Positions 1 to 46,331 of a stretch of DNA of 46,331 nucleotides are shown piece by piece. Location: positions 1 to 46,331 of IMG/VR virus record IMGVR_UViG_3300030433_002227; one strand, written 5' to 3'. Source of the DNA: a virus (Duplodnaviria; Caudoviricetes). The notes beneath the pieces were generated by a model, which saw only the letters and a program-made list of their open reading frames with translations, made no database searches and was not told where the DNA came from. The translations under genes were made by a program, and so were the position numbers. Every line of letters begins with the position of its first letter. The first letter of the stretch is position 1.

Positions 1-43
1 CTATACCTGCAAACTTGGTTGTTGCTGATTCTACATATTTGCC
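1..43. repeat. Terminal direct repeat, copy 1 (43 bp; circular assembly overlap)
   Basis: CTATACCTGC...ACATATTTGCC at 1-43 is identical to 46288-46330. Confidence 0.95.
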
Positions 44-373
44 ATAGAAACCTATATCAACACTATTTCCAGTGTTATCTTTTGATAGTTTGATAAATGG
101 GTCTGTAATGCTGACTGTTGTGGAATCAATAGTTGTGGTTGTGCCTTGAACATCAAGGTTACCTGTAATGGTTAGATTACCATTGAATGTGTCATTTGTA
201 TCACTTCGCAGAAAAGCACCCTCACCACCTATCTTTCGTATATTATCTGAAGCATCTCTATAAAATAAAATCTGTGTGGCTTCTGTGAACCCCAATTCCC
301 CTTGAGCGATATTGGAAGTTGTGGGCGCATCTGAATCACTAGTATTTCGTTTTATTTTGATAGTGTTTGCCAT
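1..373 (-). CDS. 5' part of a 375-aa virion fibre protein spanning the circular junction (373..1 joined to 46287..45533)
   Basis: ATG at 373 overlaps the upstream TGA. Translates MANTIKIKRNTSDSDAPTTSNIAQGELGF...KFAGI and continues as ARDADDSGKF...LQAEPTT; 1128 nt in total, in frame. Confidence 0.85.
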   Translation of the reverse strand, partial: MANTIKIKRNTSDSDAPTTSNIAQGELGFTEATQILFYRDASDNIRKIGGEGAFLRSDTNDTFNGNLTITGNLDVQGTTTTIDSTTVSITDPFIKLSKDNTGNSVDIGFYGKYVESATTKFAGI

Positions 374-729
374 CAGTATGTTCCTGCATCTATTTCTTGG
401 GTGTAAACAAACTCATCACTCGATGAACTGAATTTTATCATATCTCCATCTGATGGTGCTGAAGTTGGCAAATCTTTTCCACCAATAGTTGCTGTTCCGC
501 TTGGTCCTTGTGGTCCTTGTGTGCCAACTGAAACCACATCGATATTTGTTGATATAATTTCTACATTCAAAGCTACATCTGCAATAGAGACTGTATTGGC
601 TGTTTCTTGAACTGTTACTGATGTTGAGTCTGCAATAGTTACTGAGTTAAGTGTTTGTGCTATTTCAACAGTGTTCCCACCTGATACGGCTATAGAGTTT
701 GTTTGCCCTGTAAGTATCACATCGTTCAT
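373..729 (-). CDS. Putative virion structural protein (short GPQGPSG collagen-like motif)
   Basis: Coupled to neighbours; beta-rich; ends IDAGTY. Confidence 0.7.
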   Translation of the reverse strand: MNDVILTGQTNSIAVSGGNTVEIAQTLNSVTIADSTSVTVQETANTVSIADVALNVEIISTNIDVVSVGTQGPQGPSGTATIGGKDLPTSAPSDGDMIKFSSSSDEFVYTQEIDAGTY

Positions 730-1076
730 CTTGTGACCTCTCTGACGATAGAATAAGCACCTTCTATTAACCTTGTTACAACACCGCCACCTGATACTAA
801 TTCTAAATCATACACACCATCACCTGCCGTAAGATTTGCTGTATCAGTTGCCGCAACTGTGAGTGTAATTGTTCCATTTGCACCGCCCAACGCAATGCGT
901 CCATTTTCTGTTGTAAGCGTTAAAACGGTTGATGAACTTTCTATCTCATCCCTTAACTGCATACGTGCTGTAAAACCAGATAAGTTGATTGCTGAACCTG
1001 CGCTATCTTTGTAAGTGATAACCAAAGATAAAGTTGCCCCTTGTTCAACAGTGAGATAGTAATTCCCTGCCGTCAT
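726..1076 (-). CDS. Virion structural/adaptor protein (BppU/LtfC-like Ig-fold)
   Basis: EQGAT...INLSGFTARMQLR...GVYDLEL...RLIEG pattern; start at 1076 by ATGA overlap. Confidence 0.65.
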   Translation of the reverse strand: MTAGNYYLTVEQGATLSLVITYKDSAGSAINLSGFTARMQLRDEIESSSTVLTLTTENGRIALGGANGTITLTVAATDTANLTAGDGVYDLELVSGGGVVTRLIEGAYSIVREVTR

Positions 1077-1351
1077 TTTGTTTCCCAAGCCTCATTAACA
1101 TCTGGCGTTGATGGATCATCTCCCTTTAAAGTACCATCTGCGTTTCTAGCCCTTTTACGTGGCTTTGCCTTTGTTTCGGTAGGTTTTACTACTTTTGTTT
1201 CTTCAGCCACCCCTGCGCCTATGAAATTAGCGACTAACGCCTGTTTCCAAGGTTTATCTATAATTATTTCTTCTCCTGCTTCATACATACGAACTTCTGA
1301 TCCATGTTCGTTTGATGCGCCTAATGTTGAGACAAGCATTTTTACTGTCAT
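1073..1351 (-). CDS. Hypothetical head-associated protein
   Basis: GGAG RBS; ARNADGTLKGDDPSTPDVNEAW tail typical of marine phages (recalled). Confidence 0.7.
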   Translation of the reverse strand: MTVKMLVSTLGASNEHGSEVRMYEAGEEIIIDKPWKQALVANFIGAGVAEETKVVKPTETKAKPRKRARNADGTLKGDDPSTPDVNEAWETK

Positions 1352-1362
1352 GATATTCTCCG

Positions 1363-1389
1363 AAAAAAAGGGCAGAGTTTCCCCTGCCC
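1363..1389 (-). terminator. Intrinsic terminator after the capsid/decoration genes
   Basis: Minus strand GGGCAGGG-GAAA-CTCTGCCC-TTTTTTT. Confidence 0.85.
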
Positions 1390-1397
1390 CTGTTTAT

Positions 1398-1874
1398 TTA
1401 TGCGTTATGAACATCAAAGGCATTATCGCCAGTATGACGAGCATGACTCTTGATTACAGTAGTACCTAATGGTGTACCGTTTGAGTGTGAACCTGTCTTG
1501 GCAATAGTGGTTCGGATATACCTTTTCCCACCGATGTAACCTACACGATAGGTTGATCCAGTTGAATCTGGATTACCTGCTGTGCCTGCTGTTCCTGTTC
1601 CATCAATTTTCAAAAACACTCCATCTGAAGCAATCGTACCATCAACGATGTCACTTTGAGTAGCATCTGTATAAGTAGCGTTATCATCAGAATGCTCTAA
1701 ACCAATTTCAAAGAAAACAGAACCTGATAAAGTATCGCCTTCTGCACCAATCGTTACAAGAACTGTTGCGCCTTCATACCCTTGAAGATCAACCCCTGTT
1801 CCATTTGATGCGGCTGTTGTGACTGCACTTTTGTGAGAAAGTGCGGTTGCTATTGAGTTAGATAAGTCTTTCAT
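1398..1874 (-). CDS. Putative capsid decoration/cement protein
   Basis: Directly after the MCP; NGTGVDLQGY...GYIGGKRYIR pattern. Confidence 0.65.
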   Translation of the reverse strand: MKDLSNSIATALSHKSAVTTAASNGTGVDLQGYEGATVLVTIGAEGDTLSGSVFFEIGLEHSDDNATYTDATQSDIVDGTIASDGVFLKIDGTGTAGTAGNPDSTGSTYRVGYIGGKRYIRTTIAKTGSHSNGTPLGTTVIKSHARHTGDNAFDVHNA

Positions 1875-1885
1875 ATCACTCTCCC

Positions 1886-3103
1886 TTATGCTGAGATTGT
1901 TTGGGTGCGGAGTGCTTCAGCTAGAATTACCTGACCACCAACTCTACGTCTTGCAACATAACGAACTGTGCCACTTGTTGCTTGAGTAAATGGATCACGC
2001 AATACCGATAAAGCCACACGATCAACGACCATGTATCCACGACTAAAATCACCGAATGCAACTGGTTTTGCTGAACCTGCAACATCTGGCATATCTGGCA
2101 TCTCTACATATGGATAGCCAAGAATTGTGTTTGGCACACCTGCTGTAAGCATCATACCTGCTTGAAAAACATACTGCCCTGCTGTGTCTTTCAACTTACG
2201 AATAGCCGCCAAGGTAGTACGATTGAAAATAAATGTACCATTTGCCCCATATGGACTTTTCACTGCATGAACTAGGTCAATTAAACCATCTGCTTTCAAC
2301 AAGCTGTTGTCTCCAGAGTTTGTTGTTCCAACACTTGAATTTGTTAGAATGCCCTCTGGTTTACCGACTGCATTTCCACTAATCATGGATGTACCTTCAG
2401 CCTTTGCAAATTGATCTGCAAACTCCTGTTGCATCTCTGCTTCAAGATTGAATACAGAATCCTCAAGCTCTTGCTCAGAAATATCAACAAGCGCATATAA
2501 CTCATGTGTTGGAATCTCTTCTAACTGAGTTGTATATCCTGTTGTCTCAGAACGTGTGCCTGTTTCTGCAACGAATTGTGCCGCAAAAGTTGCTGTGCGT
2601 GATGGTATCTGCACTGACTTCTGTGTTGTTTGTCTTACCCTTGCAATTGTTCTCATGGGTGAAACTTCAGTCAATGTTTTGATAAGTTCACGAACATATT
2701 CTGGTGGTGCAAGAAAACCTGCTGATGTATCGTCTGACACTGTAAGTGCCTTTACCTCATCAACATCCATGTTTTCTTTGCCTTTGCGTAACCATTTTTC
2801 AAACGCCTTGGTTGACATATCAACTTGTGGTGCTTGTAAACCTGCTTCTGGTCTCTTCAACATAGTTTCAAATTCAGTCAACTTTTCTTCGACTTTCTTT
2901 GATTCTTGTTGCTGTAGAGTTAGTTTCTGGTTTATATCTTCAAATCTATCAAGGTCTGCCTCAATATTTTTGATTTTCTCTTCTACGAGTGGGTCTGATG
3001 AACCCTTTTTTTCAATTTCTGCTAATCGAGCGTCATTGGTTGATTTGAACTCTTCAAATGCTTTTGCCATGCCCTCGACTGCATTTTTGACATCTTCTGA
3101 CAT
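1886..3103 (-). CDS. Major capsid protein, HK97 fold
   Basis: Coiled-coil delta domain, GFLAPPE, GKPEGIL, FGDFSRGY, LRDPFT motifs. Confidence 0.97.
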   Translation of the reverse strand: MSEDVKNAVEGMAKAFEEFKSTNDARLAEIEKKGSSDPLVEEKIKNIEADLDRFEDINQKLTLQQQESKKVEEKLTEFETMLKRPEAGLQAPQVDMSTKAFEKWLRKGKENMDVDEVKALTVSDDTSAGFLAPPEYVRELIKTLTEVSPMRTIARVRQTTQKSVQIPSRTATFAAQFVAETGTRSETTGYTTQLEEIPTHELYALVDISEQELEDSVFNLEAEMQQEFADQFAKAEGTSMISGNAVGKPEGILTNSSVGTTNSGDNSLLKADGLIDLVHAVKSPYGANGTFIFNRTTLAAIRKLKDTAGQYVFQAGMMLTAGVPNTILGYPYVEMPDMPDVAGSAKPVAFGDFSRGYMVVDRVALSVLRDPFTQATSGTVRYVARRRVGGQVILAEALRTQTISA

Positions 3104-3105
3104 CT

Positions 3106-3954
3106 TCAGTCTCCTTTTAGGATTTTAGTTAAATTAGCAATCTGCTTGATTACATCTGTTTGCTCATTGTCAACCTCTCGCTGATCTAAAGCCTTGTGGA
3201 CAGCATTTGCCGCCACCTTCGATTCACTTCTGGAAAGCTCCCCTGCCTCTCGCAGAATCACTTCCCATTCACGAACCGATTTGCCGCTACCCTTTACCGC
3301 CTGTATCCTTGCGCGAGGATTCATTGGAAAAGTAACAGCAGAAATCTCCATCAAGTCTACTTCTTTGAGCATTCGTCTTTTGCCCTTTTCATCGTAGTGT
3401 GCGCCTTTTGGAGAAACTCTGTAGCCAATAGATAAACCATCTATCGCACCCATTTTCATTAATTCATAAACTTCTTTGCCTTTCTGTGTACCCATAGCAA
3501 GGCGACCCTTCACCTTTAGTCCTTTTCTATCTTCTATGATTTCATCAAATACACCAATTGGCTCATCTGCCTTATGTTGATATAATAGTTTGACACCTCT
3601 TGCGCCCTTAGATGCGATTGACTTTGCAAACGCACCTTGCATCATAACATCATTTCCTAAATCTTTATTATTGAAGATTGAACCATATCCAGAAAACATT
3701 CCTTTGTTCTCTTCATCATCATCATGATATGCTTTTAATTCAGCTTTTACGTCTAAAACTTCTGTTTCCTCGAATTCTTCCATCGGCTCTTGATCAAAAT
3801 CCATCGCACTCTCCTTGCCTTCGCCACGAAAACTGCTGAGACAAATCGCTAACCTCTGGTTTCGGCTATACTCAGCTTGCATTGTCCTATCCCCCATACA
3901 TCGTGACATGAAATCTTCTTCCCCCTCGCCACTTGATGGTTTTGGTATCGGCAT
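3106..3954 (-). CDS. HK97-type prohead protease with N-terminal extension
   Basis: FSGYGSIF, LLYQH, DGLSIGY, LMEISAVTFPMN motifs. Confidence 0.95.
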   Translation of the reverse strand: MPIPKPSSGEGEEDFMSRCMGDRTMQAEYSRNQRLAICLSSFRGEGKESAMDFDQEPMEEFEETEVLDVKAELKAYHDDDEENKGMFSGYGSIFNNKDLGNDVMMQGAFAKSIASKGARGVKLLYQHKADEPIGVFDEIIEDRKGLKVKGRLAMGTQKGKEVYELMKMGAIDGLSIGYRVSPKGAHYDEKGKRRMLKEVDLMEISAVTFPMNPRARIQAVKGSGKSVREWEVILREAGELSRSESKVAANAVHKALDQREVDNEQTDVIKQIANLTKILKGD

Positions 3955-3971
3955 ATGCATCTCCTGTTATG

Positions 3972-4000
3972 ATTATAACATCATATTCAATAGATAACAA
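3972..4000 (-). promoter_or_regulatory. Sigma70-like promoter for protease/capsid genes
   Basis: TTGTTA-17 bp-TATAAT with TG extended -10, then AGGAG RBS. Confidence 0.55.
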
Positions 4001-4021
4001 TCTTTTGAGTAAATGACAAAT

Positions 4022-4042
4022 AAAAAGGGGGCATAAGCCCCC
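4022..4042 (-). terminator. Intrinsic terminator
   Basis: GGGGGC-TTAT-GCCCCC-TTTTT on the minus strand. Confidence 0.8.
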
Positions 4043-4065
4043 ATAAGTTTTATTAATTAATATTT

Positions 4066-4293
4066 TTAGAAATTATTTAATTGAGAAAGGATTTTAATTT
4101 CTTTTTGTACCGTATAATTTTTGCCTAGATGAAGTCTAATGCTATGTACAAGTTTTTTTCTAGCTTTTGTTACTGCACCTTGTAGACCTGCTTTTCTTTT
4201 TGTGAAATCTGAAACTTGCTCTTCGCAGAATTTTTCTTCTAATTTTTCTAGTTTTTTACTTAATTCTATTATTTGTGTTGGTAGCTTTTGCAT
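4066..4293 (-). CDS. Small hypothetical early protein
   Basis: Own promoter, GGAG-A6-ATG RBS and terminator. Confidence 0.7.
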   Translation of the reverse strand: MQKLPTQIIELSKKLEKLEEKFCEEQVSDFTKRKAGLQGAVTKARKKLVHSIRLHLGKNYTVQKEIKILSQLNNF

Positions 4294-4325
4294 TTTTTTC
4301 TCCATTTTTCAAAGTTCTTTTAATT

Positions 4326-4355
4326 ATATTACATAAATAGTTTCCATATGTCAAC
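4326..4355 (-). promoter_or_regulatory. Early promoter with 16-bp operator (GTTGACATATGGAAAC)
   Basis: TTGACA-17-TAATAT; AT-rich upstream tract. Confidence 0.7.
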
Positions 4356-4407
4356 ACTTATTTTATATTATTTTGTAATTTTTTTTATTATTTTTTATTA
4401 TTTTATT

Positions 4408-4441
4408 GTTGACATAAGGCAACACACTTGCTATATATAAT
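4408..4441 (+). promoter_or_regulatory. Early promoter with 16-bp operator (GTTGACATAAGGCAAC)
   Basis: TTGACA-17-TATATA, TATAAT just downstream; AT-rich upstream tract. Confidence 0.7.
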
Positions 4442-4470
4442 ATATAAGAACACAAACTTTGGAGAGAAAA

Positions 4471-4695
4471 ATGAAATTAATACAAGAAGCAAATAATTTT
4501 CCTGCTTGGGAAATACAACGCAATAATGAAGTAATTGGTTGTTTAACAAATTTTCGTGGCGAGGGTTTTGCTTGCACAATAAAAGCAGATTTCACAAATA
4601 ATGTTGAGCGCACAATATATGAGCCAACAATTAAATCATTAGAAGAAATGAAAGCTGTAATAGCTAATTTTATTTTAAATTTAAAATATAATTAA
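4471..4695 (+). CDS. Small hypothetical early protein
   Basis: GGAG RBS downstream of promoter. Confidence 0.7.
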   Translation: MKLIQEANNFPAWEIQRNNEVIGCLTNFRGEGFACTIKADFTNNVERTIYEPTIKSLEEMKAVIANFILNLKYN

Positions 4696-4706
4696 TGGAG
4701 GAAAAA

Positions 4707-5033
4707 ATGACTGAACATATGGAAGTAGCAAACACAATAAGAAAACAGATTATGCACTGTGCGCCATACGCTTTGATGGCTTGGGGTGCAAAAAACCCAA
4801 TCGCTACGATGGGTGATGACACAAAAAAAGGTGGACTACAATTTAGAGTGGGAGGGATGGTTCACAAAGGATATGTAGAGATTAAACTTGCATGGAATGA
4901 CACTTATACTGTTGAGACATTCAAAATAAGAAAAGGTGAAAAGAAAATAACAAAAACTATTGACCACGTTTACTTCGACCAACTAGTTGATGTGTGTGAC
5001 CACTTAATTGAAGGAATGCAATTCGCAAGATAA
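4707..5033 (+). CDS. Hypothetical early protein
   Basis: GGAGG RBS; GGLQF...KGYVEIKL..NDTYTV pattern typical of phage early genes (recalled). Confidence 0.75.
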   Translation: MTEHMEVANTIRKQIMHCAPYALMAWGAKNPIATMGDDTKKGGLQFRVGGMVHKGYVEIKLAWNDTYTVETFKIRKGEKKITKTIDHVYFDQLVDVCDHLIEGMQFAR

Positions 5034-5038
5034 AAGAA

Positions 5039-5147
5039 TTGTGAGGGAGAGTTTGGTAGTCTCTTCAACACAGAGGGGAAAGGATGTGGATAAACTCTGA
5101 ATTATCTCCTAGTTCAGCCCACCTTTCCTCTCACAAGACAAAGGAGA
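5039..5147 (+). ncRNA. Candidate structured leader RNA upstream of the glycosylase gene
   Basis: Nested stems 5073-82/5123-32, 5086-89/5119-22, 5097-104/5110-17; loop TCTCC. Confidence 0.5.
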
Positions 5148-5151
5148 AAAG

Positions 5152-5643
5152 ATGAATATATTTCATTTAGATAAAGACCCCATAGAATCAGCACGTTTTC
5201 ATTGTGATAAACACGTTTGCAAAATGATTGTTGAAACTGCACAGATGCTTTGCACAGCACATCGAATTGTTGACCCACAATGGGCAGAAGATATGAAACT
5301 GATGAAAGCAGGATTTCGAAACCACCCAATGACAATATGGGTGAGAACATCTCAAGAAAATTACAGATGGGCATTTCGTTTGTTTCAAGGATTACTTGAT
5401 GAATATGAACATCGTTATGGTAGACTTCATAAATGTATTGAACATGAGATGGGTTTATTATCACCACCACCTATACCAGATATAGGTTTTACAGAAGTTC
5501 CTCTTTGTATGCCAAATCATTGTAAGAATGTTTTGAGTCATGTGAGGTCTTACAGAGAATACTACCGCAAAGAAAAACGATACTTCGCCAAGTGGACTAA
5601 AAGAGATGTTCCTTACTGGTTTGATGATCCTGAGTTAGTCTAA
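5152..5643 (+). CDS. Pyrimidine-dimer DNA glycosylase (T4 DenV-like family)
   Basis: MNIFHLD..P...A..HCDKHVCKMIVETAQML, NHP..IW, SYREYY motifs. Confidence 0.8.
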   Translation: MNIFHLDKDPIESARFHCDKHVCKMIVETAQMLCTAHRIVDPQWAEDMKLMKAGFRNHPMTIWVRTSQENYRWAFRLFQGLLDEYEHRYGRLHKCIEHEMGLLSPPPIPDIGFTEVPLCMPNHCKNVLSHVRSYREYYRKEKRYFAKWTKRDVPYWFDDPELV

Positions 5644-6420
5644 TAATTCATCTTCTGGTGATACATACAAAGTAACACAACGGCAGTTTATGACATTGGC
5701 GACCCCACCTTTGGGGTCTCCTGTGTATGACATACGATAATCAAACCCCTTATATGGAACAATAAAATCTTCATCAAGTGGAACTTCTGTGCCATTCATA
5801 GCCCTGTGATGCGCCCTTGTTCTATCATCATTAGCACTGACCCATCGTTTGACTTGGTTTGGTATATTGAGACTAGCATTAACTTCATGATTAGCAAAAG
5901 ATGATGCACTGTGTGTTTCTGTTCTTGCGATAGTTGCAGAGCGATACCTGCTGAATGTTCCTGTCATGCTTTCAAATATATTTCTTGCTGTGACTGCAAC
6001 ACCAAGCCCATCTAGTTCTGATTGCCTTATTATTCGTGTTATGATTGCAAGCGTTGTTTCACTGATGGCGGTAATATGCCTTGCCCCTTGTTGTATCAAA
6101 AATAATTTTATTAATCTATCAAACAACGCCTCTTGTTTTCTTGCTCTAAGGATACGTTGACCAAACTCTTCAATAATTGCTCTGTAATTTGGTTCTAAGA
6201 TATTTGATAACTTTGGTTGTATATCTACACCAACTTTAATTAATCTTCCTGCTTCTTGATATTCTCTCCTTGCTTGGTCACCTACTTCTGCAAAAAAGGT
6301 GTTCATCTGTAATCTTATTTTTCTCTCATAAGATATTCGTAATCTATTTTGTTCAATGAATTCTTTTCTTGCAGATATGCGGTATCCGTTCTGCTTTAAT
6401 GCAAGATTTGATTGCATCAA
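5635..6420 (-). CDS. Minor head protein (Mu gpF / SPP1 gp7 family)
   Basis: IARTETH, KRW...DDRTR..H, INCRC motifs; follows the portal. Confidence 0.9.
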   Translation of the reverse strand: MMQSNLALKQNGYRISARKEFIEQNRLRISYERKIRLQMNTFFAEVGDQARREYQEAGRLIKVGVDIQPKLSNILEPNYRAIIEEFGQRILRARKQEALFDRLIKLFLIQQGARHITAISETTLAIITRIIRQSELDGLGVAVTARNIFESMTGTFSRYRSATIARTETHSASSFANHEVNASLNIPNQVKRWVSANDDRTRAHHRAMNGTEVPLDEDFIVPYKGFDYRMSYTGDPKGGVANVINCRCVTLYVSPEDELLD

Positions 6421-8813
6421 CTTTTTGACCTAAGAGGATGACCTTTTGGTAACAAATCTAAATCAAATTTTCCTGATCTGAATCTTCCTCTACGCACCGC
6501 ATATAAAAAAGCATTTACTCTTGCAATCGCCCATTGATCAGGACCCATAACATTTCTTCTCACTGATTCTGGATTTGTTCTGTATGCACCCACACCTCTA
6601 CGAAATACCGCTTCAAGCATCCTTTGTGTGACACGTTTACCTTTTTTATCACCATGCTTTTCATTGTGTTCTTTTACTTTATTAGCGATAGTCTTTTTAG
6701 TTCGTGCTGATATTGGTGCTTTTTCTTCGTAGGTGACAGGCTGTTCTTGCAAGTATTGTTCTATACTTTTCTCCTTATCTCTTTCTTTATCTAATTGAAC
6801 AACTTTTCGTCTTGCCCAAGACTGCCCTGCATCACCGCCCCATAACAACCAAGCTATTTTTCCTGCACTTGGATATCCATCTTCTCCTTGGCGAAAACCT
6901 TCCGCACGCTTGTCAACTTCATGTCGTGAGAAAAAACTGTGCATTCTCCGAACAACTGATGGAGACAATCTTTCACGAGCAACGAGTTGTCTAGCTCTAA
7001 GTGCGCCAACTCTAGTGCCTCCTCTACCGAACTCTTGTCGCATTTCCAATCCACGTTCTGCCTCCTGCGCCATCTCTCTTGTTGGTGTCGTATCTATATC
7101 ACTTTCTGCTTTATCTCCATCATCTAAAAACTGCTCATCATCTTCCTTTTTGCCTGATACCCTGAGATAAATGGCATGACTAGAACAAGGCATATAGTAG
7201 TTTCCATCTGGACCTTTTACTGTGTGAGTGCCATCACAACCAAGATTTCTTGCTCTTCTTGCCGCTTCTGGTTGCGAATCAAACACATCTCTTCCTTGAC
7301 CAAAACGTGGGTCTTGTGTGACCCTCAATTCTGGGTCTGCGGTGTGATATTTCTTGGCTGTAAGTTCCTGACCTGTCAATCTCTCATAATCTGCGTGAGA
7401 GGCGCATGGCATAAATATCGTACCATCATCGGTATCATGAGTATGAAAACCAAAACACCCTATTTCTTCTGCTCTATCTTCAGCCTCTTCTTGAGTGCTA
7501 AAAACATCTTTTGAAATTTCTCTTTTAATACCGTAAGCATCTTCTGCATCCTTTTCTGCTTCTTCACCCTCTGAGGGTGCAACTTCTGTTGAACCAAGAG
7601 GGAAGAGATTAGCCGCGATAAAAACATCATCACCTCCTGTGATAGGCTCTAAACCTAGCCTTTCTCTAGCCTCATTTCTTGATATAATACCTTCTCTCAC
7701 TGCTTGAACCACATTTTCATAAGTTCTTCGTCTGCGTTCCGTCATGGCAGGTATTGATTCAAAATCATACGCCAGTGATATATCATCACCGAACATTGGA
7801 GCAAGCCATTCATTGAAATCTGATTCAACCCTTCTTGCTAATGGGATAATTGTTTCTTCATAAAGTGCTAATCGTGCCTCTTGTACGTTTGCATAAGTTT
7901 GGCTGTCTGGTATTCCTATTAATTGAGATGGTACACCAAAACATAAAGCAATATCCTTTGCCGCCATGTGTTTCTGTTGTAGAAAATCCATATCCTTGGG
8001 TGATAATCCCATCTCACGCCAATCAAAATCACCTTCTAACAGTAATGGTCTCCCTGCATTTTTTGGTCCTTGAAACTTCATACGCAAATCATCTTGCAAC
8101 TGTTGGCGTTGACCATCTGTGAGTTGCATTGCCATACCTCTGTCATTTTGAGGTTTAAAAACGATTGCACCTGACGGTCTTGCTCCATTGTCTAATAAAG
8201 CCACATTGTGTTTGTTCACAGCATTATGATTATCAATATCAACAGATGCCGCCTTTATTGGTGACATTCCATAAAAATCGTCTAACGGATTATACATCTT
8301 AATGTGTTTCACTTCTGATGCACCTGTAACAGAATCAGCATCATAAGTTTTTACTACCTTACCATTTATAATGTATTCAAAGCCCTCTGGATTAGAAGTT
8401 TTTCCTGTTTTTATTCTAACCCTATCTGGACGCAATAGATAAAGTTCTCTTGGAACACCTGCAACTTCTGATACTTGTGCGTAAGAGTTTCCAGATATCA
8501 ATAGAAAAGAATATAAAGATTGAAAATATTCAACACCTGCTTGCATGGGATTAGGTTTATTAATTAAAGAAATAATGGGATGTTGATCAAGTTCCATTTC
8601 TCCTTGAAATGCTTTGAATGGAATAGATGCCGCTCCATTTGCTATTTCGTTTACACATCGATACACTATGGCATTTTGTGAGTACCCTTCTTCTGCATAG
8701 TTCTCATAATTATCCCTGCGACTATAAGAATACCCTGTTGTATTTAATACAACTTGCGGTGCTTCTTTTGTTTCAATTTTTGTTGTTCTGCGTAAAAAAT
8801 CAAATAAACCCAT
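6417..8813 (-). CDS. HK97-family portal protein with a C-terminal multi-domain extension of about 370 aa
   Basis: AIVYRCV, YGMSP, NGARPSG, IALCFGVP motifs; start at 8813 by overlap with the terL stop. Confidence 0.93.
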   Translation of the reverse strand: MGLFDFLRRTTKIETKEAPQVVLNTTGYSYSRRDNYENYAEEGYSQNAIVYRCVNEIANGAASIPFKAFQGEMELDQHPIISLINKPNPMQAGVEYFQSLYSFLLISGNSYAQVSEVAGVPRELYLLRPDRVRIKTGKTSNPEGFEYIINGKVVKTYDADSVTGASEVKHIKMYNPLDDFYGMSPIKAASVDIDNHNAVNKHNVALLDNGARPSGAIVFKPQNDRGMAMQLTDGQRQQLQDDLRMKFQGPKNAGRPLLLEGDFDWREMGLSPKDMDFLQQKHMAAKDIALCFGVPSQLIGIPDSQTYANVQEARLALYEETIIPLARRVESDFNEWLAPMFGDDISLAYDFESIPAMTERRRRTYENVVQAVREGIISRNEARERLGLEPITGGDDVFIAANLFPLGSTEVAPSEGEEAEKDAEDAYGIKREISKDVFSTQEEAEDRAEEIGCFGFHTHDTDDGTIFMPCASHADYERLTGQELTAKKYHTADPELRVTQDPRFGQGRDVFDSQPEAARRARNLGCDGTHTVKGPDGNYYMPCSSHAIYLRVSGKKEDDEQFLDDGDKAESDIDTTPTREMAQEAERGLEMRQEFGRGGTRVGALRARQLVARERLSPSVVRRMHSFFSRHEVDKRAEGFRQGEDGYPSAGKIAWLLWGGDAGQSWARRKVVQLDKERDKEKSIEQYLQEQPVTYEEKAPISARTKKTIANKVKEHNEKHGDKKGKRVTQRMLEAVFRRGVGAYRTNPESVRRNVMGPDQWAIARVNAFLYAVRRGRFRSGKFDLDLLPKGHPLRSKS

Positions 8814-10126
8814 CAGGTGATTCTCCAATACGCTGTCCCACTGGTCGAGCTTAGTTCTGTTAACGCCCACACAAGGGCATCCATTCTATCAGGTGACTTA
8901 TTGCCACCCACATATGTTGTCATCTGTTCTTCAAGAACATCAAAAGTTTTCAAGTGTAAAACCTTTTTCTGCTCATATAATGCCGCAATAGGTTCAGCCC
9001 TCACAAGTTTTCCTCTTGCCGCATGAACAGGTGTATATGGCACATCAGTATCTATTGTTCTTAACAAACGCTCAACCAAATCACCACCATTGTTTACCTC
9101 TGCAACAATTCTATCCGCTTGATGCTGATAATACAAGTCTATTGCTAATCTTCCCCAAGCATCTGGACTCATCTTACCAGATTTATCTTCAATTACATAG
9201 TATCTTCCATCAACTCCTCTCCCTGCCACTATGATTCCTGTTTCATCAGATTCAACATTACTTGTCACAGCAGGGTCAAGGGCTATGACTATTCTTTGCA
9301 TTTCTGGTATTTTTGATTGTAATATTCTACAATCATCAATCATTTTGTAAGTCCAAAGCGCACCTTCAGAATCATTCAATATTTCTGCAAAAAGTTCTTG
9401 CCTTCCTAGTCTTGTGTTCTCATATTTCTCTCTCAATTGTTGGATGGCGGCAGGAGCAAGGTTATCTTCATTCTCAAATGTTGATCCTCTTGTTATTACG
9501 ATATTTGTTCTTTTGAGTAGATTTCTAATTAATGGAGTTGGTTTTGGTGTAGTTGTAATAACACATTGAGGATTTTGCCCCAAACGTAAACCGAACATTA
9601 ATTGATCAAAAGTATCTGGATATTGCCAAGCCGCAAGCTCATCACACCATGCCCTATGAAATTGTGGACCTCTTAATCTATCTGGCTCTGTTGCACTAAA
9701 ACCCATAATTTTTGAGCCATTGAAAAGATTTATTTCAGATGCCGTAGCATTATAGCCTCTACCTCTACCGTTTAATAAACATTCTGGTGGCAAAAATTTT
9801 AGTATGCCAGACACTCCCCCAAAGGCAACACGCCTTATATCACCAAACGTTGGAGTTACTACTGCAACTTGAACATCAGGATTCTTTAAGGCGTAAAGAA
9901 TAGTATCCATAGCACCTGTCCTTGTCTTGCCCCAACCTCGTCCTGCAAGAATAAGCCAAATACTATAATCACCATATTTTTTTGTCGATGGCGTTAATTG
10001 ACTAGCTCTAGCTTGTTTCTTCCACTCATTGTAGAGTATGCTCGTATGTTGATGACTTTTCTTCGGCAAGCCTGTCAAGTTCTTCAAGAACCTCTCGGAA
10101 CGCCTCTGGGTTAATAAGGTCTCCAC
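8813..10126 (-). CDS. terL: Terminase large subunit (exact start uncertain)
   Basis: Walker A GRGWGKT, LRGPQF, Walker B WCDE, TTTP, nuclease DPA and SPDRMDALVW. Confidence 0.96.
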   Translation of the reverse strand: METLLTQRRSERFLKNLTGLPKKSHQHTSILYNEWKKQARASQLTPSTKKYGDYSIWLILAGRGWGKTRTGAMDTILYALKNPDVQVAVVTPTFGDIRRVAFGGVSGILKFLPPECLLNGRGRGYNATASEINLFNGSKIMGFSATEPDRLRGPQFHRAWCDELAAWQYPDTFDQLMFGLRLGQNPQCVITTTPKPTPLIRNLLKRTNIVITRGSTFENEDNLAPAAIQQLREKYENTRLGRQELFAEILNDSEGALWTYKMIDDCRILQSKIPEMQRIVIALDPAVTSNVESDETGIIVAGRGVDGRYYVIEDKSGKMSPDAWGRLAIDLYYQHQADRIVAEVNNGGDLVERLLRTIDTDVPYTPVHAARGKLVRAEPIAALYEQKKVLHLKTFDVLEEQMTTYVGGNKSPDRMDALVWALTELSSTSGTAYWRIT

Positions 10127-10583
10127 TTACTTTGCTTATCTCCTGCGCTTGTCCTAATGCTAGTTTTCCAATCTTTTGTGCGTTCAAAGCAACATGAGAC
10201 AATTCTCTCAAGTCATTTACAGGAATACCATTTGATTCTGGATTTTCCTGCTCTTGATCAAAGCTCCTTTGCATACGCCTTGCCACACTTCTTATCAAGC
10301 CTTGTGCAATAAGCAGAGTTCTATCATCTAACTTGTTTGATTCTTCTACCAAGTTTTTTATTCGGTCTGCATCTATTTGCGCTTGTATCTCTGATTGTAT
10401 TTGGTTTTTTTGTTGTTGCCAATTTTCTTTATCTTGCAACCTATACAATGTAGCCCTTGAAACATTATGTTTCTTTACAAGGCTATCAATGCTTGGATAA
10501 ACTCTTTTTTCACCTTCCATGAAACCATAAACAAATTCATCACGAATTTTTATTTTTACTTCATCTTTTATTTTTTCTGCCAT
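10026..10583 (-). CDS. terS: Terminase small subunit (probable)
   Basis: N-terminal HTH; immediately upstream of and overlapping terL. Confidence 0.75.
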   Translation of the reverse strand: MAEKIKDEVKIKIRDEFVYGFMEGEKRVYPSIDSLVKKHNVSRATLYRLQDKENWQQQKNQIQSEIQAQIDADRIKNLVEESNKLDDRTLLIAQGLIRSVARRMQRSFDQEQENPESNGIPVNDLRELSHVALNAQKIGKLALGQAQEISKVSGDLINPEAFREVLEELDRLAEEKSSTYEHTLQ

Positions 10584-10605
10584 AGCTTTTCGTTATCACT
10601 TTGTA

Positions 10606-11307
10606 TCAGTTATTCTCAATTGCTTCTTGTTGTTTTTTCAATAATATTTGATGTTTTGTTGTCCATGATTTACTATATTCTGCGTTCTCAAATAATTTAG
10701 AAAATCCTGTAATATGTTTCAACCTTAATAATTCATCTGGTTGCATACCTAGTTCATTGCAAATGTCATTATCTGCCCAACCATTATCCAACATATTGAA
10801 AACCATGTTTGACATACCACCAATTGAATGTTTCCCCCTAGCTCTATTATGTCTTACTGTTGAAGCCATTCTGTCATTCATATCTTTTTGTAAAACTACC
10901 ACAGGCAAGAGACCTTGGTTTCTATCAAAAATTTTTTTATTATTTAAACAAGTAAAATATCTGTGAAATCCATCAATTATAATATATTTATCTTCATTAT
11001 CATCATAAACTGTAACAACTGGTTGAGTATATCCATCATGCAAAATTGATGTTGCAAGTAAACTCATTTCTTGTGATGCCACTGAATTTGGATTATAATC
11101 ATTAGCTTTTACCTTTTTGATATCTACCCACAGTACGTTGTCGATTGGTTGATGTGACATAGGGCTTACTGTTTCAGAAACATATTTTTTTATCTGTTCA
11201 CAAAAATATATTTTTTCTTCAATTGATAGATTTCTTTGTTCTTCATTAATCATGTGACATATTTGAAAGATTGATTCATCAAGCCACTCTGGCATTTTAT
11301 CTTTCAT
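10606..11307 (-). CDS. IbrB-like ParB/sulfiredoxin-fold protein
   Basis: ANDYNPN, DGYTQPVV, IIDGFHRY, ASTVRHNRARGKH, ELGM..DELLRL motifs. Confidence 0.88.
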   Translation of the reverse strand: MKDKMPEWLDESIFQICHMINEEQRNLSIEEKIYFCEQIKKYVSETVSPMSHQPIDNVLWVDIKKVKANDYNPNSVASQEMSLLATSILHDGYTQPVVTVYDDNEDKYIIIDGFHRYFTCLNNKKIFDRNQGLLPVVVLQKDMNDRMASTVRHNRARGKHSIGGMSNMVFNMLDNGWADNDICNELGMQPDELLRLKHITGFSKLFENAEYSKSWTTKHQILLKKQQEAIENN

Positions 11308-11980
11308 TGAAAATCTCCACATTTGATAATATCAAATATTTGCATCTCATCTCCTGCCCATCATCCATTTTTGTTTTCAGTGTTTCATTTAATTGAATTT
11401 CATAATCTTCTTTTACATCTAAAAAAGAAAACCCATATAAATTAATATCAATACCAAGAATTGATTTGAATGTTTTCTTTATCTCACTTGGTTTGTAAAA
11501 CTTTTGAAGCGTTTTCGTATAATTATAATCTTCATGTCCTTTACCACAGTACATAATACAAACAAACTTGGAATGCATAAATGATTTGCAAAACTTTTTT
11601 AATAATTCTATTGATTCTTGTAGTCCAATGTAATTTATTTGACCATATATCATGAGAACTAAATCATTTTTTCTTTTTGGTTCACATGATGTTATATCCG
11701 CGACGGTAAAAAAATGTTTAGGATATTTTTTTCTTGCTCTTTCCACACTTGCCTTAGATATATCAATACCTTGATAATTCAAATGATTAATATTCGCTAG
11801 TGATATAACGTGACCTGTACCGCAACCAATCTCTAACACACTTTGTCTATATTCTTTTAATAATGGTTTTATAATATTGCCAACTATTTTATCCTCAATG
11901 AGATGTATTTGTTTTTGATATTTTGCATCATAAGTATTAGATTCTTTATCATAAATATGTGCAATCATTTGTTTATCCAT
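11297..11980 (-). CDS. Class I SAM-dependent (methyl)transferase
   Basis: Motif I VLEIGCGTG, motif II GIDIS, ADIT. Confidence 0.8.
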   Translation of the reverse strand: MDKQMIAHIYDKESNTYDAKYQKQIHLIEDKIVGNIIKPLLKEYRQSVLEIGCGTGHVISLANINHLNYQGIDISKASVERARKKYPKHFFTVADITSCEPKRKNDLVLMIYGQINYIGLQESIELLKKFCKSFMHSKFVCIMYCGKGHEDYNYTKTLQKFYKPSEIKKTFKSILGIDINLYGFSFLDVKEDYEIQLNETLKTKMDDGQEMRCKYLILSNVEIFNER

Positions 11981-13190
11981 TTTTTCCACCATACTCTAAT
12001 TTCAAATATTGAGGTTTAATTTGTTGCAATGAATATTTGCTACGAACTCTATTATGTAGATTCCCTTTTTTCCAATCTCGATAAACAATAAGGGGAGGTG
12101 ATTGTAAGTAAGAACCTAATTTTGCAAATTCTATATCATTAACTAATATTGATTTTATTTGTCTTTTATACATTTCATTTGGTTTTGCTAACTCATTATA
12201 TAAAACATCCATTTTTTTCCATTCTTTTATAAATATTGCTTTGTGTTTTTCATGTTTTATAAGTTTGTCTGTCAAAAAATCTCTATATTCACGCCAGTCT
12301 TTGAACATGAAAGGCAACTCATTAATTTTTGTAATACCTGTTTCACCAAGGTGTTTCGCTTGATTTATACCCTGCAACCTTTTATTTAGTGATTCCCACG
12401 TTTCACCTTCTAATTCATGTAAGTAAAAAAGACTTTTAACTGCTGATTCATGATGTAAATTTGAAACTCTCATTTCTCTTATTGGTAGACCAAATCGAAA
12501 ATACTCATCATAAATTTTGCAATAATTCCAATTATTTTTATGTATTGCTGTCCATACATCTCCAACACACCAATCATATAATGGATAGAATGTATAATGA
12601 TTATTTTTCTTATCTAATATTCTCCCCCATGTGATATGCTTATAAGTCATTCCACTCGTCAAACCGCCAAATCTTTGTGGGCTTTCTTCTGCCCTCATTC
12701 CTGCTAAAAAACAAGCAGGTTCATCAGGAAAAAATTGCTGTAAGGATTTAACAAAATAAGTGTACCAATAACCTGTCTTTGCTTCTTTTTCTGCGTTCTC
12801 TTTTAAAATGTGATTATCTTTGATGGCTATTGGGTCTTTTTCTCTCATCCAATCAACACCATCCTCCCAAGTTATTAAAAATGGTTTATCTTGAGAAATT
12901 GAATTAGGAAGGAAAATAGGAACTTGTATCCACAATGGGTCTATCTCATCTCGATACATTACATCTTTGACATACTTTATAACTGATTGCCACTCAGCTT
13001 CTTGATCTAAAAAATAAACCTTCAAAGGTAATCTTTTCAGTTTTCTAGCTATTATTAGAGCGAGTTCAAGAGTGACTGTTGAATCTTTGCCGCCTGAGAA
13101 TGATACAACCACATTTGGAAATTCATTGAATATATACTCGATTCGTTTTAATGCCGCCTCATAAACATTTTCATTTATATAAATTTTCAT
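11973..13190 (-). CDS. IbrA-like PAPS-reductase (PP-loop) family protein
   Basis: SFSGGKDS, LDQEAE, GMRAEES..R, YPLYDW...DVW, MRVS motifs. Confidence 0.9.
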   Translation of the reverse strand: MKIYINENVYEAALKRIEYIFNEFPNVVVSFSGGKDSTVTLELALIIARKLKRLPLKVYFLDQEAEWQSVIKYVKDVMYRDEIDPLWIQVPIFLPNSISQDKPFLITWEDGVDWMREKDPIAIKDNHILKENAEKEAKTGYWYTYFVKSLQQFFPDEPACFLAGMRAEESPQRFGGLTSGMTYKHITWGRILDKKNNHYTFYPLYDWCVGDVWTAIHKNNWNYCKIYDEYFRFGLPIREMRVSNLHHESAVKSLFYLHELEGETWESLNKRLQGINQAKHLGETGITKINELPFMFKDWREYRDFLTDKLIKHEKHKAIFIKEWKKMDVLYNELAKPNEMYKRQIKSILVNDIEFAKLGSYLQSPPLIVYRDWKKGNLHNRVRSKYSLQQIKPQYLKLEYGGKNG

Positions 13191-13804
13191 TTTAATCTTG
13201 CTTTTGTTTTTTCCAACCTTTTGAAATTTAACTCATTGCCAAAAAATTTCATTCCTCTGTTCACTGCGGCTTGTGCTGTAAAACCCATTCCACACATTGG
13301 GTCAAGACATATGCCATTTTTATCCACATCTAAATATTCAAAGATGTATTCTACTAAATTTAAATCTTGAAGTTTTGTACATTCTTCCTTGAAAAAATCT
13401 GTCAATGTTATGGTTGAAGTTTTGCTCAAGAAGTGTAAGTCACATGGACGCAAAATTGAACCTGATTTGTAATAGCAAATCGTTGACCCATTGTGTTTGA
13501 ACCCTAACCTTTTAGATATATCAACAATATCTTGATTCCATTGACATCCATATTCAATCACTACTTTATCTTTTGAATATTCGTAAATTAAAGAGAAAAA
13601 ATGTTTGATAAAATCTGTGTATAAAACGTCATTTCTTTCTACATTATTCATTTTTTTATTCATAGTTTGCCAATATCTTAAATTTCCCTGTCCCCAAGGT
13701 GGATCACTATAAATAAAATCAGCTTTTTGATTCATCATTAATTCTTCAATGCCATCCATGATGTTACCATGTTGCACACGATGATTATTAATTTGTGTTA
13801 TCAT
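13187..13804 (-). CDS. Amino (N6-A/N4-C) methyltransferase-fold protein
   Basis: Motif IV YSDPPW precedes motif I LDPMCGMG...GNEL (beta-class order); ATGA-coupled start. Confidence 0.78.
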   Translation of the reverse strand: MITQINNHRVQHGNIMDGIEELMMNQKADFIYSDPPWGQGNLRYWQTMNKKMNNVERNDVLYTDFIKHFFSLIYEYSKDKVVIEYGCQWNQDIVDISKRLGFKHNGSTICYYKSGSILRPCDLHFLSKTSTITLTDFFKEECTKLQDLNLVEYIFEYLDVDKNGICLDPMCGMGFTAQAAVNRGMKFFGNELNFKRLEKTKARLK

Positions 13805-14445
13805 ATTTTTGCTCTGTTTATTAAAATATGCTTGAAACTTGATGTTTGTTTTGATTCCATTGTCCAATATTTAAAATCGCCTAAATAAAAATATTTATAT
13901 ACTTTTCCGTTCCACATCTCATCGACCCCTTTTGATTCAATTAAATCTACTGCTTCAGCAAACTCATCAATGGATTTCCATTCTCTGCTCCTTGTGTACC
14001 AATGAGGAATTGTTGGCATCGTTTTGGCGAAATGCCATTTATTATTTAATAAATTATTACATATCCTCGTTACTTCAATTTCATCAAGGCAAGTAAAACC
14101 ATTTTGTCTATCATAGAATTTATAATGAATATCAAACGGTTCAAATTGGCGTATGCTTTGCCAAATTTTTGTAAGTCCAAAATTAAGACAAGAATAAACA
14201 TCTAGCTGTATTTTTGCAGGTTTTTTCTCATCCCAACTATGTAAGACGATGTGGGATGTTTCAATAGCACAAATACAAGTCATTCCTTTGTTGCCTTCTT
14301 TTTCACAATACACTGCCTTTGGAACTATTAATGGCTTCATATGTAAAGTTTCTATTAAATTTAACATCCATGATTCTATCATTTTTTCGTTGATTGGTGG
14401 TTTATGCACTGATGACATGAGCAATAAATGTTTATGTTCGAGCAT
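13801..14445 (-). CDS. speD: S-adenosylmethionine decarboxylase proenzyme fused to an unknown C-terminal domain
   Basis: HKHL, IETSHIVLHSW (pyruvoyl Ser site) and LDVYSC; extra domain WHFAKTMPTIPHWY...YWTM. Confidence 0.82.
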   Translation of the reverse strand: MLEHKHLLLMSSVHKPPINEKMIESWMLNLIETLHMKPLIVPKAVYCEKEGNKGMTCICAIETSHIVLHSWDEKKPAKIQLDVYSCLNFGLTKIWQSIRQFEPFDIHYKFYDRQNGFTCLDEIEVTRICNNLLNNKWHFAKTMPTIPHWYTRSREWKSIDEFAEAVDLIESKGVDEMWNGKVYKYFYLGDFKYWTMESKQTSSFKHILINRAKI

Positions 14446-14446
14446 T

Positions 14447-15034
14447 TTAATAACCTGCTATGTAAAATTGCTCAGAACAATGTGGACAGATAACCTCAAT
14501 TCCTTCTTGATTTTTACTGTTCATCGCACTGTCAATTTCTCCATGAATTTTACTTTCAGCGGATTCAAAGTCTTTTGAAGAAATTTGAGTTTCAGAGATG
14601 TCAGGAGAAAAATTTGGTGAAAAGTCCATCATAGAAAACTCTTCTTCCATTCCTGTTAATGAGAGGTCAAAAGTACCTTCACTTATTTTTTTTAATTCTG
14701 TATATAATAATGCGTTATCCCAAGAACTGTTCTCCGCTAATTTGTTATCAGCTATAAGATATGCTCTTTTCTTATCTTCTGACCAATTTACAGCTCTTAT
14801 ACATGGAACTTCTTTTATATCAATATTTAAGGCGGCAAGGTATCTTCCATGACCTGCTATTATGACGTTTTCCTCATCAATCAATATTGGAATAGTCCAT
14901 CCCCATTCTTTTATGCTATTTGATATTTGATTTATTTGTGCATCAGAATGTATTTTTGGATTTTGTTCATATACTTTCAAATCTTGTATATTTATGTTTT
15001 CAATTTTTTCTGCGGTAAACTGTATATTTGACAT
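14447..15034 (-). CDS. ParB/Srx N-terminal domain protein with C-terminal CPxC
   Basis: NPKIH...I..SI..WGW..PILID...IIAGHGR, AY.IADNK, ICPHC. Confidence 0.88.
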   Translation of the reverse strand: MSNIQFTAEKIENINIQDLKVYEQNPKIHSDAQINQISNSIKEWGWTIPILIDEENVIIAGHGRYLAALNIDIKEVPCIRAVNWSEDKKRAYLIADNKLAENSSWDNALLYTELKKISEGTFDLSLTGMEEEFSMMDFSPNFSPDISETQISSKDFESAESKIHGEIDSAMNSKNQEGIEVICPHCSEQFYIAGY

Positions 15035-15115
15035 GAATTTCCTCATTTTTTATGAGCTTAACATTTAATTTTATAAAAAAAAAGTTTATTTTTCTTTATT
15101 TTATGTTATTTTGTT

Positions 15116-15148
15116 GTTGACATATGCCAACTACTAGTGCATTATAAT
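15116..15148 (+). promoter_or_regulatory. Early promoter with 16-bp operator (GTTGACATATGCCAAC)
   Basis: TTGACA-17-CATTAT overlapping TATAAT; AT-rich upstream tract. Confidence 0.7.
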
Positions 15149-15176
15149 TATAGGCTATAAACATTGGAGAAAAAAA

Positions 15177-16247
15177 ATGGTTAATTATAATGATTACAAA
15201 CTTGGTTTTGAAATAGAATTTAAAGAAGCGCATCGTGAAAGACTTGTAACACATATGCAAAATTATTTGCAAGGTTCTGGCATACAAATAGAATCAGAAC
15301 ATTACAATCACACAACTAGATCACACTGGAAAATAGTTTATGATGGTACTGTAAGCTGTGGATCATTTGGTGGTGAATTGGTAAGTCCTGTTTTACAAGG
15401 TGGTGTAGGTTTAGAAGAATTAAGAAAAGTTTTGGAAGCACTCAATAGTTTTACCGAAGTCAACATTGGTGAAAACATAAATTATGAGTGTGGTGTTCAT
15501 GTTCATCTAAGTTATGATGGTATGAATGTATCCCATGTAAAAAATATCTATCGTAGGTATGCACACTATGAAGACACTATTGATACATGGTTTCCAAAAT
15601 CTCGCAGGGCGAACTCAAATCGATGGTGCAAAACTATACAGAATAATAGCGTCCTCCAACGCATAGCCAATTATTCTGAATCATTGGTTAGAATGAGTCG
15701 CCTTGTGGGAACTCGCTATGTAAAACTAAATTTACAAAGTTTATCAAGGCATGGCACGATTGAATTTCGTCAACACGCAGGTAGCACAGATTTTGAAAAA
15801 ATTTCTAATTGGGCAAAATTTTGTATGTCTTTTGTTGATATTAGCAAATTCAGAAATACTCAAACAATGAATGTAAATTATAGAAGACAAAATAGAACTA
15901 AATCTTTTGGTGAAGTTAGAGAAATATTTGAGTCTAAAAATTGGTCAGTAAAATATGGTGGCGGTGTTTGGAAATTTCGTGATGAACTTGGACACGTTAG
16001 ACACTCACTAACAAATGATGATATGTTTAATTTTTACATTGCTGATTTTATAAATGATCAAGGTTTAGCAAAAATGAGAGTGCCACAAGTTTTGAATATC
16101 AACTTCATTAATTTTTACAATTCTTGCTTTACAGACAATCAAATAGAAGATGTTTTTGATGGTTGTGAAAATTCAGTAAAAGAATTTTTACAAGCGAGAA
16201 TTGCATATTTTGCACAAAGAGAAAACAGCAACAGAGAGGTAGCATAA
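15177..16247 (+). CDS. Putative amidoligase (COOH-NH2 ligase, Amidoligase_2 family)
   Basis: GFEIEF, W.I..DG, ELVSP, CGVHVH, RY..LN, GTIEFRQHAG motifs. Confidence 0.87.
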   Translation: MVNYNDYKLGFEIEFKEAHRERLVTHMQNYLQGSGIQIESEHYNHTTRSHWKIVYDGTVSCGSFGGELVSPVLQGGVGLEELRKVLEALNSFTEVNIGENINYECGVHVHLSYDGMNVSHVKNIYRRYAHYEDTIDTWFPKSRRANSNRWCKTIQNNSVLQRIANYSESLVRMSRLVGTRYVKLNLQSLSRHGTIEFRQHAGSTDFEKISNWAKFCMSFVDISKFRNTQTMNVNYRRQNRTKSFGEVREIFESKNWSVKYGGGVWKFRDELGHVRHSLTNDDMFNFYIADFINDQGLAKMRVPQVLNINFINFYNSCFTDNQIEDVFDGCENSVKEFLQARIAYFAQRENSNREVA

Positions 16248-16699
16248 TGAAAACGAAATATCTTGCATATGGGAGCAATCTTAATAAAGAACAAATGATG
16301 ATGAGATGTCCTCATGCAGAACCAAAAAACCTAATAATATTACAAAATTTTAGATTAATATTCCGTGGAGTAGCTGATATTATACCTGCTTCTGGATTTG
16401 TAGTTCCTGTAGTTGAATGGTTAATAACAGAACAATGTGAGAAAAGTTTAGATATATATGAAGGTTTTCCGAACTTGTATGACAAAAAATATTTTTGTGA
16501 TAATGATGGAACTTCTTTTATGACTTACACAATGAATGGCAATGGATTTCAAATGCCTCCGTTGAATTACTTAAAAGTCATAGAGCGTGGTTATGATGAT
16601 TTTGGCATCGATAAAACATATATCACTGAAGCATTAGAATTTACAAAGGCTAATCAAGATGGTTTGGGTTACATACCAACTAGATATAAATCAGCATAA
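16247..16699 (+). CDS. Gamma-glutamylcyclotransferase (AIG2-like)
   Basis: YLAYGSNL, F.GVADI, LD.YEG.P..Y motifs. Confidence 0.88.
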   Translation: MKTKYLAYGSNLNKEQMMMRCPHAEPKNLIILQNFRLIFRGVADIIPASGFVVPVVEWLITEQCEKSLDIYEGFPNLYDKKYFCDNDGTSFMTYTMNGNGFQMPPLNYLKVIERGYDDFGIDKTYITEALEFTKANQDGLGYIPTRYKSA

Positions 16700-16795
16700 A
16701 AAAAAGGGTAGGAAGTCACTGAAGCCCTCATGACTATCTCTACCCTTTTAACCACAAACTCTGAAAACAATTTGGAGAAAAGAAAACAGAGTAAT
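16698..16795 (-). ncRNA. Candidate sRNA A (anti-RBS loop hairpin plus terminator)
   Basis: ACTCTG/CAGAGT stem with loop TTTTCTTTTCTCCAAATTGTTTT; upstream TTTACA-17-TACAAA. Confidence 0.4.
16702..16749. terminator. Long bidirectional terminator hairpin
   Basis: AAAAGGGTAG/CTACCCTTTT plus AGTCA/TGACT between convergent genes; longer U-tract on the minus strand. Confidence 0.75.
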
Positions 16796-16833
16796 ATTAT
16801 GTTTGTACACAATAAAATTTTGTTTGTAAATCC

Positions 16834-18588
16834 CTATTCATAATCATAGTTTGGTAAATCCCTTACATCTTTTTCAACATAAATATGTTTTCTTAAATCA
16901 TAGGTGAAAATAACTTCTCCGATATTTCCATACAAACCTTGTTCCCTTACTTTGCGTGTCATTACTTTTGTTTCATCTGCATCAAAATCTCTATGAACAA
17001 CCAGACCTACATCTGCCATATTGTTCCAATGGGCTGACCCACTTACATCATACATACTTGGGGCAGGTATAATTCCGTCTTGATTGCGTTGCATTTTTGC
17101 AGGATGCGCCACCATCCACATTGCTATTTCATGCCTTCTACAAAATTGTTTACAAGCAGATATTAAATCACGAATATGCTCATCCTCTCTTTTGTTTCCC
17201 TCACGGCTTGAATCTATTTCATTGTAAGGATCAATTATGATGCCTTTTACACCATATCTAAGACAAGCGACTTTCATCTTACCCAATAACCAATCTATAC
17301 TTGGAATAGTATCTCTGCTCTCAATAAAATAAAATTTGTCTTTTAGAAAAGCCATTGAATTTATAAGGTCATCCGCTGACATTCTTTCACTAGGACCAAT
17401 ATCAAAAGGTTTTTGAACAATCTTTTCTGATAACCTTCTTATATGGTTGGCAGTTGAATGCTCTGGACTGAATATCGCAAATTTCCAATTTTCATTTTTC
17501 GCTAAGTTTATGGCTATCTGATCTATAAAATTTGATTTGCCATGATTGGGAACACCTGTAACTAAGCAGAATGTTGATGGCATCACTTTATATATTGTAT
17601 CTAAATTAGTAAAACCTGTGGATACAGGCTTCTGTACTTTACCTTCATAGATGTTATATACTTCTTGTTTATAATCTTCTGATGTATATATTCCCTCAAC
17701 AGGAAAATGAACACGTTCCTTTACAATTTCTTTTAAAATATCCGCACCATGATACATTAAAACTTCATTGGCATCTTTGGTACGAACATCATTAGAATCT
17801 GGGAATCTAACAATTGAACATCTATCCTTTCCAAACCTATGCAAAAGTTCTAACTGAAGTGCCTTACCTGCTTCATCATTATCAACTGCTAAAATTATTT
17901 CATCTGCATGGTTTATCCATTCCGCATCTGAAAGAGCTTGGAATCTTTTATCATCTGCATCAAACTTAGCAGTTTTTGGTGCGCCATCTGGTAATGATAC
18001 CACATGAGGAAAACCTGCTTCATAAAATGAAAGAACATCCATTTCACCTTCTACAAATATTAATCGCTTTTTTTTCTGTGGGTTTTTTTCCCAAAACTCA
18101 AGAACCCTATCCATATTAAATAACGTTCTCTTAGCATCTTTTTCTTGTCTAAACTGTTTATCCTTCGTTCTATATTTTATATTTACAAGTTCACCATTCT
18201 GGAAATACGGGAACGCAATACATCCTGCCTCACCATTGCTGAACCAATTTACTGTTCTTGTTATGTTGAATGCTTCTATTGTTTCTTTACTGATGCCCCT
18301 AGCTTTAAACCATTCCAACATAGAATTGTTTTCTGGGTCTGATTGTTTTGGTGGTTCTGGTTTTTTATATACCTTTTTTTGTGGAACTTGATAGTTATCA
18401 CCTGCAACACCGCCAACCCAATCACAATGATGACATTTCCATACTGCCCCCCCATCACTTTTTATTGTTACTGAAAGGCATTGGTCTTTTTTATTTTTTC
18501 TTGTATGTGAACATTGAGGACAAATAGTTTTATAATCCCCAACTGCATAACTTCTTAATCTAATATTATTATCTAATAATTTCTCCAT
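16834..18588 (-). CDS. Primase-helicase, T7 gp4/Twinkle-like
   Basis: Zn finger CPQC/CHHC, TOPRIM EGEMD, DNDEAG, KDANE; SF4 GVPNHGKS, IIDPYN, VAHP. Confidence 0.94.
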   Translation of the reverse strand: MEKLLDNNIRLRSYAVGDYKTICPQCSHTRKNKKDQCLSVTIKSDGGAVWKCHHCDWVGGVAGDNYQVPQKKVYKKPEPPKQSDPENNSMLEWFKARGISKETIEAFNITRTVNWFSNGEAGCIAFPYFQNGELVNIKYRTKDKQFRQEKDAKRTLFNMDRVLEFWEKNPQKKKRLIFVEGEMDVLSFYEAGFPHVVSLPDGAPKTAKFDADDKRFQALSDAEWINHADEIILAVDNDEAGKALQLELLHRFGKDRCSIVRFPDSNDVRTKDANEVLMYHGADILKEIVKERVHFPVEGIYTSEDYKQEVYNIYEGKVQKPVSTGFTNLDTIYKVMPSTFCLVTGVPNHGKSNFIDQIAINLAKNENWKFAIFSPEHSTANHIRRLSEKIVQKPFDIGPSERMSADDLINSMAFLKDKFYFIESRDTIPSIDWLLGKMKVACLRYGVKGIIIDPYNEIDSSREGNKREDEHIRDLISACKQFCRRHEIAMWMVAHPAKMQRNQDGIIPAPSMYDVSGSAHWNNMADVGLVVHRDFDADETKVMTRKVREQGLYGNIGEVIFTYDLRKHIYVEKDVRDLPNYDYE

Positions 18589-18589
18589 A

Positions 18590-19228
18590 TTATCCTGCTA
18601 TCTGGTTTTTAGTTGTTTGTGGTTTTTCAATGGAAATAGTTTCCCATCTTTTCTGGTATAACCAAGTTGTCGCATGAGGTATATATTTTTTTTCTGTATT
18701 TAAATTATCATGTTTAAATCTACATACTTTTAAAAACAATTCCCTTTGATCTATTTCTTGGTCTATTGCTTTTTCCCATAGTATAAAGGCTTTCTTCTTA
18801 GAGCCATCATTTCTAGGATACGCATTCCAAAATTCTTCAAAATCAGCAGGGTACTTTTTGTCACCCCTTTTTATTATATTTTTATTATTATTTATATTGA
18901 TAGTATTGGGGTTACTTTTTGTCACCCACACCCCCTCTTTTTTGTCACCCCCAATCTTAGGATTTATTGTGTAAAGATTACTTGTCTGTTTACCATCCGA
19001 AGTAAATCGTTCACTTATAGTTATGAATTTTTTCTTCTGCAAATAATCTAATGCTCTCTTAACAGTTCGTTCATTTGTTTCTGAAAGTTCCGCTAATGAA
19101 CCTATAGATGGGTAGCTTTGAAAATTTTCGTCAGCGTAATTACATAAATAAATCAATACATGTTTTGCTGTGGAATTACCAACTTTGGTTTTTTTGTTTA
19201 TAACATAAGAAATTGCTTCCCAACTCAT
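18590..19228 (-). CDS. Replication initiator (lambda O-like; N-terminal wHTH)
   Basis: LCNYAD...YPS...LA, SNLY, FEEFWNAYP, H..TWL...RW; internal iterons. Confidence 0.8.
   Translation of the reverse strand: MSWEAISYVINKKTKVGNSTAKHVLIYLCNYADENFQSYPSIGSLAELSETNERTVKRALDYLQKKKFITISERFTSDGKQTSNLYTINPKIGGDKKEGVWVTKSNPNTININNNKNIIKRGDKKYPADFEEFWNAYPRNDGSKKKAFILWEKAIDQEIDQRELFLKVCRFKHDNLNTEKKYIPHATTWLYQKRWETISIEKPQTTKNQIAG
18852..18950. repeat. Three iterons (TTTTTGTCACCC) with an AT-rich tract; probable replication origin
   Basis: Copies at 18855-66, 18916-27, 18939-50, not all in the same reading frame. Confidence 0.7.
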
Positions 19229-19330
19229 CAATTCTCCTTTTTTTTGTGGTAAAATATTTTATAAACAAAAATAAAAAAACTGCAAATAAAAAATTATTTT
19301 ACATTATTTTATATTAATTTATATTTTTAG

Positions 19331-19365
19331 GTTGACAAGTGCCAATATAATATATACCTTATAAT
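19331..19365 (+). promoter_or_regulatory. Early promoter with 16-bp operator (GTTGACAAGTGCCAAT)
   Basis: TTGACA-17-TACCTT, TATAAT just downstream. Confidence 0.65.
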
Positions 19366-19387
19366 TACACAAACAATGGAGAAAAAA

Positions 19388-19606
19388 ATGATCATAAAAG
19401 TAGAAAAAGAAAATTGCGAAGGTAACTGCATAGCATTTGTTTCAACAAATCTTCCAAGGCAAATATTATTTTTAGCAAACGAAATAACTCAAGATAATTG
19501 GACGATTCATTATAGTGATGATTTCGATATCGTTATTCCAGAAAGCGAAATTCAAGTATTCGATACTTTACCCAAAGCAATAAAAGAAGCGCAAAAATAC
19601 ATTTAA
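19388..19606 (+). CDS. Small hypothetical early protein
   Basis: GGAG-A6-ATG RBS. Confidence 0.7.
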   Translation: MIIKVEKENCEGNCIAFVSTNLPRQILFLANEITQDNWTIHYSDDFDIVIPESEIQVFDTLPKAIKEAQKYI

Positions 19607-19612
19607 ATAAAT

Positions 19613-19636
19613 GGGGTTTTAAACCCCCTTTGTTTT
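19613..19636 (+). terminator. Intrinsic terminator
   Basis: GGGGTT-TTA-AACCCC followed by CTTTGTTTT. Confidence 0.6.
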
Positions 19637-19653
19637 CATTAGTGGAGAAAAAA

Positions 19654-19863
19654 ATGAGTAACTTAAATAATCAATCTTTAAAAGAAAAATTATATGATCA
19701 AGCATATGAAGAACTTAGAGAGGATTTTCAAGCAGGTTTGGAATTTTTGATTGATACATCTTATCATCACAATATTGCGGTAAATTTAGCAGAAGCAAGA
19801 TGGCATGAGATGGATCATGATTTAAGTGGATATAGTTTCATAAATAAAAAAGGAGTTCATTAA
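19654..19863 (+). CDS. Small hypothetical early protein
   Basis: GGAG-A6-ATG RBS. Confidence 0.7.
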   Translation: MSNLNNQSLKEKLYDQAYEELREDFQAGLEFLIDTSYHHNIAVNLAEARWHEMDHDLSGYSFINKKGVH

Positions 19864-21050
19864 TGTTAAAATCACATTTGGATTCAGATATTGTAAAGAA
19901 AAAAGAACAACTAAAACCAGATGCTTTTGTCAATGAGGTGCTTGCAGGTTTGGCACAACCGAAAAGAGGTATTGAGAATTATCTAGGTAAAAACAAAAAA
20001 AGTGAATTTCATCTGCGTAAAGCACAAACCCAAATTGTTCAGAGTACAAAATATTTTCTATCTGATAATTTTGTGCGCCATGCAGTTTGGGGTTCATGGG
20101 TGCAACCGAGTAAAATAGTTCAAGCATTAGAATTTGCCATTCCACCATCCAATAATATGTGGATTGAATGGGATGAAAATTTTCGCAAAGAAGAAATCTT
20201 CAAAGTTTTTCAAAAATATATGGATGGACTTTTTGATAAGGGTGTGGATAAAGATACCTTAAAAATGGGTTATCATATCACTAGAGTATCACATAACCCT
20301 TTTGATGTTCACCCTCATACAAGAAGACCAGATTTTGAAAGCATTGAACGTGGAATAAAAGATTTTGATAGATTTAACTTTCAAGGTTTTGCAAAAGACC
20401 CAGAAGGCAATATATTGATATTACCTATTCAGTTTGATTTGTATAACCACCAGATTGACGAGACAGTTCTTTCTCAACAAAAATATAGAGATGATTTTGT
20501 GAAGTCTGGCTTGGATTTGTGGGGAGATGGTTATCTGCATTATTGGGGGTGCAAGGGACACAACACTGCAAAACTTTCTCGCAGAACGTGTTTGCAAATG
20601 GATAATCTTACATTTCTGACTATGAATTCTGAAATGATTGCTAATGCCCAATCAGATGATAGTGACCTTACAAAACATTTTGGAACAATATTGAGAGGTG
20701 ATCTGAGATTCCTTATTTCAGTATTTACAATTCTTAATTATCCAATTGTTTCACATGAAACGGTTCAACCAAAACAACAGATTGATACAATTCGTTGGGG
20801 TCGCAGAGTTCCAAAAAATGAATATAAAATATATGATGTGGATTTGCCAAAACCAAGAGGTGTTCGTATGTATGAATCCATGTTTACAGGTCATGGAACA
20901 CCAAAGCGTCAACACATCCGCAGGGGTCATCCAAGGCGAATCAAAAAGTTGGATGGCACAATAGAAACAAAATGGATTGAGGAACAGGTGGTTGGCAATC
21001 CAGAATTAGGAACGATAATAAAGGATTACAACCTCAAGGCAAAACTTTAA
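19863..21050 (+). CDS. Hypothetical protein with C-terminal HxRRGHxR motif
   Basis: 395 aa, AGGAG RBS; RQHIRRGHPR...W....VG. Confidence 0.8.
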   Translation: MLKSHLDSDIVKKKEQLKPDAFVNEVLAGLAQPKRGIENYLGKNKKSEFHLRKAQTQIVQSTKYFLSDNFVRHAVWGSWVQPSKIVQALEFAIPPSNNMWIEWDENFRKEEIFKVFQKYMDGLFDKGVDKDTLKMGYHITRVSHNPFDVHPHTRRPDFESIERGIKDFDRFNFQGFAKDPEGNILILPIQFDLYNHQIDETVLSQQKYRDDFVKSGLDLWGDGYLHYWGCKGHNTAKLSRRTCLQMDNLTFLTMNSEMIANAQSDDSDLTKHFGTILRGDLRFLISVFTILNYPIVSHETVQPKQQIDTIRWGRRVPKNEYKIYDVDLPKPRGVRMYESMFTGHGTPKRQHIRRGHPRRIKKLDGTIETKWIEEQVVGNPELGTIIKDYNLKAKL

Positions 21051-21124
21051 TTAATATTTACTATTATCCAAACAAGCAAACCAAGAACGACTGCCAAACA
21101 GATAAAAATAATTAGGAAAGCCAT
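21047..21124 (-). CDS. 25-aa single transmembrane peptide (not in the ORF track)
   Basis: GGAG-TTA-ATG; MAFLIIFICLAVVLGLLVWIIVNIN. Confidence 0.5.
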   Translation of the reverse strand: MAFLIIFICLAVVLGLLVWIIVNIN

Positions 21125-21133
21125 TAACTCCAA

Positions 21134-21325
21134 TTAGGTGGCTTTTCCTTGTTCACGATGCTCTGGGCAATACCAAGTTTTCCCAAAATCATAGCTATAG
21201 CAAGCCCTATTAGACCCACACACAAGGCAATCATGAGCCATGTGTACTTTATTCATCTGTTCACGATACCGTATGTCATGCCTCTTAAATTTGGGTTTTG
21301 GATATGTTGCCTTGCGATATCTCAT
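21134..21325 (-). CDS. Small Zn-ribbon-like protein
   Basis: CLVC...WYCPEH; ATGA coupled. Confidence 0.65.
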   Translation of the reverse strand: MRYRKATYPKPKFKRHDIRYREQMNKVHMAHDCLVCGSNRACYSYDFGKTWYCPEHREQGKAT

Positions 21326-21663
21326 TTACGAGACATCCATGCAGATACACCCATATAAGTACCAACGATTCCGCCACCTGTTATATATAACAGATTGCTC
21401 AAATCCGTTAATAATCTAATACGCTCATCAGGCACAAATGGCGCGAACATTAATAATGTATAAACCGCCATGAAGATAAGTACAGCAGTTGCCATTCGTC
21501 TTTGAGCTGTGAGCTTTCTAAGTTCTGCGTTATCTTTTGCATCTTGAGTTTCAATGGCATGAAGTTTTTCATAAAGAGCTAGTTCGTCATCATCGACCAC
21601 TCCATCACCATCTGCATCCAAATGATTATAGTTAGAATCCTTTTCTAATTTTTTTTGTATCAT
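21322..21663 (-). CDS. Two-TM membrane protein with an EF-hand loop
   Basis: DADGDGVVDDDE loop; two hydrophobic helices. Confidence 0.75.
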   Translation of the reverse strand: MIQKKLEKDSNYNHLDADGDGVVDDDELALYEKLHAIETQDAKDNAELRKLTAQRRMATAVLIFMAVYTLLMFAPFVPDERIRLLTDLSNLLYITGGGIVGTYMGVSAWMSRK

Positions 21664-22139
21664 AATGACCCCCTATTTACGAATAACCATGTTATTGCAA
21701 GAATGAAAATAGAAATAAAAATTATTAAAAATGTGATGGATATCGCTTCTATAAAATGTTTTCGTGCTTCTCGCTGTGCATATAAAGTCTCTTTTCTTTG
21801 TTTTCTAATATCAGCTTCCATTCGAATTAGCTCTTGCCAAGCGTTAGGTCCACACATCGCAGATATCAATTTTCTCAACTCATCACGTTGGTTTTCTAGT
21901 TGCTTTTTTTGTGTAAATAATTGAATAGCCTCTTCCTCAACAGATTTGCCATGAAAAAGTTTTCTGAAAATTGGTGGATTCTTGGCTTCATGGTGCGCTC
22001 TATCTATGTCAGATACTGCGCCCATCCAACGAGACAAATCACGACCCATAGACTCAATATCTCTGCCAATGCTGACTCCTTTTTTTAAAGCGGAAAAAGC
22101 TGAACCTGCGATTGCCATTGCCGATATAGGATCGACCAT
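21660..22139 (-). CDS. Coiled-coil protein with C-terminal TM anchor
   Basis: AGGAGG RBS; hydrophobic C-terminus. Confidence 0.78.
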   Translation of the reverse strand: MVDPISAMAIAGSAFSALKKGVSIGRDIESMGRDLSRWMGAVSDIDRAHHEAKNPPIFRKLFHGKSVEEEAIQLFTQKKQLENQRDELRKLISAMCGPNAWQELIRMEADIRKQRKETLYAQREARKHFIEAISITFLIIFISIFILAITWLFVNRGSL

Positions 22140-22185
22140 TCAAACCTCCTGTTTAAATGATAGCCCTATTAGACGTATCAATCAT

Positions 22186-22214
22186 ATTATATCAAAAAAT
22201 TTCCTTAACGACAA
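22186..22214 (-). promoter_or_regulatory. Sigma70-like promoter for the membrane gene cluster
   Basis: TTGTCG-17-TATAAT with TG extension; same style as 3972-4000. Confidence 0.5.
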
Positions 22215-22509
22215 TTGGGGGGTCATATGTTTGTATTATCTTCATCTTTAATTTATAAATTGGCGTTTTTGTGATGGGTGATTTGACATCTTCAATTATT
22301 GTTTCGCCATTTATCTTATATTCAAAGTCTGCCACATAATGACCTATTTTGACACCATTTACCCATAAGGGTATTCTTGGTTGCACTTTTAATCCATAGA
22401 TTTTACCTGTTGTTTCTAACAATGCAAGCTCTGAATATCTATGCGCTTCACGCTTAGATGCAAAACTTATTCCATCTACTATAGTTCTTTTATTTCTAAA
22501 CTTGTTCAT
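22192..22509 (-). CDS. DUF1064-family PD-(D/E)xK nuclease
   Basis: K..N....DGI.FASKRE, YVADF, EDVK motifs. Confidence 0.82.
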   Translation of the reverse strand: MNKFRNKRTIVDGISFASKREAHRYSELALLETTGKIYGLKVQPRIPLWVNGVKIGHYVADFEYKINGETIIEDVKSPITKTPIYKLKMKIIQTYDPPIVVKEIF

Positions 22510-22551
22510 TATTTGTTTTACTTTTATATTATTTTATATTATTTTATTTTT

Positions 22552-23316
22552 ATGAATAATAACGCTTATAATGAACATAATATTGAATGGCTTTCAGCAT
22601 CAATGATTAATTTATATATTGCTGACCCTGCGATGGCTATGATGAAGTTAGCAGGTTTTAAAGGATACGCAGGTGCTTCTGCGTGGAGAGGGATTGGAGT
22701 TGATAAAGCATTGACAACTGCAATACAAATATCTGACATCGAATTAGATTCAGTTATATCTCTTGGCAAAAAAGAGATGAGCCAACATAACCCAACACCT
22801 TTAATGGATGGTTATTCTGAGAAATACATCAAGGAAGAAAAAATATTAGAAAGATGTATTACAAAAGCATTTGATGGTTTCATACAAAAGTACAGACAAA
22901 AAGATTTAATTGCATCACAAGGAAAAATAACAGTAGATATTGAAGATATACCCATTCCGTTCATTGGGTATTATGACTGGTTGTTTGATGATTGCGTTGT
23001 TGATTTAAAAAGTAAGGGGCAGAAAACATCTAAAGCAGATGAGGGAGTTCATAGGCAACTTGCTATATATTCCAAGGCGACAGGAAAACCGCCTATCGTT
23101 GCATATGTTTCCCCAAACGATATAACAGAAATAGAGATTCATGATGTTGAAAAGCATCTTGATAATATAAGAACTGCATCATTCAATCTTGAGAGAATAT
23201 TATCATACTCAAGTGATATAGAAGAATGTTGCAGACTCTTATATCCAAACTTTGACCACTGGATGTGGGGCGAAAGTGAAATAACACAAGCAAAAAAAAT
23301 TTGGAGAATTAAATGA
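22552..23316 (+). CDS. PD-(D/E)xK recombination exonuclease
   Basis: LSAS, GYYD.L, VDLKS, QLAIY; precedes the annealing protein. Confidence 0.8.
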   Translation: MNNNAYNEHNIEWLSASMINLYIADPAMAMMKLAGFKGYAGASAWRGIGVDKALTTAIQISDIELDSVISLGKKEMSQHNPTPLMDGYSEKYIKEEKILERCITKAFDGFIQKYRQKDLIASQGKITVDIEDIPIPFIGYYDWLFDDCVVDLKSKGQKTSKADEGVHRQLAIYSKATGKPPIVAYVSPNDITEIEIHDVEKHLDNIRTASFNLERILSYSSDIEECCRLLYPNFDHWMWGESEITQAKKIWRIK

Positions 23317-23846
23317 GTACAGATGAATTTTATGTAAAGTACAAATCAAAAGATGATGTGAAACGTGCTAAATCAATTTGGGATAATTTGACACAACATG
23401 AAATAGAAGACCGCCATATTGAAGCAAGACAAATAAAACAAAAGTTCAAAGATGATAAGGGACAATGGCAAGTTAAAGATGTTACTCTTCATTATTATTC
23501 TTGGTCGGAGTGTTGGGCAGAACTAAAGAAAAGATATCCAACAGCGGATTGTGAATGGAAAACATTTGAACGTGAAGGCAAACAGCATGGATGTATGTAT
23601 TACCTTGATGGTTCAGCAGAAGTACAATGCACCATCACAATAGATGGATTAAGTCATACCATGCATCTTGCTGTCATGGATTACAATAATAAGGCTATAC
23701 AAAACCCAAGTTCTGTTGATGTGAGCAATGCTAAGATGCGTTGTATGGTCAAATGTATAGGATTATTTGGTCTTGGTTTAGATGTGTACAGAGGTAAATA
23801 TAGCCCAGATACAGAGGTAGCAGATGAAGAAAAAGACAGTAAATAA
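23313..23846 (+). CDS. Single-strand annealing protein, Sak3/DUF1071 family
   Basis: Y.SW...W, LAVMDY.NK, MRC.VK....GLGL..Y.G. Confidence 0.82.
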   Translation: MSTDEFYVKYKSKDDVKRAKSIWDNLTQHEIEDRHIEARQIKQKFKDDKGQWQVKDVTLHYYSWSECWAELKKRYPTADCEWKTFEREGKQHGCMYYLDGSAEVQCTITIDGLSHTMHLAVMDYNNKAIQNPSSVDVSNAKMRCMVKCIGLFGLGLDVYRGKYSPDTEVADEEKDSK

Positions 23847-24087
23847 AATTTGGCAGGGTAAATATGTGTCCATAAGAGATTATGAACTTAAAGAAGCAAT
23901 CAAAAAAGGTGGATTACTTATCACCTGCCAAGGAAAAGAAATGTTCATAGATGTTGATGAACTAAAATTTTTAAAACCTACAGGACATTGGCATCAATCT
24001 AAATTCAAAGGCAAGTATCAATTAGTTGATATTCTCTGGAGAGAAACAAAAAAAGATGAGAGGCAAGGAGAACTTAATGGCATTTGA
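23824..24087 (+). CDS. Hypothetical protein
   Basis: GAGG RBS; operon-coupled. Confidence 0.65.
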   Translation: MKKKTVNKIWQGKYVSIRDYELKEAIKKGGLLITCQGKEMFIDVDELKFLKPTGHWHQSKFKGKYQLVDILWRETKKDERQGELNGI

Positions 24088-24481
24088 GATGAAAAATCAA
24101 ACTGGTTCATTCTTTCAACCAAGAGATGACCAATCAATATTCTATCAAGGAAAAATAAAAATTGCAGATGAAGAAATAGATGCAATAATTATAAAAAAGA
24201 GAATACAAAATCAAGATTCTCGTTTCCGAATATTTGCAGATATTGGTGGTATCAAACCATTAACAGAATCAGATAAAGCAAAGTTCAAACAAAATCCCCC
24301 ATCTGTGAATGGTGGTTTTACAAAAGATTATGTTGAATACTGGTTTACTGCATGGAGCAAAGAAACTAAAGACGGTGATAGAATGTTATCCGCAACTATT
24401 GAACCAAAAGAAGAACAAAAAGAAATACCACAACAAAGTAAATCACAAGAATTTGAGCCAGAATTTGAAACAGAATTTTAA
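24077..24481 (+). CDS. Putative ssDNA-binding protein (OB-fold, acidic tail)
   Basis: AAGGAG RBS; AW.K..K.G...LS, acidic end EFEPEFETEF; recombination context. Confidence 0.6.
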   Translation: MAFEMKNQTGSFFQPRDDQSIFYQGKIKIADEEIDAIIIKKRIQNQDSRFRIFADIGGIKPLTESDKAKFKQNPPSVNGGFTKDYVEYWFTAWSKETKDGDRMLSATIEPKEEQKEIPQQSKSQEFEPEFETEF

Positions 24482-24789
24482 TGAAAAAAAGATACGCTAA
24501 TAAAAAACACCTTGATTGGATACATTCTCAACAATGTTGTTTGAAAGTCTATAGCCGATGTCAAGGTGCTATACAGGCGCATCATCTTTTAAAACCTTGG
24601 AATGGGACAAGAGGCATGGGCATGAAAGCAAATGATAGAAATCTTATACCCCTTTGTATGCACCATCATACTCAGTTACATAAAAGAGGAAATGAAAAGG
24701 CATTTTTCTTAGAGCAAACCAAAGATGAAAGTTTCGGTCAAACACAAGCAGAAGCATTTTGGGACTTCAGCCCATTCAATGAGGATTAG
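24481..24789 (+). CDS. HNH-like Zn nuclease (DUF968/Ref-like)
   Basis: C...QAHH...G.G.KA.D...IPLC..HH...H. Confidence 0.72.
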   Translation: MKKRYANKKHLDWIHSQQCCLKVYSRCQGAIQAHHLLKPWNGTRGMGMKANDRNLIPLCMHHHTQLHKRGNEKAFFLEQTKDESFGQTQAEAFWDFSPFNED

Positions 24790-25113
24790 ATGATTACAGA
24801 ACAAGAAGTCCAACTAGCAGTAGATTTTCTTAGGGATAACGCTGAAGATGCTTCTAAATGTAAAGCAGAAAGAATTTATCTTGAAGAGTACAGAAAATCT
24901 TTAAAAGCGATGTTGATGTCAAAATATAAAAGTTTACCTGTATCTGCACAAGAGCGTGAAGCATACAATAGTACGGAATACAAGGAACATCTAGTGGCAA
25001 TCAAGATTGCAGTCAAAGCAGATGAGAAACATAGATTTATGAGAGAAGCCGCCAAAGCAAAGATTGAAGCGTGGCGATCAATGAATGCAAATATGAGGGC
25101 AGTGACATTATGA
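24790..25113 (+). CDS. Helical protein, possibly UvsY-like recombination mediator
   Basis: EEYRKS.KA, SAQEREAY, IEAWR; GAGG RBS; function tentative. Confidence 0.6.
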   Translation: MITEQEVQLAVDFLRDNAEDASKCKAERIYLEEYRKSLKAMLMSKYKSLPVSAQEREAYNSTEYKEHLVAIKIAVKADEKHRFMREAAKAKIEAWRSMNANMRAVTL

Positions 25114-25310
25114 CACAAACAAAAGATAAAATAAATCAACGATTATATAATAAAGCTGAAACAGCAAAATATTTAGGATTATCAATACCAACTTTAAATA
25201 AACTAATAAAGGAGGATAAAGTTCCCCAAGCTATAAAGTTAAGTAAGAGAAGATGGGCATGGGATTCAGAAGTTTTGAGCAAATGGATTGATGAACAACA
25301 GGAAACATGA
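25110..25310 (+). CDS. AlpA/excisionase-like HTH protein
   Basis: E.AKYLGLS..TL...P..I.L..RR..W....L..W. Confidence 0.78.
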   Translation: MTQTKDKINQRLYNKAETAKYLGLSIPTLNKLIKEDKVPQAIKLSKRRWAWDSEVLSKWIDEQQET

Positions 25311-25316
25311 TACATT
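25288..25316 (+). promoter_or_regulatory. Promoter for candidate sRNA B
   Basis: TTGATG-17-TACATT with TG extension; predicted start about 25323. Confidence 0.45.
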
Positions 25317-25322
25317 AATTTT

Positions 25323-25418
25323 GAGGGTTGTCTTTTACATTGGCGTTTAATCCGACCCTCACCAACAATCTCATAATTTTCTCCCTAGCCCCATCTCAAT
25401 AGATTTGGGGTTTTTGTT
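25323..25418 (+). ncRNA. Candidate sRNA B (5' hairpin, anti-RBS linker, terminator)
   Basis: GAGGGTTG/CGACCCTC stem; linker CTCATAATTTTCTCC; terminator hairpin with U-tract. Confidence 0.45.
25388..25418 (+). terminator. Intrinsic terminator
   Basis: GCCCCA-TCT-CAAT-AGA-TT-TGGGGT followed by TTTTGTT. Confidence 0.7.
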
Positions 25419-25453
25419 ATTTTATATTATTTTACATTTTTTTTCATTTTATG

Positions 25454-25489
25454 GTTGACAATAGGCAACGAATAACATATATTTATAAT
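25454..25489 (+). promoter_or_regulatory. Early promoter with 16-bp operator (GTTGACAATAGGCAAC)
   Basis: TTGACA-17-TATATT; AT-rich upstream tract. Confidence 0.72.
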
Positions 25490-25576
25490 ATAAGGAGGTA
25501 ATTAGATAAGACAACAAGGTACGGAGTGAGCCGCAGATGCAAACCCAAAGACCAAACTTCTAATTACTTTCTTATA
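25489..25576 (+). ncRNA. Structured 5' leader (18-bp stem enclosing 52 nt)
   Basis: TATAAGGAGGTAATTAGA / TCTAATTACTTTCTTATA with two G-U pairs. Confidence 0.55.
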
Positions 25577-25600
25577 ACGACAAACAATATGGAGAAAAAA

Positions 25601-25783
25601 ATGACTTATAAAGAAATATGCGAAAACAAAAATATTGAGGAACTAAACAAGACCATTGATATACTTACAATGTGGCTTGATGAAGCAAACAAAAGAACTA
25701 GAATTTGTAAGCCTGAGATTCTTAAACTTTCAAGAAGTCTTAAAACTGCTTACAGAGTATTAGCTAACAAATATGGAGCATAG
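25601..25783 (+). CDS. Small hypothetical early protein
   Basis: GGAG-A6-ATG RBS. Confidence 0.65.
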   Translation: MTYKEICENKNIEELNKTIDILTMWLDEANKRTRICKPEILKLSRSLKTAYRVLANKYGA

Positions 25784-25784
25784 T

Positions 25785-26027
25785 ATGGGATTTCCTACCG
25801 AGCGACTAAAACAATTTTTCAACAATATTATTGTTGATACTTCACCAGAAAATATTATTGAACAATTAGAACCACTTGCAGAAGATGAAATAAATTCAAT
25901 ACGAGATTTTCTACAACAGGTTGATATGCTTACCTATGATAGGATGACTGTTTTAGACAAACGACTTAATCAAGAATTTGAACAAAGCATGGAACAATTA
26001 GATAACTTATCAATAAGGAGTAATTAG
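25785..26027 (+). CDS. Hypothetical protein
   Basis: GGAG RBS; operon context. Confidence 0.65.
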   Translation: MGFPTERLKQFFNNIIVDTSPENIIEQLEPLAEDEINSIRDFLQQVDMLTYDRMTVLDKRLNQEFEQSMEQLDNLSIRSN

Positions 26028-26215
26028 TGGATAAAGAAATATTTAAAAAATTCAGAAATGATATAGGGGTGTCTCAGCAACAAATGGCTGAGATACTCGG
26101 CTACAAAGATAAGTCTATCATATGTAAATATGAAACAGGTGAAAGAACAATAAATCCAAGATTAGAAAAACTTATAATGAACGAAATGGAGAAAAGAAAT
26201 GTATCCAATGCCTAG
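26027..26215 (+). CDS. XRE-family HTH regulator
   Basis: R..IGVSQQQMAEILG....I.KYETG.R; AAGGAG plus GTG start. Confidence 0.85.
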   Translation: MDKEIFKKFRNDIGVSQQQMAEILGYKDKSIICKYETGERTINPRLEKLIMNEMEKRNVSNA

Positions 26216-26474
26216 ATGGGATAATGCGCCAGAATGGTCACATAAAGGTTATGTGTATCAACCTTTCTTAGATGAAGATTACGAAAGAGTAAAAGTTCAT
26301 CATGATATTTATAGAAGGGTTGATTTATTGCAAGCAAAAAAATTCGGTGGTTCAGCAACCCCTGTTTTTACAAGCAATAGTTTGCAGGATTATTCAGCGT
26401 ATCAATACCTCACTGAAGAACAATTTGTAGAATTTATTGATAAGATGGATTGGGTTTTACAAAATGGTAGATAA
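26199..26474 (+). CDS. Hypothetical protein
   Basis: GGAG RBS. Confidence 0.65.
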   Translation: MYPMPRWDNAPEWSHKGYVYQPFLDEDYERVKVHHDIYRRVDLLQAKKFGGSATPVFTSNSLQDYSAYQYLTEEQFVEFIDKMDWVLQNGR

Positions 26475-26637
26475 CGAAAGTGTTGAGGATTTTAAAAATA
26501 AGTTGGAAGACTCTTTGGATAAACTTATCAACTTTCAAAAAAAACCAGAACCAGAAGTAAAACAAAAAAAACAAAGACCAATGACATCTGCTGAAGTAAG
26601 AGCCAAGAGTGGATGGCGCAGAGGGCTAACATTATGA
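26464..26637 (+). CDS. Hypothetical protein
   Basis: Operon-coupled ORF. Confidence 0.5.
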   Translation: MVDNESVEDFKNKLEDSLDKLINFQKKPEPEVKQKKQRPMTSAEVRAKSGWRRGLTL

Positions 26638-26870
26638 GGATCAATCAGATGAGAATATTTTTAATTTTATTTGCTTTATCAGGATGCGCTTACAAACCAG
26701 TAGTCGATTTAAGGGCATCAGAAGAAAAGGCACAATTAGTTCAGAGGGATACAATGGAATGTAAGACTATCATCAAAGAAAACATCTCATGGTATATGAA
26801 CAGAGATGTTCCTTTGCAAAACTGTCTTGAGGGCAGGGGTCACTCTGTTTTAAATAAATTGACAAACTAA
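26634..26870 (+). CDS. Putative lipoprotein
   Basis: MRIFLILFALSGC lipobox; ECK...NCL.GRG. Confidence 0.72.
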   Translation: MRINQMRIFLILFALSGCAYKPVVDLRASEEKAQLVQRDTMECKTIIKENISWYMNRDVPLQNCLEGRGHSVLNKLTN

Positions 26871-26887
26871 AAACATTAATTAATAAT
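26859..26887 (+). promoter_or_regulatory. Sigma70-like promoter without the operator
   Basis: TTGACA-17-AATAAT upstream of the DUF932 gene. Confidence 0.4.
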
Positions 26888-26915
26888 TTAAAGACCACAA
26901 CAAACGGAGAAAAAT

Positions 26916-27746
26916 ATGGATGGTACAATATTAAACGAATGGGACTTCCCTGTGCATGAAGAGATTATGCAGACCAAAAGCGGAATAGAAATCCCTGCAA
27001 CAATGCAAAAAGCAATTATACGCTCTGATACAAATCAACCACTTGCAACAGTTGGTAAAAAATATACGATTGTGAAACATCAAGATGTTGTCAAATCAAT
27101 AAGAGATGCAATATCGAAAGCCAATATATCAAAAGATTTCACAGAAAATATTGAGGTGTTTGATGGTGGTAAAAGAATAAGAGGTTCAATACTTTTCAAT
27201 GATATGACCATAGAACCAATGGTCGGTGATTACATAAAATATCAAGTTCTGTATTATAATTCTTATGATGGAACTTGGTCTTTTTCTGTAGCAGGTATGG
27301 GTTTTAGATTGTTCTGTAAAAATGGATGTGCAGATCAACACTCTATTGCAAAAACCGTCAACAAACACACCGCTAATATAAACATACAAGCATCAACCAA
27401 ACAGATTGAAAAAAGTGCAGATATTTTCTTCAATAATATTGGTTGGTATAAAGCAATGAGTCTAGCAACAATAACAGATTTACAAGCAGAGGGATTTTTT
27501 AAATTACATATGTGTAGGGCTTACACAAAAACATCTGAAAAGAAGATAAATAAAAAGCGTCTTGAAAAATTGATGGGCTTTTGGATTGATAACAAAAGAC
27601 AAGTCGGTTCTAATAAATGGGCTTTATATAATGCCTGTACCTATTGGGCGACTCATACGAATGATGTGAAGAACCCAGAGATAGAAAGGAATGAGAGAGA
27701 AAGACTTGTTGCAAAAGCCGTCAAAGAAACTGTTTGGTCAATATAA
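26916..27746 (+). CDS. DUF932-family protein
   Basis: R.DT...L..VG..Y, NSYDG, R..C.NG, H, W.LYNA.T motifs. Confidence 0.82.
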   Translation: MDGTILNEWDFPVHEEIMQTKSGIEIPATMQKAIIRSDTNQPLATVGKKYTIVKHQDVVKSIRDAISKANISKDFTENIEVFDGGKRIRGSILFNDMTIEPMVGDYIKYQVLYYNSYDGTWSFSVAGMGFRLFCKNGCADQHSIAKTVNKHTANINIQASTKQIEKSADIFFNNIGWYKAMSLATITDLQAEGFFKLHMCRAYTKTSEKKINKKRLEKLMGFWIDNKRQVGSNKWALYNACTYWATHTNDVKNPEIERNERERLVAKAVKETVWSI

Positions 27747-27756
27747 GGAGATTACC

Positions 27757-27927
27757 ATGCGAAAATACAGAGACACATTATTTGTTTTATTGTTTATGGT
27801 TGGATTTATTCTGTTGTTTGAATTCATAGCTATAAATTGGGTGCTTGGTTGCGAAACATGGGATTCTTCTTTGTGGACTGCACAAAACTCTTGCATGACA
27901 CCTGCACAACTTTTTGGGTTTAACTAA
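27757..27927 (+). CDS. Small membrane protein
   Basis: AAGGAG RBS; one TM helix; GCETW...NSC. Confidence 0.65.
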   Translation: MRKYRDTLFVLLFMVGFILLFEFIAINWVLGCETWDSSLWTAQNSCMTPAQLFGFN

Positions 27928-28346
27928 TGATAGAGTCATTCATCGCCTGTATAGCAACTGCGATTTACTTTGAGGCAAGGAGTGAACCTCTTCTTGGTCA
28001 GATTGCAGTTGCCCACGTTATAATGAACAGGGTTGAGGACAAAAACTTTCCGAATGACCCTTGTTCTGTTGTCACACAATCCAAGACTTATAAATGGAAT
28101 CCAGATGTGCCTATTCGTAACAAATGCCAATTTTCATTTTACTGTGATGGAAAATCTGACATACCTAAAGATATGGAAGCCTATGACTTAGCTAGAATGA
28201 TAGCATGGGGCGTGTATAACGAGCGTGTAAGCGACCCAACAGATGGTTCAGTGTATTACCATGCAGATTACGTTGCGCCTATGTGGGCTTCTAAAAAGCG
28301 CTATTACAGACAAATCAAAACTCACATATTTTATAAGGAAAATTAG
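27927..28346 (+). CDS. SleB-like cell wall hydrolase (Hydrolase_2)
   Basis: C.A..IYFEARSE, VA.V..NRV...FP, CQFSF.CDG, YHA..V.P.W, HIFY. Confidence 0.92.
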   Translation: MIESFIACIATAIYFEARSEPLLGQIAVAHVIMNRVEDKNFPNDPCSVVTQSKTYKWNPDVPIRNKCQFSFYCDGKSDIPKDMEAYDLARMIAWGVYNERVSDPTDGSVYYHADYVAPMWASKKRYYRQIKTHIFYKEN

Positions 28347-28922
28347 ATGGCTCTAGCAATACCCCCAGAGATAAGAAGTAGTGACATGGGTGTAACTTCT
28401 TGTTTAGATTTAAATCAAGAGGAAACAAAAAAAATCATTGCCTTACATAAAGATGATTCGACTTTCCACCGCAAGGGAAAAGTTCAAAATGAAGATTCAA
28501 ATGTGATTGATTTCAAAAAAAGAGAGGTGGATGTATTTGTCATCCATGAAAAACATGAATGGGTTGATGAACTGTTGATTCTTGGTGCGAAAAATGCAAA
28601 TGAGCTTTTTCAGTTCAATCTCACTGGTATTCTAGAAAGACCACAACTCCTGAGATATTCTGCTCCATCAATCGGTTATGGGTGGCACTTAGACATAGGC
28701 ACAGGAGATCATAGCACTCGCAAGATAAGTATCAGCGTTTGCCTTAATAGTGATTACGATGGTGGAGAACTTGCTTTTTTCATGACAGGTGAACAAACTA
28801 TCAAGCCAGATGCAGGAACAGGGATAGCATTTCCATCATTTATGCCCCATAGGGTGACACCTGTAACAAAAGGTGAAAGATGGGCATTAGTATGTTGGAT
28901 TACAGGTGAACCGTTTCGATAG
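28347..28922 (+). CDS. 2OG-Fe(II) dioxygenase (P4Hc/PKHD-like)
   Basis: WHLD, RKIS, YDGGEL, FPS...HRV.PVT.G.R. Confidence 0.9.
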   Translation: MALAIPPEIRSSDMGVTSCLDLNQEETKKIIALHKDDSTFHRKGKVQNEDSNVIDFKKREVDVFVIHEKHEWVDELLILGAKNANELFQFNLTGILERPQLLRYSAPSIGYGWHLDIGTGDHSTRKISISVCLNSDYDGGELAFFMTGEQTIKPDAGTGIAFPSFMPHRVTPVTKGERWALVCWITGEPFR

Positions 28923-28923
28923 G

Positions 28924-29193
28924 TTATTCTGGCTCAACATAGGATAAACGCATTGGCTCAACATCATCCCCTGTTACAAGTAAGCCACAGAAAAAAGCAA
29001 GTCGATGAAGTTCTTTTGTGCCTTTTTCAGTGAGAAATATCTCATCTGCTGATTGAAAAACATAACGATCATGCAATAAATCTTTTAATATGAAATCGTA
29101 AGGTTTACGTCCAAAAAAAACTGTAATCAGACCTGCAAATCTTTTGTTTTGTGGCTCACTTAAATAACGTGCTTTTTGCAACGGTGGATTCAT
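28924..29193 (-). CDS. Hypothetical protein
   Basis: ATGA-coupled to the holin. Confidence 0.6.
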   Translation of the reverse strand: MNPPLQKARYLSEPQNKRFAGLITVFFGRKPYDFILKDLLHDRYVFQSADEIFLTEKGTKELHRLAFFCGLLVTGDDVEPMRLSYVEPE

Positions 29194-29585
29194 TTCGTCA
29201 ATCCCTTGTATTTCTCAAAACTGCGTAATGAACCTAATCCCAACATACCAAGTAAAATAGTTGTTAAGGTCTCCATATCGAAACTAGGTAACTCAGGAAT
29301 CTTGATGCCAACAATCGCTGTTGTGAAAAGTATAAGGGGACTAATGACAAAGTGCCACGCAAGCGCGACACCACACGTCCATCCGATAAACGGACGCCAT
29401 CCACTAACAAAGATTGACCTGTGTTGCGCTTCTGCTTTGTTGACTTCAATTTGGGCGAGTTGCGCTTCGTGTGCTTGTTTTTCTGCGAGGGTTGCGATTT
29501 CATGCGCGAGGGCATTTTTCTGATCCTTATCTTCAATAAACTTATCAAGCAACCCTGTGACAGGTGCGATGAGATTCTGTATCAT
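29190..29585 (-). CDS. Holin of 3 TMs (GTA_holin_3TM family)
   Basis: E.NK.EA...S.FV.GWRP.IGW.C, LG.LGLG..RS.EK. Confidence 0.88.
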   Translation of the reverse strand: MIQNLIAPVTGLLDKFIEDKDQKNALAHEIATLAEKQAHEAQLAQIEVNKAEAQHRSIFVSGWRPFIGWTCGVALAWHFVISPLILFTTAIVGIKIPELPSFDMETLTTILLGMLGLGSLRSFEKYKGLTK

Positions 29586-29968
29586 ACGAGTCGCCTTATT
29601 TCTTTTAGCTTTTTGATATCTTTTGATTTTGTGCCACCGTCATATTTCCACGCATAACCACGCAATACCATTTCTTCATTGATATTCGTTGCGCTACACC
29701 AGATATCCCCAAGCATCCTTCCATATTTACCATCCTTCTCTGTGGCAACCCAGAGATTTTCACAATCTTCTAAACGTCTTTCCAGAAATTCTTTTGCATC
29801 TATGCCTAGTGCTTTTTCTTCAGTATCTAATGTTCTGGATTCTGGGGCATCTATCCCATTTAATCGAATGCGCTCTTTCTTAAACATATCAAAACCCAAA
29901 TCAATGATGACATCAACTGTATCACCATCAACAACCTTAACCACTTCTCTTATTTTATATTCATACAT
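29582..29968 (-). CDS. Thermonuclease (SNase family)
   Basis: VVDGDT, RIRL.GIDAPE, KYGR.L, GYA..Y. Confidence 0.92.
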   Translation of the reverse strand: MYEYKIREVVKVVDGDTVDVIIDLGFDMFKKERIRLNGIDAPESRTLDTEEKALGIDAKEFLERRLEDCENLWVATEKDGKYGRMLGDIWCSATNINEEMVLRGYAWKYDGGTKSKDIKKLKEIRRLV

Positions 29969-30396
29969 TAAAAATCATCCGAATCTGTGCCAGTGCGAAT
30001 CATCTCAACAATACGACCTCCACGTTGCCCAACTTGTTTATACCACCGTGAGTCAGCAAACTCATCTGCGCTTGTTTGGTAATCCCTGCGTTTCAAAGCA
30101 TCAAGTGCTTTGACAAATCCGTGAAGTCGTGGCATCCCCATATTGAAAACTAAATCAGCAAGACATCTCGCCCTTACCTCGTCCAAATCTCTCCACCAAG
30201 GCAACTCCTTATCTAGCTCTGCCTCTACAATATCAATATCATTAGACAGCAAGTAATCTACCTCATCATCAGATAGTCCTCTGTCTTTGAGATTCCTTCC
30301 CACCCCTATCGTTTCAATTCCAAGTGTATCAAGATACACTTTATTGTGAACTCCTTCATGGAAGCGTATTTGTTTGATAAATCTGTTTTTATTCAT
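29968..30396 (-). CDS. Endolysin, GH24 / T4 lysozyme-like
   Basis: HEG....Y.D..G..TIGVG, FNMG, DSRW..QV..R. Confidence 0.92.
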   Translation of the reverse strand: MNKNRFIKQIRFHEGVHNKVYLDTLGIETIGVGRNLKDRGLSDDEVDYLLSNDIDIVEAELDKELPWWRDLDEVRARCLADLVFNMGMPRLHGFVKALDALKRRDYQTSADEFADSRWYKQVGQRGGRIVEMIRTGTDSDDF

Positions 30397-30623
30397 TTGT
30401 CTACCTTCTGATCAAGCTTATCAAAAATAGCAGATAGCATTTTTTTGATTTCAGCTATGTCATCTTTATAATCATCTCTACGCACATAGGTATCTGGCAT
30501 ATATCGCTCCCATGCAGTCATATCTTGTTTTATTTTCTGTAAACCATCCCAGAGTGTTTTGATAATAAAGCCTAAACTTGCGACTAATACAGCCCCAATA
30601 ATATTAATTAACATTTGTTCCAT
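30393..30623 (-). CDS. Small N-terminal-TM lysis-cassette protein
   Basis: One TM helix, YV.RDD, I..KLD; precedes the endolysin. Confidence 0.7.
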   Translation of the reverse strand: MEQMLINIIGAVLVASLGFIIKTLWDGLQKIKQDMTAWERYMPDTYVRRDDYKDDIAEIKKMLSAIFDKLDQKVDK

Positions 30624-31249
30624 TATAAAGCCTCAACACAACTAAAACTTATTCCATAAGTGGATACGGCATTAGCATCCCAACCCAAATCATTAGAATC
30701 CATTCTAAATAATCCTCTTGGTGAGTTATACGTGATTGCTTGCCCTGTTCCAACAACTGCTTTAATTGATGGTTCAATCGTTACTGTAACAACTCCAGAA
30801 CTATTACTGTTAGCATCTGCGGTTACCATATATAATTTACTTGTACCTGCTGTTCCTAGTTGAATATAATCCCCTGTTCTAAATACATTACTTGTACTAG
30901 TAAGAGAAGTGGCTAAAGCTACAGTAAAATCTCCAACAGCAACGGCTGAGTTAAGAGTGATTGTTCCTGTTGCCGCACCTTGTGGTGATGTTGCATCTGG
31001 ATCACCAAGTAAAAAAGTTCCTTTTATTCCATGCAAACGCATAAAAAAAGATTCCCATTCTCTTGCTTGTTCACGCTTCATGGGCGGTAATGATAAAACG
31101 GCTGACCATAACGCATAATCATATTCGTAAACTTGTTGTGCGCCTGTAAATTGAGATTCACTGATTGCTACACGCCTATTTAACTTCCAAGATGAATCAG
31201 TAAATGATGGTGTTGTTGGCATATTTATTGGATATGTTGGTGCTGTCAT
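30623..31249 (-). CDS. Distal tail protein (Dit-like)
   Basis: Follows the TMP; S.FTG..Q, W...LPPM, L.G..GTF..GD, ends E.L. Confidence 0.75.
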   Translation of the reverse strand: MTAPTYPINMPTTPSFTDSSWKLNRRVAISESQFTGAQQVYEYDYALWSAVLSLPPMKREQAREWESFFMRLHGIKGTFLLGDPDATSPQGAATGTITLNSAVAVGDFTVALATSLTSTSNVFRTGDYIQLGTAGTSKLYMVTADANSNSSGVVTVTIEPSIKAVVGTGQAITYNSPRGLFRMDSNDLGWDANAVSTYGISFSCVEAL

Positions 31250-33280
31250 CTATCCACCAAATGAGGCCGCAAATGACCCACCCCTTTGTCGTGCATTTTG
31301 TACTGCACTAACTGTAGAATTTTGTATCATAGGCATCATAGTCAAAATCTCTGCCCTTACTGTTTGTGCAACACCTGTTTCTATGTTAAGGTTTTGATTC
31401 ACAATGATAGGTGAGCCACCCATCATACCCCTAGTATCATGGGCATTTTTTATTACCCCTGCGCTATGTGGGATAAATAACTCTGGTCCACGTTCCCCAA
31501 CCATTGTTGGTCTTGATATTGAACCACCACTTGCTTTACCTGTTCCACCAAAAAATGATGCTATACCACCCAAAGTTCCCTCTGTTGCAACTGCCATAGG
31601 TGCTGATGGGTTCATCATTCTATTGATAAGCGGATTAATAACTGAAAACTGAATTGCGGCTTTTAAAAGTTGTCTTTGAATGCTTTTAAAAATATCATTC
31701 AATGATTGCATATTAAATTCCAAATTCATTACCATATCGGCAAATGCACCTGATACACCATCAGAAAAATCTGTTATTGCCCTTTGCGTGGCTTCAACCA
31801 TAGGAGGAACACCATTTATTTTTTCTTTTAAAACATCAATCGCTTGTGTGAATGTGGCGGTATCTTCTGCACTGTTCTTTATTGCATCATCTTCTAATGC
31901 AAGTTGAAATCTTTTCAATAACTCCGTATCCTCTTTTAATGGATTAGCCAATGCTTCTGCTTGTTGTTTCAAGACTGTAAAATCACCTTCTGTATCTACA
32001 TTTTTATCTGAAAGGGCATTAATTATACTTGCTTCTAATTCATCTATTGTCTTTGCACCTTGTCCAACAACACTATCTTCACCAACGAATATTTTCTTGA
32101 AATCATCTACAAAATCTCCCAACCCTGCTTTATCAAGAGTATTTTTTATATCTTCAAATGTTTTAACTATTTCATTTCTAAACGCAACTATAGCGGTTGT
32201 AGCGGCAACTAATCCTAAAATCCCTTTTCTTGACGCAATAATAGATATGGATGCTAAAAGACCTGCTCTTGCCGCCATAACAAATGCTTTTGCTAATTGA
32301 AAAACACCAACACTTGCGGCTAATGCACTCCTTCCTAAAACAAACCCCCCAAAACCTACAGTCAACTTTACTAGTTTATCAAAATGTTTGTTCACAAAAA
32401 TTAATGCTCTGCCAAGAGCAGAGCCAAGTATTCTTGCAAAATTATTGGTTTCAGTGAGTGCTGAAGTGAGGTTATCTGTTGTTAATTTTATGGCATCATT
32501 CAAACCGCCTTCACCTATTTCAAGTAAAGTGTTATTTGCCGCTATGCCAAGATTAGATAACCTAACTGATAAATTCTGTGATGCTGTTGCCATCGCACCT
32601 GCAAAACGAGCATCAAGACCTTTATTCAAGGTCTCCATGATTATTGCCGCACCTTCAGCAGATTGACCAAACTCTGCTATATCTTGACGGGCTAAATTTA
32701 ACTCATCTTGCAGAATTTTAAGAACAGGTATCCCTGCTTCATTAATGATGTTTAATTCTTCCAGTCCTAAACCACCACCAACAGACCGTTGAAAAACCTT
32801 AATTAATGCTTCAAATGTACGAACCTTATCAGTTGTAACAGAAGCCGCATCACCAAAAGTCGTTAATAATTTTTCTGTAGGAGCTATTCCTGCACCGCCA
32901 AGTTGTATGAAGGCTCTTGATAAAGTTTGGATATCAAATGGCGTTCTTTGTGCAAATTGATTTATAAAATCAAATGCCGCTTCCCCACCTTCTGCTGATT
33001 GAAAAACAGAATTAAGGGAAGCTCTCAAATCTTCCATTTCTGCGCTTGCTCTTACAACTTGGAATCCCAATGCACTTATACCAAGAGTTGCTATAACTGA
33101 ACCAAGATTAAAAAATGCAGATGTGAGATTACTGACACCTCTAGACGCAATATCCATTGATTGCCTCATTCGTGCGCCTGAGGTAGCTGTTATCCTTTGT
33201 GTGTTGGAAAGTTGCCTTCTTAATTGGCTCATATCCGCTTCTATACGGACGAGCAGGGTGTCTACTGTTGTTGCCGCCAT
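31250..33280 (-). CDS. Tape measure protein
   Basis: LLVRIEAD start, FA..TPF tape domain, VGERGPELFIP. Confidence 0.93.
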   Translation of the reverse strand: MAATTVDTLLVRIEADMSQLRRQLSNTQRITATSGARMRQSMDIASRGVSNLTSAFFNLGSVIATLGISALGFQVVRASAEMEDLRASLNSVFQSAEGGEAAFDFINQFAQRTPFDIQTLSRAFIQLGGAGIAPTEKLLTTFGDAASVTTDKVRTFEALIKVFQRSVGGGLGLEELNIINEAGIPVLKILQDELNLARQDIAEFGQSAEGAAIIMETLNKGLDARFAGAMATASQNLSVRLSNLGIAANNTLLEIGEGGLNDAIKLTTDNLTSALTETNNFARILGSALGRALIFVNKHFDKLVKLTVGFGGFVLGRSALAASVGVFQLAKAFVMAARAGLLASISIIASRKGILGLVAATTAIVAFRNEIVKTFEDIKNTLDKAGLGDFVDDFKKIFVGEDSVVGQGAKTIDELEASIINALSDKNVDTEGDFTVLKQQAEALANPLKEDTELLKRFQLALEDDAIKNSAEDTATFTQAIDVLKEKINGVPPMVEATQRAITDFSDGVSGAFADMVMNLEFNMQSLNDIFKSIQRQLLKAAIQFSVINPLINRMMNPSAPMAVATEGTLGGIASFFGGTGKASGGSISRPTMVGERGPELFIPHSAGVIKNAHDTRGMMGGSPIIVNQNLNIETGVAQTVRAEILTMMPMIQNSTVSAVQNARQRGGSFAASFGG

Positions 33281-33469
33281 TTAATCTGGATACCTTTCCA
33301 TCAAATCTTTCAATTCATCCTTGAACATTGGGGGCGGCTTCCCATCTGAATGAAATTCTGCAAAACCTGTTGTTGCCGCATAAAACTCTGGAAAACTCAT
33401 ATCCCAAAAAACCCTAGGTTCAATACCCATTTTTCCAAGAGCCATCTGCATCCAATCATCCCAAGGCAA
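33281..33469 (-). CDS. Tail assembly chaperone, gpT-like (frameshift-fused)
   Basis: P..FW.MS..E, LM.RYPD; reached by a -1 frameshift. Confidence 0.8.
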   Translation of the reverse strand: MPWDDWMQMALGKMGIEPRVFWDMSFPEFYAATTGFAEFHSDGKPPPMFKDELKDLMERYPD

Positions 33470-33474
33470 TTTAT

Positions 33475-33825
33475 CTATACTGACTGTGCCGCCTCTTTTT
33501 CGTTTCCCTCTTCACCACTTGGATCAAGAATTGATGTTACAATTTGTGCAATAATGGAGAGAGTATTGCTCAATCCATTTTTCCAACATAATTCTGCAAC
33601 TTCTTTTTCTGAAATATCATTACCCCCTGCTTTTATTATGGGATGTAAAATAAATGATATTTCATTCATTTTAAGTTTACCTTGAGAAAGTTGTTGAGCT
33701 ATTTCCACAACACCCAAATCAAGACCCATCTCAATTCTTTGCACAACATCAAGTGTAATTCTTCCGTTAAACTTCTTCTCCGCTAAGATTATCTCCAGTT
33801 CTCCTCGCTTTGGATTTGCCATCAT
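33475..33825 (-). CDS. Tail assembly chaperone, gpG / GTA-gp10-like
   Basis: MANPKRGE start; between the MTP and TMP. Confidence 0.82.
   Translation of the reverse strand: MMANPKRGELEIILAEKKFNGRITLDVVQRIEMGLDLGVVEIAQQLSQGKLKMNEISFILHPIIKAGGNDISEKEVAELCWKNGLSNTLSIIAQIVTSILDPSGEEGNEKEAAQSV
33502..33508 (-). other. -1 programmed frameshift slippery site G GGA AAC
   Basis: In-frame X XXY YYZ; the -1 frame is open into the 33281-33469 ORF. Confidence 0.8.
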
Positions 33826-34039
33826 TGACCCCTTTTGTTAAAACAATTATTTCTTCATTGCGATCAGCAACATTCTCAACTGAAATTGCTGTGTGAGTTT
33901 TGCCACCGCTTTTGAACTTCCCACCCTCATCAATCTCTGATGCAAATGGAAAACACCACAAAATATTACCATCAGATAGCTTTTTTGAGACTACCCAATC
34001 GGTATCATCAATTGTGGCTTTTACCTGTTCCCAACTCAT
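33767..34039 (-). CDS. Hypothetical tail-region protein
   Basis: Starts just after the MTP stop. Confidence 0.55.
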   Translation of the reverse strand: MSWEQVKATIDDTDWVVSKKLSDGNILWCFPFASEIDEGGKFKSGGKTHTAISVENVADRNEEIIVLTKGVNDGKSKARRTGDNLSGEEV

Positions 34040-34043
34040 TAGA

Positions 34044-34457
34044 TTACACTGTAGCAAAAGTGAGCGCACCAGAAGATTCAAATGTGAACGAATATGTCAC
34101 TTCACCATTGTATTCACCTGCGTACTCTAATGATGTTAGTTGAAATGCCCCAGTATATGTTCCAAAATCAGGAATCAAAAATTGATAATTACCCAAACTT
34201 GATGCATCATATTTTGAGCGTAGAGTTGTTTCTGATGCTGAATCTGTAAACACTCCAGACCCAGATACAGTCATGCTTGTTACACCTGCTTGAGCTAGTA
34301 ATGTCCTCGCTCTCGATGAGTCCTTATTCGTTACATCAACCATCTCATCATTGAGTGTCATACTTGTTGAGCGCATACCACCGATTGTTGTGAATGTTTC
34401 TGGTGATCCTGCGTTGCCTATTTTCATCAATAGGGCTGAACCTTTTTGTGCCGCCAT
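34044..34457 (-). CDS. Major tail protein (TP901-1 / GTA type)
   Basis: MAAQKG..LL.K, VDVT..DS, SGSGVF, PDFG...G.F, LEYAG. Confidence 0.94.
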   Translation of the reverse strand: MAAQKGSALLMKIGNAGSPETFTTIGGMRSTSMTLNDEMVDVTNKDSSRARTLLAQAGVTSMTVSGSGVFTDSASETTLRSKYDASSLGNYQFLIPDFGTYTGAFQLTSLEYAGEYNGEVTYSFTFESSGALTFATV

Positions 34458-34469
34458 GTCTAACTCCTT

Positions 34470-34880
34470 TTAACTATCTGACACTACTGCACGAAATCTC
34501 ATGATGCCATGCCGTGTTATACCATCACCCTCGACAATTTCCGTATCAAACTCATGCTTGATATTTATGCCAAGCGCACCACTTACAGAAAAAGAAATAT
34601 CATTTAATGCTGTATATACTCTTCCCATAATTTCCTTTATATCACGCTTTCCACGATATTGCGACCAAATATGTATATTCAAAGTATGCTCATGTATATC
34701 TTTATCCTTGGTTGAAATATTTGTAGCCGTATCATCACCAATAACGATGTAGGGATAGTCTGTACCTTCTGGAACATCATCAAACACACCTGTGATAGCA
34801 TTTCCTGCCTCATCCGTTATATTTGCGCTTTCCAAAGTGCTATATATAGTTTTCTGTAATTGCCAACTGTGTAATCCCAT
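34470..34880 (-). CDS. Tail terminator (DUF3168)
   Basis: LQ..IY..L, VFD.VP...YPY..IG, HIWS, TRHG..RF. Confidence 0.88.
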   Translation of the reverse strand: MGLHSWQLQKTIYSTLESANITDEAGNAITGVFDDVPEGTDYPYIVIGDDTATNISTKDKDIHEHTLNIHIWSQYRGKRDIKEIMGRVYTALNDISFSVSGALGINIKHEFDTEIVEGDGITRHGIMRFRAVVSDS

Positions 34881-35305
34881 TACTTAGCCTTTATAATTCT
34901 TTTTTGTAAACGTCTTATTTTCGCCTTATTTGATTCAAGTGCAGGTTGCATGAATGGTCGAGCCGCCATTGTTGATGTACCAAATTCTAGAAATGCTGAA
35001 TAATCTGCCCTACTTTCAACTGATGCACCTAAACCATCAGTATCTATTTTTAAGGAAATATTATTAACTAGAAAACCTGTATCTGTTGCAGGTGGTTCTC
35101 CTGCGGATGATGCCCTATGGATTCTACGTGGATTATACTTTTCATAAACAACTCCAGATTTAGCTCCTTGTTGAATGGACTCAACAGCCGTATTTCTAAC
35201 TAGATTACCTGCCTCACCTACTAAAGCAATTATATCTGCTGTATATTGCGATATAACGGACTTGTAGCGTGTTTTATTAATTACTCTAGTAGTAACCCTT
35301 GCCAT
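34880..35305 (-). CDS. Tail completion protein, HK97 gp10 family
   Basis: H.AS..GE.PA.DTG.L, Y...LEFGT..M.ARPF..PA. Confidence 0.9.
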   Translation of the reverse strand: MARVTTRVINKTRYKSVISQYTADIIALVGEAGNLVRNTAVESIQQGAKSGVVYEKYNPRRIHRASSAGEPPATDTGFLVNNISLKIDTDGLGASVESRADYSAFLEFGTSTMAARPFMQPALESNKAKIRRLQKRIIKAK

Positions 35306-35652
35306 TACGTTGCAACGCCTTCCTCGCACATGATTTCAAGATATTTATCTCTTTCACCTTTATTTTCTATTCGCTTAATATTGAACGTGCGTGTGTATAA
35401 AACATTTTCTGAAGTGAACTGATAAACAATTCGATGTTTTATCGTCAAACCTCTTCGGAAGCGTATGGTTATGAGATGTGTTGTGCGCCCTTCATTTTGA
35501 TCGCCAAAAAATCTTTCCCCACCACCCTTTGCTTCAATTCTTCCAAAAACGGTTGCGATAGTAGAAAAAGTGACACGACCAGAACCACCCCCATCATCAG
35601 TGCGTGATGGAACTTGTAAAGCCAATCTGTGTTGCATTTTACCAACTGCCAT
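35305..35652 (-). CDS. Head closure protein (SPP1 gp16-like)
   Basis: GKM..R..LQ, D.GGG, TH.I.IR, FNI. Confidence 0.88.
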   Translation of the reverse strand: MAVGKMQHRLALQVPSRTDDGGGSGRVTFSTIATVFGRIEAKGGGERFFGDQNEGRTTHLITIRFRRGLTIKHRIVYQFTSENVLYTRTFNIKRIENKGERDKYLEIMCEEGVAT

Positions 35653-36308
35653 TAATAACCACCCTCAAAAGCAGAACTTCCATAAGCCATCACCACATAG
35701 GGTTGAAGTAAACTTGTGACCATTTGAGGGGCATTCAACGCTCGTCCCTCATCATCTCCTCTATGCTCATATAAATTAATTATATATTGTAACATCGCTG
35801 TTCTAATAGCCTCAGGTACATCAGAACGATTTGCACCATACCCTGCTACATACGTTACTTCCAATCCGTTGGCTTTTCTTAAATCAGTTGGAAACGAACC
35901 CCCATCTCTAAGGACAATTCTTGCAGGAACTCTCACGGTATCAACATAATAATTTGATGTTGCCCATGTGCTTTCGGTATCTGAATCATTGAAATATTTA
36001 ACATGGGTAACACTTGATATGGGTGAGCGAGGTAAGGAAATATAATCAACATAGGGTGTTTTATACGCTCCTGTATAAAAGCCTTCTTTCAATGGTACAT
36101 CAAACTCAGAAATATTATCTAATGATAATTTATATGTAGTGTTTATCAGTGTGCGATTGGTATAATTTTCAACCCAATTTCTTGCAGTTGTAATTAATGA
36201 TTCAACCAACATATTATCTACGCCAGAATCAAGTCTAAGATAATTTATTGTTTCAGCGTTTGTAAGCGGTTCAATGCTTGGGGGCGTGACAATGGTTAAG
36301 CCTGACAT
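35652..36308 (-). CDS. Head-tail connector (gp6/gp15-like)
   Basis: P..EPLT..E...YLR.D, AR..VE..T.R, Y.AGYG...VP, YEHR. Confidence 0.9.
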   Translation of the reverse strand: MSGLTIVTPPSIEPLTNAETINYLRLDSGVDNMLVESLITTARNWVENYTNRTLINTTYKLSLDNISEFDVPLKEGFYTGAYKTPYVDYISLPRSPISSVTHVKYFNDSDTESTWATSNYYVDTVRVPARIVLRDGGSFPTDLRKANGLEVTYVAGYGANRSDVPEAIRTAMLQYIINLYEHRGDDEGRALNAPQMVTSLLQPYVVMAYGSSAFEGGY

Positions 36309-36309
36309 A

Positions 36310-36483
36310 CTATTCTCCCTCTTCTTCTGAGTTTGATTGCTTTACTTCTGGCTCATGCCATACCAAACCTTTTTGTGCTTTACGCTCCGCACTCCAACGC
36401 ATCCATAAACGAGGATGTGTAAAACCTTCATCATCCGTCCAAGCTCTACCTTCTTTTATTATTCGTGATCCATATTTCCACAT
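36310..36483 (-). CDS. 57-aa fibre-associated protein (not in the ORF track)
   Basis: MWKYGSRIIKEGRAWTDDEGFTHPRLW...; GAGGTG RBS; fills the gap exactly. Confidence 0.75.
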   Translation of the reverse strand: MWKYGSRIIKEGRAWTDDEGFTHPRLWMRWSAERKAQKGLVWHEPEVKQSNSEEEGE

Positions 36484-36485
36484 AC

Positions 36486-38939
36486 TCACCTCGCATTTGA
36501 ATATTTGACTGGCATTTCAGCAAATGCCATGTAGATGTATATACCACCACCCCCATTGATGTTATTGTGGTCTGTTCTCAATTTAAAGCCATTTGATAGA
36601 AAATCTACATTTCTAAGTGTGCTTGATGCTTCTGTAGTCGTACTATTTGGAAATATTCCTCTACTTGTTGGATTTATAGGATCACGTTCTTTATCAAGAA
36701 TTACCCAACTGGCATTAACACCACTTGAAGAGCGTTTTAACATAACCCATGCAGGACGAAAACCAGTGAAAACAAACGTACCATCATCGAGTCCATTTCC
36801 TTGGTAACTATCAAATTTAGAATATCCATCAACTTCATGAAAACAGTATGTAATATATGTCGTTCCTGTTTTATTAACGCCATTATAACTACCTGCAACA
36901 GCAAACAATGCGTTACCATTATTATCAGAAAATGAGGAATCAACAAATACATTAGATGCCGCTACGGTATCTGTATTAAACAAAGTCATATACTTCGATG
37001 GTGATGCTGTTCCAAATGATTTTTGCCAAACAAACCAAGCATCCGTAACATTATCTTCAGTTCGATTTTTAAGTATCACCATATCTGGTTTCTTTGTTAA
37101 TCCACACCCTATAGTCCTAGTAGCAGATGTACCATCTCCAGTATAACCTACTATGCTAAACCCAGCTTCTGTATTTGCTGAAACAGTGCTTGTTATGTCT
37201 CCTGCTGAATTACTTGATGATGCACCTCCTGCAAGCCAACTCCAACCAACAAAAGTGTTGTTATTTTGATTAGTCGTGCCACCACTGCCAAGTGTAAAAC
37301 CATTGCTGTCAAAACTTGTTACATTGACTGTATTTTCAAATTCAACTCCCCCAGAGTTTGTCTGTAAAGTTGCATTTAGCCCTCTGACTCTATCAACAAC
37401 ATAATGACTTGATGAGCTGTTTCTTTCTTTTATCCAAATCCAATCTGGCGCAAACTGATAGCTAGATATGCTTTGGCTTGAGCCATTTCCTGTCCATAAT
37501 TGTGTGTCAAAGTAATCCTCTGGAAGATCATCATCTAAAGGTGTAATAGATGGTTCTGCAAAATTTTTTGTACACAACGCTAAAAACCCAGATGGAACGG
37601 ATTCATGAAACGCTCCAATTCCATTTTCATCAGCATTTGAAGCTACTGATTCTAAACCAGAAAATGTACTATCTTGTCCAAAATTAAATTGAACGGCACT
37701 AGAGCCACTTGTTGATGCGTTAACAAAATAAGCCAAATAATCTTCAGTTCCAATAGTCGCCTCTGTGACAGTGCCTTGACTAACTCCATTTTTAAAGAAC
37801 TGTACTGTACCATTTACTCCGTCAACCGCTACACCGATAACATCTGAATCAGTGTATGATGCGCCAGATACTTCTGTTGCACCTGTTATGTTGCTAAATA
37901 TAGCACCGCTTGTGCCACTATAATATATAGAACCTGTTTGTGCATAACTATAATTTCTTGTTCCACCAACTGAAGCCTTCACTATGCCTATGGCTGTTCC
38001 ATTACCAACAGAGTTTGCCCTTGCCTCAAAATAAAACTTTTGACCACTGGCATTAACAGCCATTGTGCTACAGATAACTAAAGTAGTACTCCCTGTTGTA
38101 ACTCTCAAACTGCCTTCACTCAATGTCATGCCAGAATTTGATAATGCAGATAAAGTAGCAAAATTATTAGTTGGACTATCTGGAACAACATCATGCGTTG
38201 TGACATTGGTTGGAGTGAAATCATTATTGTTACCACTTGTGTCATTGCCAATGTCAGAACTATCTTCAAACTCTAATCTAAAACCATTACTGCCATAAGA
38301 ACCTGTGTATTCAATTGGAATCCACACACCTGATTTAGTTTCTCCAAAACTTGTTGGATTTAACTGTTGTCCATCTATAAAATGAACTTGTGCCATGTAT
38401 CCATCAAAGTTACCTGTGGTGCTTCCGCCATATCTTCCAATATAATGTAAGATATTATAATTAAATATAGTGCTGTAATCTTGTGAGGGGTATGTTGATG
38501 TTGAAAAATCAGTTATTTGATTACCATTCACATAAAGTTTAACACGGTTTGTGTTAGTAGATTGTGTAGTATCAACCGCCACCACAATATTATACCAAGA
38601 ACCTACATCACGATGAAGTGCGGTAGTAGAAAGATTAATACCGTTAGCATCTGCTATTTTACTGACGATATTTATTTTCCCACTAGAATCAAATCTAATC
38701 AGTCCATAATTTTGAGTATTTACAAAAGAACCTAGAAACACTGGAAAAGTAGAAGTTAAAGCAGAGTGTTTAACCCACACACTAAATGTCCATATTTTTC
38801 TATTTCCACTACTGCCTAATGTTTTACTTAAATTTGCTGTGCTACCATCATCAAAACGCAAAGAATCATTTACCAAATATTCATAAAAATCTGACTTTCC
38901 AGAAAAGAATAAGTGAGATGCGCCAAATATTCCTGACAT
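36486..38939 (-). CDS. Virion receptor-binding/fibre protein with LamG (ConA-like) and SPRY-like domains
   Basis: WTFSVWVK, WYNIV, FIDG, FYFE, D.IGVA.D, FNFGQ, PD.VW.K repeats, YMAFAE.P. Confidence 0.82.
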   Translation of the reverse strand: MSGIFGASHLFFSGKSDFYEYLVNDSLRFDDGSTANLSKTLGSSGNRKIWTFSVWVKHSALTSTFPVFLGSFVNTQNYGLIRFDSSGKINIVSKIADANGINLSTTALHRDVGSWYNIVVAVDTTQSTNTNRVKLYVNGNQITDFSTSTYPSQDYSTIFNYNILHYIGRYGGSTTGNFDGYMAQVHFIDGQQLNPTSFGETKSGVWIPIEYTGSYGSNGFRLEFEDSSDIGNDTSGNNNDFTPTNVTTHDVVPDSPTNNFATLSALSNSGMTLSEGSLRVTTGSTTLVICSTMAVNASGQKFYFEARANSVGNGTAIGIVKASVGGTRNYSYAQTGSIYYSGTSGAIFSNITGATEVSGASYTDSDVIGVAVDGVNGTVQFFKNGVSQGTVTEATIGTEDYLAYFVNASTSGSSAVQFNFGQDSTFSGLESVASNADENGIGAFHESVPSGFLALCTKNFAEPSITPLDDDLPEDYFDTQLWTGNGSSQSISSYQFAPDWIWIKERNSSSSHYVVDRVRGLNATLQTNSGGVEFENTVNVTSFDSNGFTLGSGGTTNQNNNTFVGWSWLAGGASSSNSAGDITSTVSANTEAGFSIVGYTGDGTSATRTIGCGLTKKPDMVILKNRTEDNVTDAWFVWQKSFGTASPSKYMTLFNTDTVAASNVFVDSSFSDNNGNALFAVAGSYNGVNKTGTTYITYCFHEVDGYSKFDSYQGNGLDDGTFVFTGFRPAWVMLKRSSSGVNASWVILDKERDPINPTSRGIFPNSTTTEASSTLRNVDFLSNGFKLRTDHNNINGGGGIYIYMAFAEMPVKYSNAR

Positions 38940-39838
38940 TACGCAAACGCTTTCTGTGGTGTTCCAAGTAAAATTCTATTTGAGGCTATCACTACGTATG
39001 GAACTAAATCAGTTGCTCCTGCTGTGCTTGATAAATCTAAAGAAGAACCACCCCCTGCAATTTCATAATCCCCTTGTATTGAAACTTGACGATTTCCTGT
39101 TCCATCTTGAATGAATGCTATGAATCCTGATTGACCTACTTGCTCAGTGGATGGGTTTTGTAAATCAACATCTCCTGTTAGCGTCAGAACAAAATTTTGA
39201 TTGGTTGCAAAATCTAATGTGACATTTCCTGTGTTGGTTGTATCCGTATCTGTGGTTGCCAGAGCTGTTCCTGTAACTGTGATTCCATTTGCTGTTGTTT
39301 CTACTTTCTTTGAATCATTGTGATAAAGTTCGACCGCACCATCATCAATAAATTTTGCCATTGTTTCTGAAGTGCCTTTAATATCTAATTGACTTGAAAT
39401 AATTGTCAAATTACCTGTGCCTGTATCTTCAATAAAACTTCCATTCGTTGCGTGATGATAAATTGATAAATCTGTGCTTGCTCCAAAAGTAAGACGATCA
39501 TCAGAAGCACTTGCACTATCTCCAAAAACAATATTTTTTGTGTTGACATCTAAATTTCCACCAAGTTGTGGTGTTGTATCCGATGCAATATTGATGGTTG
39601 TTGGGCTTGCAGTATCTGCACTTTGGTCAAACGTGAACAAACTTATAAAAGCATCATTATCTGCGTTTCTTATTTTGAGAATATTATTACCAGTATCATA
39701 CCAATATTGATAAGCAAATGTTGTTGATGGTGCTGTTCCATTTGAATTATTACTAGAAACTGCTGAAAGAGCATTATTCAAATCACTTCTAAAATTTGGA
39801 AATGATTGGTTTGCAATAACATAATCATGAGTTGCCAT
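38939..39838 (-). CDS. Tail fibre protein
   Basis: HDYVIANQ...R.DLN.AL anchor, W.DT....LK.R, PQLGGNLD. Confidence 0.82.
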   Translation of the reverse strand: MATHDYVIANQSFPNFRSDLNNALSAVSSNNSNGTAPSTTFAYQYWYDTGNNILKIRNADNDAFISLFTFDQSADTASPTTINIASDTTPQLGGNLDVNTKNIVFGDSASASDDRLTFGASTDLSIYHHATNGSFIEDTGTGNLTIISSQLDIKGTSETMAKFIDDGAVELYHNDSKKVETTANGITVTGTALATTDTDTTNTGNVTLDFATNQNFVLTLTGDVDLQNPSTEQVGQSGFIAFIQDGTGNRQVSIQGDYEIAGGGSSLDLSSTAGATDLVPYVVIASNRILLGTPQKAFA

Positions 39839-39847
39839 TTGTTTCTC

Positions 39848-42733
39848 CTATGCCGCTACTTCCCCAAACCCTTTTGCAACATAATCAAAGGTTCGATTTA
39901 CTCCTGCATTACTACTATTAAAAAACTGTATAGTAAATCCTGTTGCTGATTTACTAGTTATAGCATAATAATCTCCAGATGATAAGTTTTGTGCTGTTAT
40001 TCCTATTCCTGATAAAGTTTTATATGCAGGTGAAAAGGTTATTGTCTTTGTACCTGTTCCACTTGATAAATCAGATTCAGCTATAACTCTGTCAGGCATA
40101 TCTATTGTAACTTTCAATGTCCCTACTTTTGGGGATGCTGTGGTGGATGTAGTTGTAAGTATCGCCTTGAACTTAAATGCTCTTGCTTTGTAATCACCTG
40201 CAAAAAACTTTCTAAAATCAGTATAAGTTGGTGAACCACTCGGATCACCTTCTGTGGTTGCTATTTGTACTTCTACATTTGTATCATCAAATGCTTGAAC
40301 ATCGCCATCAAAATTTCCTATTCCATCATCAAATAAACCTGTTGCAGAATCAAACAAATCTGCATATTCAACACGAGTCACAGAAATATCTGTTGAAACT
40401 CTGCTTGTATAAACAGCACCTAAATCAACAAAATTATCAAATTCATAAGTTCCTGTAAGATGCACTGCATCTGCGCCTCCATCAAACAAACCAGTAGCGT
40501 CATCAAAATTTCCTGTTGCCGCATCAAATAAACCTTGAGTTGAAAGAACCAATCCATCCTCAACTGCCGCTACATTTGTCTTTGCGCCACTGAAATCAGG
40601 ATTTTGTGTTGAGGTTGCCACTGCGTTTAACCCTTTTATGCTTTCAATCAATGCAACTTGGCTTGAAGCGTTCAGAGAATTATTGCCTAATTTATCTATA
40701 GATTTGATAAAATATGTTCCAGTGATTGCAGGGACTACAACGGTGTTTGCAGGGCGTGAAACCTTTTCGGCAAGGGTAACACTATTTGAGTAAGTAGCAC
40801 CGCTAGTCAAGCTTGAATGGCGTATTACATAGTGACTTAAATCTAGATCAGAAACAGGTGTCCATGCGAGATGTGCTTCTGTGCCTATAATATTGACTGA
40901 AAAGTTTGTAACATCTGATGGCAACGCTGTTTTACCAACTACCTGATGCTGAACAGTGGTAAAATCAGATGTTACCCCTATTGTTGAAATGACTCTTGCT
41001 CTTACATCGTAAGTTGCTGAATCTTCCACATCAACCAACTCAAATTTATTTGAAGCAGAAGTTCCTATCGCTATGAAATTAGCATCTGTTGCTTTCTTTG
41101 CTTCTACCTCAAACTGGTCTGCATAAACACTTGCAGATGTTGGTTGTGCAACCAAAACAGATAGAGCCTTTTCATTAAAAACCTGTAACTCATCAGACAC
41201 ACTCAAGCTAGGGGCTTCTATTGTAAATGGGTCAGGCAATGTTGTGTTATCTTGTTGAAAACTAGCTTCATCTACAGATTCCGTCCAATCATAAACTGAA
41301 CTTGCTGTTTCTCTGGCTACAATATTTACTCCAACATCACTTGCGCTTGCTTGAAACCCCCATTCCACGACCTCAAATATTTTATTTGTCATCCCTAGTT
41401 TGGCATTGGTAAATTGAAACGTATCGCCAATTGCAAGTTTAAAACCTTTTAGATTTGCGCCAAACTGTAATAATATCTGTTGCCTATTTTGAAATAACTG
41501 AATCTTGGCTAATCTTTGAGCCATTGAAGAAGATGTGGTAAATGGTAAATCATAATCAATGAAAATTTGCTCTCCATCTTCGTTTTCAAATGTGCTTGAT
41601 GTCACCGCAGGATAATCAGCAGGAATAAAATTAGTTTCTGTTGGCGCAAATATTCCTTTTATCGCGTTAAAGTTATCCCTCTTACTTTTTCGTGTTGTCA
41701 CAGAAAGATTGCCTATTATATCACCTTCTGAAATAGTTAAAGATGGGCTTACATATTTGGCGGCTTTTAAACTAAATTTTCCATTGGAATAATAGATAAG
41801 ACCACCACAACTTGTTATCATTTTAGTAAGATTGCTTCTAGCTGATTGTGAACTTTCAACTGTGCCATTGAAAGTGTACTTACTTTCACTTCCCCCATCT
41901 TTTAGATTCACTGTTTCATCACATATGTTTGCGGCTGTGGTAAAATCAGTATCATTTATTTCTGAGGATAATGCGCCCAAACCAAAACGTGAATTTAAAA
42001 TATAATCACGAATACACAAAGCAGGATTTGTAGAATAGGCTGTTGTCGTATTTCTTGGATCGTAAACTTTCTTACCCTGCACTTTGAAAGAAAGATTCGG
42101 TAAACCACTTGCAAACGCATTTCTATCAAATTGTAGTCTAGCATAAACATAGGCTATGCCTTGCAATCTATGTTGATCTGACCAAACTGCTGACTCTGAA
42201 ACAAGGTTTGTATCTGCCGCTTGGTTATCTGATCCAAGATGTGTATAGATTCTTACTTTATTGGCAAATTTTGATGGTGATGTGCAATCCCCATTCGAAT
42301 CAATTGTTATTTCTTCATCACCTATAAAGATTCCTGTGGTGTTGCTTCCACTTGCTGTTCCAATGGCGTTCACCTCATGGCTTGCAATCATAATAATAAG
42401 ATGAAGAAATTTATCATTTTGTGTAGATTCTGCGTGTGCTAAAACACCAGAAACCCTTGCCTCTCCATAAATTGCCCTTCTTGGGAAAGTTGGCTGTTTT
42501 ATCATTTGGGTTCTTTGATTGCCAATAGAAGCAAAATCAGAAAAATCAGGTAAATTTGGAGTTGGTGTTAAGGCTTGACCTGCCGCGCTTGCAGACGCAT
42601 AAACAGCGAATTGGGAAACCTTACTTAGACTTGCCATAAAACCAGAACCGCCTGTCATAACGGTCATTAGGGTGGCTTGTATAAGAGTTTCTGGCTTTGT
42701 AAGAGCTTTTATAAATTTATCAAAAAATCCCAT
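39848..42733 (-). CDS. Central tail-tip / host-specificity protein (lambda J / Tal-like, FN3 domains)
   Basis: R..IYG..RV.G, H.L.GIAY, G.KVYDPR, NPALC..DY, AQRLAK. Confidence 0.9.
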   Translation of the reverse strand: MGFFDKFIKALTKPETLIQATLMTVMTGGSGFMASLSKVSQFAVYASASAAGQALTPTPNLPDFSDFASIGNQRTQMIKQPTFPRRAIYGEARVSGVLAHAESTQNDKFLHLIIMIASHEVNAIGTASGSNTTGIFIGDEEITIDSNGDCTSPSKFANKVRIYTHLGSDNQAADTNLVSESAVWSDQHRLQGIAYVYARLQFDRNAFASGLPNLSFKVQGKKVYDPRNTTTAYSTNPALCIRDYILNSRFGLGALSSEINDTDFTTAANICDETVNLKDGGSESKYTFNGTVESSQSARSNLTKMITSCGGLIYYSNGKFSLKAAKYVSPSLTISEGDIIGNLSVTTRKSKRDNFNAIKGIFAPTETNFIPADYPAVTSSTFENEDGEQIFIDYDLPFTTSSSMAQRLAKIQLFQNRQQILLQFGANLKGFKLAIGDTFQFTNAKLGMTNKIFEVVEWGFQASASDVGVNIVARETASSVYDWTESVDEASFQQDNTTLPDPFTIEAPSLSVSDELQVFNEKALSVLVAQPTSASVYADQFEVEAKKATDANFIAIGTSASNKFELVDVEDSATYDVRARVISTIGVTSDFTTVQHQVVGKTALPSDVTNFSVNIIGTEAHLAWTPVSDLDLSHYVIRHSSLTSGATYSNSVTLAEKVSRPANTVVVPAITGTYFIKSIDKLGNNSLNASSQVALIESIKGLNAVATSTQNPDFSGAKTNVAAVEDGLVLSTQGLFDAATGNFDDATGLFDGGADAVHLTGTYEFDNFVDLGAVYTSRVSTDISVTRVEYADLFDSATGLFDDGIGNFDGDVQAFDDTNVEVQIATTEGDPSGSPTYTDFRKFFAGDYKARAFKFKAILTTTSTTASPKVGTLKVTIDMPDRVIAESDLSSGTGTKTITFSPAYKTLSGIGITAQNLSSGDYYAITSKSATGFTIQFFNSSNAGVNRTFDYVAKGFGEVAA

Positions 42734-43290
42734 TACCTACCCCATACAATTTCTTTTTCTTGTAAATCTGCTATAAGGTCTAGCCCTAGGTCGTTTGGGA
42801 AATCTATTTTTTGATCTTCGCTTGTAAATCTTCTTAATTTAGAATTTTCTAAACGTATTAATCGACTTTCTAAATTCACTGACATGGTTGCTGTTTCAGA
42901 ATCTTCTGCAATAGACATAACGTCCATAAACCCTTTAAATATCATGTATGGATCGGCTATCACCGCATTGTTGCTATCTAATGCACCAAAATAAATTTCT
43001 GCATTTCGTGATTGATAATTCTCATTCAATGCCGCAGATATTAAATCTGAAGGTATGCCAGATATAGTTATTGTTGAACCATTTGCCTGTATTTGACCTG
43101 TTTCATTTACAGGTGCAATATTTAGAACATTCCCACCTCCAATATAGGAAACACCCCCAAAGGTTATTGTTCCAAGCCCTGTCCACAAACGAACAGGATC
43201 GCCCTCGAAATCAAGAAGAACGGCAAAAAAAGGTCTAACAGCACTTGTGTTAAACTCTGTATCTAATGCGCTTGTAATATCTCTTGTCAT
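42733..43290 (-). CDS. Baseplate hub / minor tail protein (DUF2163 / gpL-like)
   Basis: LWTG.G, Y.G.G..L, F.G.MD, ES.LI.L, DQ...P.D.G, WG. Confidence 0.8.
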   Translation of the reverse strand: MTRDITSALDTEFNTSAVRPFFAVLLDFEGDPVRLWTGLGTITFGGVSYIGGGNVLNIAPVNETGQIQANGSTITISGIPSDLISAALNENYQSRNAEIYFGALDSNNAVIADPYMIFKGFMDVMSIAEDSETATMSVNLESRLIRLENSKLRRFTSEDQKIDFPNDLGLDLIADLQEKEIVWGR

Positions 43291-43291
43291 C

Positions 43292-45142
43292 TTACCCTAT
43301 CTTTAATGCCATTATATTAAATCTACAACCATTTCCATCTGCCCTCAAAGAACCATTACCAGAATTTCTTTTCGCTTGCACTCTGAAAACATCCCCTGCC
43401 GTGACAGTGTACATCAAAGTCACAGAACCTTCAGTTGCATCTTGGGCGTTGTTTCTATGATAGGTTTGCGCTGTTGATCCTGCAACTTCTGCGAAACTGC
43501 CCCCTGATGCTTTTCTTTGTAACCGCATAATTCCCTCTGAACGTGATGTGGAAGTGTTGCCGATTGTAAGCTGAAACATCATTAAATATACCCCTGCTTT
43601 TGCAATGGTGACTTCTCCTGCGCTTTCACTAAAAACTTCTGTATCTGAATTTTGTCTATTTGTATCAAAATCAATCGTGGAATAAGAAGTGGAAAGTGTT
43701 TGGTTTGATGAAAGATATGAGTCGTAAAATACTGCCACCATAGCTGTGCCTGTCTGGTCAGGTAGCGTAATCGTTCTATCGGCTGTGGGGTCGGTTATTT
43801 GAATAAAAAGTTCATGACTGCTAGAAGTTGCCCCCTCAAAAACCATTTGGTCACCAATAATATATGGATTTCCTGTTATTGTTACACCAGTGCTTGTTGT
43901 TTCTATCTTCTTACTGTTGTCGTGGTATAGCTCTACTGCGCCATTCGCAATTCCCCTCAAATAAGGTTCACCATCAGCACTATCTAAAGTTAAATTAGTT
44001 GCTCGTACAAATAAATTTCCTGAACCTGATTCACTTATTAAACTGTGACCAGAACTAGAAATATGACGTATTGATAAGTCACTTCCATCACCAAATATTG
44101 CGTTAACATCATCGCTAAAGGTCAAGTCACCAGATGTTTTAGTATCTGCCGCATCACTGCGTAAAAAGGATGTACTGTCTACGCTATCAAGGGTGGTAGC
44201 GTTTACGTTGGTAAGACTAGAGCCATCTCCATCGGCAAGCAAAACTGTACCTGTGGCATCAGGTAATGTAATAGTGCGGTCTGCTGTGGGGTCAGTAACA
44301 GTCAGGGTTGTTTCGTTTGCATCATCTGATGAGCCTTCAAATTGAATATTTACATTAGGTCTAAGAATTGGATTTTTAAAAAATTGTATTAGGTTAAAAC
44401 CCATACTCATGAATTGAGTATCTTCTGTGCCATTTTGAACAAGGTTGAATTGTAGTTGCCCTCTTTCATTTCCATTGTCTTCTGAACCTGCAATAGACTT
44501 AATTTCAGCATACTTTGTTTTAGTTCCACCCTCATCATTACCAAAGAAATGAATTTCTCCTAAAACATCTCCATCAGTGGGGCTTGAACTATTTCTATAC
44601 AATTCAAGTGTAGGGTCTTCTGAAGCACCTGTATTGGTGCTTGTTATTTGTACATTATCTGAGAGGTCTTTAAAGATTAAAGTGCCATTTTCATTTGGGA
44701 TGATCATGGAAGTAGTGGTAGAAACAGAAGCAAATTCTAAACTGGCTCTTTTTGTACCACCGACTTGTTGAGATTGAATTTTAACACCTTCGCCTAGTAG
44801 CAAAGTTGTTTCACTTCCATCCATTGTCAAAAAAGTTATATCAGCGGTATTATCTGTGCCTTTGAAAATAATATCTGTGTTATTCCCTTGAGCATCAATC
44901 GTTATATTCCCTGCTGTTGTGGCAAGCGTAGATGCGGCATCCCCTGTCGTGATGTCATCTAGTGCTACTGATCCACCTCCACCACCCCCACCACCTGCTA
45001 ATTCTTTAACAGTGCCATCAGTATGTTTTGTGAATAGTTTTGCGTCTGCTGTATTGACGGCTAATTCGCCAACCGCAAGATCACTTGCAGATGGGGTATC
45101 TGATGCTGTTGATGAGCGTTTTATTTGGATTGTGTTCGCCAC
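43292..45142 (-). CDS. Fibre protein (Mtd_N-like N-terminus, C1q/TNF-like C-terminal head)
   Basis: MANTIQIKRS...GELAVN..D.KLF; DPTADRTITLPD twice; F....G..TI...GVY...GD...V. Confidence 0.8.
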   Translation of the reverse strand: MANTIQIKRSSTASDTPSASDLAVGELAVNTADAKLFTKHTDGTVKELAGGGGGGGGSVALDDITTGDAASTLATTAGNITIDAQGNNTDIIFKGTDNTADITFLTMDGSETTLLLGEGVKIQSQQVGGTKRASLEFASVSTTTSMIIPNENGTLIFKDLSDNVQITSTNTGASEDPTLELYRNSSSPTDGDVLGEIHFFGNDEGGTKTKYAEIKSIAGSEDNGNERGQLQFNLVQNGTEDTQFMSMGFNLIQFFKNPILRPNVNIQFEGSSDDANETTLTVTDPTADRTITLPDATGTVLLADGDGSSLTNVNATTLDSVDSTSFLRSDAADTKTSGDLTFSDDVNAIFGDGSDLSIRHISSSGHSLISESGSGNLFVRATNLTLDSADGEPYLRGIANGAVELYHDNSKKIETTSTGVTITGNPYIIGDQMVFEGATSSSHELFIQITDPTADRTITLPDQTGTAMVAVFYDSYLSSNQTLSTSYSTIDFDTNRQNSDTEVFSESAGEVTIAKAGVYLMMFQLTIGNTSTSRSEGIMRLQRKASGGSFAEVAGSTAQTYHRNNAQDATEGSVTLMYTVTAGDVFRVQAKRNSGNGSLRADGNGCRFNIMALKIG

Positions 45143-45150
45143 TCAGCACC

Positions 45151-45531
45151 TCAATCTTCCTTTTTAGGTCTACCTCTTTTTTTGAGTGTGGCTTTGTATC
45201 TCTCTTCCCACCTCAATCGTGTTTCTTTTTCTACTTGCAGATCAGTTTTTAAATCTGCTATTTGCCTTTTCACAAAATTGACAGTTTCTAACAAATTTGT
45301 GTTCTGTTGCTCAAACGCATCTTTATTTGATGATACCGCCTGTAGAGTAGCTTGCGCTTCTTTTACTTGTTCTTGTTGTTTTTCAAACAATACTTTTGCT
45401 TCTTCAAATTCTTTTATCTGTTGTGAAGCAATTCTTAATTTTGCTTGTGCCTCAATATATCTTCCTAATAACTCCCCCAAATACTGTTCGTGACTTGCTA
45501 CCATAGCAGTTAGCATGGTGTGATTGTCCAT
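45151..45531 (-). CDS. Coiled-coil protein, possibly a fibre chaperone
   Basis: Heptad-rich; ends KKRGRPKK; between two fibre genes. Confidence 0.65.
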   Translation of the reverse strand: MDNHTMLTAMVASHEQYLGELLGRYIEAQAKLRIASQQIKEFEEAKVLFEKQQEQVKEAQATLQAVSSNKDAFEQQNTNLLETVNFVKRQIADLKTDLQVEKETRLRWEERYKATLKKRGRPKKED

Positions 45532-45532
45532 T

Positions 45533-46287
45533 TTAGTAAGTGCCTCCATCTATTGTTTTATTATCTAATGTTTGAGTATGATTGGCAAAAACAAAAGTAT
45601 CTCCTGCCCCTAGCAATGGCAATGTCACAGTTCTATCTGCCGCCAATTCAGAAACTGCGAAAACATATTGATGATTTGCACTTGTATCATTTATTTGTGG
45701 GGTCGTAAGAACAGGGCTTGTAAGAGTTTTATTAGTTAATGTTTGCGTATCACTTGTGCCAACAATATCTCCTGATGGAGCGTGTTGCCCATCTAATAAA
45801 TCAGCATTGAGGTTTGATACGGCTGTGGTAGAAGCTATGACAAACGGTGCTGTGCCTGTAGAAAGTGTAGATGTAATCTGGCTTGATGCAGATATTGTAG
45901 CGGTATTGACTTGAGAATTTATATGAAGATTTCCAAACTTGAGTGATGATGTTCCTAAATCTTGACCTGCATTTGTCGCAGGTTTTAACTCTGTTGCAGT
46001 AAGTTGCAATTCGTCAGAACCACCAACCTTGAAATCAATCCGATCATCTGTATCTGCTGTAATTGACGTATCAGCATCTGCATCAAGAATTAACTCATTA
46101 CCATTCATATCCAGACTAGTGGCTATCGTAGCGGCTGTAATTGTTGGTGAACCTGCAAGATTACCTTCAATGTTTGCCTTTAATGTTTGTTTGTTGAATC
46201 CTGTTCCACTTGTATTTACTGTGGTTGTTGGCTCTGCTTGCAATCCATCAAATAAAACAAACTTGCCTGAGTCATCTGCATCTCTGG
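45533..46287 (-). CDS. 3' part of the junction-spanning virion fibre protein
   Basis: Thr/Gly/Asp-rich beta-fibre composition, TQTLTNKTL repeats, ends IDGGTY. Confidence 0.85.
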
Positions 46288-46330
46288 CTATACCTGCAAA
46301 CTTGGTTGTTGCTGATTCTACATATTTGCC
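46288..46330. repeat. Terminal direct repeat, copy 2
   Basis: Identical to 1-43; an ORF reads in frame across the join. Confidence 0.95.
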
Positions 46331-46331
46331 T

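Follow-up and report, generated by a model that had tools for sequence, protein, structure and literature searches.

Organization of the locus

The window, which is the entire 46,331-nt stretch of DNA analyzed here, contains six minus-strand open reading frames (ORFs) arranged head to tail between positions 15046 and 10606 (Table 1). The cassette is hosted by a marine phage and sits just ahead of the DNA-packaging genes. From the slot-opening ParB gene to ibrB, the successive junctions are a 1-nt gap, two ATGA overlaps, a 20-nt overlap, and an 11–26-nt overlap, and ibrB is followed after 22 nt by a putative terS that has no naming match in Pfam, PHROG, or NCBIfam. The ParB gene starts at 15046; the position given earlier, 15034, is an in-frame second ATG. 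The GC content is 30.4% in the six-gene block, compared with 38.5% in the head region, 38.0% in the tail region, and 33.9% in the early region. Because the third-position GC of the block genes (0.20–0.27) is not below that of the portal, primase, and tail genes (0.22–0.25), the low GC of the block does not point to recent import. A sequence-only reading of this DNA had described six abutting, AT-rich genes with these domain identities running into terS-terL, together with the absence of a recognizable spermidine synthase. The former is confirmed by ORF calls, profile scans, and GC content, and a Pfam scan of 61 ORFs found no spermidine synthase.

The first 30 bases of the window are repeated near its end, as expected of a circular assembly. 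The whole block was recovered without differences on a single contig of run X1, which may be the source run, and run X4 of the same study has near-identical pieces over all 30 bins of the block. The same six-gene order occurs in three distinct relatives (L009, L011, and L012) and is therefore not a chance arrangement. The proposed coupling to the terminase holds in part: the block adjoins terS here, but an opposite-strand gene pair splits ibrB from terS in three of nine relatives.

Table 1. Genes and domains of the cassette and the adjoining terminase genes.
Feature	Position	Strand	Basis
Slot-opening ParB-N protein, C-terminal CPxC	14447..15046	-	PF02195 E 2e-6; phrog_620 E 3e-50
SpeD-fold + Cdom fusion ORF	13801..14445	-	AdoMet_dc domain plus 90-aa extra domain
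SpeD-fold pyruvoyl decarboxylase domain (aa 1–120)	14086..14445	-	PF02675 E 5e-10
Cdom, ~90-aa domain fused to the decarboxylase	13801..14070	-	Motifs FAKTMP-IPH, YKYW, INRA
Small beta-class amino-methyltransferase-like protein (DPPW ... DPxCGxG), optional cargo	13187..13804	-	Profile match
IbrA-type PP-loop (SGGKDS) enzyme, core	11973..13190	-	PAPS_reduct + DUF3440; phrog_2302 E 3e-84
Class I SAM-dependent methyltransferase (EIGCGTG), optional cargo	11297..11992	-	Methyltransf_25 E 1e-10
IbrB-type ParB protein, core	10606..11322	-	phrog_2159 E 2e-73
Putative terminase small subunit (terS)	10026..10583	-	Position; conservation before terL in relatives
Terminase large subunit (terL)	8813..10126	-	Terminase_6N E 1e-20, 6C E 6e-16

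A three-gene core in an exchangeable slot

The block had been proposed as a six-gene operon. The unit is not fixed at six genes but is a ParB-IbrA-IbrB cassette with swappable cargo. Among the 87 IbrA loci with enough flanking sequence, IbrB adjoins IbrA in all 87 and the slot-opening ParB is seen in 68. Minimal ParB-IbrA-IbrB units occur in L178, L179, and L181, in which a class I methyltransferase lies outside the cassette, and the cassette of phage Obutu has just two small extra genes. The DPPW gene is absent in three of 13 assessable relatives (L001, L010, and L018), both methyltransferases are absent in L018/L092, where the decarboxylase is kept, and both SAM-fold genes are absent in L134 as well.

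The slot-opening ParB, which is common to IbrAB-type and TET/JBP-type relatives, is likely a loader or activator. The ParB..terL interval is visible in 45 of 80 loci with a terL alignment, and holds IbrAB in 23 and other genes in 22. In close relatives, the slot is occupied by TET/JBP, amino acid:DNA transferase (ADDT), or glycosyltransferase (TAGT) genes. Pfam scans covered 11 of the 22 non-IbrAB slots. The 10 scanned gene by gene all contain genes of DNA-modifying types (Tet_JBP, ADDT, P-loop kinase 3, TAGT, N6/N4 MTase, and MT-A70), and the eleventh yielded a single protein, which has no match. Because close relatives fill the slot with DNA-modifying genes, the cassette likely modifies DNA as well, and the earlier idea of a functional, most probably DNA-modifying cassette is strengthened by this analogy. 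The loci of ParB-dependent T-dioxygenases (5mYOX/TET-JBP) share the same ParB-opened slot before terS and belong to the same phage family, and ParB activates these dioxygenases in vivo (PMC13229309). The window differs in having no dioxygenase, kinase, or ADDT, and carries a PP-loop enzyme instead.

IbrA and IbrB are known as E. coli island genes, with YbdN/YbdM as their K-12 counterparts, and as the phage families phrog_2302 and phrog_2159, which likewise adjoin each other near a terminase. In E. coli, the pair reportedly activates prophage eib genes. In Flavobacterium phages 1H and FCL-2, as well as in Pipefishvirus mycobacteriophages, the pair is represented by "PAPS reductase" and ParB genes. 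Compared with these, the window adds a second ParB, the decarboxylase-Cdom fusion, and two methyltransferases. IbrA/IbrB-type "PAPS reductase" genes are present in 223 of 50,697 GenBank phage records, and such cassettes are estimated to occur on one to two thousand viral contigs. These genes are often read as sulfur-cycle genes (PMC8879888), and a literature search found no biochemistry or activity for the pair or the cassette.

IbrA is a predicted adenylyltransferase

IbrA of the window, a PAPS_reduct + DUF3440 protein with SGGKDS that adjoins an IbrB-type ParB, was modeled with a pLDDT of 90. The model matches FAD synthase (Z 16.1, rmsd 3.5, 179 aligned residues) and CysD (Z 15.3) ahead of TilS (Z 10.4–12.0). 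The protein is thus placed in the FAD synthase/CysD/PAPS reductase branch as a predicted adenylyltransferase, and its nearest folds adenylate phosphate or sulfate.

The PP-loop enzyme had been linked to DndC-type sulfur chemistry. Two cysteine motifs were looked for, namely ECG[LI]H, the C-terminal catalytic cysteine motif of the PAPS reductase CysH, and RxGCxxC. Both are found in none of 79 IbrA sequences, and since no cysteine is invariant (the best-kept one occurs in 45 of 79), sulfur chemistry by IbrA is unlikely. A role as a phosphorothioate sulfurtransferase like DndC, SspD, or TdpC, or as a PAPS reductase in sulfur metabolism, would fit the structural branch and the weak PADLOC matches to DndC, BrxP, and SspD (E 2e-7 to 1e-3, residues 11–77 only), but is highly improbable given these missing cysteines and the lack of a desulfurase or DndD/SspC-type ATPase in the cargo scanned. 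DndC itself has Fe-S cysteines and a dyad (PMC10853773), and a single gene, TdpC, suffices for phosphorothioation (PMC12914056). No TdpC entry came up among the fold matches of IbrA, to which it may nevertheless be related. Assignment to DndC/SspD was rejected (Fe-S and transfer cysteines missing; 23 bits against 290 for TIGR03183), as was assignment to CysH (ECG[LI]H absent; 24 bits against 165 for TIGR00434). No partner P-loop ATPase or desulfurase was found among the 61 ORFs of the window scanned against Pfam.

The target of IbrA/IbrB may also be a nucleotide, RNA, protein, or host defense signal that receives the amine and methyl groups. The nearest solved folds, FAD synthase and CysD, use small molecules, the domain fused to the decarboxylase is weakly BECR/RelE-like, and PMC8813620 describes IbrA/IbrB as prophage transcription regulators. 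This explanation is nevertheless unlikely, given that the slot otherwise holds DNA-modifying families, that two ParB proteins flank IbrA, and that the DPPW protein is of the DNA amino-methyltransferase type. Moreover, Dnd, Ssp, Tdp, and BREX-4 all use proteins with a PAPS-reductase domain to modify the backbone of DNA (PMC12914056).

The decarboxylase groups with an arginine decarboxylase

In the decarboxylase, S64, H69, and C86 correspond, by alignment to 1tlu, to the residues that serve processing and catalysis in the T. maritima enzyme (S63, H68, and C83), and they are invariant among the homologs aligned. The model also superimposes on 1vr7 (Z 14.0, rmsd 2.2, 110 aligned residues), so the domain combines the class 1b SpeD fold with the Ser/His/Cys equivalents.

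The gene had been read as an AdoMet decarboxylase (AdoMetDC). Bona fide AdoMetDCs are marked by a proline that is conserved within their central motif (PMC10407285) and the position of which was taken from 1tlu, 2iii, S-PM2, and supplementary Fig. S5 of that paper. This proline, which follows H-x-W, is missing in the window, where as in all 16 cassette members the motif is H-x-W-D, and the TIGR03330 score is 26 bits against a cut-off of 75.65. The decarboxylase falls into a 22-row clade (support 99/97) with the SpeDA arginine decarboxylase of pelagiphage HTVC201P (AXH71538; PMC9992855, PMC10407285), apart from the assayed AdoMetDCs. Its identity to the HTVC201P protein is 49% over 115 aa, and that to two assayed AdoMetDCs is 31% over 58 aa and 24% over 91 aa. 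The E-T-S-H and H-x-W-D motifs of the HTVC201P enzyme are common to the 16 cassette members. Because the enzyme of HTVC201P accepts arginine as its sole substrate for decarboxylation and fails to complement speD (PMC9992855), this shared clade, of which it is the one assayed member in the tree, and these motifs suggest that the window's enzyme likely makes agmatine from arginine rather than decarboxylated SAM. Of the four residues diagnostic of the SpeDC ornithine decarboxylase (Gln, Thr, Phe, and Tyr), read by eye against the sequences in Fig. S5, only the Thr is present; L107 and L108 have three of the four. Substrate calls from sequence can fail, as illustrated by the phiN3 enzyme, an AdoMetDC that lacks the proline and lies inside the ornithine clade.

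The decarboxylase is co-conserved with IbrA in all 11 relatives whose contig extends far enough. The 16 rows of window-type decarboxylases group into a single clade (SH-aLRT 99) that matches one IbrA clade (10/10 rows, 99), although eight of those 10 IbrA rows came from searching with the decarboxylase. The gene is retained across IbrA divergence to 55% and transfer to another phage type, and is kept with IbrA in L016, where the cassette lies beside an unrelated terminase. By comparison, none of 68 other loci with decarboxylase homologs, 29 of which are at least 8 kb, shows IbrA, IbrB, ParB, or Cdom.

The DPPW protein matches the DpnA-type adenine methyltransferase 5hfj (profile E 9e-11) and has motif IV before motif I, the order of beta-class N6/N4 DNA methyltransferases. 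Its N6/N4 MTase Pfam score is 25.6 bits (curated cut-off 26.7), and [DNS]PP[YFW] is present in 25 of 34 family members, with motif IV decayed in the other nine. The sequence-only reading had proposed that a SAM-fold protein transfers aminopropyl from decarboxylated SAM to DNA. The intact processing residues, the SAM-fold genes adjoining the decarboxylase in most relatives, the AdoMetDC-like genes in cassettes L129, L134, and L140, and the switch in specificity seen in phiN3 are compatible with this scheme. However, the arginine-decarboxylase clade and motifs make it very unlikely. Neither SAM-fold protein matches the Spermine_synth profile (Pfam, NCBIfam, and profile search), and GGG[DE]G, the loop motif of spermidine synthases, occurs in 0/34 and 0/21 sequences of the two families. 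Both genes are also absent in L018/L092 and L134, where a decarboxylase is present.

Amine-forming enzymes recur in IbrA cassettes

Cdom is an unnamed, recurrent component of IbrA cassettes. It is present at 55 of 87 IbrA loci, missing in four of 15 window-type relatives, and elsewhere stands alone or is fused to class I methyltransferase or SET domains. A stand-alone member has no Pfam match, Cdom has no sequence match in the PDB, and its matches in the Atlas are BECR/RelE-like and weak (TM 0.5–0.6, under the significance bar).

On separate IbrA lineages, the cassettes hold enzymes of three SpeD subfamilies and of two unrelated pyruvoyl decarboxylase folds, as well as a carboxyspermidine-dehydrogenase-like enzyme; this spread of amine enzymes is a new finding. 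The SpeD folds found in cassettes do not group into a single clade (AU p 8e-5; LG+G4, 28 rows). The AdoMetDC-like genes of L129, L134, and L140 score 71–72 bits against TIGR03330 (cut-off 75.7), retain the proline, and resemble true AdoMetDC. PvlArgDC is present in L150 and L154 (E 3e-33), phosphatidylserine-decarboxylase-like genes in L277 and L298 (E 2e-40 and 6e-36), and carboxyspermidine-dehydrogenase-like genes in L111, L121, and L266. On the IbrA tree, the polyamine label requires eight changes, one of them from a truncated contig. SET domains, which are associated with amine methylation, occur in four distinct cassettes, all of which also hold an amine enzyme. The recurrence of unrelated amine-making enzymes in the same cassette of different phages suggests that the mark carries an amine. 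The recruited enzymes yield different products, which counts against an amine mark.

A polyamine-pathway gene lies within 2.5 kb in 13 of 135 IbrA clusters, compared with none of 45 IbrA-free terL loci (451 kb). Within the terL family, an amine enzyme is found in 3/23 IbrAB slots and 0/22 others (one-sided p about 0.12, calculated by hand). Amine enzymes lie inside rather than outside the cassette by 13 to 1 (p 0.0015), a test that counts relatives and used two queries chosen after viewing; by family, the ratio falls to about 5 to 1 and loses significance.

The main rival to an amine mark is bulk polyamine supply, in which the cassette modifies DNA by adenylation, methylation, or otherwise, and the decarboxylase is a separate late metabolic gene that raises polyamines for DNA condensation and packaging from a merely convenient slot. 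In pelagiphages, the homologs stand alone as metabolic genes, as in HTVC201P, where the gene lies in the replication module between exonuclease and ribonucleotide reductase, and they have been suggested to raise putrescine (PMC9992855). In addition, the recruited enzymes enter polyamine synthesis at different points, one PvlArgDC (L268) lies behind terL outside its cassette, and only 11 of 87 cassettes carry an amine enzyme. The window's decarboxylase differs from that of HTVC201P in sitting inside an IbrAB cassette and in being fused to Cdom. Bulk supply is judged somewhat less likely than the amine mark; the fusion counts against it, as Cdom elsewhere joins methyltransferase and SET cargo. 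Its persistence through IbrA divergence and the move between phage types also argues against bulk supply, as does the absence of amine enzymes from the non-IbrAB slots and IbrA-free loci, although these numbers are small. Furthermore, the phosphatidylserine-decarboxylase-like genes of L277 and L298 make no polyamine.

A possible route to amine-marked DNA

Our main reading, to which we assign a probability of roughly 40%, is that the six-gene cassette modifies phage DNA after replication and that the SpeD-like gene supplies the amine, agmatine, for the mark. Gene layout, family placement, co-occurrence, and exchange of the slot are shown here, and the steps that follow are proposed. By analogy with the T-dioxygenases in the same slot, the two ParB proteins would bring IbrA to DNA. 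Judging from its fold, IbrA would then consume ATP and adenylate the DNA, more probably at a phosphate than at a base carbonyl. An amine could displace AMP to give a phosphoramidate or an agmatidine-like base; here it would be agmatine from the decarboxylase, or arginine trimmed by the decarboxylase after attachment, with the fused Cdom keeping this enzyme close. The two methyltransferases would be optional, and may methylate the adduct or add ordinary m6A/m4C. For minimal cassettes and others without an amine enzyme, the host would have to provide the amine, unless the core has another role.

A more general version appears doubtful, namely that IbrA/IbrB cassettes write a new class of DNA mark in which the backbone is adenylated and an amine replaces AMP. 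The product would be a phosphoramidate of natural origin (agmatinyl in this case, +112.11 Da), supplied and tailored by interchangeable enzymes that include pyruvoyl decarboxylases, GNATs, glycosyltransferases, and methyltransferases of the SET and other types. If true, the amine mark would represent a new way of marking DNA with polyamines, perhaps on its backbone, and would give some phage "SpeD" genes a purpose beyond bulk metabolism. A phosphoramidate would join phosphorothioate as the second type of backbone change known from natural DNA, and it would be cationic. If the amine mark is false, two annotations (AdoMetDC and PAPS reductase) are still corrected and an unnamed cassette domain is defined.

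Among known systems, tRNA lysidine (TilS) and agmatidine (TiaS) synthesis offer a chemical parallel, in which ATP activates a nucleic-acid position that lysine or agmatine attacks. TilS shares the PP-loop fold with IbrA; however, the target is tRNA, TilS matches well below the FAD synthase/CysD branch, and TiaS is not a PP-loop enzyme. For phosphorothioate, a 2025 paper by An et al. names an adenylated intermediate in its title. Dnd, Ssp, BREX-4, and Tdp likewise pair a PAPS-reductase-branch enzyme with a ParB-superfamily partner (DndB) (PMC12914056, PMC10853773), whereas IbrA lacks conserved cysteines, is not accompanied by a desulfurase or ABC ATPase, and has amine enzymes as neighbors. The Pfam scan of 61 ORFs, some of which have no match at all, found no 5hmU source, kinase, or Pplase2/ADDT transferase. 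These families distinguish the window from putT of PhiW-14 and alpha-dapT of SH-Ab 15599, which use 5hmU, a kinase, a Pplase2 transferase, and host amines (PMC13458397). Both nevertheless resemble the proposed mark in that a diamine is placed on phage DNA after replication, with tailoring by decarboxylases and acetyltransferases (PMC13458397).

Genome Context and Organization of the Cassette

Spanning 46 kb, the window is the genome of a tailed marine phage; head, tail, lysis, and replication genes were all found in it, and its initial 30 bases are repeated near its end. The metagenomes that hold this sequence are marine. The host is probably alphaproteobacterial, because a GTA-type holin and tail chaperone are present. 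Domain searches of the ORFs bore out the domain calls of the sequence-only reading for six minus-strand genes, namely a CPxC ParB, a SpeD-fold decarboxylase fused to an unnamed C-terminal domain (Cdom), a DPPW methyltransferase (MTase), IbrA, a class I MTase, and IbrB. Gaps or overlaps of 1–26 nt separate these genes, and putative terS and terL follow after 22 nt. The block was described as AT-rich, which holds for overall composition (30.4% GC vs. 38.0–38.5% in the structural regions), but its third-position GC is ordinary. The ordinary GC3 and the conserved clade speak against a recent import of the block. A promoter scan gave 7 sites (3.3 ± 2.0 expected) and singled out no block promoter.

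Coordinates of features in the window and in related loci (L numbers; loci recovered in the searches)
Record	Position	Strand	Feature
Window	15046–10606	-	Six-gene cassette
Window	13801–14445	-	Decarboxylase–Cdom fusion
Window	15177–16699	+	Amidoligase_2 and GGCT-like pair, divergent from the cassette; found instead between IbrB and terS in L001, L012, L091, L096, L098, and L183
Window	6417–8870	-	Portal, 817 aa (about 450–730 aa in relatives); in its long C-terminal extension, the DUF3721 repeat occurs twice and DUF5824 matches weakly
Window	5152–5643	+	Gene resembling pyrimidine-dimer glycosylases, amid head genes that run on the other strand
Window	28347–28922	+	2OG-Fe(II) oxygenase ahead of the lysis genes
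Window	19863–21050	+	ORF of 395 aa without a match in Pfam, PHROG, or NCBIfam
L014	6135–7007		Class I MTase with an apparently decayed N-terminal Cdom, adjoining an intact decarboxylase–Cdom fusion
L107	2647–3378		SET–Cdom fusion adjoining an amine enzyme (both domain orders occur among L107, L108, and L266)
L108	5294–6004		SET–Cdom fusion, as above
L266	2338–3354		SET–Cdom fusion, as above
L134	2854–4788		GT-A-like domain in a single reading frame with IbrA (644 aa)
L268	4998–10067		Cassette from a record labelled Nanobdellati archaeon; PvlArgDC right after terL, outside the cassette
L277	297–6760		Spirochaete-record cassette with a phosphatidylserine-decarboxylase-like gene, SET, GT8, and UDP-sugar dehydrogenase
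L298	1666–6772		Spirochaete-record cassette with a phosphatidylserine-decarboxylase-like gene

Conservation of the Cassette

Searches with an alignment of the fusion recovered 15 distinct cassette-type relatives and 68 other loci. Duplicate records (L008; L086–L088, L180; L089, L094, L210; L095; L092; L206) were collapsed ahead of counting. IbrA follows in all 11 relatives with contigs long enough to show it. Of 13 assessable relatives, 10 carry the DPPW gene, and 11 of 12 carry the class I MTase; in one relative (L018/L092), a GT-A-like gene replaces both. Cassette genes occur in none of the 68 other decarboxylase-homolog loci, and four terminase query groups found no terminase-like match near these free homologs. 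The proposed coupling to the terminase stood in part: IbrB runs directly into terS in six of nine relatives, but an opposite-strand amidoligase/GGCT pair intervenes in the other three, and one cassette (L016) lies ahead of an unrelated terminase and portal. Given this pattern of presence and absence, the decarboxylase is tied to IbrA and to neither MTase, and its link to the terminase operon is not strict.

Cdom, a 90-residue domain, is fused to the decarboxylase in 11 of the 15 relatives and absent from four. The sequence-only reading had described it solely as a fusion; elsewhere Cdom stands alone or is attached to MTase or SET domains, and it may act as an adaptor. It had no tblastn match in GenBank phages, no PDB sequence match, and no Atlas feature match.

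The Decarboxylase, Its Probable Substrate, and the Methyltransferases

Residues 1–120 of the fusion product adopt a class 1b SpeD fold in the structure model (Z 14.0, rmsd 2.2, 110 residues aligned to 1vr7), with Ser64, His69, and Cys86 intact. Among its 13 GenBank phage matches, 12 are pelagiphage-type genes, and one, the HTVC201P enzyme (AXH71538), shares 49% identity over 115 residues. That enzyme uses arginine as its substrate but neither ornithine nor lysine, and it fails to complement speD; similar phage proteins act on ornithine (PMC9992855). Another study gives a proline as the mark of true AdoMet decarboxylases and four residues as that of ornithine decarboxylases (PMC10407285). By these marks, the proline is missing in 16 of 16 cassette members and in HTVC201P, and the 16 members show one of the four ornithine-decarboxylase residues as read by eye. 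An AdoMet decarboxylase that violates the proline rule exists in phiN3. In a careful tree of a 28-row subset under a simpler model, the cassette members group with HTVC201P, the one assayed member of the group, at 99/97 and away from S-PM2 and phiN3. In a quick tree, the window-type decarboxylases make up a single clade (16 rows, SH-aLRT 99). Both the grouping and the missing proline argue against an AdoMet decarboxylase as originally proposed; judging from sequence, the enzyme is very probably active on arginine or ornithine.

The DPPW gene encodes a small amino-MTase-like protein of the beta class, matching 5hfj at E 9e-11, and the second SAM-fold protein has an ordinary class I motif. Neither matched spermidine synthase in profile and motif comparisons; transfer of an aminopropyl group to DNA by one of them, as the sequence-only reading had suggested, is highly improbable.

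IbrA Chemistry and the Target of the Cassette

The IbrA model (pLDDT 90) is closest to FAD synthase (Z 16.1), CysD (15.3), and APS/PAPS reductases (14.0–14.8), followed by TilS (10.4–12.0). Phosphorothioation enzymes fall in the same structural branch (PMC12914056, PMC10853773). The SGGKDS motif is invariant across 79 IbrA sequences. None of their cysteines is invariant, the best-kept being present in 45 of 79. Nor does any of the 79 show the motif of CysH or that of DndC. These absences render sulfur chemistry very unlikely. For an adenylyltransferase without sulfur-handling residues, either the reaction ends at the adenylate or another nucleophile is needed. The title of a paper on Tdp reportedly refers to an adenylated intermediate.

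Among 80 loci with terL 64–86% identical to that of the window, the interval from ParB to terL (the slot) is visible in 45, and it holds IbrAB in 23 and other cargo in 22. A gene-by-gene scan of non-IbrAB slots (10 of 22) found cargo of Tet_JBP, ADDT, nucleotide kinase, TAGT, N6/N4 MTase, or MT-A70 genes. ParB–terminase modification loci were probably described earlier, by Iyer et al. 2013 (NAR). ParBs of this kind are required for thymine oxidation in vivo (PMC13229309). Because the slot in close relatives holds DNA-modifying cargo and thymine oxidation depends on ParB, DNA is probably the target of the cassette, with the slot comparison as the best evidence; a target of IbrA/IbrB other than DNA is unlikely. 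In three of these close relatives (L193, L212, and L254), the stretch between ParB and terS holds Tet_JBP, kinase, and ADDT sets together with tailoring genes of the GATase, DAO-like, or MTase kind, which are candidates for new thymine hypermodifications.

Our best model, with a probability of about 0.40, is that the ParB proteins would load IbrA, which would adenylate DNA. An amine that the decarboxylase supplies or trims would then displace AMP, and the MTases may tailor the product or act independently. A somewhat less likely explanation is that the DNA modification is real and the decarboxylase is a bulk polyamine supplier. The IbrA/IbrB pair is an already known annotation; new backbone chemistry by this pair is rather improbable. 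Literature searches that covered few subscription papers, with PMC8813620, PMC11437467, and PMC8879888 among the sources, turned up no IbrA/IbrB biochemistry and no link to a decarboxylase.

Amine Enzymes and the Wider Distribution of IbrA/IbrB

Viral contigs and genomes were searched with IbrA, and a terL search was added; together these yielded 173 IbrA loci, which form 135 clusters at 90%. Alignment queries were required, as a single-protein IbrA search of viral contigs returned zero loci. All 87 loci with enough flank have IbrB, and many have a CPxC ParB (68), Cdom (55), or DPPW-family genes (41). One GT-A group (18), one GNAT group (14), and a polyamine-pathway gene (11) are less frequent, and MTI occurs in at least 10 of the 87, an undercount from one query. 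Minimal ParB–IbrA–IbrB units exist, and the cultured Pipefishvirus Obutu has the order ParB, two small genes, IbrA, IbrB, and terminase. The estimated number of IbrA-bearing stretches in the viral collection is one to two thousand, given about 4,200 pattern matches and confirmation of 277 among 603.

SpeD folds of three kinds are found in cassettes: the window type, an ornithine-decarboxylase-like type that adjoins SET–Cdom (L107 and L108), and a type that retains the proline (L129, L134, and L140). These folds do not form one clade (AU p 8e-5), and the 28-row tree rejects a single ancient SpeD recruitment. Other cassettes carry PvlArgDC (L150 and L154), phosphatidylserine-decarboxylase-like genes (L277 and L298), or carboxyspermidine-dehydrogenase-like genes (L111, L121, and L266; a weak NCBIfam match of 64 bits vs. 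800). The amine enzymes sit on separate IbrA lineages, and every one of the four distinct SET-bearing cassettes has an amine enzyme (4/4). Several points weigh against a convergence on amines. Counts are small and two queries were picked post hoc; within the slot, an amine enzyme accompanies IbrAB in 3 of 23 cases vs. 0 of 22 for other cargo, which is not significant. The recruited enzymes yield different products, one PvlArgDC (L268) is located outside its cassette, and most cassettes carry none. The known amine marks putT and dapT rely on host amines with tailoring decarboxylases and acetyltransferases (PMC13458397), so cassettes without their own amine supplier could still function. The L277 and L298 cassettes could produce a phosphoethanolamine- or phosphocholine-like mark. 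A second cassette type, in which IbrA/IbrB are joined to an SNF2-like ATPase, occurs in L002, L004, L166–L171, and L281.
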